From: Salpingoeca rosetta
Taxonomy: Eukaryota > Protista > Choanoflagellata
Reading direction: 5' to 3'
Assembly: GCA_033442325.1 (NCBI GenBank)
Contig: JAWQFM010000008.1
Location: 62,001-126,000, forward strand
DNA length: 64,000 nucleotides
In this document: positions 1 to 64,000 of the stretch, in pieces
How the letters are laid out: each line of letters starts with the position of its first letter
Numbering within the stretch: the stretch's first letter is position 1
Program-made: the position numbers and the translations under genes
Notes under the pieces: generated by a model
Seen by the model: only the letters and a program-made list of their open reading frames with translations
Databases searched by the model: none
Told to the model about the DNA's origin: nothing

Positions 1-55
1 GCGGCGTTGTGTTCTGTTTGGCTGCACTTTTCCCAATACGCAAACAACAACAAGC

Positions 56-3000
56 ATGCGTGGCGGGGTTGTCCGTGTGGCGTTGACGCTGGTGCTCCTG
101 CTGGTGGTGCTGAGCATGCCAAGCAGTGGCCAGGCCAACGTGCAGCAAACGCCGACGCAGCAAGGTGTGTCTGTGTGTCTGTGTGTCTGTGTGTCTGTGT
201 GTGTGTGGCATGTTCTCACACTGCCTTACACTATTTCACGTGCTGCTTCGCACGCTGTCCCCCATACTGCCTCACACACTGCCTCGCGCAATCGTACTGT
301 GCCGTCGATGAAGGCCCGAGCCGTGTTCCTGACCTGCGCAAGTACAACCAGCCAACGAAGCAGGGGCGTCGCGTCTACGACCACTTTGTGGTCAAGGTGA
401 GCGGGCCTGTACTGCTTCCTTATGCCAGACACAGTTCATGTCTGGCCGATCTTCAATAGTTGTGGCACTGCTGTAGTGCCGCCTTCATCTCACGCCAGTC
501 TTGCCTGCAACCTTGACCGACGGGGTCTGTCTGCGATACAACAGGGGGCCGGCGGCCAGCACACGGAGCTTCGCTACGATATGACCTATGCTGAGGACGT
601 TGTGCCACTGTCAGACTTTGTGGATGAGCATGCCGCCTTCCAGGTCACCACCGTGCTTTGCACCTCTGAATCCATCGTCCTTGGCGTCTCGGACATCGAG
701 GCTGGTAAGTGTGTTGTGTTTGCACATGCTTGTGTGTCTGTCTGTCTGTAAATATATGTGTCTGTCTGTGTTTGTACATGCTTGTGTGTCTGTCTGTCTG
801 TGAATATATGTGTCTGTCTGTGTTTGCGTCTGTCTGCCTGCCTGTGTGTCTGTGTACATGGGTACACATGTGTGTGGAATGTACACGCCTCGATTTGCAT
901 CCGTGTGTTCTGCAGCAAAACCTGTCCTTGTGTGCATGTGGCATGCTTGCATTAGCGTCACCTCTAACCCCACCCCCACCCCCTTCTCGTATGCTTGCCC
1001 TTTTCTCTCACTGCAGCGCGGAACTTCATTGCGCCCGAGCGCGTGCTGTTCCCGGGCGAGTCCTTCAAGTGCAGCGGCCCTTCCAACGAGCACACCGCCG
1101 CATATGTGGAGGAGGTGGCTGTTTCCGAGGGCAAGCTTGTGCTCTCCGTGGAGTGGGAGCACTTTATGACCGCCTTTGATGAGATTGACATTGAACTGCA
1201 CCATCGCCCGGAGGGACACGCCAACAGCTCGGTACAAGACCCGCATTGACGTGGTACATGTTTGCCATACGCTGCGCAATTCCCGTCACCATGATATTTT
1301 TCACTAATGTTTCCACATCACGCCCATGTGACGTTTGCACAGATGGCCCAAGGCTCCGGCCCACGCGGTACGCTCCCCTTTCTGCGATCACTTCTGTATC
1401 ATCGTCTATTTCTCATCAAACCAGGCTGATTAAGCCCATGCACCAGCAAGGCTTGATACACAAACGGCTGAACAAACACGAGCACACACACTTACCCACA
1501 CCCGCATACACACACTCGCCCATACACACACAAACGCACACTCACACTGACACACACCCATACACATACACACCCATGCACACAATCCATGCACATCCTG
1601 TTTTTGCTTGTGCTCTCCCGTGTGTCCGCATCAGCTCCGCGCATGCGCCGTGAGACCGTGCAGGGGTGCACGTGCACCGACGACTGCGGGGTGGATGTCG
1701 ACATTGGACTGTTCGATCAGGACATCTCCAGCTGGTGCCACACCGCAGACAACTGCGCCGACGGCCGGGACTACTGCACAGCGGAGCTCTCGGCCAACGC
1801 CGACGTTGTCTCGGTGCGCTTCCTGCCTCGCCTTGTTCTCTTGGTGTCGGCGTGTGTGCTCGTGTTCGCTTCGACCCAGGTGCACAGTCGTGTCATCGCC
1901 ACTTGCCATGTCCATGCGAACTGCGTTGATGTGCTCTCATCTATATGCCTGCCGGTGTGCGGTTGCTTTCGTGGCAGTGGAACTACGCTGGTGGTGGTAA
2001 TGCAGAGCAAGCAAGTTATGAGCTGTACAGCGAAGGTACGGCGTAGACATACACAAACACGCACGCACGCCCATACATGCATGCACATACACAAAAAACA
2101 GACGTATATTTGCTGCTGCCTTAGTGTTTGTGTCGCTGCAAGCGTGCACCACCCCACTCAAACCCGCTTCCACCTCCACTCAAAACTGCTTCCACTCCCA
2201 CTCAAACCCCTCCCCCCCCCCCCCTTTTTTGCTGCACCAGGTGGTGTGACCATCAGCTGCGAGGACTGCTATGCAACGCTCAACGCGGGCGTGACGTTCC
2301 GCTTCCACGCGACCGGCGGCCTCAGCGTTGATCTCATGGAGCTGACGGCAACAGCAACCGCGGCTGCACAGGCCACGCTCCAGGCGCAGTTCCAGGCACA
2401 GGCCTCGTTTGAGTTTGAGACGCCGCCGCTGCTTGGCGAGAATGGTGTTCCTGGCCCAACATTCATCATCCCCGTCATCACCATCCCCCTGCAGACCAGC
2501 ATCAAGTTCGTTCAGGGCAAGCCGTGCCCAGTGATGATATGGCTGGTTGTCCTCGCATGCGTCTGTATTGTTGCACACGCAACCACGCCCGCCTGCGCTC
2601 AACAGCTCCTTGAACACCATCACGTGTAACCCACCCACTGCGCACCACATGCAATGTAACCCCACCACGCCGCATGTGCCATCTCTTTTCTCTAGCTTCC
2701 GGGCAATGCTTGAGATGCAAGCCACGGCCACTGTCACCGTCTCTGCCGGCATTTCGTACGAGCGCTCCATCACAGGCGGCGTCGCATACACAGATGGTAA
2801 GTGTGTGTGTGTGTCTGTGTGTGTCTGTGTCTGTGTCTATGTGATGTGTGTGTCGTTTCAACGCAGTTCCTTACATGTGACCTTATTGCCGCACCATCAT
2901 GGGCTCATCTGATCTCAATGCCACATAACCCCCCCCCCCGGCGGCAGGCGACTTCAGCGGCATCCGTGAAGTTGGTGGCAGCGGCCTGGAGACGCACGGC

Positions 3001-3303
3001 CCAACCTTCGACGCAGGCGTGCACGCAACAGCGGTCCTACGCCTCATCCCGCAGGTGCACAAGCAGTGCGAAGGGCGAGGTTTGCACGTGTGATATGAGT
3101 CAATTGTCTTCCAACACTGCTACTGCTTGGGGTGGCCGTCTGTAAGATGCTGACGTGGTTCTCACTTGACCCCTGTGTTGCTTGCGCTATCGCTTCGTCT
3201 TGCGCGTAGATTCGTCTGTTCATCACTGAGGCACTTCCACTCTCCCTCACCGTCAGCGTAAGTCGCCACATTGCCAAATGCTGGCTGGCATGTGCACACG
3301 CAT

Positions 3304-3356
<53 letters not shown>

Positions 3357-4607
3357 GCGCGCGTGCTCAATCAATTTCCCACAACGGTCGCCCTGCTGCA
3401 TTCACCTTGCCGTTTCACATGTGTGCAGCTTCAGCCGTATGTGGGCGCAGAGGGCGACATCAACCTGCAGAAGCTTGTTGCTGAGGCATTCTGGGGTGAG
3501 TCGTGCCTGCAAGCATGCTTCGTGCTTGCATGCATTTCCCTTTTCGCCCATTGCAAAACTGGACACATCATCCAGTGACTTGCATTCAGACGACTGCACC
3601 CACAACTCACACACACGCACGCACACACACACACACCGCTGCACCACCAGGTCTTGACCTTGGCCTTGCGACAGAGGCGATTGAGTTTGGACCGCTGACG
3701 ATTGTTGATGCGTGGGAGGACGCCTTTGCCCTCATTGAGCGCAAGACCATCGGCACCTTCAGGCGCGAATTCAACCGTCGCCGCGACTACGGTGGGTGTC
3801 AGCACGTGCCGTGTTTCAAACGCGGAGGCAAGCGGATCGCGGTGGCGATGTTGGCGATGCCGCCTGCCATGGAGTCACCATGCGGCTGATGTGCGTATTT
3901 GGGCTGTGGCACAACATCGTTGTTATTCTGTCTGCTGTCAGCCGCTCAGTTTACAAAATAATTTCACACATTCACGCGCATGCATGTGCATGCATGCAAT
4001 GCGACGCTGCTGCTGTTGTAGCCTTTGAGGACACGCCACGCGTGCTGATTGAGGAGTGCAACTTTGAGTGCCCCAGCAACAGCACCTGCATCAGCGAGAA
4101 CGGCGTTGCAGCGTGCTACTGCGACCAAGGATTCGAGGCACATCGTGACATCCAAGAGGCCGACGAGTGCAGACGTTCGTTCACTCCAATGCTCACATGC
4201 TGTCGTCTACAAATGTGCTTTGCAGCGATGCGCCGTTCTTTTTGCGTGTGTCGTTCTCAGTTGCGCTGACGCGGTCTCCCTTGAATTGTGTCCGCACAGC
4301 CACTGAGGAATCGGAGCTGTGCGCGCAAGTGGACTGCCACCTCATTCCAAACGCCGAGTGCCGGTGTGTGTGTGTGTGTGTGTGTTTGTTTGTTGGCTTT
4401 GCTTGTGTTCATTTTCTCATATCTGCGTCCCTCCTCAGCCCACGAGTATGCTCGTCCTTCGCCGCCTCATCCCATCACCACCGCCACTGCAGCCGCGGCA
4501 TGTGCTTCTGCCGCGATGGATACGTCGCCGACATCCGCAACCGCCAGCCCGTCTGCACCAGAGCGGACGGTCTCTCCCCCGAGGACCCCTGCGCCAACGT
4601 TACGTGC

Positions 4608-4704
<97 letters not shown>

Positions 4705-6266
4705 ATGTGTGTGCATGTGTGTGTGCTTTTGTGTGTGCGCGTGTATCTGTGTATCTGTGTATCTGTGTATCTGTGTATCTGTGTACCTTCTGCTCTTCAC
4801 CTCTGCCTGGTGGTCGCTCACCTTCATTCGCTTCCTCACCCCCTCCGCTTGTCTGCATCCCCTGTGCAGGTGTGGCGCCCACAGCACGTGCACGGCCGGC
4901 CAGTGCGTATGTAACGACGGTTTCCATCTTGAGGAATACGAAGACGGCTTCGACTGTACGTCTCTCGTTGTGTTGGGCAATTGTGCACAAATGACGGCTA
5001 CAATGCTTGCGTGGACATGCATGGACACCAGTTGACACGCATCTACACACGAAACTGCCAACGACCTAACCACGCTCACGCACACACTCACACTCACTCA
5101 CTCACTCACTCACTCACTCACTCACTAACTCACTCACTCACTCACTCACTCACACAATGTCTCATCGCATGGGTTGCGTGTCTTTCAGGCGTCCCCACGG
5201 ACCCGTGCAACGGCGTTGTCTGCGGCCTGAGCGCATTCTGCATTCGCGGCATGTGCCACTGCGCGGTGAGAACCGACTGTCGTGGTGATCATGTGCACGC
5301 GTGTGCTGGCATTCTTCATATCGTACCGCTTGTCGCTCCCCCCCCCCCCCCCCCATAGCACATGCTCCAGACATTAGTCCACCATCTCATGCAATGTGTG
5401 TGTGTGTGTGCTTTGTGTGGGGTGCAGGTTGGCTTCATTCTGTCTGACGACGGGTTCAACTGCGCGCCGCACCTGCCGGAATGCGGCTCGATGACCGACG
5501 AGATCATGGACCGCAGCACGTGCTACCCTGGTGCAACCTGCCAGGAGGACTCCCAGTTCCCAGACCGCGTGAGTTGCTGGGTGTAATTTGTGCACACTGT
5601 GAAGTGCCGCACTGTACCTGCAAACACGTGCGCAGCATGAGTGTGAACCTCGGTGTGTACGCTCGCATCGTTCACTCACTCACTCACTCACTCACTCACT
5701 CACTCACTCACTCACTCACTCACTCACTCACTCACTCACTCACTCACTCACTCACTCACTCACTCACTCACACGCACATGTACACGTGTACGAATACAGC
5801 AACACTGCGTGTGTGACGATGATCGGGAGCTGCGCTTCTACGAGGACGGTACCGTGGCCTGCGAGGCTCCAAACCTGTGCTCGCAATTCCCCTGCCCACC
5901 TGGTCACGTGTGCAAGCTGCAGCCCGTCACGCGCCAGCCAGCCTGCGTCCGCGTTGCAGAGCCATGCAAGGTCTGTTGCCTGCATGATATGTGCACTTGC
6001 AAGGGCTCGCATGAGCTGTTGACAGCATGGGCCGTTTGTGTATTTGACCGCTTGCGCCCCTTTCGACGTCACCCCAATCACAACCGCCGCGACCGTCACC
6101 ATCGTCATCCTTGTCGTTATCGCCATTAACCGATCCGCTGTTGCGTTCTTCTGCTCCAGGTTGGAAACGGTGGCTGCGGCGTCAACGCCCATTGCGTTCG
6201 GGACGAGGACGAGGCAGGATGGTCCTGCGAATGCAACCAAGGTGGCCAGCTTCGCATGTCGACACG

Positions 6267-6310
<44 letters not shown>

Positions 6311-7954
6311 CACACACACATGCACGCACATGCACACACACACGTGCACACGCACACACATACGCGCACAACCTCACAAACAACACTCTGGTCGACTCGC
6401 CATGACACCCCCCCCCCTTCCCTCTGCCTGCCAACTGCAGGTCACTACGGCAACCCGTTCCGCGAGTGTGTGCTGCGCAACCCCTGCCAGGTGGACGCCA
6501 GTGGCGGGTGCAGCATCCACGCAGACTGCAGCGTCGATGAGAACAGTGCGTTGCCAATCCCGGCCTGCAACGCCCTCTTACGCCTCCTGCGCCTTGATTG
6601 CCATGCTGTTGTTTCATGTGCCACGAACACACGCACGCATGCACACATGCACACTTGCACACACCCTTTGTCATGCGCATATTTGTTGGTTGCGTGCATG
6701 TCGTGTTCACCATGGTGTTCACCAACCTGCCACATCCCCCACGCCACATCCCTATGCAACCGTACTCCCCTGCAGACGAGCGTATGTGCATGTGCAAGGA
6801 AGGATACACCGGTGATGGCTACACGTGCAAGTTCAGCGCATGCGAGCGCGACGATGCCCCCGTGTGCCATGAGAAGGGCATGTGTGTGGCCGCCAACCAA
6901 CGAGGCCAGGTAACTAATTAGATCGCGTTTGTACGTGTGTGTGTGTGTGTGTGTGTGTGTGTCTGTCTGTCTGACTGTCTGTCTCTGTCTCTGTCTCTGT
7001 CTGTCTGTCTGTCTGTCTGTATGTGCCTGCTGCCTTGCATGTGCCGATGGCTTGTCATCATCCATTGTTGGTCCCACATCCTTTGTCACACGACCGCCAC
7101 GACCCGAATTCCACACACCTCCCCCCCCCCCCACACACACACACACCAAACACACAGGCCAAGTGTGTGTGCAAGTCTGGGTACTTTGGCAACGGCACGC
7201 ACTGCTTCAGTGCCGACCCCTGCGCGGAGAACGGACCTTGCGATCCAAGCTCAAGTGAGTGCTGATATTGATTGGGTGAAGACATGTGCTTCCTTACCTT
7301 GCACTGCGAATGTGCATTGAACCACCATGCTGATGCGTCCTCTGTGTAATTTTTGTGCAATCGCTGCCGGTGTTGCTTGCAGGCATTTGTATCATCGACA
7401 ACGAGCAGCCCATGTGTGCGTGTGCGCCTGGCCATGTGCTGAGCGAGAACGGCACAGCGTGTGTGGAGGCGCCTGCGTGCAACGCCGCCGCCTTTAGCCT
7501 CAAGTGCTCCACCAATGCAGACTGCGTTGTGGTCAACGAAACAGCGGTGGGCTTACGCTGTGATTGCGCGTTTTTGATGCATTGTTTGTTTGTTTGTTCC
7601 TGTTCGGTTTGTGACACTGTGCTGCATTGGGACTGTTGCAACTCATGCACACGCACACAACACACATACCCATACGCACACTTGTTCTCACACATACACG
7701 TACACGTATACTTACACACACGCGCGTGCAGTCATGCCGGTGCAAAGCCGGTTACCGTGACGTTGGCAGAGAAAGCGACCCCGAAGGTGGTGATACTTGG
7801 AACCCATGCTCCCGCCCACATGTCTTCTTGTGATTGCTAAACTCTGCACCATCCCTTGTATCTGTTACATGCACGCACAGACACACACGCAGAGAGAGAG
7901 AGAGAGACGCAAACACACACACACACTCTCATTCACTCTCGGCATACACGCACG

Positions 7955-8038
<84 letters not shown>

Positions 8039-9176
8039 CTACCGGTGCCAGCGCGTGGACCCGTGTGTGGAGCACTCCGATGACCTCTGCCCCGGCGACT
8101 ACATGGTCTGCGCCAACAACAAGCCCGGCCGGTACAGGTGCCGCTGCCAGCCAGGATTTGAGCTCACCAACGACTACGAGTGCGCTGAGATCAACCCGTG
8201 CGAGTCGGGCCACCGCTCGGGCTGCGACAAGGATGCGGTGTGCAACCACACGGGTCCCGGCACACACACATGCACGTGCCTTGATGGCTTCACTGGCGAT
8301 GGCTTCACATGCACTCCGCTCAACCCCTGCGAGGATGGCGCCAGCCCCTGCGAAGCGGAGACGGAGGTGTGCCAGTACCTCGGGCCCAACCGTCACCGGT
8401 GCGTGTGCCAGGACGGCTACGCCCGCGACGAGGAGACGGGCATGTGCGCTCCCCGCAACATGTGCGCCGTGCTGCAGGGCGGCTGCCCGGCCAACTCCTA
8501 CTGCCACATGGATGCCGTGAATGCCTTCAGCTGCGTGTGCGAGTTTGGGTTCTACCCGACGGGGACCTCCCTCTTCCAGACGGGCATCCGTGCGCTGTCG
8601 TCGTGCCAGTCTGCACGCGTGGACATTGTCACCACCCGCCGCGGCCTCACCGCCACAGAGGCGTCTGCCCTGGTGCGCGATGCACTGCAGCAGTTCCCAG
8701 AGGCGCGCGGTGTTGTCCTCGCCAACGTGACGGCGGAGGAGACGGACGCCATTCGCGGATTGTTCCGCACGACCATCGTGGTTGAGCACATGGACACCCA
8801 GCAGGGCGAGCCTGTTGCCCTGCGCCCAATGCTCGTCGCCGATGCGCTCAACGCCACCTTCATCGCAGAGGATGGCACCCGTGCTGCCGTCGACCCGCAG
8901 GAGATGCGCACGTCCCCCGTGTTCCAGGGCGCGTTTGTGGCGTACTTCAGCCCTTACTCCGCCCAGAGCATCGACGCCGTTCGCTTTGAGGCGGCCACTC
9001 AGTCGTCCGCAAACGGCCTCAGCGGTGGCGCTATTGCCGGTGCGGTGATTGGCAGCGTGTTCGCCGTGGCCATCGTCGCTGCGGTGACGATTGCCGTTGT
9101 GCGTCGTGGCGGCCTGCGCAAGGTTGATGTCTTCAGCCACGGCCCCCGCACCACAACGACATCCAGCGACGTGTGA
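56..9176 (+). CDS. Multi-exon type I membrane protein: signal peptide, DUF7029/DUF7223-like N-terminal region, ~15 EGF-like repeats, juxtamembrane alpha/beta domain, TM helix, short tail ending SSDV
   Basis: ATG at 56 starts a signal peptide (MRGGVVRVALTLVLLLVVLSMPSSG). About 20 GT-AG exons join in frame, e.g. 314-397, 545-703, from 1017, from 2241, from 4023, and a terminal exon 8038-9176. EGF motifs include NPCESGHRSGCDKDAVCNHTGPGTHTCTCLDGFTGDGFTC. TM segment GLSGGAIAGAVIGSVFAVAIVAAVTIAVV is followed by RR. Stop TGA at 9174-9176. Internal exon boundaries are partly approximate. Confidence 0.85.
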
Positions 9177-9515
9177 ATGTGTGTGAAGGTGTGTAAAGGT
9201 GTGTAAAGGTGTGTAAAGTTGTCTGTGTTTGCGTCTGTGTGTCTGTGTTGTTTGTGTGACATTACAGTTTCTTTCATTGCCTTTCATTGACTGTGTGTTG
9301 CCCCTTCACAACCTGCTCGCCTTGCTTCTTCTTCCCCTCTGCCTTCTCCCCCTCTTGTTTTCCTACTTGTTCTACTTCTTCGCTTGTCCTGGCTCGCTCG
9401 GTCTGCATCCTGTCATCGCTTGCTTGTGTTGCTCGTCCTCTTGTCTGGTGCTCTGTGTCAAACATACACACACAAAACCTGAAGCAACAAGAAGAGAGAG
9501 AGAAGCAAGAAAAAG

Positions 9516-12094
9516 ATGACGGAGATGGAAGATGATGAGCGAGAACAGGAGCTCACTGAACATCTTGGTATGTACGTGGGGTGAGTGGCTTGATGGTGTG
9601 ATTGGCTCACACTGATGGCCCACAGCTCACATGCACCCTGTGTGTGTGTGTGTCTGTGTCTGTGTCTGTGTCTGTGTCTGTGTCTGTGTCTGTGTCTGTG
9701 TGTCTGTGTCTGTGTCTGTGTGTCTGTGTCTGTGTGTGTCTGTGTGTGTCTGTGTCTGTGTCTGTGTGTGTCTGTGTGTGTCTGTGTCTGTGTCTGTGTG
9801 TGTCTGTGTGTGTCTGTGTGCCTCTCTCTCCATGTGCGCCTCTCTCTCCATGTGCGCCTCTCTCTCCATGTGCGCCTCTCTCTCCATGTGCGCTTCTCTC
9901 TCCATGTGCGCCTCTCTCTCTCTCTCCATATGCGCCTCTCTCTCTCCATGTGCGCCTCTCTCTCTCTCTCTCCATGTGCGCCTCCGAATGTCAACGTTTG
10001 TCTCTCTATGACCGCCTGTACTGGGCAGAGACGTTGGAGCAGCTGGAGCGCGTGGAAGATGAGCTGGCCAGTGCACAAGTCACCAATGACGCGCTGACGC
10101 GCGCGCTGTCCAAGCAGGTGCGCCCTCAGCGGTTCCACATGCACATGTGGCTGCTGGTTTGCTTGAATGTAACGTGCAATGCAGCTTCATGTTGGCATGC
10201 CCACGCAGTGGCAAGGAGTGCACACATGTGCATGAGCACCAGTTGACTCGCATCCTACCATGTACACGCACGTGTAATTGCAGGTTGCACGATGTAAGAG
10301 AAGTGAGACCCACATGAAGGAACTGCAAGCAGCTTTATCGTCGCTCCAACAAGGTGTGCATGTGTGTGTGCATGTGTGTGCCTGGATGAGCCGTCGTATA
10401 TGTTTCTGACTCAACTCTCCGCCTCCCTCCCTCTGTCTCACACTCCAGTCTAACCCCTAACCCCGTTCTAGAGCATGAGAGTGAAGTGGCAGGCATTCGA
10501 GAACACATGCATCGGCAGGCCGAATCCCTGCGCCAGGAGCGAGCCTTGGCCGAGGCCAGATGGCAGCAAGAGAACGAAAGTACGTGATCTGTGGTCCTGC
10601 CTGACAATCCCCAACTGGCTGACACCCGCTATTCATGCACACGGTTTCCAGCCTACGACAATCATCGCTGCCCTCCATCACAAGCTGCACATGCACTCTC
10701 ACTGCACCACTCATTCGCTCCCCTGCCCCTTTCACTTTTCAACTGCCAGTGCTTCGACAACGCTGCGCGCGACTGGAACGCGAATATGAATCCGTCGTCT
10801 GGAAGGCGGAACACGTGCGTACGCGTGACCCTGTATGCGTGTGTGTCTGTGTCTGTGTCTGTGTCTGTGTCTGTGTGTGTGTCTGTGTATCTGTGTGTCT
10901 GTGTGTCTGTGTGTGTGTTTGTCTGTGGGTCTGCCTGTCTGCCTGTCTGCCTGTGTCTACTTGTTGTTTGTGCATCTTTGTATCCACACGTAGATGCGCC
11001 TGTGTTTGTGTGACTCAACTGTTCACACGTGCACCCATGCGACCTCGTTTGCAGGAAGCCGTCATGCAACAGCTAGGGCTGGACGAGACCTTTGAGCGCC
11101 TGATACATGCCACCTCCACACCGGAATGCAAAGGTGTGCAGCTAATGCAATGAGAGAAGCAAACGCCAGCACACACGCACACACACACGCACGCACACAC
11201 ACACACGCACACACACACACGCACGCACACACACACACACGCACACAAACACGCACGCACGCATGTGCACTGGCTTGTTTCAACCAACTCTCCCAATCCC
11301 AACCCTCAAACCTTCCCACTTGCACACCTTCACCACACCACCGCCACCACCATGACGACGACGACGACAGCTGCGGCCCGGCGGTTGTCGTCGCTGGTGC
11401 ACCATCGCAACGCGTCATCGGAGCAGCAGCGCTGGTTCGCCGCCAGCGCCTGGGCAGAGCGGCTCATCAGGTGTTGCTGCAGTGGCGATGTGGTGGTGAT
11501 GGTGGTGGTGGTGGTGGTGGTGGTGGTGGTGGTGGTGGTGGTGGTGGTGGTGGTGGTGGTGGTGGTGGTGGTTGGGATTGGTGAAGCGGTACGAGGGGTT
11601 ACCTTGTTCGGTGCTTTTGGTTGATCATGGTGCAACTGGCTCGCCATCGGCTGCGTGCCGTTGCCCGCCTGCGACGACCCACCGACTGAACACGCCTTGG
11701 GTCGGTGTGTGCTGCAACATTCAGAGTGCTGGAACACACACGTGGGAGTCCACACGCCGTTCGAGCAGCAGCAGAACTCTGCAGGTACCTGCTGCACACG
11801 CGCGCGTGTACTCAAACACACACGCACGCAGCCACGCCCATTTGCACGCATGCTTGCACGCAGATACAATCACGCACATTCATACACGCTTCTGCTTCCT
11901 CTCTCAACGTTTAATCCACGTGTTCTTTCTCTCCCCTCCACCACGCTCACTCAAATGCCCACGACAATCGCCTCTCACCACGTGTTTGTGGTGTGATATG
12001 GTACTCAGCATTCCTGCGTTTGGCGTTCGGATGGCACAAACAGCGCTCTTCTCGTGCTTGCACGACGTGCTGCTGTTGCACTCCAACGAAGGCC

Positions 12095-12146
<52 letters not shown>

Positions 12147-15100
12147 TGGGGTGCCAGTTCCTGTGCGGTTTGCAGTGACGAGCGATGATCAGACCACGAT
12201 TGTCACCTTGATCGTGCAAGCCGTCCACCATTGCCTTGAGGTGAGAGTTGTGAGTGCTACACCAATGACGGACGTGTCAAACAAAAACAAAAACCGTGGG
12301 CCGTTGGTGTGTGGTCTCAAGCTGCTTTTATGCCGGTCTGTATTTCAAGAGTTTATTCTCACCCAATGGATATCACAACGTTGTTGTTGGTGGTTGGTAT
12401 TCTCTGCTTTCCTTCGTTATTTCTCTCTCTCTTCTTTGCTATCTCTCCGCCGCGTGCAGGCGTGCGCACTACCAGAGCAGGAAGCGATTCGCACTTTCAT
12501 TGCAACCCCGTCTCTTCTCACCCTTCTCTCCACTGCGCTCTCGTGCTTCTCATACGAGCACGCCCCAGCGGTCGCCATGCACACGGCCCTGTCCATTGTC
12601 GCTCAACTCGCGCGGTGAGGACGATCCCCGTACGCAACACACACACACACACACGCACGCACACACGCACACACGCACGCACATGCATTGGTCCCTTGCC
12701 CATCCCGCACTCACATGCACTCACATGCACACTTGCACACTTGCATGCTGCCACACACGCACGCTCACTGACTGCAACACCCCTTCTCCGCAGGCGCCTT
12801 GTTGTTGATGCGGCTCTGCTGGAGACATTGGACGAAGCTGGAATCATTGGGGCAGTGATTAAGGTGAGATGAGATCAAGTCCCGTGTGCATATGTTCCAT
12901 GAAAGCGAACGGTCACAAGTCATAAATACGCACATGCAATGTCACTGCCGCCACAACATGCCACAATATGCACATGCCCGGTGTCACATGCTCATCATGC
13001 TCTCCTCCCTACCCACATGGTTCACTCCTTGCGGGCCTTCAGCTGGCGTCCGTGCCAACTGCGCGGCCGCAAGTGGTGAACATCCTGCTGCTGACGGCAG
13101 GTGACGCGGTGTCAAACACGACACTCGTTCAGCGCGGCGCTGTCTCGGCACTGCTGGCTGTTGCCGACGTGTGTGCTGCTGCTGTGCCAGAGGCGCACAC
13201 ACGCACAGCACATCGCCGCTGTGATGGCGGTGGTGGTGGTGGTGATGATGACAGTGGCCTTGGTGCTACCGATGATGGAAACAAGGGCAGAGACGCCAGC
13301 GAAGAGCAGCAGCAGCCTGTGTTGTCGATGCTTTCAGAACTGTCATCGTTGCTGACATCAATACACCGGCGCCAGCAGCAGCAGCGCGAGCAAAACCATG
13401 AAGGCGGGGACGATGAACCTGCTGGTGCAACAGCCGTGTCGGAGGAGGCGGTGAAGGAAGTGTTGACCAAAGCGGAGGCAATTGGGCCCGTTGGTACGCT
13501 GACGGCAGTGCTACATGCGCTCGCCCGCATATCGCCCTGCGACGCCTTTTCGCGTGCGCTGTTTGGTGCACACGGACTCGACACGCTGGATCGCATCTAC
13601 ACCAGGTGCTGGTACTTCCAAAGCGAAGCACATGCACGCCAACTTCTTGTGGATGTTGTCGTTGTTGGTGTTCTGGGTGCATTTGGGCATGGTTCTGGGA
13701 TGAGTTCCACTTCTGTCCCCCTCCACCGCTCAATTCGATACACACGCACGCAATCTCACACACGCACGCACCCCCGTTTGTCGTCAACATCATTCGCACA
13801 TCAGGTTCTCTGCTGTGCCAGAAATTGAGACGTCCGTGGCTGAAGTCACGGTTCGTTCCATGCCCTTACATTTACACCACATCTCCCTCAGATTCCCTTG
13901 CTCTGCTCGCCCTAACCTTCTTCCCCCTCCACCCCCTCACGCACATGCACACGCTGGTACACACGCTTATCCACACCCACACGCTTATCCAGACCCGTGC
14001 GCTTGCTGCCCTGGACACACGTGCGATTGTCGCCCTCCCCTTTACTGCTGCGGTGTCATCGGTGCTGGCTGTTCTTCGCCACCTCTCTCTCCGAAGTGCC
14101 GCACTGCTCAGCACTGCTGTCGATGTCTCTGCTCGTCTCATCGTCGCGCATCCGGCCCGCGCTGCCTCGTCCCTCACTGCTGCATCACTCGACACGCTGG
14201 CCTCCATCACCACTGCCCTGCAGCCGTCATCCCCAATGGCATACAAGGTGCGATTGTCTGCACGCGCGGTTATCACGATACACAGCTATCTTGCCTTGCT
14301 TCACGGCCCCTTGGTCGTGTACGGGAGCTGCATGCCACCCAGCATCTCACTTGATCACATTACTGCTCGTACTACTGCTACTGAGACTGCTACTGCTACT
14401 GCTACTGCTGCTACTACTGCTGCTGCTGCTGTCATGTTGGGTTGATCCCGTGCAGATTTGTCACCTTGTGATGCGATATGCGGCCAGCGGAAGTGCATCT
14501 GCCGCACTTCTCCTCAGCGCAGACACATTCGCCATGCTCATGCACTTGTGCTCGAGTCACAATCTTGAGGTGCGCCAGTGGCTCTCAGGCATCTTCCTCT
14601 TCGTCGTGCGCGCATGTGCAGACAACCACGCCTCCTTGACCAGGTGTGTGAGTTCGTCGGCGCGCATGTGATGTGTCACGTGTCCTGTGTGTGTGCACGT
14701 GTGGGTGTGGGTGTGTGGGTGTGTGGGTATGCATATACGTAGGTGTATGCGCGTTGCGTGTTGACACCACTTGACAGGCAGTGCGCAAGGTTCGAGACGG
14801 TTGCCTTCTCCTTGTTCATCGCTGCCACAACGACACTTGCCTTGCATCATCCTCAGGTCCCAATCCACGCTCATGATGGACCGCATCAAGCAACTCTGCA
14901 CGTCGCAGCTCGCAGAACCACAGGAAAAGTGCGACAATACGTGCACATGTGTGAGGATGAGAGGGCGCATGTGCAGGTGAGTGGGCAAGTGAAGTACATG
15001 TCTGTGGCCTACCTAAATGCTGATGCACACTCGAACACACACACACACATGCACAGGGTGCAAGCTGGGCTGGATGCCATCTCCACGGCGCTGTACATCT

Positions 15101-18100
15101 GTCCTGTCCTGCTGGATGAGGTGTGGTGTCGTGTGCATTCATGATTGCGCGGAGTGATGTGATCCGCACACATGCTTTTGAAAGTTGAACCGCTAAGGTG
15201 TGCGCGTATGCACAACGCGTAACATCACCATCACTGACCTCACCCGACTGCCCCGAACAATTTCATCCATGCGCGTTCTGTCAGGCCCAAGTCAGCAAGT
15301 CGCTTCTCCCATTTGTCCAGGGACAGGACATGCTCTCGTCCGTCCACGGCCATATCCTCACAGCAACTGCAGCAAACGCAGATGCTGTGCCCATCGTGCA
15401 TGTGTCGTCTCGCCTTGCGCTCATGTCATTCACTCACCGTCAGTGGCTCTATCAGGTCAGAGCGGGATGACATGCCACAACGCTCCTTTCTCGTCTTTGC
15501 TGACTCTGCTGTATGTGTGTGAACGTGAGCGTGGCGTGCCAGTGACGCGAACGCAAGTACACGACCATGAGCTCGCTTGCACAGTGCGTTGATGTAATCT
15601 CTCTGACCTGATACGCCTTGTTCCGTGAATGTGTTTTACTTTGCAGCACTCACCCGTCCTTAACGCGCTCGCAAACAAAACCACTTCCGCACCGCTGCTG
15701 GAGGCCCTGGACCAGGTGGGAGCCGTGTGTGTGTGTGTGTGTGTCTGTGTGTGTCTGTGTGTGTCTGTGTGTGTGTGTGTGTGTCTGTGTGTGTCTGTGT
15801 GTGTCTGTGTGTGTCTGTATGTGTGTGGGGGGGTGGGTGTGTGTCTGTCTGTCTGTATCTGTCTGTGTCCCTCTGTCCCTGCCTGTCTCCCTGCCTGCTC
15901 GTCTAAACGTAGGCTTTTGCGTGTCAACGGTGTTATTTCATCATCATTGTATGACTACCTGTCGACCTTTCAACGCCATGCTGCAGTCGCTCACACTCGC
16001 GCTCCTTGCCCAATCTCCGTCCCCGTCTCTCCGCCAACCTGCAGCTGTGTGTTGATGTGTGGGCGCCGCAGTGGAGGTTCCACACCGACCAGGCAAACGA
16101 CAACGACGAAGGCGACGGAGACGAAGGAGGAGAGAAGACAAGCGCTGGCGCTTCAACTGATGAGATGGTGTCATCCCTCGTTGCATCTGCAACCACGTCC
16201 ACATCAGCATCTGCCCGCATCACGGCCGCTGCCATTGCGCCGCATCTCATCAGTGGTGGTGACTTGCACCGCTGCTGCGCATCGATGATGGTGTCGCTGC
16301 TGGCGGCGGTGGCGGCGACGGGGCCCGGCGAGAACGCACAGCGGATCATGCTCGCGTTTGCACACGCGTCGCCTGCACAGCAGGAGGAATTTGCACGCGC
16401 GCTCGTGGACAGCAGTGCACTGAATGTCGTCGCAATGACAATGGAAACCGACAACACGGCCTTCAACCAGGGTTGGTGTATTTTGTGTGTGCGTGTGTGT
16501 GTGCGTGTGTGTGTGCGTGTGTGGGGGGGGGGGTCACTCGCGCAATTCGCCGTGTGTGACAATGCAGGTCACAGAATGGGGTGTGTCCTGACAGCACTGC
16601 TTCATGTGTGTGTGTGTGTGTGTGTGTCTGTAGGCGCGGTGCTGGTGTGCCGAGCGTTGGCCACCTCTCCTTCAACGGCAGCACGCGTTCTTCAGCAGGT
16701 GCCGTTACGCCTCCTCCTCGAGATTCTCGCAAATGCAAAAGGTGGCGCCTGTGTTCTTGCGCACGCGTGTCACCGTGGGACGAAGAGCACGACTCATGTT
16801 GTTGGCCATGCGTGCGTATGTGTGTGTGTGTATGTATGTATGTATGTATGTATGTGTGTGTGTGTCTACCGTCCGCCGTGCTCTTCTCCAACACAAGTCC
16901 TCACCGCCCTTGATGCCTGCCGATTTTTCCATTGCCAGATGAAGGCTTGAAGTCGACGCTCGCTGCGCTGCTACCCACGGTGTTTGAGGACGAGACAGCA
17001 AGCATCCGCGTGAGTGTGTATATGTGTGTGTGTGTGTGCGTGCGTGTGTGGCTTTGTGTATGCGAGTCTGTTAGTCTCTGTGCGTATGTGCGTGCAGGTG
17101 AGATTTCACTAAACGTGACATGCACCATGCAGTGCACATGTATCTGCCGTTGCCGTTGCGTGATTATTTCACACCACCATGCTGATCTTCTCCCACCTAC
17201 GTTCCATCCACCCCTGTCGCCTGTTGTGTGATCCAGGTTGTGGTGAATGGAACGGTGACGCATGTGATGGCGATGGCCGAGACATCATCGTCGCCCATGG
17301 AATTGCACACGTGCATGGCCATTCTCAAGGCCATCACCGCACACACCCGCGCCATCAAGCCGTGAGTCAACACCACAGACCCTCAACACGCAGACGCACA
17401 TGCACATGCACGTGCATGTACGGAGCCAACACTCACATCACACATGTGCGTGCGTACTGTGTACTGTGCCTGTGTACTACAGGCTGGTCCGCCTTGGTGC
17501 AGTGCGCATCCTGTCTGCTCTGCACACGACCGTCGCTGCCCCCGTCTTCCACGAACTCCTCAGCTCGCAACAGGTGTTTGTGATTATGACTGCCGTGGTG
17601 GTGACGTTGACACGTGATCTTCACCCTCACAGAGCTGTTTCGTTGCCAATTGGATTGCGGTTGCCTTCGTCGTGGTATTGGTTGCTGCCGCGCACACACC
17701 ACCAGCACGAACAACAACACGGCAAAACCTTGCAGCATTTCGCGCTTTTCGCTCTTCTCACTCTTTTCACTCGTTTCCCCTCACACGACGCATGGCCAGG
17801 GTGTGAGCGAGAGTGACCTGCAGCACTTCATGCACTTGGCGAAGGAGACAGAGGAAACGGCAGTCGCTGTGCTGCGTGAGTTTGCACGACGCCGTAGACA
17901 TGTCGCATGATGTTCAGTGCCATGATTCCTTCCGTCACGGCACTTATGCCATTGTCATCGTCCCTTACATGTGTACATGCGTGTATTTTCGTGTGTGTGT
18001 GCATGTGTGTATTTGCGTGTGCATATGTATATGTGTTTGTGCATATGTATTTGCATTTGTGTGTGTGTGTTTGTATTTGTGTATTTGTGTATGTGTTTGG

Positions 18101-18591
18101 GCATGTGTGTGCATATGGGTGCGAATGTCACGACAGGTCACCACGGTCTCGTTTCGGAGGCGCTGGCGGAGGACGGGATGCTCGACCAGCTCTCCTCCAT
18201 TCTCCTGGTGTGTATGTGTATGTGTGTGTGTGTGTTTGGATGCAAGTGTGCATGTATCTCAGCATGTCTGCCCATGTTGCTGATCTGGCGCGTGATCAGT
18301 GCTTGCTGCATCGCACGTGCACCTGCCTCACAGCAAGCCCCTCCTTGTCCTCTCCCCCATCAACTTGCGACCACCCCCAATTCCCGCCGCGCAGGATGAG
18401 CAGCACAGCGATGCAGTGTTGGCCGAGACGCTCCGCTGTGTCGCGTGCGCCTGCCTCTCTCCTCTCAAGGCTTCAGGTGTCATGGAAGGTGCGGTGTGGA
18501 GCATGCACACGAGGCATGTGCAAGAACGCGTGTGCGGGGGGGGAAGAAGGGGGGTGTGTGGGTGTGGGTGTGTGGGTGTGTGGGTGTGGGT

Positions 18592-18626
<35 letters not shown>

Positions 18627-19194
18627 TGTGTCTGTGTCTGTGTCTGTGTCTGTGTGTGTGTCTGTGTCTGTGTGTACGTTTAAATTTGTTTTGTTGCACG
18701 TTTGAACGTGTGCACGCTGACATGTGCAAATCTTTGCGCGCGCGTGTGCATGTGTCCATTGACACTTACCGTTGTGCATATGTGTGTGTGTTCGTGTGGC
18801 TGCGGCAGGAACCGGTTTGGAGGCGCTGGTCAAGTGGCTGAAACATCCGGCGTTGGACATAGAAAACCGAACGAAAGCATGGAGCGATCAAATGCGTTTG
18901 GTTGCGCGACACGCCATTGTGAACCTTGCCTGGAACTGCACGCGTGCGCGTGGATGGACACAGGACGACGTGTTGAGGGCCCTCTTCTCCAGCGATGCCG
19001 CCGATGCCTTCATCGCTAGTCTCGGTACGCTGCCTTGCATGCGACGTGGCGTGTCTCGGTGTGGTGCTGTCGTGCTATTGTGAATCTCTTTCAGGCTAAT
19101 CACACACATATGCATGTGTGCAAGTGTTAGCTGCACCACTTCGCTTGCATGATTGACCACTGCTCACTCTGTGCATGCGCTTGTGTATGTCTAC

Positions 19195-19226
<32 letters not shown>

Positions 19227-20063
19227 TCGTGCTCTGTGCTGTAGATCCTTCGGTTGTGCGCGTGGAGGAACAGCAAGAAGCGGTGGACACGGCAGCAGCG
19301 TGGGAGAAGGACGGAAGCAGCGACGACAATGACAATGATGACGATGCTGCCAGTGACGATCAGAGTGATGATGATAACAATGACGTGGCTTGTCTTGAGC
19401 GCGACAACGACGCACTCCGCCTTGTCCCTGAATCGGAAGTGCTGCGGCAGGCGCTGTGGGCGTGTGCATCGTGGCTGATGATGTCGGTGCCTGGAGCGAA
19501 GGCGGGTTTCATTCGGCGCGGTGGCCTGCTCGCCCTTATCAGGGTGGGTGATGCTGATNNNNNNNNNNNNNNNNNNNNNNNNNNNNNNNNNNNNNNNNNN
19601 NNNNNNNNNNNNNNNNNNNNNNNNNNNNNNNNNNNNNNNNNNNNNNNNNNNNNNNNNNGTGTGTGTGTGTGTGTTTTGTGTATGTGTATGTTTGTGTGTC
19701 TGTGTGTCTGTGTGTGTATGTCTGTGTGTCTGTGTGTCTGTGTGTTTTTGAGTGCTTGTGCTTCCATTCCGCAATATCATACACCACCGTACTCACACGC
19801 ACGCACGTACGCACGTACGCACGCACTCACTCGCACAGTTGACAGAGGTTACGCTGCCTGCGGAACTGGAACGCTACACGCGCGCGTGCCTGAGCCACGT
19901 GCTTGGTGTGATGGGTGAGGACCTGAGCATGCGCGTATCGGTGCTGCAGGCGCACCTGCGTCACCACGCCGACCCGGCACAAGTGTTTGAGAACATGGCT
20001 GATCACATTGACGCTGTGGAGAGGGGCGAGGCAGATGCTGACGCACACAAGGAACAGGCATGA
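9516..20063 (+). CDS. Large multi-exon protein with N-terminal coiled coil followed by ARM/HEAT-like helical repeats; function unknown
   Basis: ATG at 9516 ([17 protein letters not shown], then a GT donor). Coiled-coil exons [30 protein letters not shown] and [31 protein letters not shown]. Many Leu/Ala/Val-rich helical exons, e.g. [32 protein letters not shown] and [12 protein letters not shown]. Last exon ends HKEQA* at 20063. Crosses a 100-N gap; could be two genes. Confidence 0.6.
9820..9985. repeat. Intronic ~18-bp minisatellite (gtgcgcctctctctccat), about 8 copies, after a (GT/GTCTGT)n tract
   Basis: Tandem copies are directly visible. They generate the spurious MEREAH/CAPLSP repeat ORFs. 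Confidence 0.9.
11490..11572. repeat. (GGT)n trinucleotide microsatellite, probably intronic
   Basis: About 25 ggt units following the cag|gtgttg donor near 11470. Confidence 0.85.
19559..19658. other. Assembly gap (100 N)
   Basis: Run of N. Confidence 1.
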
Positions 20064-20284
20064 TGGTGATTGGCGAGAGGAATTGACGTAACGAGGGCTT
20101 GTCACTCGCGTCGACGTTGGAGCACAACCTGCTTCTTTGCTGTCTGATGCTGAGACGGAGTGGTGTTATGCACACTGTACTGTTGTCGATCGAATAGAAC
20201 TAGCCATATACCGCAGCGCTCACTTGAGCAAGATGCAAGCCACGCGTCCAGCACGTGTTGAGAGAGGGGGGAGGGAGCAAGCAT

Positions 20285-20835
20285 CAACACACACACACAC
20301 ACTCACTCACTGACGCTCACGCACTTACAACATTGCGCACTCACTCACTCACTCACTCACTCACTCACTCACTCACTCACTTACACTCACTCACTCACTC
20401 ACTCACTCACTCACTCACACACACACACACTCACTCACTCACTCACTCACACACTCACTGACGCTCACGCACTTACAACATTGCGCACTCACTCACTCAC
20501 TCACTCACACACACACACACACTCACTCACTCACTCACTCACTCACTCACTCACACACACACACACACTCACTCACTCACTCACTCACACACTCACTGAC
20601 GCTCACGCACTTACAACATTGCGCACTCACTCACTCACTCACTCACACACTCACTCACTCACTCACTCACTCACTCACTCACTCACTCACTCACACACAC
20701 ACACACACACTCACTCACTCACTCACTCACACACTCACTGACGCTCACGCACTTACAACATTGCGCACTCACTCACTCACTCACTCACACACTCACTCAC
20801 TCACTCACTCACTCACTCACTCACTCACTCACTCA

Positions 20836-20889
<54 letters not shown>

Positions 20890-20893
20890 CACA
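20285..20893. repeat. Compound tandem repeat: four copies of a ~32-bp core (actgacgctcacgcacttacaacattgcgcac) separated by variable (ACTC)n/(AC)n tracts, period ~140-148 bp
   Basis: Cores at about 20309, 20457, 20596 and 20737, lying between two convergent gene ends (20063 on +, 20895 on -). Confidence 0.9.
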
Positions 20894-20894
20894 G

Positions 20895-22044
20895 CTATTG
20901 AGATGCCCGCGTGAGCCAAGGTGGCGGATCCACCACTTGTGCTCGGCCCGTTTCCTTTGACTTCACCAGGAGCCCTCCATCCAGCCAGTGTGCCAGCAGC
21001 TGTTGTTGGTGGCGACGCTGCTGATATCCATCGCGCTGGCGTCCGCGGGACGAGGATGGCGCTGTTGCTGCAGGCGTGACAATATGCGAGCGGGGATCGT
21101 CACGAAGAAACCGCTGCGCTTCCGATGTGCGACCGCAGATGATGCCGCAACCAAAGTCCCGCTGGGCAGCAGCGATGCGGCGCATGAGGTGGGCGATGAG
21201 CTGCTGCGTGCCCTGCGTGCCATGCATGCTGCGGCATTGCCAGTAGAACGCATCCAGTTCCTCAATCACAACGATGCCGACGTCAGGATACATGTCCAGC
21301 ACAGCCCAAAGGCCCTCAATTGCCCCGATGAGCTGGTGGATGTCGGCGCAGTCGACGACGTGGATCCGCTCGAGCGCCGCGCTCACCATCTCCTCACGCT
21401 GCTGATGGTCGACAGGCTGGTCCCCGCCGTCGCCACCCCGAGTGGCGGTGCTCCACTGTAGCAGCTCTGGACTTTCACGATGTAGCACTTCGGCAATGGT
21501 CGCTGCGTCGAGGTGGCCCCGCGTTTGGATGATGAGGGCTCCTGGTGGCGGCGGTCTCTGGCGATGCTGCTGTCGCTGCCGTGTTGATGACGATTCCGGT
21601 GACGGCGGGCTTCCTTGCGAATCGCCAAGGTTGGCAGCAAGAAGCACGGCGAGCAAGCTTGTGCGGGAATATGTGTTCTGTACAATGACATCAATCCACG
21701 AACACACGGCGACGCTCCTCCTGTGCTGCTGCCCTGTCGCCAACAGGAAAGGCAGCCGCAGTGCAGGCACCCGCCGACCGCGCGCAAACAACTGCAACAT
21801 ATTGGTGCGAGCGCACGTAGCGAAGGCAGCGTGAGACAAACACGACAGTGCGGCACACAAGGAAAGGTGATGGGCCCGCGTGCATGCGTACACAGACCGA
21901 CTGTTGCGTTTCACTGCTCTCCCTCACCTGTGCTGCCGTCTCTGTCTCGCCCAGTGATCGTAGCACCGCCAATCCGTCCACTGCCACCACCACTGCCGCG
22001 CCACTTCCACTCCTGCCGCCATCTTCTTGTGGGCTTCCTTCCAT
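20895..22044 (-). CDS. XRCC2: XRCC2-like RAD51 paralog, two exons (22044-21928, 21791-20895)
   Basis: The spliced junction gives ETETAAQ|LFAR, comparable to XRCC2 ESGTELLAR. ALIIQTRGHLD and ALERIHVVDC follow, then the Walker B region VGIVVIEELDAFYW, comparable to XRCC2 LLILDSLSAFYW. Walker A is degenerate (QNTYSRT). Family match is from recall of the XRCC2 sequence. Confidence 0.7.
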
Positions 22045-22108
22045 TGTGCATGTTTTCGTGTGTCGTGTCGTCGAAGAAGTGTGTGTGTGTGTGTGTCTGT
22101 GTGTCTGT

Positions 22109-22142
<34 letters not shown>

Positions 22143-22146
22143 CTGT

Positions 22147-22217
<71 letters not shown>

Positions 22218-22238
22218 TGTGTGTGTCTGTGTCAGTGT

Positions 22239-22275
<37 letters not shown>

Positions 22276-22548
22276 TGTGTGTGTGTCTGTGTGTGTATGT
22301 GTGTGTGTGTGTATCTGTATCTGTGTCTGTGTCTGTGTCTCTATCAGTGTCTGTCTGTCTGTATGTCTGTCTACCTCCCTCTTTCTTCCTGTCTACCTCC
22401 CTCTTTCCCCCTCTGTCTTCCTCTGTCTGCCTGCCTCTATACTGTCGCAGCGCATGCACAAGAAACGCCCTCTGATACACTATTTGCGACCCCAAAACGC
22501 AAGCAAGTCCCCAACAAGCACAACAGCCGTCACACTGCCGTTCCTCAA

Positions 22549-22648
22549 NNNNNNNNNNNNNNNNNNNNNNNNNNNNNNNNNNNNNNNNNNNNNNNNNNNN
22601 NNNNNNNNNNNNNNNNNNNNNNNNNNNNNNNNNNNNNNNNNNNNNNNN
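22549..22648. other. Assembly gap (100 N)
   Basis: Run of N. Confidence 1.
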
Positions 22649-23126
22649 TTTTTCTGAACAAAGAAATCAAATCCCCGAACACGCGGGCGACGCTCATCCT
22701 GTGGTGCTCCCCTGTCACCAAACAGAAAAAGGCAGCCGCAGGCCAGGCCACCCCCCGGCCCGCGCGCAAACAACTCAAAATATTGGCGCGAGCAACCTAG
22801 CAGAAGAAAGCGAGAACCAAACACGACAGTGCCCCAAACAAAGAAAGGTGATGGGCCCGCGAGAATGCATACACAGACCGACTGTTGCGTTTCCCTGCTC
22901 TCCCTCACCTGCACTGCTGTCTCTGTCTCCACCCAGTGATAGTAGCACCGCCAATCCGTCCACTGCCCCCACCTCGGCCGCACCACTTCCTCTCCTGCTG
23001 CCATCTTGGGTGGACTTCCTTCCATTGTGCATGTTTTCGTGGTCGTGTCGTCGAAAAAGTGTGTGTGTGTGTGTGTCTGTGTGTCTGTGTGTATGTGTGT
23101 GTGTGTGTGTGTATGTGTGTGTCTGT

Positions 23127-23197
<71 letters not shown>

Positions 23198-23250
23198 TGT
23201 GTGTGTCTGTGTCTGTGTGTGTCTGTGTCTGTGTGTGTCTGTGTCTGTGT

Positions 23251-23295
<45 letters not shown>

Positions 23296-23354
23296 TGTGT
23301 GTGTGTCTGTGTCTGTGTATCAATATCATACACCACCGTACTCACACGCACGCA
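22649..23354 (-). other. Degraded duplicate of the XRCC2-like 5' region (copy of ~21690-22080) plus 34 bp matching 19772-19805; low-quality or misassembled contig, or a segmental duplication
   Basis: Near-identical text (e.g. cacagaccgactgttgcgttt, atgggcccgc) with many A-biased substitutions and frameshifts. Flanked by gaps on both sides. Confidence 0.75.
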
Positions 23355-24171
23355 NNNNNNNNNNNNNNNNNNNNNNNNNNNNNNNNNNNNNNNNNNNNNN
23401 NNNNNNNNNNNNNNNNNNNNNNNNNNNNNNNNNNNNNNNNNNNNNNNNNNNNNNNNNNNNNNNNNNNNNNNNNNNNNNNNNNNNNNNNNNNNNNNNNNNN
23501 NNNNNNNNNNNNNNNNNNNNNNNNNNNNNNNNNNNNNNNNNNNNNNNNNNNNNNNNNNNNNNNNNNNNNNNNNNNNNNNNNNNNNNNNNNNNNNNNNNNN
23601 NNNNNNNNNNNNNNNNNNNNNNNNNNNNNNNNNNNNNNNNNNNNNNNNNNNNNNNNNNNNNNNNNNNNNNNNNNNNNNNNNNNNNNNNNNNNNNNNNNNN
23701 NNNNNNNNNNNNNNNNNNNNNNNNNNNNNNNNNNNNNNNNNNNNNNNNNNNNNNNNNNNNNNNNNNNNNNNNNNNNNNNNNNNNNNNNNNNNNNNNNNNN
23801 NNNNNNNNNNNNNNNNNNNNNNNNNNNNNNNNNNNNNNNNNNNNNNNNNNNNNNNNNNNNNNNNNNNNNNNNNNNNNNNNNNNNNNNNNNNNNNNNNNNN
23901 NNNNNNNNNNNNNNNNNNNNNNNNNNNNNNNNNNNNNNNNNNNNNNNNNNNNNNNNNNNNNNNNNNNNNNNNNNNNNNNNNNNNNNNNNNNNNNNNNNNN
24001 NNNNNNNNNNNNNNNNNNNNNNNNNNNNNNNNNNNNNNNNNNNNNNNNNNNNNNNNNNNNNNNNNNNNNNNNNNNNNNNNNNNNNNNNNNNNNNNNNNNN
24101 NNNNNNNNNNNNNNNNNNNNNNNNNNNNNNNNNNNNNNNNNNNNNNNNNNNNNNNNNNNNNNNNNNNNNNN
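23355..24171. other. Assembly gap
   Basis: Run of N. Confidence 1.
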
Positions 24172-24489
24172 CCAAAGGGATTTCCACGGGGACAACACTC
24201 TTAAAGCGTGCCCCGCGCGTCCTTGGGCGATCAGCACCTTTGTACTTGCGGAAGCAACGATGCACGGCTGATGGCAACGGTGTTCGCGTCGTGCGATGGT
24301 GATGAGGCAGCAAGCAATAAGCGCATGCAGCCAACAGCCATGTACACAAGCGTGAACACGTCGGAAAAGGCTTGGAAGCGGTGCACGCCAATGAACACCA
24401 ATTGCGTGCACCGGTCAACACCAACACCACCACCACCACCACCAGCAGCAGTGCCCGAGATTAGACGACAACAGCAGCAGGCAATGAAA

Positions 24490-25087
24490 GGATGCTGACC
24501 TGAGAAGTAGTTCGTGTTCTTTCCGCTCGTGTGTGTATCGTGTACGCATGTTCAGCTGCAACAAACAAACAGACAACGCCGCGCGTGTTATTGCCAAAGG
24601 AGAAAGTGAGCGGTGGTCTGGAAGAGGGAAGGAGCGTGGTTTCTTCGTGTATTGCTCATCACATGCACGAGAACCAGAGTCGCACAACCCACACACACAC
24701 AAACACAGCATGTACGCACACACAAACACACACGAACACGCACACACATACACCCACACACACACACACACACACACGCACACACACACACGCACACACA
24801 CACGCACACACGCACACACGCAAGAGCAGCAACTGACAATGGCGTGGAGGAGCTGCGCCTGGAGGGTCTTGACGACAGACGCGTGGTCGGCGTGCCAGAG
24901 ATAGTGGCAGCGCGACGGTGCACGGTCAGCAGACTTGGGAATCTCCTAAACACACACGCACACACACGCACATGCGTTGATTGACACGCGAGGATGTGCG
25001 TTGACACACAGGCCACAATACAGGGCATGAAACGTGGGTGTGTTCGTATGTGTGCATGTGTATGAGTACTTGTGTTCATCGTGTGTG

Positions 25088-25140
<53 letters not shown>

Positions 25141-25167
25141 GCGTGTGTGTGTGCGTGTGCGTGTGTG

Positions 25168-25199
<32 letters not shown>

Positions 25200-25200
25200 C

Positions 25201-25285
<85 letters not shown>

Positions 25286-25592
25286 AACAATTGTTCGTCA
25301 TGTGTGTGTGTGTGAGTACATGTGTTCATCATGTGAAAATCAGGTGCGTGTGACCTGGCAGGAGATGAGCCCTGCTTGGAAGAGTTCGTTGAGAAGAACG
25401 CGCGTGGCGGCATAACGCTCCACCATCGCCATGCGCACAATCTGGTCCTGGTCAAGATAGTGCTGCAGCCATCCATCATTGTGCCGCGTGAGGAAGAGAA
25501 CATGGCTGCAAAGAGAGTGTATCCGCGTGGGCATGAACGGCACCCGCACACGCGCATGTGCCGAGACATGGCACGTATGCATGGACGTGTTG

Positions 25593-25639
<47 letters not shown>

Positions 25640-26077
25640 CTGTGTGTGTGTGCTGTGTGTGCATGTGTGTGTTGCGTTGTGTGCGTGGGTGTGTACGTTT
25701 TCGAGGAGCAAGCGGATGAGTCGAAGGCTTTCCTGGCCGTATCGATCGGCAAGAATCTGAACAGACGAACGGGAAATACGCGCACATGTGCATGTGAGCG
25801 ATATGGAGAGGAGAACATAACAGGACTGGGATGCACTTTTCAAACATCAACGGCAGATGAAACAATGACCAACGTGATAAAACAAAGGCAGAGAGTGTTC
25901 ACAAACTCAAGGACGAGGGACAACGCACTCGTTCCAGCTGCAGTGACGCAACCAAATGCATGGCGGTCTTCAGATCAAAATAATACAGCCCAGAACGCCC
26001 CGCGTGAAACATCCCTGAACCTTCCGCAACCAACAGCTTCAGCCACTAGTTTCGGCGCATGCGTGAGTGTGTGTGTG

Positions 26078-26111
<34 letters not shown>

Positions 26112-26152
26112 TGTGTGAGACTGTGTGTGTGTGTTTGTGTGTGTGTGAGTGT

Positions 26153-26189
<37 letters not shown>

Positions 26190-27090
26190 TGTGTGTGAGT
26201 GTGTGTGAGTGTGTGTGAACGTGGGTGTGCGTGGGTGTGGGTGTGTGTGACGAGTCGACTGTGATCGCACTTGCAAGCACACTGGCACCAGCCCTGACAC
26301 GGAGCACCACCACCACTGCCACCAGCTCTGTACCTTCTCTGTGAGGTCGGGAGTCAAACCACTTCCTGACGGCAACTGCCGGTGCACCTGTCATGTGCAC
26401 ACACACACACACGTACGCGCATCCAATTACAACGACGAGGAGCGCATGTGAGCAGCAATGTGATGTGCGCCTCCCAACATGCCATTCGTTGCTCAACCCC
26501 ACGCATGCACACGTGCGTGCAAATGACTACACACATGCACACACACATGCACACACACATGCACACACACATGCACACACATGCACACACATGCACACAC
26601 ATGCACACACATGCACACGTATATGCGCGTGTTTGACGGACCGTAATATGGGCGAGGGCGACGGGGACATCGCGATCGTTGCCCAGCTCCTGATGAAGAT
26701 TACTGAACATCAGCACCTGCATGCAAGCACGTGCATGCAAGCACGTGCATGCAAGCAAATCCAGGTCCAGCGCAGTGATGTTGAGTCAACAAGCTTCATG
26801 ATGCCGGAGAGGAGAGGAGAGGGCGTTTTTGAGATGCATGGGTGTGCACATATATGTGTGCACACTTTAGATGAGAATTGTTGAGGCCATCAACCGTTCA
26901 GGTCCGTCTCACCTTCGCAACAGCGGCCGCCTCCTCACCGAGCGACGAAGCAATGATCCGCAAACACTCCTGTACATACACAAACACATGCACACGCATG
27001 CACGGGTGTTGATCAGCAAGATGCGAGATAGCGCAACCGTGAGGTGCTGCAATGGCCCCGTGTGCGGGCCATCGAGTAAACCAACGTCAT

Positions 27091-27149
<59 letters not shown>

Positions 27150-28953
27150 ACACACACACTTCTCTCACTTACGCACTTACACTCTCTTCAGCCGCTGCAC
27201 ACACACACACACAGACTCAATCACGATCCCATAGTGGGGGCCTACCCGACAAGGAGAGGCGGTGAAATCGAAACTAAGTTGACGGNNNNNNNNNNNNNNN
27301 NNNNNNNNNNNNNNNNNNNNNNNNNNNNNNNNNNNNNNNNNNNNNNNNNNNNNNNNNNNNNNNNNNNNNNNNNNNNNNNNNNNNNNNNNNNNNNNNNNNN
27401 NNNNNNNNNNNNNNNNNNNNNNNNNNNNNNNNNNNNNNNNNNNNNNNNNNNNNNNNNNNNNNNNNNNNNNNNNNNNNNNNNNNNNNNNNNNNNNNNNNNN
27501 NNNNNNNNNNNNNNNNNNNNNNNNNNNNNNNNNNNNNNNNNNNNNNNNNNNNNNNNNNNNNNNNNNNNNNNNNNNNNNNNNNNNNNNNNNNNNNNNNNNN
27601 NNNNNNNNNNNNNNNNNNNNNNNNNNNNNNNNNNNNNNNNNNNNNNNNNNNNNNNNNNNNNNNNNNNNNNNNNNNNNNNNNNNNNNNNNNNNNNNNNNNN
27701 NNNNNNNNNNNNNNNNNNNNNNNNNNNNNNNNNNNNNNNNNNNNNNNNNNNNNNNNNNNNNNNNNNNNNNNNNNNNNNNNNNNNNNNNNNNNNNNNNNNN
27801 NNNNNNNNNNNNNNNNNNNNNNNNNNNNNNNNNNNNNNNNNNNNNNNNNNNNNNNNNNNNNNNNNNNNNNNNNNNNNNNNNNNNNNNNNNNNNNNNNNNN
27901 NNNNNNNNNNNNNNNNNNNNNNNNNNNNNNNNNNNNNNNNNNNNNNNNNNNNNNNNNNNNNNNNNNNNNNNNNNNNNNNNNNNNNNNNNNNNNNNNNNNN
28001 NNNNNNNNNNNNNNNNNNNNNNNNNNNNNNNNNNNNNNNNNNNNNNNNNNNNNNNNNNNNNNNNNNNNNNNNNNNNNNNNNNNNNNNNNNNNNNNNNNNN
28101 NNNNNNNNNNNNNNNNNNNNNNNNNNNNNNNNNNNNNNNNNNNNNNNNNNNNNNNNNNNNNNNNNNNNNNNNNNNNNNNNNNNNNNNNNNNNNNNNNNNN
28201 NNNNNNNNNNNNNNNNNNNNNNNNNNNNNNNNNNNNNNNNNNNNNNNNNNNNNNNNNNNNNNNNNCACGCGTCCAAAACAGACGCACGCGTGCACACGCC
28301 ACACCCGCACGCACGCAGGCGCAATTGAACATACACACCAAGTCGAAATGGTGCCGTGCAAGAGAACTGTTTCAAGCACGAGCTGTTCCATGTCGCCGTA
28401 TTGCTCGTTGACAATGTGGCACATGGCAGGGAAGCGATTGCGGAGGAGTGCCGTCTGTGTGAATGTGGTGGGAAATCAGGTGGGAGAGTGTCGGCGCAAT
28501 ATGAGCGGAAGCTGTTTGCATTTGAGCCGATCGCCTTGTACGCCTTGTACAGGCAGCAAGGCTCCAGCAGTAAGCAGAATGGGCGCGGTGGAAAGCGTGG
28601 ATGCTGAACGAAGGTGGTGTGCACGTGCACCTGTGTGTTGATAGTGTAGAAGATACGCCGTGTCTCCGTGTACGAGAGGAGGTGGTGCTGCCTCAACACA
28701 AGCAAGCTCTTTCGGACTTGCTCAGGGCTGAGCTCTGTCAAGCGCACCAAGGTCTGCATGGTACATGAGCACTTGAACAAGACCTTGGCCACCTACGATT
28801 CAGATAGAGGCGGACGACAGTGTGAGTGAGTGAGTGAGTGAGTGAGTGAGTGAGTGAGTGGTAGGGGGACGGAGGGAGGGGACACAGAGAGGTGGCAGAG
28901 GGGACACAGAGAGGGGGGCGGAGGGGACACAGAGAGGGGGGCGGAGGGGACAC

Positions 28954-29010
<57 letters not shown>

Positions 29011-29307
29011 GACAGAGACAGAGACAGATAGACAGACGGACACAGAGCAAAAGGAGTGTCACAATGTCACAATGTCACAATGGCACAATGCACAAGGCAT
29101 CTTGTCTCTTGTCAGTGGACGATTGCAGAGCCTTCTGCACATCAAAACACTCTCCCTCCACCCCACTCCAAACCACATTCGCATCCACACACATACGCGC
29201 ACGCATACAGACAGAGGGACATCCAACCAAGAGCGTACCTTTGCCACGAGCGGCCCAAAGTCTTCCTCGAGGATGGCCAGTGCACACTCACGCGCCACCT
29301 CCATCAT
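24490..29307 (-). CDS. POLR3C: RNA polymerase III subunit RPC3/RPC62, multi-exon, interrupted by a gap, 3' end uncertain
   Basis: Exons [23 protein letters not shown] | [39 protein letters not shown] | [28 protein letters not shown] match the RPC62 N-terminal HTH repeats. C-terminal exons [32 protein letters not shown] and [17 protein letters not shown] match the RPC62 pattern EIPKTxDxAPSRTxYLY. Confidence 0.85.
27286..28265. other. Assembly gap within POLR3C
   Basis: Run of N. Confidence 1.
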
Positions 29308-29524
29308 CTCTATTGCTGTTGATGCTGGTTACACGAGTGAACACTGAATTCAGTTTATGGAAAGGACAGCACAGAGCACACACAATTTCCACAGCAAGTT
29401 GTTGGTCGCTACCAACCAGTGTTTTCAACAACGGGTCTTTGGTTGAATGTCACTGTTCGTAACAAGCAAGCAAGCAAGTGTCACAGCTTTCCCATGCACG
29501 CGTGTGCACGAACACATGCATGCC

Positions 29525-29586
29525 TTTGTCTTGTCTTGCCTTGCCTTGCCTTGCCTTGCCTTGCCTTGTCTTGCCTTGCCTTGCTT
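29525..29586. repeat. (CTTGC)n pentanucleotide microsatellite in the divergent POLR3C/mucin intergenic region
   Basis: ttgccttgccttgcc... tract visible. Confidence 0.85.
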
Positions 29587-30206
29587 GTGGGCATGTTTCA
29601 CAATGGTACGACTGGTCACTCGCTTCCCCAACCCCACTCCCACGCACACATACACACACGCACACAAACTCACTCACTCACTCACTACTCACTCACACAC
29701 ACACACACACACACACACACATCCCCACCTCCAGGCACGCACCGACTGGACATTGCTGACGGCCTCACACAACGACGTCACATCATGTCACGCACACACA
29801 CACACACACTTGCTCTCTCACACACGTGAACACACGCCGCTCTCACGCACGCCAGCACGAACATGCACATGGCACATGTGCACGTACCCTCTCTCCCTCG
29901 CCCTCACTCGCCTGCGCGCTGTGTGCTTCGTCGCCGCTGCACCCCTGAGCGAGCCGGCTGCAGCGCAGCGCTCTCGCCCTATTTGTGAAGGTCGAGGTGA
30001 TGGCGAGTTCATTTTCATCTGCACCCAGCATTGCGACTCACCACCAGACCTCAAGAGGAAACGCCAAGCACCTCCCAAGCCCAGGACCAGGCCCACACAC
30101 TGTGCGTGACCTTCACCGCAACTGACCACCTCCTCGTCTTTGAGCGAGCGTTCCTCGGTTCCCCGCGCACACCTCTTCGCACACCTCTTCGCGCACGACC
30201 GACAAG

Positions 30207-31427
30207 ATGCGGCTGCACGCGTTCGCTGTCGCCGCCGCGTGCCTGATGCTCTTGCACGCAACGGCTGCCCTTGAATCAACCGATGCACCGGCGTATCCAT
30301 CGTACACCACAACGAAGAAAGCCTACACCACAACAACGGAGGCACCCGCTTACACGACAACCAAGGCCTACACCACCACGACGGAAGCACCTGCCTACAC
30401 AACCACAAAGGCCTACACCACCACGACGGAAGCACCTGCCTACACAACCACAAAGGCCTACACCACCACGACGGAGGCACCTGCCTACACAACGACCAAG
30501 GCCTACACCACAACAACGGAGGCGCCGTCCTACACCACGGAGAAGAACCCATATGCTCCCAAGACCACGACCGAGGCCCCGTCCTACACCACCACAAAGG
30601 CATACACCACAACCACGGAGGCACCGTCCTACACCACCACCACCACCACCAAGGCATACACGACCAAGCCTCCCGCCTACACCACGGAAGCGCCCGTCTA
30701 CACCACGGAGGCCCCAGCTTACACGACACAGCCACCTGCATACACCACCCAGTCTCCACAGTACACCACCCAGCCTCCTCAGTACACCACCCAGCCTCCA
30801 GCTTACACCACCCAGCCCCCGCAGTACACCACCCAGCCCCCGCAGTACACCACCCAGCCCCCGCAGTACACCACCCAGCCCCCGCAGTACACCACCCAGC
30901 CACCACAGTACACCACCCAGCCACCGGCCTACACCACCCAGCCCCCGCAGTACACCACCCAGCATCCCGCTTACACCACGCGGCCCGCCTACCCTGTCTA
31001 CACGACCCAACCACCCGCATACACGACACAGCCACCCCAGTACACGACACAGCCACCCGCATACACCACCCAGCCTCCGCAGTACACCACCCAGCCTCCG
31101 CAGTACACCACCCAGCCTCCGCAGTACACCACGCAGCCACCTGTCTACACCACCCAGCCACCTGTGTACACCACTCAGCCCCCCAAGTACACCACGCAGC
31201 CACCTGCCTACACGACGACCACCAAGTGCAACAACGCCTACGGCGGCTGCGATGACGTGGCGCAGGGCGATCCCAGCGGCAACACGGACTCGTCCAGCTC
31301 CGGCGCCAACGGATCTGGCCTCTCCGCCGGTGCCATTGCAGGCATCGTTGTTGGCGCGCTGCTGCTTGTCGGCGTTGTTGTTGGCGGCGCCTTCTACGCC
31401 AAGAAGAAGGCCGACGCGTCCAACTAA
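30207..31427 (+). CDS. Intronless 406-aa mucin/extensin-like type I membrane protein with PAYTTTKAYTTTTEA and YTTQPP(Q/A) repeats
   Basis: Signal peptide MRLHAFAVAAACLMLLHATAA. About 5-6 15-mer repeats, then more than 20 heptads. The repeats differ mostly at synonymous positions, which indicates protein-level selection. Cys pair KCNNAYGGC, TM GLSAGAIAGIVVGALLLVGVVVGGAFY, tail AKKKADASN*. Confidence 0.92.
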   Translation: MRLHAFAVAAACLMLLHATAALESTDAPAYPSYTTTKKAYTTTTEAPAYTTTKAYTTTTEAPAYTTTKAYTTTTEAPAYTTTKAYTTTTEAPAYTTTKAYTTTTEAPSYTTEKNPYAPKTTTEAPSYTTTKAYTTTTEAPSYTTTTTTKAYTTKPPAYTTEAPVYTTEAPAYTTQPPAYTTQSPQYTTQPPQYTTQPPAYTTQPPQYTTQPPQYTTQPPQYTTQPPQYTTQPPQYTTQPPAYTTQPPQYTTQHPAYTTRPAYPVYTTQPPAYTTQPPQYTTQPPAYTTQPPQYTTQPPQYTTQPPQYTTQPPVYTTQPPVYTTQPPKYTTQPPAYTTTTKCNNAYGGCDDVAQGDPSGNTDSSSSGANGSGLSAGAIAGIVVGALLLVGVVVGGAFYAKKKADASN

Positions 31428-31778
31428 ACCACGTCCCCACGTGGCTTCTCCGCTGATGAGGCACCAACCACAACCCCAACCCCATGTCCTTTCATTGTCT
31501 CGTCTTGGTTTCGTTCCTATGCACGTCAGCCAGTGTGCTTTGTCCGTTGTGTAATCACATCATCACGTCACTGTTGTACTGTCACTGTACCCCTACCAAA
31601 CCGCCTCCGACGGCGGACAATGTCACTTATGTAAATACACAACACCCCAAGCAACACGACGTAATGCACTGTAACCGCAACACGCAAGACAGAGATCGAG
31701 AGATGGTGACTGAGAGGGAGTGGGAGTGTATGTGAGTGAGTGAGAGGAAGAAAGATCGATGTAGTTGAATGATGTCGA

Positions 31779-31837
<59 letters not shown>

Positions 31838-32261
31838 GCACGCACGCACAGGCTGAAATTCAGTGCGGGAACAACGACCTCTTGTTCAGTGACAATGACG
31901 ACGACGACCTATTGTGCCCGTGCATGCATTCATCTTCCACTCTACTGAAGACCCGCTGAAGCAAGCGCCAGCCGCCATGTGAAGAATGGCGAAAGCGACG
32001 CCAGCCGCCAGTGTCACCTGCTAGTGTCACCCGCCCACGTCACGGACACGACCATGGATGGAAGAAGGAAGACCCAAGTAAGCAGTGGCATATTGTTCTT
32101 CACCCTAATGTCTGCGCTTCTGCGCGCCCAGCTGTAAGCAAGCAAGGCGAGCGAGCGGTTCATGCTTCTTCCTTGCCTGTGACGCCGCGTAGCCCATGCT
32201 CTCTGTTCATGGCGTTGCGTGAGGTTGCTCTGACATCCATCCATCCATCATTTGACTTGTC

Positions 32262-32509
32262 GACAGACACCCTCGACGTGTCGACACAACCCCACAAACA
32301 CCCTCGACACACACACCCTCGACACACCCTCGATACAGACACCCTCGACGTGTCGACACAACCCCACAAACACCCTCGACACACACACCCTCGACACACC
32401 CTCGATACAGACACCCTCGACGTGTCGACACAACCCCACAAACACCCTCGACACACACACCCTCGACACACACACCCTCGACACACACACCCTCGACACA
32501 CACACCCTC

Positions 32510-32580
<71 letters not shown>
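32262..32580. repeat. 72-bp tandem repeat (about 3 copies) built from ccctcgacaca sub-units and decaying into (CA)n
   Basis: gacaccctcgacgtgtcgacacaaccccacaaacaccctcgac recurs at about 32265, 32338 and 32410. Confidence 0.9.
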
Positions 32581-32582
<2 letters not shown>

Positions 32583-32743
32583 CAACAACAACAACGCACG
32601 ACCACACGATCTCTGGCACCGAACCAACCGCGCCTCGTCCCTCCCCCGTCCCCCCCCCCCCGCCCCAACTTCCACCAGCCACCCACCACCAACAGAGCGG
32701 TGCAGATCGCACTGACGGCTGCGGTTGACTGGCGCAGCTGGCA

Positions 32744-35174
32744 ATGCCAGCCACCTCCCGACCCAGCAGCAGCAGTAAACGTCGCATCAGCAATCCCAAC
32801 CGCCCACCCCAGCATTGCAGCGCCAACAAGCTCCACCGCACACACACCAACCGCTTCTGGTGGAGTCCGCAACGCCTTCTCACCGTCATGACAGCTGCAA
32901 CCTCTATCATCGTACTGAAGCCGCAACACGTGGCATCGCCAGCACAGGACATGCGCCTGTGCCAGTGGGAGCCTTGTCCTCAATTCTGCCTCGACCGCAA
33001 CACATACCTCACACACTGGGATTCAGGCGCGCGCGAGTGCACTCTGCCGCCAGGCGCAGCAGGCGAGCTCACCGCAACCCCTGCCACATCGACACTCACG
33101 TCAAGCGACACCATCAGCACCTTGGCGCCGCTCGCGGCCTCGGCCAACAACACTATCCTCGCCAACCACACGCCCATGTTCGAGGGGACGTCCTCCGACA
33201 ACAACTTCAGTATCCCCGTTGGCAGGGCCGCCACGGCTGGCCTGGCTGCATCCGCGGTTGTTCTCCTCTGCTGTTGTTGTTGTATCTGCTCTGCTGTCGG
33301 TATCAGGCGCTTCCTGGACTGCTGTTGTTGCTGGCGTCGCCGTCACCACGACCGCCACCGCTACGGCCAACCCTTGGCCCCCTACCCGTACGCACCCAAC
33401 GTCGTTCCCGCGCCAGCATACGTGATGCAGGGTGGCATCCCCATGGCGTATCCTGAACACGGCCGCCGCCGCCGCCGCCGCCAACGCAGATTCGCCTTCT
33501 ATGGCGATGGTGATGTCGATGATGTCGACGACTGGGACGACGAAGATGATGGCGGTCGTCGTGGTGGTCGTCAGCGACAACAACAGCGGCAAAGGCGGCG
33601 CGGGCGCAGGCGTGGGCGTGATGGTGATGGTGATGACAGGCGACGGCAACGACGAGATGAGGATGATGATAATGATGATGATGATGATGATGATGATGGT
33701 GACAGACACGGCGACAGCAAGCATAGAGGTGATGGTGTCGATGACGATGGTGGCAGCAGCAGTGCCCGTGGTCGCAGAAGGAAAAGGAGGTTTCAGCTGC
33801 GCCGTCTGCGTGGTCATGCTGATGGCACCAACAGGCATGATGATGAGGGTGGTGATCAGCTTGGTGGCAATGTGGGCCTCCGTGTCGACGACGGTGACAG
33901 CCCACGCAGCCACCGCTCATCTCTCCTCTCCATTGAATTGGCTGCTCACGACCTGCCCCTCACTGACTGCAGCAACGGCGCCAGCAGCGATGATGACGGC
34001 GACCGTGGTGGTCATGACGACACTGAAGACGCCAATGCTATACATGGCACCCGAGCTGGCGACGGCATGTACCGAGTGTCGGCGCTAATGAATACAGAGA
34101 ATCTCGACATGCGAGGCGTGACACCAGAGGACGATGAAGACTGGACATCAGTGTCACCGCACTACGTTCCACCGGGCACGACTGCCGAAATCGCTCCTGC
34201 CCCGTCATCCTCCCTGTTTTCGCACCACGACCAGCTCGCCCCCGGGCATGTGCAGGAGCCACGACGGAACTACCACCAACAGCACCCGCACCCCGTATCC
34301 ACGGCAGCATCGCCAACGGAGTCACCGCCGTCATCGCCACATCTGGCAGGCGCACCCTACGTAACACTGAAGAAGCACCCGTCATCTCCACCCCCAACAG
34401 CAACAGCACCGCCATTGCCATCAGCACCACCGGCAACATTCGCAACAGCATCGTCAGCAACAGCGCAAGCAGAAGCAGCAGCAAGGCACGCCCAGCAGTT
34501 GCTACACAAGCCTGGCCGGCAGCCAAAGATTACAAGCAGCATGAGCGACACCCACGCCACACGCGCTGCCGTCGTCCGTAACGGCGGGCATGAAGAAACC
34601 CACACCACGCAACGTGGTGAGCAGTGGGGTGCGACGCATCTACAAAGGAGTGAGAGTGTCTGCAGTCCCCCGCAGGCCACACGCTCACCCCACCGCGACC
34701 ATCACAGAGCGCAGGCACGTGCTGCAGAGGAAGAACGGCGACAGCGCGGTTTCAGTGTGAGGGAAGATGAGGAGAATGTCATTGGTGGTCGTGGAGGCGA
34801 TGCTGGTGAGAGCAGCTGCGGCGACAGCACATTCGGCGTGCATGGGTCGCCCGCGCGCGTGGTCCGGACAATGGAGTGGAGCGAGCCGCCAGTGCTGGTG
34901 TGGGACCTGCGCAACAAGGGCGGTGACCGGGCGGCGGAGGTGCAGCAGGTGCGCGAATTCAACCGCAGATACCCGGGACGTGGTGTTCGAGATGGTGGCG
35001 ATGTGATGGTGACAAGCGATGATGACAGATCAGTATCATTGCAGAATTCGGTGGGGTCGGGCGCAGGATACAGCCGTGATGGCGTTGGTGGTCGCGTTGA
35101 CGGCCATGCTGACGTCATATCATCGAGTGACAGCGACCAGTGGGACACATGCGCAACCACTGCCACTGCTCGCC

Positions 35175-35247
<73 letters not shown>

Positions 35248-35911
35248 CCAACAGCAGCAGCAGCAGCAGCAGCAGTCCTCATCAGCAGATTCATCGCAGA
35301 CGTCACTGTACCTGTCTTCGTGCGCATCCTCACCCATCATGGCTACACAGTCAGCACCGGCAGTCTCGAGCAACATTGCAGCTGCACTTGGCGCAGATCG
35401 CTGGTCACACCGCGTCAACCCACGTGTCCCGCCACGCATGCGCCACGCCAGCGACGATTGGGATGAGGAGTATGGAGACGATGACGATTACGATGGCGAG
35501 TATGATGGGTATGCTTACAGTGAAGAGTATGATGGGTACGAGGACGAGGAGCATGAAGGTGAAGGCGATTGTGACCACAGCTACGAGGACGAGGAGGACG
35601 AGGAGTACGATGAGCAGGACTACGATGAGCGTGGTGGGCTGCCTGAATTCTCCTCGGCCCTGTCCGTGCAACGCGTTGGTCGCCGTATGGCACAACCACG
35701 CCCACGCAGGCACAGCCGCAACCACAGCAACAGCATCGGCAGCAGCACGAGTGCACGACGCCGTGGTGGTGGTGGTGGTGGTGGTGAGAAGAGGGGTGGT
35801 GGGGGCTTTGGTGTGCAGGGGAGAGGCGAGCACGGCGCGAGAGACGTGGTGTTTCTGGATATGAGCGCAGCAGTGGAGGGTGATGCCGGCGCTGCTGAAT
35901 CGAACGCATGA
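32744..35911 (+). CDS. Intronless ~1055-aa single-pass membrane protein: small Cys ectodomain, Cys-rich TM/juxtamembrane region, PY-like motifs, very long disordered tail
   Basis: 3.2-kb stop-free ORF. Contains LCQWEPCPQFC...EC, a Ser/Thr stalk, GLAASAVVLLCCCCCICSAVGIRRFLDCCCCWRRR and LAPYPYAPNVVPAPAY, plus Asp/Arg blocks, poly-Q and a Tyr/acidic block. Start codon uncertain. Confidence 0.7.
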
Positions 35912-36197
35912 GAATATCTCGCGACATTCGGGCATGTTGTTCCTTCCCTCTTTCATGCGTTCACTGATTGCGTTGCATGGGCGTTAGGATGACTTGCACT
36001 GGCTCGTGTGTTTGTTTCAATTGTTGTGTTTAAACTGTACATGATGGACTGAAAAAGAGAAGAAACGGCCTCTTGCATGGATACAAAATCGACGACACAC
36101 ACGCACAAGCACATACCCCAACCGCCATCACTAGCCAGCCACCACACAACTGATCACCATCACAGCACATGTCCACCAACGCCTGACCCTCCCCCCA

Positions 36198-37758
36198 TCA
36201 GTGTACGCCCCACACCTCCTCAAACGCGTCTGTAAGCTTCGCACACACCCCTGCCGCAGACATGGCGTATCCAGACACGGCAACAGCATCGTCTGCCCAC
36301 TCGGGCTCCACGGCGCCGTGGGCAACAGCGCCGACGATGAAGCAGATGGGCTTGTCGGGGGCACGCTCCTCGGCAAACTTGCGCAGCCGCACGAGCTTCT
36401 TGCTGGAATACGACGTGCCTGGTGGCCAGATGGTGACGAGAGAAAGGAGTTGTGAGGAGAGGTGCATGTATGATGCTGTGCGGGTGCGGCTGTGGCTGTG
36501 GGTGTGGGTGTGGCTGCGGGTGTGGCTGCGGGTGTGGCTGCGGGTGTGGGTGTTGGCAGCAACAAGATGCAGACAACGACGCACACGAGCACATGCTCTC
36601 ACACTCACACGCACACATTAACATGCACATACACGCACGCACGCACACATGCACGCACACACGCACGCACACACGCACGCACACATTAACACTCACGCAC
36701 GCACACACGCACACACGCACGCACACAGCCGTGCTCACAGATTTTGTGGCAGCCCGTGGGCAAGTGGTCTGTGATTGGGTTCTTGATGACTTTCAGGAGC
36801 TTCAGGGGCGACCCCTTGGCGGAGATGCTCAGATCATGCAGCAGTTGCACTGTACAGTTACCACACAAAGGAGAGCAAACCAAATCACACGTGTCAGCTT
36901 TATGTTTGGGACACAGAGTGCACTGCTCTACAATGTCGGCAGCGACACTTGCAGTGATTTGCCACAATTACGTGCGCGTGGCCGTTCAGGCCCAGAACAC
37001 GGAATCAGCACGTACCCATGAGACCGCAGAAGCGGCTGAAGACACGAGGGATACGTGTTTGGGGATGCACTTCAATCAACACGTTTCGCGCTGTGTGGAT
37101 GTACACTTGCAGCAGGCCGGCCTTGTTCAATGGGCTATCCAGCAGCATCAGGAGGCACTGACCAGCACCAGCACACACACACACAACACACGTGAGCAAA
37201 ATACGTGCATGATATGAGGTCCTTGTGAGCAATGCACCAATGCGAGAGGCTGCTGTTAGCTCACCTGGTGTGTAATGTCAGGTCGGATGTTCTTGCTGTC
37301 GCGGTTTTGCTTCCTAATGATAGAGGCGTGATCTGAAGAGTTGAGCAACTGATATGACTTGCCAACCTGCGTGCGTGTGCGTGTGTGCGTGTGCGTGTGT
37401 GCGTGTGTGTGTATGTGTGTGTGTGTGTGAGAGAGAGAGAGTGTGTGTGTGTGTGTGTGTTGTGAGGCGACGCACGTTGACGCAACAAAGAGAGGGTGTG
37501 GAGACGCGAAATCAAACATGCACATCAACACACGCACAAACACGCACATCAACACACACACACTCTCTCTCTCTCTCACATGGCACATCACAGCTCACAA
37601 GCAACCGATGTCCTGCGCGATCTCACCTTGACCGATTCCAGCGAGGCGCCTTCCAGCACGACCACCAAGCGCTTGGCGCTGTCCTTCTCATGCAGGGTCT
37701 TTGGCAACTTTGGAGGGCGGTAGCTCTCCTCCTCCTCGTCTCCAACACGCCTCGACAT
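36198..37758 (-). CDS. EMG1: EMG1/NEP1 18S rRNA pseudouridine N1-methyltransferase (SPOUT family), 5 exons
   Basis: Spliced protein [20 protein letters not shown]...[16 protein letters not shown]|[13 protein letters not shown]...RPDITHQ|[38 protein letters not shown]...|VQLLHDLSI...[15 protein letters not shown]|...IVGAVAHG...[20 protein letters not shown] carries the diagnostic EMG1 motifs. Confidence 0.97.
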
Positions 37759-37761
37759 TGT

Positions 37762-37828
<67 letters not shown>

Positions 37829-38061
37829 TGTGTGTGTGTGTGTGTGTGTCTGTGTGTGTGTCTGTGTGTGTGGTTGCTTGCTTGTTGTGCAGGACACGTG
37901 GGTTGCGGAAAAGTATATCATAACTTCAGTTGCTTTTCTGCATTGCAGGTTGAACGGCCTCAACCGACAAAGACAAACGCGCGAAAAACACATCACATCA
38001 ACCAACAGCCGCAACCACCACAACAACCACATCAACAGCCACATCCACCTCAAGCGCAGAT

Positions 38062-38316
38062 ATGAGATCAAGCCCGCGAGCGGTGGCGCCGCAGGCTTTG
38101 GCCGTGTGCGGCGTGATTGCGTTTGTGCTGCTGTTTCGGGAGTTTTATCTCATCCGCACGACGCTGACGGAGATGCACCAACACCAGACACAAGGAGGCA
38201 CGCCACCCCTGCTGCGAGGTGCGATAGAGAGCGGGGATCAGGCTGCCGTCAAGGCACACGCCCCCGTCCACGTGAACACTCGAGAAGTGGACTCCACAAC
38301 TGCTCCACCACAATCC

Positions 38317-38380
<64 letters not shown>

Positions 38381-39438
38381 AGAAGAAGAATGGGTTTGTG
38401 GAGCCTGTACGGGACCCGTCGTGGGTGCTGCTGCCCGATGATGAAGTGAAGGTCGTTGAACGCCTGCCTGGAGAGGGCGTCGTTGGGCCCGACATCTTGG
38501 ACGTGGAGCGGCAAGGGCGGGGCGTCCTCTTCAACGCCATCCACAAGGACCCCGACGCGCAGCGCGTGTCACGCGCCATCGCCGAGGCCGCACGATCCGC
38601 CAAGCGCATGCACACGGTGCTGGCAGAGGCTGGCCTCGAGGATCGCTACGGCTTTGCCCTCTTCACGGAGCGCGCGCCTTGGGAGTTTATGAACGACGAT
38701 GTGCGCTGCAGGGACCACCTGTGGTCCGAGTGTGCAGAGTTTCGGGAAACCAAGGCCTACTTCACGCACGTGCGCTTCTACGACGACCTGAACATCCCGC
38801 CGGTCATTGAGCGGCGTGAGCGGTTTCAGACTTGGCCGCGCCTCTGGCTCATGCGCATCATCGCCACCCTCAACTCGCCCTTTGAGGAGACGCTCATTGT
38901 CGACTCGGACGTGTACGCGTGCAGCACCTTTGACCGCATCTTCGACGACTTCCTCGGCAACGGCGACGTCGCCATAACGCAGGCGCCAGCGCCGTTTGGC
39001 AGCTCCCGTAACTACAAGGGCGCCTTCCGCACAGGCTTTCCGATGCGCTACGAGGAGTTTACGGAGCGAAACCTGGGCCTGCAGCTGCTGCGGACGGGCG
39101 ATGTGCGCGTGATGCAGCTTGTCTCGCTGTTCCGCGACGTGTACGTGCGGCAGGTGAACGATACGGCTCGCGTGAGCATCGGCAACGACCAGAGCGCTTT
39201 CAGGGAGGCGCTCTTCACCATGGGCAATGATATCCAGGAGACAATCATCCCGCCAAACATTGGCTGCAGGCATGACGCTGGGTGTGCGGACGGGTGCCTG
39301 CTCGTGCATCGGCACCACCGCCCAGAACTCTCTGGCAAGGAGTACCAGGAGTGGAAGCGGCAGCAGAATGAGCTGCAGAAGCAAAAGCAGCAGCAGCGAC
39401 AACAGCAGCAAGAGGAGGGAGGGGAAAATCAGAACTAG
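38062..39438 (+). CDS. Intronless 458-aa type II membrane GT-A fold glycosyltransferase (DxD; GT8/GT71-like)
   Basis: N-terminal TM ([20 protein letters not shown]), poly-N stem, [16 protein letters not shown] (DxD motif), [15 protein letters not shown], late His (LLVHRHH). Confidence 0.85.
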
Positions 39439-39473
39439 GGCGCTTAGCAATATGTTTCCGCGTGCGTGTGTGC

Positions 39474-39548
<75 letters not shown>

Positions 39549-39779
39549 ATTGGCTGTACCCGTGAAAGGGACCCTGTGGTTTGCTTTCCTGGTTTCCTGT
39601 ATGTGCTCTTCTCATTGTGTTTGCTGCGCGTGTCTGGGCATCACACTGTGTAATTGGTTCATGTGCTGAATAAACCCGCGCTTGTGCTCTTGCTCTGGTA
39701 CACGTTTGTGTTCGTTGTGTTTGCGTCTCTGGGTGATGAGAAGATGGAGATCGTCGCTTTCAGATGTGGGAGGGGGGAT

Positions 39780-39856
<77 letters not shown>

Positions 39857-40849
39857 CGTGTGTGTGTGTGTTGTAGTTTTTTTTTGTTTTTTGTTTTTGG
39901 TTCGTTCGCATGTGGGCATGTGGGCATGAGCGTGTGCTAGGTGATGGTGCTCGCGGCTCTCCAGTGAAATGTACTCGTTCTATAATGAGACCAATACGAC
40001 CTTTCCAGACTAAATTGTCGTAACACCTTGTGCAAATTCAAGTGGCGTAGGTTGACACCCATTCCACACATATTATAGTTGCTCCAAATAATGTTTGTGT
40101 GTGTGTTTGCGCGTGTTTGCGCGTGTTTGCGCATGCTTGTGTGGATATGTGTGTGTGCAGTATTTGTCTTTGTCTTGCTCCTTTATTCTCCACAGCAGTG
40201 GCACTCGTGCTCCTCTACTCCCTAGCTGCACCCTGGTTATCGCAACTGCGCCCCTGCCCCAGCCCTTTGGCCACAACAAAAGAAAAAGCCGTGCCGAACA
40301 CCAAACGCGAACAATCGCCCATGTGCGTTTCTGTTCGAACAATAAGATGTTCGTGTTTGCATCCTCCAGACCATGATTGCCATTCGTGTGGTGGCCACAC
40401 GTCAACATGCGCGTGCGTCCAGTGGTGGTGCCTGCAGGCAATCACAGACACGCAAGCAGCTGTTCAAATTGGTCGCCGAGTGTTCAGGTCCAACCAAGCT
40501 TGAACACCTCCCCCCCCCCCCCTCCACAGCGCACACGATTGTGTCCCTGTCGTTACTTGGCTTCGCAATCACTTTCCTTTTCACTCACCGTCGCGGCGTC
40601 AACAACAGCGAGCCCGCAACCAGACGAAAAAGAATGCAACAACGGCAACAGACACAGCGCAGCAGCTGCGCAAGAGGGGAGAAAATACCAGGCGTGTGTG
40701 CGTGTGGGGGGGGGGGGGAGACGTAGGCCAAAAAAGGTGTACACAAACAAAACGCTCAACCGCACATCAAGCAAAACGCTCAACCGCACACCAAACAAAC
40801 GGAAACGAACCACAAACAAGAGTAGACAGCAGCATGGTAAGGCATGCGC

Positions 40850-41785
40850 TCATGCGTCGCTTGTTTGGAGCGCCGGGTTTGTGAGGATGGACAGGACGTT
40901 GTACCACGTGGCCAGGGCCTCGGGTGACGGGCACTCGAGGTAGTAGATGCGCAGCGGCGTCTCAAGCGCAATCACGTCCTGATGGCGCGAAAACTTGTGG
41001 GCGACGAGGCTCGACGGCCGTGGCTTGTACGCGCGCTGCAGCTCATCCTACGACAAAGCAGGGCAGCAAGGGTGAGTGTTTGTGTGCGAGAATGTGTTTG
41101 TTTGTTTGTTGTTTGTTTGTTTGCTTGCTTGCTTGCTTGCTTGTTTGTTTGGTTTCTTGTTTGTGTGGGGTTGCTTGTTTGTGTGTGTGTGTGTGCGTGT
41201 GTGTGTGGGTGTATGTGTGTGCATGCGGGGTACGGGGAGGCGGCGACGCAATGCAGTGCAGCACCAGAGATGCTTGCCACCTCAAGCACACGCAAGCAAT
41301 CGCACAAACACAACACCAGCAGCAGGCAAAACAAAACGTACGATTGGGAGGCAGTTCTTTTCTTTGCGGGCGTTCTCCGAAGCATAGTACTTGACAGTCT
41401 GCAAGCGAAGAGAGGAGGACCAGCACACCAGCACGTGATAAGACACAGCAACAACACTGCTGCGAGTGATGCATCACACACACAAACACACACACACACA
41501 CGCAAACACACACAGATACACACCATGTCGTTGAGGTCGACGACGAACCAGCGGTGCCTCCAACTCCTCTTCATGTTGCCGAGCTTGTACATCCAGCCCT
41601 GCACGATGCGATCAGTCACGTTCACGTCCTGACAACCACAGACCAACGTGCGGAGTGAGGGGCACACGCCATGGCAGAGAGCGTGAGCTGCGTACACTTG
41701 AACCAGCATCGCGGCTCGACAGCGAAGCAGGCAGGCAGGCAAGCAGGCAGGCAGGCAGAACACACACACACACACACGCGCGCGC

Positions 41786-41819
<34 letters not shown>

Positions 41820-41860
41820 ACACACACACACACGCACACACACGCACACGCACACGCACG

Positions 41861-41904
<44 letters not shown>

Positions 41905-42407
41905 CACACACACACACACCGGGGTGCTTGGCGGGCGACCCATAAGTTGCGTCACGCGCTTCTTGAAGGAGAATTCGGGGCGGCGGAAATCCTGGGCAGA
42001 AGGTGCGGGCGACAGCAACATGCAACTTTCATGTGAGCATGACGCGCAAAACAATGCAATGCAACAACACAAACACACACATGTACACGCACACACATAT
42101 GCACAAAGACACGCACACGCACACGCACGCAAACACACACACATACACACACGCGCGCGCGCGCACGCACACGTACCGCGTCTCTGCGTTCCTTCTCCTC
42201 GCGAGCGCGCTCTGCCTCGAGTCGTGCCTCCTCTGCCATGCGTTCCTGCTCGGCGAGACGGGCCTCTTCCTCGGCCTTCTCCCGCGCACGCCGCATCTCA
42301 TCGGCAAGGCGCGCTTGTTCTTCGGCCTGCACACCATGAAGTAAAGACAGCACACGTCAGCATCGGTGACGGGCATGGAAAGGAGACAGGCACAGGTACG
42401 GGTAGAC

Positions 42408-42472
<65 letters not shown>

Positions 42473-43821
42473 TGAACTCGTTCGCGCACGCACCTTCCGC
42501 TGGGCTTCCTGGCGCTCCTGTTCTATCTTCTCCATCATCTCCTTGAACCTGAAACACACACACACACACACACACAGGCATACGCGCGCGCAAAACATGC
42601 ACGAGGGTGTGAGCAGTCGTGGAAGGCAGAGTGCGCAGCGATTGCACAACCACCCCGCCTCGCTAAACACCCCCGTGTGTTAACGCACTCTTGCTCCTTC
42701 TGCATCACAGAGAGGCGGTACTCCTCCTCCTTCTTCTTCGCGAGCTCCTGTGCCTCCGCGGCAGCTGAACCAGTCAATACGCACATAGGCAGGAGAATGT
42801 GAGCACACGGGAAGAAAAAGAGACACGAGGAACAGAGACACGCACACACAAACGCACACACACACAGAAACACGCAAACACACACACACATGCGCACGCA
42901 CACACACGCAAACACACATGCGCACGCAAACACCCGCGTGGATGGCCTGACCCTTTTCGCTGGCGAGACGGGCCTCCTCAGCAGCGCGGGCCTCGGCCTC
43001 GTACTTCTCGCGTGCAAGCTTTTCCCGCAGCTGCGCGTCGGCCTGGCGCTTCTTGCGTGACTTCGTGCGCATAAAAGCCTGCTTCTTCGCCTCCTTCTCC
43101 GCCGCCTCAATCTGCCGCTTGGCCTCCTCAGCAGCCTGCATCACACACGCGCACACACGCACACAACGCACACGCACACACACGCACACACACACACACA
43201 ACACGCACGCACACACACACACGCACACACAGAAAAATAAGCACATGTGAGAGTGAGAATAAGTCGCGAAACAGACAGTTGTCACAAGCATGCATGACGC
43301 GAGCGCATGGGTATCGTGGTGGTGGGTGGTGGCTGCACCTTTGCAAGGAGCTCCAGCTCCTGCTGCTTCGCCTCAATTTGGGCCTTCATCTGCTCGGCCT
43401 CGGCCAGTGCCCTGGGGTCGCGCACAACACAACAGTGAGGCATGAGCGGGACAGGAGAGGGAGAAGCAAACTGGAACACACGTGGCGAAAAAGGTGCACA
43501 CACTGGCTAGCAGATGAATGCGACAGACACACAGACACACACATAGACCCACACACAGAAACAGACAAAACGCCGCGGGCACAGCACCTCTCTCGTTCGC
43601 GCTGGGCCTCCTCGGCCTCCTTGGCCTTGAGCTCGGCGAGCCGGCGCGCCTCCCCCGCGTCCTCAATTTGCTGCAGACGCAGGGCCTCCTGACGCGCACG
43701 CTCAGCCTCGGCCTCGGCCTTCTTCGCCTCCAACTCGTGCGCCAGCCTGACCAGGTGTGAAACCAAAATGCAATGGGTGAGTCGCCGTGCAGTGGTGCAG
43801 TGGTGGTGCTGTGGGGCGACG

Positions 43822-43859
<38 letters not shown>

Positions 43860-44401
43860 CACACTCCCACAAAGCGTTCGCACATGCACACTAAAACACG
43901 TACGCGCGCACACACACACACGCACACACACACACACACACGTCAACACATGCAGACCTGATTTCCTCAGCCTTGCGGGCTTCGAGTTCGGCCTTTTCGC
44001 GCTCGAGGCGTTGGCCCTCAAGCAGTTTCTCTATCTCCGCCTGGCGCTTCGCTTCCGCAATCGCTCGTTGCGCAGCCTCGCTGCACAACGGGTCACCAGT
44101 GTTTGATTTGGGGGAAGGGCGATGAGGTGTGTGATCAAACGCACAGACAAAAGAGGGAGGTGTACGAGTGCAAGTGTGCTGTTTTTAAAAGGGTAAATCA
44201 GTCACTCCTCGTGCAACTTCACATCATCACATCATGACACCATCACATCATCTCACCGCTTCTCGGCCTCCGCGCGCTGTGCAGCAGTCATGCGCGCGCG
44301 CTCCTGCTTCTTTTTAAAGACCTTGCGCGCAAAGTGAGAACGCACAGCACACTGGGTGCGGACCTGTGGTTGGCGGGTTGTGGCACGTGGGTGCATCGTG
44401 G

Positions 44402-44450
<49 letters not shown>

Positions 44451-44866
44451 CGCTCGAAAGCGATACTCGAGGACAAGCAAGAACAACAACACAACGCACA
44501 AACACACGGCAGAATGAGAACGAGGAAACGAACGAAACAAGGTCAAACAGCAAACACACATACACACAATACACACGTATACATATGCACGCACGGGTGT
44601 GAACACTTACGACGTCGTCATAGAACTTCTCCATGGCCTTCTCGAGCAGGTCGAGGTGGTAGTACTTGAGGAACAGCTTTGTTTTGCCAACCTTCCAGTT
44701 CTGCAGACCCGCATACTGGATGATCTTCACTGCCGTCGCTTCCGTCTGCTTCACTTGGTTCAGCTTCGTCACAGGGAATGCAATGATTTTGTACCTGCGC
44801 AGTCGGCAGACGTCGAATGAGATGTCTTTGTCATCAACGCGGCCACTGATCGAGCCAAAAGGGCAG

Positions 44867-44904
<38 letters not shown>

Positions 44905-45110
44905 CGTTGCGCACCTTTCGACGAATTCGGCAAATGCCGGGCGCCAGGAATATCCCTCCTGGCGGATACGGGTTGCCTCAAGCACGCCTGCGCAGCGGTG
45001 CGTGTGTGAGACACGACGGAGGCGTGATCGCACACGGCCAGCCTGAGCACTCGCAGAAGAGCACAGGACAGCACACACACACACATACACAAAGTCGTAC
45101 AAATGCGCAC

Positions 45111-45166
<56 letters not shown>

Positions 45167-47360
45167 GCCGTGCAAAGACGCACACGCACGACGCAGCAGC
45201 ACCCTCTCCCTCGCCCCCTCTCTCCAAACCGGATCACGACAACAGGAGACGGACAGACCTGTGTAGCCAAGCTGCTTGAGAACAAACTCGTCGATGAATT
45301 TGTCTGGGCGCTGGTCAAGGTTTGGCTTGATGCAGCGCACAAAGTGGGGGAAGCACGCGTTCATGCGCTCCACCAGGATGGAGAGGGAGTTCTTGAACTG
45401 CGAGGAGAGTGACGGTGTGCGTCGGTTGGCGGTGTTGTTGCTGCGCTTGGCAGGTGACTCAACCTCCTGTCCGCGTCGCACACGCCGCTGTTGCCGCGCA
45501 GGGGAGGTTGGGTAGCATGCGTGAGCAGTGGGTTGCATGTGAGCCAAATTGTGCGTGAGTTGTGTGTTGTGGTGCGTTGCAATCGTGTGACAACGCGAGC
45601 AAGGACGTGGGTGTGTATCTGAGTGCTTCACGACAACAAGCTGGCACGGCATCCATGGTGACACGTAGCGGAGGGAAAAGGGAAGGTGGAGGTGAGCACA
45701 GCCCCTGCGCGCTCACCTCGACGTCATGCTGGACGGCGCGGATTTGGCCCGTCGGCAGGATCTCGCCATTGAAGACGTCGTTCACAACGCCGCGGTCGCA
45801 CGTCTGCACGTGGTGTGACGGTCGTGGCAACGATTGACGCGTGAGCACACTTGACAGCACTGGTAGTACCACACATTATTCCACGCGAAAGGCTCCCCAA
45901 AGAAGTCACACACACGCACACACACACACACGCACGTACGCGCATGAGGTTGACAATGTCTGCGGCGAGGTTGTCGCGGTTCTTCTCAATCATGTTGGTG
46001 GCGTTGTACTCCACGTCGGCCGCAAAGTGCTGGATGGTGAATGCGGGGTGCCCGCGCGACACTTTCACAGGCAGGAACGCCCTAATGATGGTTATGATGG
46101 TGATGATGGTTGTGATGAGGATGGTGATGGTCGGGGTGGTGTGACGAAGGGGTGCCAAGAAGGCGTGAGAGTGGGCATGAGAGTGATGATTGAGAAGGAT
46201 CAAATTGCAAGTAGCCCCAGCAGCGACGAGCAGACAAGAGAGCAGGGATGGTGCGGGGAGTGGAAGCGTCTCAACAACTCACGGCACATCCTTGAAGTGC
46301 TTGTTGAGCTTGTCCACAAACGACTGGTCCGTCGCCTGTTGGTCAATCAATGAGCACCGCAGAGAATTCGCGCTTGTGAGGGAATGAAAACCAAGCAACA
46401 TACTGTGCACACAAGGGCAAGTGGTTCAACACACACACACATACACAAGAGTACTAACCTGAGGGAATGCGCACTCCTCATCAAGAAGCGTGAGGATGCC
46501 GATGGGCTTTTGGAGAAACATCTGTCCATATGCAAATGCACCGTGAGCAATGGATGAAAAGGTGAGGGCGTACTGTCGCAGCACAGCCAACCAACACACA
46601 CACACACACACATGCATGCACATACTACGTGTACAACGCAGGCAAAGCGCGGGGCGTACGTCGAGGAGAGGCTTGTTGTCGCGGTATGAGATGGATGCGC
46701 CATCAATCCCTTCGGCCTCGTATTCCTCAAGCTCAAGGCGGAACGTGTGCTGGTTGAAGAAGTATTGCAGCTGCTCGTGCGCAAGGTTGATGCAAATCTG
46801 CTCAAACGAGTTGTCCTGAAAGTTCTCAAAACCGAAAATGTCGAGCACACCAATCTCGTACGTCGGTGCAACGCGGCTCGCAGCACCGGGGCGGCCCTCT
46901 GTCATTCGGAGAAGGGGTGTCGGTATGTACGTTAGGATGTGTGTGAGCGCGCGTGGTGCATGTGTATGTGCATGTATGTTTCATGTATGTGTGTGCGCGT
47001 GTGCGTGCGCGTGTATGCAACGCACTTGCAATCTTGAGCTGCTGCAGTTCCGGGGAGAGCATCTCGTTGATGCGCTGGACGATCCATCCGAACATGCTCC
47101 CGTACAGCGCCTGCACACAGCACCACGTGCACGCCAACGCAACGTGAGACGGCGACGACGGTATGTGCACAGCACAGAGCAGAGCAAAGTACAACACAAG
47201 AAAACACTTCTGGACAGCAAAAGCATGATGGAGCGGAAAAACACCCGTGTACAGATATACACAAATGTGTCATACACACGCAGGCACAGTGTCATACACA
47301 CGCGCATACAACCATACACACGCACGCACAGTGTCATACACACGCTCATACAGACATTCA

Positions 47361-47398
<38 letters not shown>

Positions 47399-48648
47399 GA
47401 CGGCGCACCTTTGCGAGGGCATCGCGGCAGTCGTATGCGTGGTCGACGTCGTACAAGCGGCGAATTTTCTCACCGCGCGTGACCGTGTCAAAGCCGAGCA
47501 GGACACTCGCAAGGTCCTCAGGTGACACCTGCAGCCGCCGCGTGCATGCACGTCAGTGTATTGCTCAGTCGCCAACAATGGCATATGGTGCATGCACACA
47601 CACACACACACGCACACTCACACACGCACACACACACACATACACACGGAGTAAGGAGCGAAACGGAGCAAGATGGGCACCTTCAGGAGGTCAGCGGCGT
47701 GTGCGAGCGCGGGGCCATCCTTCATCTGCGCGTGCTCGCCCGCGGCCTCAAACTCAACGTTGCCGAGATGAACAACGGCAGCGAGCGTGCTGAACAGGTT
47801 GTCAAGGTCCTCATCGCTGAAGCCAACGACATCCATCGCCTCTGCACGCGGCCAGCAATAGTTGTGTGTGTGCATGTGTATGTGTACGCGTCGTGGCGTG
47901 AGTGTGAGTGCGTATGTGCGTGCGTATGTGTGTGCGTATGTGTGTGTGCGCGTATGTGTGCGTGTGCGTGTGTATGTGCGCGCGCTCATGCGTCGTGGCG
48001 TGATAATACACATACCCGCCCACCCACACACGCCTTCGAACAAGCACACACTCACAGTCACACACGCGCACGTACGTTCGCACAGCCACGCACGCAATCA
48101 CAACACCTCACCCTTGAGCTCGCGGTACATGTCTGCGTTGTCGAGCCAGGGCTTGCCGCCGAGGGAGTTGAATGCCTGCAGGCAAGCGCGAAGAGTGGGC
48201 ACACATGCGAATTAGAAGCACGTGGGAGATGATGATATGATGCAATGTCACTGGAAACGTTTTCATGGCATACCAGGCCGCCAATACACACACGCGCACA
48301 TGTGCGAGCGTTGGTACGCATGAACAAAGCAGCACGGGCGGACCGTTGTTTCGGTGAGGTGATACTTGTCCTTATCGGCGCTCTCAAAGAGGTAGTAGAA
48401 CACGTGGAAGTTGCGCTCCCCAAACGCCTGTGTGTGTATGTGTGGGTTGGAAAGCGGATGCGAGGGCGTGTGATAAGATTCAATGTGTACCACAAGTGGT
48501 AGACAAACACTGCACACGCACGCACGCACACACACGCACACACACACACACACAAACACAAGAGCATTCACGTACGCACACACACGCACATAAAAACAAG
48601 AGCATTCACACACACACACACACACACACACGCACGCACACGCACACG

Positions 48649-48699
<51 letters not shown>

Positions 48700-50518
48700 G
48701 CTCGACAACGCGCGATTTCTCGAGAAGATATTCCGAGATTTCGACGCCCATGGCGCGACCAGCGGCATCAAAGTAGAGGCGCGTGTACTTTCCAAATCGG
48801 GATGAGTTGTCGTTCATCACCGTCTGCGCATTTCCAAACGCCTCAAGCAGGGGGTTGATCTGTGCATGCAGGGTGGGGGTGGTGGGGATTGGTGGCGGGG
48901 ATTGCGTGTTCATGAGCGAAACGCATGCAGCGCAGCGCACGTGTGGTGCAGCCGATATCAATCGCAGAAGGGGAGAACAGCCAGCATGGTCAGGATTGGT
49001 GCAATGGTACAAAAGGCACCAACACACAGGCACACACAGACACACACACAGACACACACACAGACACACACACACATACAGCCCATGATGGGCACCTTGA
49101 GGATCTGCTCTTCGAGGTTGAGCTCGGAGGTCGACGGGTCCACGTCCCGGCACAGCTCAATGATGTAGTTGATTACCAGCTTTGCGCTCTCCGTCTTGCC
49201 CGCGCCAGACTCGCCGCTGTTGTTGTAAGGGCGTGTTTGTGTTTGTGTTTGTGTTTGTGTTTGTGATTGAACATGAACGTGAACGTGAGCGTGTAAAACG
49301 CCAGGCGCCCAGACGAATGTACCCAGTTCTCCACCACACAAATATACATACACGTAAATATACACACATACACACGCCCACACATACACACACGTGTTAG
49401 GCGCCTGACCTGATGACGGCGCACTGGTTCTTTTTCATGGTGAAGAGGTTGTGGTAGCAGGCGTCTGCAATCACGTAGATGTGCGGGTCCACGCTGTGGC
49501 GCGGCTGGTTGTTGTACGTCACCATCGTGTCTGTTATGACAGATGCACGGAAACACACGAAGAAGCACGATGCAGGCCATGCGTTGTTAAACCAGTGTAG
49601 TAATGAGTGATCTGCCAAGGCACGCAAAGGCAATTGTGCTCGAAACATGATATGAAGCGCAAGCAGACGGAGGGAACGCACTCGTGCCGTAGATGGGAAG
49701 CTGCTTGAACGGGTTGACAGCAATGAGGATGTCACTGATGAAGGTGTAGATGATGTCGCGCTCGTAGCGCACCTAACCAGAGCAGTTGCGCCAACGGAAG
49801 GAAGCAAGCAAGCAAGCGCACATGAGTACAATCTCAGCGGTTGGTGGCGCTTGTGACACTGGCTGTGCAGCACGAATGCAAATGTGGCTCATCCCATGAA
49901 CAGCGGCATGACTCGAGGTACAAGCCCATGTATCGGGCACGCACGCACACACACACACACACACACACATACACACACATACACACACGCACACACCTTG
50001 ATCTCCTTCAGCAGCGTCTGTTCGTTGAGGTTTGTGAGCTTGGCAAGGTCGCCCACTTCACCCGTGACATGGTCAGGTGGCGGTGCGTAGAAGGCGTCGT
50101 CCTCTTCCTTGGGCGTGTCGTCCTGTTGCTGGGTTTCAGTCGTCGCTGTCGATGCTGCTTGTTGTTGTTGTTGTTCTGCTTCTGGCTGAGTTGGGGGTTC
50201 AGCCTCAGCGGCGTTGGAGGTTGTCTCAGCGGCATTTGGGGTAGCGTTCTCACCCCGATCGCTTTCGGGTTGGCTCATCTCGCCTGCCTCCTCCTCAGCG
50301 TCGTCGTCGCTGCTGCCGGCCTCTGGCTCCTCGTCAGGTTTGGCTGCCTCAGTAGCCGTGGCACCTTGCTGTTGCTGCTGCTCGTCAGCCTGCTGTTGCT
50401 GCTGCTGTTGTTGTTGTTGTTGTTGTTGTTGTTCCACGGCTTGTTCATGCTCTTCAGTGGTGGGTGCCTCCTCTTCAACTGCCTGAGGAACATCCTGCGT
50501 GTCCTCGGAAGACGACAT
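40850..50518 (-). CDS. Unconventional myosin with class III-like motor and no kinase: acidic/Gln-rich N-terminal extension, motor, one IQ, ~300-aa E/R/K/A-rich helical tail, C-terminal PH domain; more than 25 exons
   Basis: Motor motifs [30 protein letters not shown] (P-loop), [24 protein letters not shown] (switch I), LDIFGFENF (switch II), [41 protein letters not shown]-like [14 protein letters not shown] motifs [21 protein letters not shown] and [24 protein letters not shown]. Stop at 40850-40852. Confidence 0.93.
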
Positions 50519-51316
50519 GCTGCCGCTGTTTTCCTGCGAAGATGGATGGGGGGTGATGCAGCGGGCGTAGGTTGGTTGCTGCTTTCACTGTTTGTGTGTT
50601 TTGTTGTTTGTGTTGGTGCGCCAAGAACAACTCAGCAGCGTTGCGGAAAATTGGCAAAGTAGTGCAATATCCAAATGGACCCACTCGTGCATTTTGAACA
50701 CAGATACTGAAATCAGTCGAGATGGCTGGCGTTGTGTTGCTTGTTGTGCTTGTTGTTGTTTGTTTGGTGTGTGTGTGTCGACATCACTCTCACACACACA
50801 CACACACTCTCTCTCTCTCACACACACACACACGCAGATTCACACCCTGACACGCTCACACACGCGTTTGACGATGATGATTGTGTACAATCAAAGAGAG
50901 GACGGGGAATGTGCACAATCCATCAATCAATCAATCAGTCAATCAAGCGGCCCGAGCAGTCAAGACTTGATCACTCGTGGCAATCATTCAGAAAAAGAAC
51001 ATGTAACAACAAACGCACACACACAAACACACAAACACACACAAGAGGGAGGGTGGAAGGCAAAGCCGCAAGACCGCCCAGTCACCACCCATCAGGCAGG
51101 TGACTGCAGGTGGTTGGGGGCAAGATGGGCTTGGGGAAATGGGTGTGTGGTGGGGAGAGGGGGTTTTCGAGGGAGCGGGGGGGGGGTAGTTGATGTGTGT
51201 GCTAACGAAGGATGCAAACGGGAGGGAAGCCGTTGGCTGATGACAGCGGACCAGGGAGAGGCGGAGAAGCGTCCTCATTTCGCTCACTCACGCTCACCCA
51301 CAACGCGCGCTTGGGC

Positions 51317-52444
51317 TCAAGCACGAGCGAACTCAATGCGAAGAGCACCGTCGCCCAGGAGCTGCAGGGTGGGGGTGCAAGGAAAAAATGGCGGCAGTTG
51401 GGGTGAGGAGGGCATGGATGGCAAACATGCTCAGCAGGTGCAGTATGTCACAAGAGTTTCATGTACCCATCACATTTGACTCGTCGCCAACGCACGCAAG
51501 GCACCCAGAGCATGAAGGTGTGGTGCACACAACAAAGCACAGCATAACACCGCACACAGAGCATGCGCACACGCACCATCTGGCCGTTGGAGTTGACGGC
51601 AGCGGTGGCGTTGTCCTCGGTGTCAAAGTTCATGAAGGCGCTGTTGCGGCGCAGGTCAACAGACTGCACACCAGGGAACACACCCTTGAACTGCACAAAC
51701 ACACACGCAAGTGGGTGATGTGAGATGCACAAGTTTGCCGAGTACCAGCAGATGGAAAAATAGCCCCTCACACTCATTCACACAACGTTCACACGCGCAC
51801 GTGTGATGTGCTTACGTCATCCTCGGTGGTGCCTTCAGGGTAGTTGGCGATGAACACACGCGTGTTTGGGCCAGTGCGCTCACTGCACCGAAAGACAAGC
51901 AACAATCATCACGAGTGAGAAAAGTGTGTGTGTGTGCGCGTGGGTGCGTTGCGTGTTCTTTGCTGTGGGAGTGGTTACAGCAGTGCCAGCAGCATCAGCA
52001 GCATCAGCAGTGCCAGCAAAGACATGGGTGGGGTGTACCGTGGGCCGCGGCGGCGGGGGCGGCGACGGCGACGAGGCATCTCCTTGGAGACAACCAGGTT
52101 CACCTCTAAGCAAGGCCAAGCAGAGCACGCAAGGGAAAGAGAGGAGCAAAGCAGAGTAAGAGAGAAGCAAAGCAGTGTGTGAGTATGATGCAGCCAATCA
52201 ACGACACCCGCCATCAGCACCACCGACCACCATTCCGACCACCAACCCTATTCAACTCCACCACCGTTCTGAACTCCCACTCCCTCTGCCCGTGGGCGCA
52301 CCGTCGTTGAGGTTGACGTCGTTCTGCTCAAGAGCAACGTCTGCGTCCTCCTCCGTGGCGAAGGTGACGAGCGCAAACCCGCCGCGCGGCCGCTCGTACT
52401 TGGTGATGTCGCCGGCAAAAAAGCCGCGCACAGCATCATCTGAA

Positions 52445-52485
<41 letters not shown>

Positions 52486-53294
52486 GAGCATATGAGATGG
52501 AGCAGTTGCACACCATCGCAATCACATGAAATTCAGCATGTAGCAACAACGATGCAACCGCAGCAGACACACGAACGTACAGCGGTTCGTGCACGCGCGC
52601 AGGCAACCAACACTGCCCTGCCCTGCCCCTCTGCCGCTCACCGTTGAGGCCCTCGATGTTGCCGACGAAGACGGTGTTGGCGTCGAGGCCACGGCGCTCG
52701 CGCGGGCGCTTCGGGGCGGCCTGCTCGCGGCGGGCAGGGGCACCGGTGCCCTCCACGGCGGCGGCGTTGCGCGGGCGGCGGATGTTGACGTAGGGGCGCA
52801 CGTGGATGGGGCCCGCGCCGTCGGAGAGGACAAGGCCGTCCTTGCTGAGGGCGGCTGCGGCGGCATCGGGCGACTCGTACGTGATGAACGCGGCACGGCG
52901 GCTGCGGCGGATGAAGCGAGAAATGGGGCCGGCCTCGCCCATCACAGCCTTCAGCTCCTCATCTGCAAATTCGTGGTGGTGGTGTTAGCATGTGTGGGTA
53001 ATGGCCTTTGGGAGAAGCAGAACGTGCAAAAAACAGCCTTGGGAGGTCATGGCGAGGGAGCAACATGAGTACAGCCTACCCAGCCACACACCACAGCCTT
53101 CCAAGCAACATTTCACTCCACTCCACATCACCACACGGTGGTGAGTGCGCCATGCACGTACCCTGGACATCAGGCGGGCCTGTGACGGCAACCCTGACGG
53201 GGTCTGGGTCGCCCTCCAGGATCGGCGCCTGGCGGATGATGGGGCGGTGCGGCTCAACACGCAGCGACGTGCCTGCACACGCGCATGGCAACGC

Positions 53295-53325
<31 letters not shown>

Positions 53326-55024
53326 ACACAGCGAACAAGCAAACATGACGACATGTACCAAACAGTCGTGAGCAGGAAGCATGCTCAAGAAAAAAGCAAC
53401 AAAGAAAGAAAGCCGCAGCATTTTCGGTGCAGCCAGCAGGCAAGGCATGTGTGTGTGTCTTGTGCGTGTGTATGCATGTGCATGCGCGGGAGGTGGCCGA
53501 TGCTCAGTTCAACACGGGAGCTGGCAGATATAAAGGTGCCCACCGTCGCCAAGCTGGTAGCCGTTCTGGTTGAGGGCACTGGCGGCATCGGCCTCGTTGG
53601 CGAAGCGAACAAACGCATAGCGGCCGTGGGAGCTGCGGTTCAGCTCCTCAATCGAGCCCCCGAGGATGGCACGAACATCGTCGTCTAAAAAGCGGCGCCC
53701 AGCGCAATGGTGGTTGGGATATGAGTGGGATATGAGGGGTTGGGCCACACACAACGCGAGTCCGTGTGCGTGAGAAGGTGGCCACAAATGTAGGTGCACA
53801 CAAGTGTGTGGTGCGGATGTTTGGGTGGGTACTTTGTGCGCGCGTGTGCATGGGTGTAAGCTAACTCAACCCTAACGGCCACCACTGACCAGAGAGGGTG
53901 CTGATGTTGGCGACGTAGACGAGAGTGGGCTCGCCCTCACCGCGGGGAAGCTCCTCACGCTGCCTACAACATTGTCCAACACCACCCACAACAAATGAGC
54001 ACAGGCATCAACAAAAATACGGCATTGAGGACGCAGTAAGCACGCAAGGTGGTGCCCAGCACGCGTGTGCGGCTCAATGACTCGCCGCGAGGAAACCGCC
54101 CAAATCAATCACCTCGCTTGGTGGATTGGTGCATCGTGCGGCACCCGACCCCTTACCCCTACTCTCCCTCCATCCCTCGTCGCAAAGTTGACAACAGGGC
54201 GGTGGTTGCTTACGGGGGCAGGCGCTTGAAGGCGACGGAGGTGTCCTCGCCAAACTGCAGGGCGTTCACGGCGGCGGTGGCAGCGGCCTCCTCGGCAAAC
54301 TCAACCTCATACAGGAAGCGGTCGTTCCTGACAAATGGAGATGGATATGGACACGAGTATGTGTATGTGTGTGTGTATGTATGCGCATGTTTGTGTGGGT
54401 ATATGTGCATGTGGGTATATGTGCATGTGGGTGTGGGTGTATGTGTATGTGTGCGTGAATGAGTAAGGGCGCACGCGCAATGTTGGGTGGTGTATGGCAG
54501 CGCATCCACACCGTGTTGGGTGGGTGGCTTGCTTCAATGCTCCAGCTGTCCGCACAACGATGACAATGTCAAACTGTGATTCGCGAGCAAGACGAAAGCT
54601 GGTGGGTACCTGGTGGTGCGGCAGTCGGCGCTGGTCACCTCGCCAAACTCCGCGGCCTTGTTGCGGATGTTATCGAGCTGGTCATCGGAAGGGATGCCGA
54701 GCACGACAACAACCTGCATCATAAGAGGGGGAGGGGAGGAGTAAGAGCAGGAGGAGGAGACAGCGATGAGTCTGACATCTCGAGAACAAATGCAAGCAGG
54801 GCAGTGCAAATCGGTGCACAAACACACACACACACACACACACACACAGAGGCAGCGACGCAAGCACGCAACGAGGCTAAGGTGGTGTCACCACATGAAC
54901 GCACGTTCTTGGAGTAGGTGGGAGCGGGGCGGCGTCCACGACCACGACCACGGCCACGACCACGGCCGCGTGGGCGGCGGGGGGCACGGCCGCGCCTCTG
55001 TGGCAGTTCCTCAGTCTCAACCAT
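51317..55024 (-). CDS. RNA-binding protein with N-terminal RG repeats and five RRM domains
   Basis: Begins MVETEELPQRRGRAPRRPRGRGRGRGRGRG. RNP2/RNP1 pairs: VVVLGI/YEVEF, VYVANI/YAFVRF, VAVTGP/AAFITY, VFVGNI/FALVTF, VFIANY/SAFMNF. Ends LRIEFARA* at 51317. Exons join in frame through GT-AG introns. Confidence 0.88.
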
Positions 55025-56030
55025 GCTGGTGGGTTGTGTGGGTGTTTCGTTGACCACGACGGGAGACGAGGTGCGGGTGTTGTTGGGGGATGGGGAAAGA
55101 GCGGGAGAACGGGATCCGGCTGTCAGCAAAAAAAAAAGAGCAGATCAAAAGAAAGATAAAAGAAACACAGGAGAGGAGTGAGGAGAGGCGATAGAAGCAC
55201 GTGAATGGGTCGTAATACCGTGTGAGTGAGTGACGCGCTGAGCGTGAGGGACTTGCTGCGTGTGCGATTGTGATGGAATCTGTGGACACTCGTGTAACAC
55301 TTCTTCTGGGGCAAGGCGGAATGCCATGCAAGACGAAGAAGCCAGGGTTCCTCACACGAGCACACGCACACGCACAAGCCAAGGAATCGAAAAAAGATTG
55401 TCGCGCATGCGAAGCCACCCACACCCAAGCCAAGCGCACAAAGACCACGCGGTCCACAGCGTCAGACTGACCGCAAACCAACACAGGAACCACCACAAGC
55501 ACCCCATATCCACCACTGTGGCTTGCAGTGGCACCAACGTGCGCTCTTTCATCGTGCGTGCGATGTTGCAGCAAGAACACACCTGAAGAATTCTTTCGTG
55601 AAAATGCGAAAAATATCTGCACACTTTACACAGATTGCGCTGTTGTGCTTGTGCTTGTGTGTGTGTGTGCTTGTGTGTGCTTGGGCGTGTGTGTGTGTGC
55701 TTGTGTGTGTGTGTGTGCAGACCACAGCGAGCAAAGAGCCACAGGGAAGAAGCAGTTCGCGTTGTGTGTATCGTTCTTGTGTTGTGATAACAGAGCAGTG
55801 GACGGCAGACATAATGTAACATAACAAAGTCAGAACAACCGAATCGAAAGTGAAAGTGACATGTCACAAACGCAAACCAACTGCAAACGTGCACGCGAGG
55901 TGGCGAAAGCATAATGCGGGATGATGAGCACGTTCAGCGAAACGTAACAGGTCTGCTGAGCACAACGCGAAAGAGAGAAATTAACAAAACAGTGAGCGAG
56001 TGTGTGTGTGTGTGTGTGTGGCCGTCAGTG

Positions 56031-58198
<2,168 letters not shown>

Positions 58199-58236
58199 AT
58201 TGGGGGTTGTTGTTTTTATGCTGTCGCAAACCAGAG

Positions 58237-59075
58237 ATGCGCCGAACGCCGTCGTGGATGCTGCTGCTTGTTGTCGTGGGCGCATTCATTGTCTCTCCTC
58301 GACCCATTGGTGCAACGACCGACACTCATCATCACGCTGGTGAAGAGGAAGCGCACGAAGCTCGTGGAGGCAACGCCATCATGGCAGACACACACCTTCT
58401 CTCCGTCCAATACTGGTACAGGCCCGCCATGCTGTGGTGCTGCTGCTGTTTGTGCGATGGTGGTGGGTGGTGTTGGTGCTGCAGCTGATATTAGGACAGC
58501 ACATGATGTGATCACGCTTCCGCACCCCCATCACACATCCTGCCCATAACCTTGCCTCACATGTGTCTCCTCCACCACCTTTGGCCCCCTCCCGCTCTGT
58601 TCACTTTTTCACAAACACAGTGTTAGCTGAGGCTACCAGAATGCGTTCCAGCAACTGGAACACCGTCTTCAAGTGAGTGAACTAGTGTATGGCCTCTTTT
58701 CTTGTCGTCCACAGTCTCTGCTGCCATTGTTGTTGCTTCTGGCTCAGTCCGCCATCTCATCTTTGCTTCGCACTCTCCACCGATGCCCATCTTTGACGCC
58801 CACATGTTTCCTGACCCTTACCAATCCTCTCTGCAATGCTGCAACGAGCAGACCATCTACCCTGATCTGGTGATCAAGGGCGAGAACTACATTCCAAATC
58901 CAAACGTGCTGACCATTGCCAGCATCATCGACCTGATCAGCTGGACCATCATCCTCCTCATGCTCTTTGGGGACTACATCTTCAATGCCTTGGGCATTGC
59001 ACCTCCGAACCTCTACCTCCAGGCAAAAGAAAACTCGGTCAGTTGACGCGGTGTGCACGATATGCACGGTGCCAC

Positions 59076-59118
<43 letters not shown>

Positions 59119-59891
59119 GGTGTGTGTGTGTGTCGGTGTGTGTGTGTGTCGGTGTGTGTGTCGGTGTGTTTGTGCGTGTGTGCGTGCTTTTTTTTTTGTG
59201 TTTGTGTGTGTGTGCGCACGGTGCCGTTTGTGTGCGTGTGTGTGTGTGTGTATTCATGACGTCTGCACTAGCGGTTTTACTCTGTTCAAATGCACGTGCA
59301 CACACAGCTCTCCTTACCCACTGCTGTTACTCATAAACGGTGTCTTCGAATGCCCCACCCTGCTTGGACCTGCTATCTCGTGGTCCTTACACAGATGCTC
59401 GTCATTGTGATGACATTCTTCCTCTCCAACACCATCAAGCAAAACCTCCTCTCCACTGGCGCCTTTGAGATTGCACTCGACGGTGTGTGTGCATATCATA
59501 CCTGTGTGCGCGCGCGTGTGTGTGAATGAGTGTGAGAGTGTATTTATTTGCATATGTGTGAATGTGTGTGTGTGTGTGTGTCAATGAGTGTGAGTGTGTG
59601 TTAATTTGCGAATGTGTCAATGTATGAATGCTCGACTTCCCACCCGCTGTCTTTGTTCTCCAGAGTTGCGTCCATGTCACCCAGTCACACAAGCAGACAC
59701 AAACATGGTTCTTCTCTGCCTTCTCATCATCTTCCTCTCCCGCGATGCACACGGCACCACATCGACCTTCCCCGCCATCCCTGCCATACTTGCTTCCCCA
59801 AGGCGACCTTCTCTTCTCCAAGTTGGAGACAGGTCGTATGCCCGCGTGGCCAGAGCTCATGCGCACTCTCGACGTCAAGCTCAGAACTTGA
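58237..59891 (+). CDS. SELENOT: Selenoprotein T (thioredoxin-like Rdx family), 5 exons, in-frame UGA (Sec) at 58628-58630
   Basis: Exons 58237-58415, 58621-58672, 58852-59037, 59395-59482 and 59803-59891 total 594 nt, 197 aa. Protein: signal peptide [26 protein letters not shown]...QYC|VSUGYQNAF...|[13 protein letters not shown]...|...[11 protein letters not shown]|[31 protein letters not shown] and SKLETGRMP are SelT hallmarks. Confidence 0.95.
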
Positions 59892-61087
59892 TGCCGCGCT
59901 ATCGTGTGTATCTGTGTGTGTGTGAGTGTCTGTGTGTCTGTGTCTGTGTGTCTGTCGTTTTGCCTGTGTATGTGTGGTCTGTCTGCCTGTCTGTGTCTCC
60001 CTTGCATTTGTTGTCTCCCTTAGGTCTACACTGCAATGCATGCGGGATGTTTGAACATGTGCATTTAACGTGTCATGTCAAGCGTTCTGTGTCTGCAGGC
60101 CAACCCGCCACAGGCCGTGCACTGCTTAGTGTTGCTTGATGCACACGACCGGGAGGCGAGACAGGCATGTGTGTGAAGTGGTTGTCAGCGTTGTGATCCA
60201 CAGCTACCTCAATTGTCGTCCTGACAACGGTGCTTCGTGGTGATGGTGAGGGTCTTGGGTGTGCATTCACTCGCCTCGTTGCGTATTTTGAAGACGGCGC
60301 AACGAGCATGTGATTGCGTCACCCCCTCATGCTGACACCTCTTCGCCCTTGTGCCTTCTCTCCACTCCTGTTCTTGTCGCTTCTATTGCGCACCTGCTTC
60401 TCGCACCCCGGCTTGTGTCTGCGTGTGTGTGTGCATGTTGTGGTGTCGACTCTGATCAGTACACGGTTCAAAGAGAAGCCACTGCGCACACTTTACGTGC
60501 CACAAAAGGGAAAGCATACAGTTCCCAGCACACACACACACGCACACACACATACAGTTGCTTGGCACATCCTCAATCGTTCACCGTGCAAGTCTCGAGA
60601 ACATTTAATAGTGCCGTGTCACGTCATGTGGGAACAAGAGGATCAACCATTGGTTGTGTAAAACCATGTGTAACAAACACATGCTTCATCCAAAAGCAAG
60701 GTCACAGCGCACAGGATCGCGCGTTGCGCAGTCAAGCAGAACACAGCACACTCAGCAACAGTCGCGTACATCGGTGAAAGCATTGTCAGAAGAGAACACA
60801 GTAGTCTATCATAGCATAGGCATCACACACTGCGTGGCAGCAACAAGCAAGCAAGCAGAAACCAATTGGCGGCGCCCCTCCATGGCAGTATGGGAGGGAA
60901 CATGGAACAATGCATGATAGTATGAGAGGTGCACGCCAATCTCACTCAAAGGCGAATGTTGAAACACGTCGCATTCCGTCTGTTAAGAAGGATTAAGGAG
61001 AGAGCCCCGATGAGGTGCAGGCGTCTCAGTGGTAACAGACTCGCCGCGACAGACTGGCACGATGGCACACACACGTAAGGTGTGGCT

Positions 61088-61088
<1 letters not shown>

Positions 61089-61136
<48 letters not shown>

Positions 61137-61140
61137 CGAT
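61089..61140. repeat. (GAT)n trinucleotide microsatellite
   Basis: About 17 gat units. Confidence 0.9.
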
Positions 61141-61176
61141 GGTGGTGCTGGCAGGGTAAAGGTGTGCAGTGTCCTG

Positions 61177-63368
61177 TTATTCCTCATCTTCGTCATCACG
61201 CTGACGCTCCTTATCGACGCTGGCCGTGATGACTGCAATGATGAGACAGATGATCAAACAGGCGCAAGGAATGTACAGAGGAAGGGAGACGCAAAAGAAC
61301 AACCAAACAACACGCGTACAGCTTGTGAGGACACGCACACTTGATGCAACATGTACAGCAGCAAGGCAATGCGTGCGTGTGCTGTGCGTGTGCTGTGCGT
61401 GTGTGTCTGTGTCAACGGTGTCACATGACGCTCCAACACAGGGAGCCGTATGCACTCTGGGCATCATGTTTGAGACGAGGAAGAACAGAAGAACCATTGT
61501 TTGCGAGCAAGCCTGCAAGCAGTCGGTCTCAACGAACTCACGTGAGGCCACAAGGTCGGGGACTGCGCGGCAGATGGCAATGCTGCGGCAGCGAGTGCAC
61601 TTCTGGCCTGCCAAGGTCGAACAACACACGCACAAAACACGAAAAAGCAAAATTATTATAATGTTCATGTTGAGGACAAGAGTGATGGCGCCAGAGTCGT
61701 GACATGTAACCTTGGGGAAAAAACTTCCATGACAACACATCACGCCTGGTCCTCTTCATGAACGTGGGTTTTGTTCAGTGCTTGTTCATGATGGGATGGA
61801 GTGTTGGAGCGGTACGGCAACGATGTCCAGGAGTCAACGTACCACGGGGAAGAGATGGGTGGTAGTGCACTGGGGTGCAGGCGAACCCATTCTTGCATCC
61901 GCGTGGCATCACGTGCAGCGCTGTTGGAGAAGTGGTGCACCGTGCACATGACTTGAGTGGCTCTCCACAAAAGTGTTAACACACACATGCATCCATGCAT
62001 GCAAGTACACCACACATACACACACACACACACGCACAGACGAGACGCACGCCAATATGCACACACACACACACACACATGCACGCAAAACCCTAAACAC
62101 ACACACACACACACACACACGCTACACATACACACGTGTCCGTCTGAAATACATACCTGTGGTAAAGGCGGCAACGGTGGCTCTGTTTGGATCTGTGGCC
62201 ATGGCACGATCAAACTTGATCCACTTGCCAATGTCGTTGTAAATGCTGCAGTAGCACACACCACAAATGCTGCGTGCACAACACAGAGGACACACACCAG
62301 TGATGTACACGACGAGACACAACAAGCAAACAAGGGTCCGTCATTGAGTCATGGTACCACCTATCCATCTGCTCCACCAACCTTAACAGCACAACCACAA
62401 GCCAACAATATCATGTGGACCCCACTTCCTTCTCCACGTATGACGTCACAGTGAAAACTCCCACAAACCCAAGGGAGGGCAGCACACCAGCAGCAAACTC
62501 AAAGGCACACTGCAAACCAAACCACGCGTACTTTGTGTGCGATTCCCGGCCGGGGCCGTGGCAGACGGGACACATGGGCCGCTGTGCCCCCGTGGTCGCG
62601 GTGGCGGCTGTTGCTGTGGCGGTGGTAATTGGCACGGTGCCCACAGGGCCTTGAAGTTGGGCCAGCGCAGTGGAGGATGCAGTGGGGGTGCTCAGGCTTG
62701 CAATGTATGCTTGCAGCTGTAGGTCGGCAGGGAGGCTCGTGATGCTCAATGCATGGGCAGTATCGGAGGAGGTAGGTGCGGTGTTGCTGCTGCTGCTGCC
62801 GTGTGCACCGTTGTTGGCAGCAGAGGTCGCCGCAGCAGAGGTGGAAGTGAAGGTGGGGGTGGAAGCAGCGTAGCTGTACATGCTCCCTGTGCCAGAACTC
62901 ATCTCAGAGCGGACATCCCCGGCCTTCCACCGCTTGGTGGCAGGCGGGCCATCACCAGGCATGTAGGTGGTGTTTGTGTTGGTGCCGAGAGCAAGTGGCT
63001 GCAGCCCAGGCGCTGATGCCACAGACCAGTTGCGCGATGACGAAGAGGAGGACGAGGACGAAGACGGAGGGAATGATGATGTACTAGAGGCTGTGGGCTG
63101 CTGCGGTATTGTAGAAAGCGGAAGCGGAGTCAATGACAGCGAGGCAGCAGACGGCAGGGACGCCCCAAACGACTGCTGCTGTTGAGTTGTTGGTGGGGTC
63201 GCACTGCCGGTGTCGCTGGTCGCTGCAGTCGAAGGGGTGGCCTGGAAGAGGGCTTGTTGAAGGAGTGCCGTGTACAGCAGCGTGTCTGTGTCCATACCAC
63301 CACCCTGCATGCTTGCGTTAGCACTGGCGGCAACCAAGGCCGTGCGGATCAGCTCCAACTGCTGCGTG

Positions 63369-63405
<37 letters not shown>

Positions 63406-63979
63406 GCTGCTGCTGCTGCTGCGTCTGCGGCAGTAGGATCTGCCTGGCCTGGATGTCGGTAGCGCGCGGTGCCGTGCCCTGAAGCGGAGAAAGGACCTGG
63501 CTCATGAGAGTCACCGGAACGGATGACGGGTCCCGCGTGAACGCAGCGATGGCTGCTGTCGAAGGTGGCGACGTTTGACGGCGCTTGGAATGCACTGCAT
63601 GTGCTGTTGTGAGCGGCTCAGCATCGTCGAATGGGCTCTGGCCGTCACTGCTCATGCTGAACCGCCATTCGTCCTGCTGCTGCTGCTCGACTTGTTGTTG
63701 ATCATGGAGTGGTGGCTGAAACCCATGCTGTGCAAACCTGACGATGACCTGGGCAGCCTTCACAACGAGCTTGTGATGATGGTCCGTTGGAGGCAGCTTT
63801 CCGCATACATACGCGTCCACGACGCGGCCTGCGACGCGCAGCGAGTGCAGGGCATCACTGCTGGGCCGCGGGATGGCTCGTGGTGCCGGGGTCGAGGCAG
63901 GTGAAGGCGACTGTTGTTGTTGTTGTTGCTGTTGGATGGCAAACGTGTGTTCCTCGTCCTCCTTTTGTTCTTCTTCGTC
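61177..63979 (-). CDS. Partial gene (5' end outside the window): low-complexity Q/S/T/A-rich protein with a CxxC-H motif; downstream exons uncertain
   Basis: Acceptor ttgcag| at 63980. Long exon to about 62532 ending MCPVCHGPGRESHT. Next in-frame exon IYNDIGKWIKFDRAMATDPNRATVAAFTT at about 62246-62157. Possible terminal exon ...VDKERQRDDEDEE* ending at 61177. Confidence 0.5.
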
Positions 63980-64000
63980 CTGCAAACGGCGGGCGCCACG

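What the first reader, a model, noticed from the sequence alone, without database searches (positions are those of the whole stretch)
58237..59891. Hidden selenoprotein T: the CxxU redox motif is split across an intron and needs UGA recoding
Seen in sequence: exon 1 ends TAC TG|gt and exon 2 begins ag|T GTT AGC TGA GGC TAC, giving Y-C-V-S-UGA-G-Y. The frame after the UGA continues into clear SelT motifs, for 197 aa in total. Established: SELENOT carries CVSU and is about 195 aa in vertebrates. Inference: the UGA is decoded as selenocysteine. The ORF track and standard gene finders would truncate or mis-splice this gene.
Basis: partly seen in the sequence, partly recalled or inferred. Interest (0 to 1): 0.75.

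Follow-up and report, generated by a model that had tools for sequence, protein, structure and literature searches.

The report
Selenoprotein T gene with recoded UGA

Summary
Five GT-AG exons (58237-58415, 58621-58672, 58852-59037, 59395-59482, 59803-59891) read Y-C-V-S-TGA-G-Y, and the Cys codon is split TG|T by intron 1.

The genome is Salpingoeca rosetta. The deposited model PTSG_03057 (143 aa) starts inside intron 2 and lacks the redox motif.

Evidence for selenocysteine decoding:
- A spliced transcript-like contig and two genomic contigs of a close relative carry the same C-V-S-TGA-G-Y. The intron splits the same Cys codon, which differs synonymously (TGC vs TGT).
- A Cys-form insect SelT puts its second Cys on the TGA.
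- About 20 other SelT loci have TGA at this position.
- The genome encodes tRNA-Sec (67 bits, anticodon UCA), eEFSec and SepSecS.
- SPS2, GPx and SelK genes each carry an in-frame TGA at the conserved Sec position.

A GUGA-type, type 2 SECIS candidate lies 301 nt after the stop (60193-60244). It resembles the SPS2 element, but Rfam and my own covariance models do not detect it. They also miss positive controls.

The start codon is unresolved: 58237 (signal-peptide-like extension) or the conserved ATG at 58381.

Earlier first-stage notes flag other hidden selenoproteins (SelK, a deiodinase-like gene) in this genome.

Verdict: a new member of a known kind, of modest interest.

The parts
58237..58415 (+). 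It ends with the first two bases (TG) of the split Cys codon. 58237-58380 is an optional, signal-peptide-like N-terminal extension.
   Evidence: Translation; donor TG|gtacag. The extension has GC3 of 0.54 against 0.71-0.76 in exons 3-5, all frames are open there, and it has no similarity to the relative.
58381..58383 (+). Alternative start codon ([15 protein letters not shown]), conserved with the relative's first ATG (M-A-D-N...).
   Evidence: In L006 and L007 the ORF starts at MADN, with an upstream in-frame stop and no ATG in between.
58416..58620 (+). Intron 1 (GT...AG), which splits the Cys codon TG|T. The relative has an intron at the same position and phase.
   Evidence: The intron sequence is not conserved.
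58621..58672 (+). Exon 2: T GTT AGC TGA GGC TAC ... CAA. It is the most conserved exon at the nucleotide level (92% to the relative).
58628..58630 (+). In-frame TGA read as selenocysteine, the U of the C-V-S-U redox motif.
   Evidence: It aligns to the second Cys of CYSC in P0039. TGA is at the same place in L006, L007 and L008 and in about 20 other SelT loci.
58645..58661 (+). Perfect 7-bp hairpin (GUUCCAG-CAA-CUGGAAC) 14 nt 3' of the UGA; a possible SRE-like recoding stimulator. This is a lead only.
   Evidence: Folds. It is identical in the relative, and there are 0 of 10 synonymous changes in this stretch against a rate of 0.39 elsewhere (region chosen after seeing the data).
58783..58851 (+). 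Intron 2 sequence that the deposited model PTSG_03057 translates as its N-terminus (M-P-I-F-D-A-H...).
   Evidence: P0001 sequence. There is no counterpart in the relative's spliced contig.
58852..59037 (+). Exon 3, the hydrophobic middle segment typical of SelT. An alternative in-frame acceptor lies at 58849.
   Evidence: The junction LQ|TIYPDL matches LQ|NMYPEL in L006 and MEQRLQNLYPEL in P0002.
59395..59482 (+). Exon 4. Intron 3 (59038-59394, rich in GT microsatellite) is absent in the relative.
59803..59891 (+). Exon 5, with the true stop TGA at 59889-59891.
   Evidence: The Pfam Rdx hit covers P0001 residues 99-137.
60193..60244 (+). SECIS candidate of type 2: GUGA core 60193-60196, helix II, unpaired AA 60211-60212, mini-stem 60213-60217/60223-60227, and UGAU 60241-60244. 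It starts 301 nt after the stop.
   Evidence: Scanner results. It is the only hit in 128 kb under a filter defined from the SPS2 and L009 elements, where about 0.002 would be expected by chance in the UTR. Rfam and CMs R1 and R2 do not detect it.

Best explanation
The locus is the Salpingoeca rosetta orthologue of selenoprotein T, a membrane-associated thioredoxin-like oxidoreductase of the Rdx family. Its mRNA is spliced from five exons. The UGA at 58628-58630 is decoded as selenocysteine by Sec-tRNA(Sec) delivered by eEFSec, directed by a SECIS element in the 3' UTR. The most likely SECIS is the GUGA-type, type 2 stem-loop at 60193-60244. This gives a C-V-S-U redox centre immediately after the first beta strand. 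The protein is 197 aa if translation starts at 58237, or 149 aa if it starts at the conserved ATG at 58381. Shown here: the exon structure, the position and conservation of the TGA, family membership, and the presence of the Sec machinery. Inferred: that Sec is actually inserted, which element is the SECIS, and which start codon is used.
For: 2) Exon 3 is 100% identical to PTSG_03057/F2U448, which UniRef names Selenoprotein T and which hits Pfam Rdx at 29.2 bits against a cutoff of 22.6. There are 53 relatives, including proteins named selenoprotein T. 3) The insect Cys-form P0039 aligns in order to exons 2-5, and the second Cys of its CYSC lies on the TGA. 4) L006, an intronless contig of a relative with 66% aa identity, reads [34 protein letters not shown] and continues into the exon 3 equivalent. 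L007 and L008 are the genomic versions, with an intron splitting the same Cys codon, TG|C against TG|T. 5) After the TGA, 13 of 14 residues are identical, and the differences are mostly synonymous. 6) TGA occupies this position in about 20 SelT loci from metagenomes; one locus has Cys. 7) Machinery: tRNA-Sec at 67.1 bits with anticodon UCA; eEFSec domains at 42 and 79 bits; SepSecS as four colinear exon hits. SPS2 (KLKG-TGA-G|CKVPQQ), GPx (NTASG-TGA-GLA) and SelK (PPPMGGG-TGA-GR) each carry an in-frame TGA at the conserved Sec position. 8) The SECIS candidate has the same GUGA...AA...UGAU type 2 layout as the SPS2 3' UTR element (Rfam SECIS_1 13 bits) and the L009 element (25 bits). Its chance expectation is about 0.002. 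GUGA_AA is the dominant SECIS form in sponge and green algae, including sponge SelT (PMC3473315).
Against: There is no S. rosetta transcript, read or peptide evidence. Rfam SECIS_1 gives no hit in the 3' UTR, and two home-made covariance models miss the candidate. These tools also miss positive controls. The candidate's helix II has two bulges, its fold is not the minimum-energy structure in context, and my loose scanner is unspecific. One paper reported that no tRNA-Sec gene could be found in choanoflagellate genomes (PMC6188563); contradicts that.
Confidence: 0.9

Rival explanations
1. The gene is Sec-decoded as above, but translation starts at the conserved ATG at 58381. The product is then about 149 aa with no N-terminal signal peptide, and 58237-58380 is 5' UTR or promoter shared with the divergent neighbour.
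For: The relative's ORF starts at the homologous MAD. Only about 12 nt of transcript lie upstream of it, and the genome has an in-frame stop with no ATG before it. The extension has background GC3 (0.54 against 0.71-0.76), all frames are open there, and it has no similarity to the relative. ATG 58237 is only 38 nt from the neighbour's ATG on the other strand.
Against: The extension reads like a textbook signal peptide (basic start, 12 hydrophobic residues, then S-P-R-P). Animal SelT proteins carry about 55 residues, including a hydrophobic N-terminus, before the redox motif (P0028 and P0039). The relative's contig may be 5'-incomplete.
Confidence: 0.35
2. The deposited 143-aa model is right: translation starts at ATG 58783 and the protein has no redox motif. 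Exons 1-2 would be unrelated sequence.
For: It is the public annotation, and the frame is open from 58681 to 59043.
Against: The relative's spliced contig joins the exon 2 equivalent directly to the exon 3 equivalent. The stretch 58783-58851 has no counterpart there. An Rdx protein without its CxxC/U centre would lack its catalytic site. The transcript-derived ORF P0002 carries EQRLQ before LYPEL.
Confidence: 0.03
3. The UGA terminates translation, so the gene is a pseudogene or yields only a short peptide.
For: UGA is a normal stop in this genome; this gene's own stop is also TGA. No curated model recognises a SECIS.
Against: The frame, the residues and a mostly synonymous substitution pattern are conserved downstream of the TGA between species. 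TGA is conserved at this site across many SelT genes. The full Sec machinery and other Sec-type genes are present.
Confidence: 0.03
4. The TGA is an assembly or sequencing error for TGC or TGT, and the protein is a Cys-form SelT.
For: Cys forms exist (P0039; L024 with CVSC).
Against: The 14-nt string around the TGA is identical in three independent assemblies of the relative and in the window.
Confidence: 0.02

Closest known systems
Animal selenoprotein T (SELENOT), an ER-resident thioredoxin-like selenoprotein with a CVSU redox centre
   Same: Same family (Pfam Rdx; best named hits are SelT). The C-V-S-U motif is identical (the motif is documented in SELENOT papers found). It has the same hydrophobic middle segment and conserved C-terminal G-A-F-E...S-K-L-E-T-G-R block, and a similar length if the 58237 start is used.
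   Different: Only about 35-45% identity to animal sequences. The N-terminal signal peptide is not established. The SECIS core is GUGA rather than AUGA.
Sponge (Amphimedon queenslandica) SelT and SPS genes with GUGA_AA SECIS elements (Jiang et al. 2012, PMC3473315)
   Same: Early-branching holozoan lineage, a Sec-form SelT, and the GUGA_AA SECIS pattern.
   Different: I could not compare the sequences directly. The S. rosetta SelT element has a bulged helix II and is only a computational candidate.
Insect Cys-form SelT-like protein (CG3887 homologue, P0039)
   Same: Colinear alignment over exons 2-5, with CYSCGY against CVS-TGA-GY.
   Different: It has Cys instead of Sec, so it needs neither a SECIS nor recoding.
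Sec redefinition element (SRE) of SEPN1, a stem-loop just 3' of the UGA (Howard et al. 2005/2007, cited in PMC3541580)
   Same: A hairpin close to the 3' side of the Sec UGA, inside coding sequence, with suppressed synonymous change.
   Different: There is no covariation, since the two sequences are identical. The fold z-score is not significant. The spacing is 14 nt. No function has been tested. Whether SelT has an SRE rests on my memory only; the primary paper was not available.

Membership tests
Selenoprotein T (Rdx family, PF10262) | Significant match to the Rdx profile | tested here: met
   P0001 (exons 3-5 of this gene as deposited) scores 29.2 bits, E 1.1e-6, against a cutoff of 22.6. 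Single exons are too short to hit on their own.
Selenoprotein T (Rdx family, PF10262) | CxxU or CxxC redox motif directly after the first beta strand | tested here: met
   Y-C-V-S-TGA-G-Y spans exons 1 and 2. It aligns to CYSCGY of P0039 and to C-x-S-TGA in about 20 SelT loci.
Selenoprotein T (Rdx family, PF10262) | SelT-specific hydrophobic segment between the redox helix and the C-terminal half, and closest relatives being SelT rather than SelW or SelH | tested here: met
   Exon 3 aligns to residues 76-136 of P0039. Named hits are 'thioredoxin reductase-like selenoprotein T'.
Selenoprotein T (Rdx family, PF10262) | N-terminal signal peptide or ER targeting | tested here: inconclusive
   The signal-like stretch 58237-58380 is open but has background GC3, is not conserved, and is absent in the relative.
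Eukaryotic selenocysteine-encoding gene | In-frame UGA at a position where homologues have Sec or Cys, with coding conservation downstream | tested here: met
Eukaryotic selenocysteine-encoding gene | Stem-loop with SECIS consensus geometry (RUGA quartet, helix II, unpaired AA, N-GA-N) in the 3' UTR | tested here: met
   The element at 60193-60244 is the best candidate in the UTR even under relaxed rules. It is the only hit in 128 kb under a filter set by independent S. rosetta elements, with about 2 hits per Mb in shuffles. This is a computational candidate only.
Eukaryotic selenocysteine-encoding gene | SECIS recognised by a curated or trained covariance model | tested here: inconclusive
   There is no Rfam SECIS_1 hit and no R1 or R2 hit. 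However, SECIS_1 finds nothing in 13 TGA-bearing SelT contigs and scores the SPS2 element at only 13 bits. R1 and R2 also miss known elements.
Eukaryotic selenocysteine-encoding gene | Genome encodes tRNA-Sec, eEFSec, SPS2 and SepSecS | tested here: met
   tRNA-Sec at 67.1 bits with anticodon UCA. eEFSec on C28. SPS2 on C8 with its own Sec TGA. SepSecS on C22.
Eukaryotic selenocysteine-encoding gene | SBP2 and PSTK present | not tested
   No family-specific profile was available that would discriminate them exon by exon. SBP2 is reported for Monosiga brevicollis (PMC2746813).
Eukaryotic selenocysteine-encoding gene | Selenium actually incorporated at the UGA | not testable with these tools
   This needs 75Se labelling or mass spectrometry.

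The most novel reading that the evidence does not exclude
The perfectly conserved 7-bp hairpin 14 nt downstream of the Sec UGA (58645-58661), together with the small hairpin that presents the UGA in its loop (58624-58635), is a Sec redefinition element. It would help a weak, GUGA-type SECIS recode UGA in choanoflagellate SelT, which would place SRE-type elements before the origin of animals.
Probability: 0.2. Interest if true: 0.5.

Novelty: new member of a known kind. Interest (0 to 1): 0.3.

Why it matters
It corrects a public gene model (PTSG_03057 / UniProt F2U448) that lacks the catalytic selenocysteine of the protein it is named after. Together with the tRNA-Sec, eEFSec, SepSecS, SPS2, GPx and SelK loci found here, it shows that S. 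rosetta, a main model for animal origins, has a working selenocysteine system. That runs against a published statement that no tRNA-Sec gene could be found in choanoflagellate genomes (PMC6188563). It also suggests that the GUGA-type SECIS seen in sponges extends to the sister group of animals. None of this changes how selenoproteins are understood; it is careful re-annotation.

Tried and rejected
1) Pfam on single exons found nothing because the pieces are too short. The whole-genome six-frame Rdx search also found nothing.
2) The protein atlas with exon 3 gave no usable hit.
3) ARAGORN does not see the tRNA-Sec that Infernal scores at 67 bits.
4) Rfam SECIS_1 on the locus, and on a 161-nt stretch around the candidate, gave no hit. 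This was shown to be uninformative.
5) MAFFT alignments of SECIS elements were not structure-consistent.
6) The covariance model from the SPS2 element alone (R1) and the one from two SelT elements (R2) were too sequence-specific. They missed positive controls as well as the candidate. The third model was not built.
7) My loose SECIS scanner alone is unspecific: 11 hits per 128 kb, and 8% of shuffles.
8) The strong scanner hits at 62848 and 63524 (+) were rejected. They lie antisense inside the coding region of a convergent gene (62411-63985, minus strand), 3 kb away.
9) Plain and constrained MFE folding of the 3' UTR does not return the SECIS fold. It fails for L009 too, so it is not decisive.
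10) I could not find a convincing SECIS for the GPx gene on C17 or a strong one for SelK.
11) The public record could not be fetched by exact-protein look-up.
12) The Howard 2005 paper was not available.

Full report
WHAT IS THERE. Exon 1 (58237-58415) ends CAA TAC TG followed by gtacag. Exon 2 (58621-58672) follows cacag and begins T GTT AGC TGA GGC TAC, with the TGA at 58628-58630. Exon 3 is 58852-59037, exon 4 is 59395-59482, and exon 5 is 59803-59891, ending in a TGA stop. All introns are GT-AG, and the frame runs through 197 codons with the single internal TGA. Exon 3 has a tandem acceptor: 58849 or 58852, both in frame.

ORGANISM AND PUBLIC ANNOTATION. Exon 3 is 100% identical to a 143-aa protein of Salpingoeca rosetta: PTSG_03057, EGD82414.1/XP_004995650.1, UniProt F2U448, which UniRef names 'Selenoprotein T'. 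It hits Pfam Rdx (PF10262) at 29.2 bits but has no redox motif. An earlier follow-up note of this scan had also named the genome S. rosetta, and I confirmed that independently.

HOW THE SEARCHES WERE DONE. I never assembled, searched or folded the joined five-exon protein, nor any protein read through the stop. For full-length relatives I used the deposited partial protein P0001, which a tool returned. No contig looked human.

THE TGA IS A SEC CODON: COMPARATIVE EVIDENCE. P0001 finds 53 SelT-family relatives. Most are mispredicted around the redox motif, but the insect Cys-form P0039 (CYSCGY) is intact. By tblastn it aligns in order to exons 2, 3, 4 and 5, with its second Cys on the TGA.

The strongest evidence comes from a close relative with 66% aa identity, sampled three times. 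L006 is an intronless, transcript-like contig that reads [34 protein letters not shown] and runs straight into the exon 3 equivalent. L007 (a TARA metagenome scaffold) and L008 are the genomic versions. They have introns at the homologous positions of introns 1, 2 and 4, including the intron that splits the Cys codon, here TG|C against TG|T in the window, a synonymous difference.

The 14-nt string around the TGA is identical in all four sequences, which rules out a sequencing error. After the TGA, 13 of 14 residues are identical. In the rest of the gene, substitutions are biased toward synonymous sites: 30 synonymous differences among 77 conserved codons. Intron sequences are not conserved.

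A metagenome scan gave 75 further SelT-like loci. Where the motif region is visible, about 20 have TGA at this position and one has Cys (L024, CVSC).

SEC MACHINERY.
- tRNA-Sec: at G000:C34:611578-611663, 67.1 bits against a cutoff of 47, E 8e-14, with a 9-bp acceptor stem, a long variable arm and anticodon UCA. ARAGORN misses it. This may be the same kind of miss that led PMC6188563 to report no tRNA-Sec gene in choanoflagellate genomes.
- eEFSec: on C28, domain III at 42 and 29 bits and the eEFSec-specific fourth domain at 79 bits.
- SepSecS: four colinear exon hits on C22.
- SPS2: on C8 with its own in-frame TGA (K-L-K-G-TGA-G, intron, C-K-V-P-Q-Q) at C8:994027-994029.
- Other genes with an in-frame TGA at the conserved Sec position: a GPx on C17 reads N-T-A-S-G-TGA-G-L-A, and SelK on C3 reads P-P-P-M-G-G-G-TGA-G-R.
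- SBP2 and PSTK were not tested.

SECIS. This is the weakest link.

What the model-based tools say. Rfam SECIS_1 finds nothing in the SelT 3' region. Genome-wide it gives only two identical sub-threshold hits (25 bits, L009/L010), which have a GUGA core.

What the scanner finds. My geometry scanner finds a type 2 element at 60193-60244, starting 301 nt after the stop. It has GUGA, then 14 nt to an unpaired AA, then a 5-bp mini-stem, and UGAU on the 3' side. Inner dG is -13.2 kcal/mol. The SPS2 3' UTR holds an element of the same layout about 535 nt after its stop, which SECIS_1 aligns as a SECIS at 13 bits.

How specific this is. The loose scanner is unspecific. Under a filter defined from the two independent S. 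rosetta elements (GUGA, UGAU, AA at 12-14 nt, dG of -13 or lower), the SelT element is the only hit on either strand of the window. Dinucleotide shuffles give about 2 hits per Mb, so about 0.002 would be expected in the UTR. The -13 threshold is slightly generous to the candidate.

Calibration. SECIS_1 finds nothing in 13 SelT contigs that carry the in-frame TGA. My scanner recovers clear type 2 elements in several of them and in further SelT loci (L028, L038, L040-42, L044/45, L037, L097, L098). So the Rfam negative carries no weight, and type 2 with AA followed by a mini-stem is the usual SelT form. GUGA_AA is reported as the main SECIS pattern in green algae and in the sponge Amphimedon, including its SelT and SPS (PMC3473315).

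What did not work. Two covariance models I built (R1, R2) were too sequence-specific to be informative. Stronger scanner hits at 62848 and 63524 lie antisense inside a convergent gene and were rejected.

START CODON. Against it: the relative's ORF starts at the ATG homologous to 58381 (M-A-D), with an upstream stop and no other ATG. The extension has background GC3 (0.54 against 0.71-0.76). Every frame is open there, so an open frame means nothing. And 58237 is only 38 nt from the divergent neighbour's ATG. I rate the two starts about 60:40 in favour of 58237 on family architecture. This is unresolved.

A LEAD. Exon 2 is 92% identical at the nucleotide level to the relative, against 67-80% for the other exons. 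The ten codons after the motif show no synonymous change, against a rate of 0.39 elsewhere (p about 0.007, region chosen post hoc). They form a perfect 7-bp hairpin 14 nt after the UGA in both species. This resembles the SRE of SEPN1. However, there is no covariation and the fold z-scores are not significant.

VERDICT. SelT is one of the most widespread eukaryotic selenoproteins. Choanoflagellate selenoproteins and SBP2 were already reported for Monosiga (PMC3753652, PMC2746813). Mis-annotation of Sec genes is routine. It is a new member of a known kind. Its value lies in re-annotation and in documenting the Sec system of S. rosetta. First-stage notes of this scan flag other hidden selenoproteins in the same genome (SelK, a deiodinase-like gene), and I verified the SelK TGA myself.

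Noticed in passing
L001:1501-1586 (G000:C34:611578-611663, +): A tRNA-Sec gene at 67.1 bits with anticodon UCA. ARAGORN does not see it. A published survey (PMC6188563) reported that no tRNA-Sec gene could be found in either choanoflagellate genome.
   Followed up: yes
L004:1103-1105 (G000:C8:994027-994029); SECIS-like element at L002:2966-3014: The selenophosphate synthetase SPS2 gene has an in-frame TGA at the active site (K-L-K-G-TGA-G, intron, C-K-V-P). A GUGA-type, type 2 SECIS lies about 535 nt after its stop.
   Followed up: yes
L012:1534-1536 (G000:C17:394400-394402): A glutathione peroxidase with the classic N-T-A-S-G-TGA-G-L-A active site. I could not find a convincing SECIS in its roughly 880-nt 3' region, which is full of CA repeats.
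   Followed up: partly
L099 and L102 (G000:C3:1395100-1396580, minus strand): A SelK gene with P-P-P-M-G-G-G-TGA-G-R near its C-terminus. There is only a weak GUGA-type stem-loop downstream, at C3:1395126.
   Followed up: partly
L009:1501-1560 (-) and L010 (G000:C1:2346662 and C1:2354181): Two identical SECIS_1 hits (25 bits, GUGA core) lie 7.5 kb apart, next to a 139-nt tandem repeat. The gene they serve was not identified.
   Followed up: no
L040:1488-1539 and L044:1046-1098: Some metagenomic SelT mRNAs carry a second, GUGA-type SECIS-like stem-loop about 150-190 nt downstream of a strong AUGA-type one.
   Followed up: no
window 57900-58198 (minus strand): A divergent neighbour whose ATG (58198-58196) is 38 nt from ATG 58237. 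It opens with an 18-nt tandem repeat that is open in several frames (K-P-P-L-K-A units in the ATG frame). It bears on which SelT start codon is real.
   Followed up: partly
window 59038-59394, 59483-59802 and 59892-59990: Long (GT)n microsatellites fill introns 3 and 4 and the start of the 3' UTR. Intron 3 is absent from the relative's gene (L007).
   Followed up: partly
window 58846-58851: Tandem NAGNAG acceptor (gagcag) at exon 3. The two choices differ by one Gln codon.
   Followed up: partly
window 61090-61137 and 62411-63985 (minus strand): A (GAT)16 repeat, and a convergent 524-codon ORF on the minus strand rich in Gln and Ser runs. They limit the SelT 3' UTR to roughly 59892-61000.
   Followed up: no
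L020-L022 (G000:C28:840060-841632) and L016-L019 (G000:C22:1202161-1203642, minus strand): The eEFSec and SepSecS genes of S. rosetta, detected exon by exon.
   Followed up: partly
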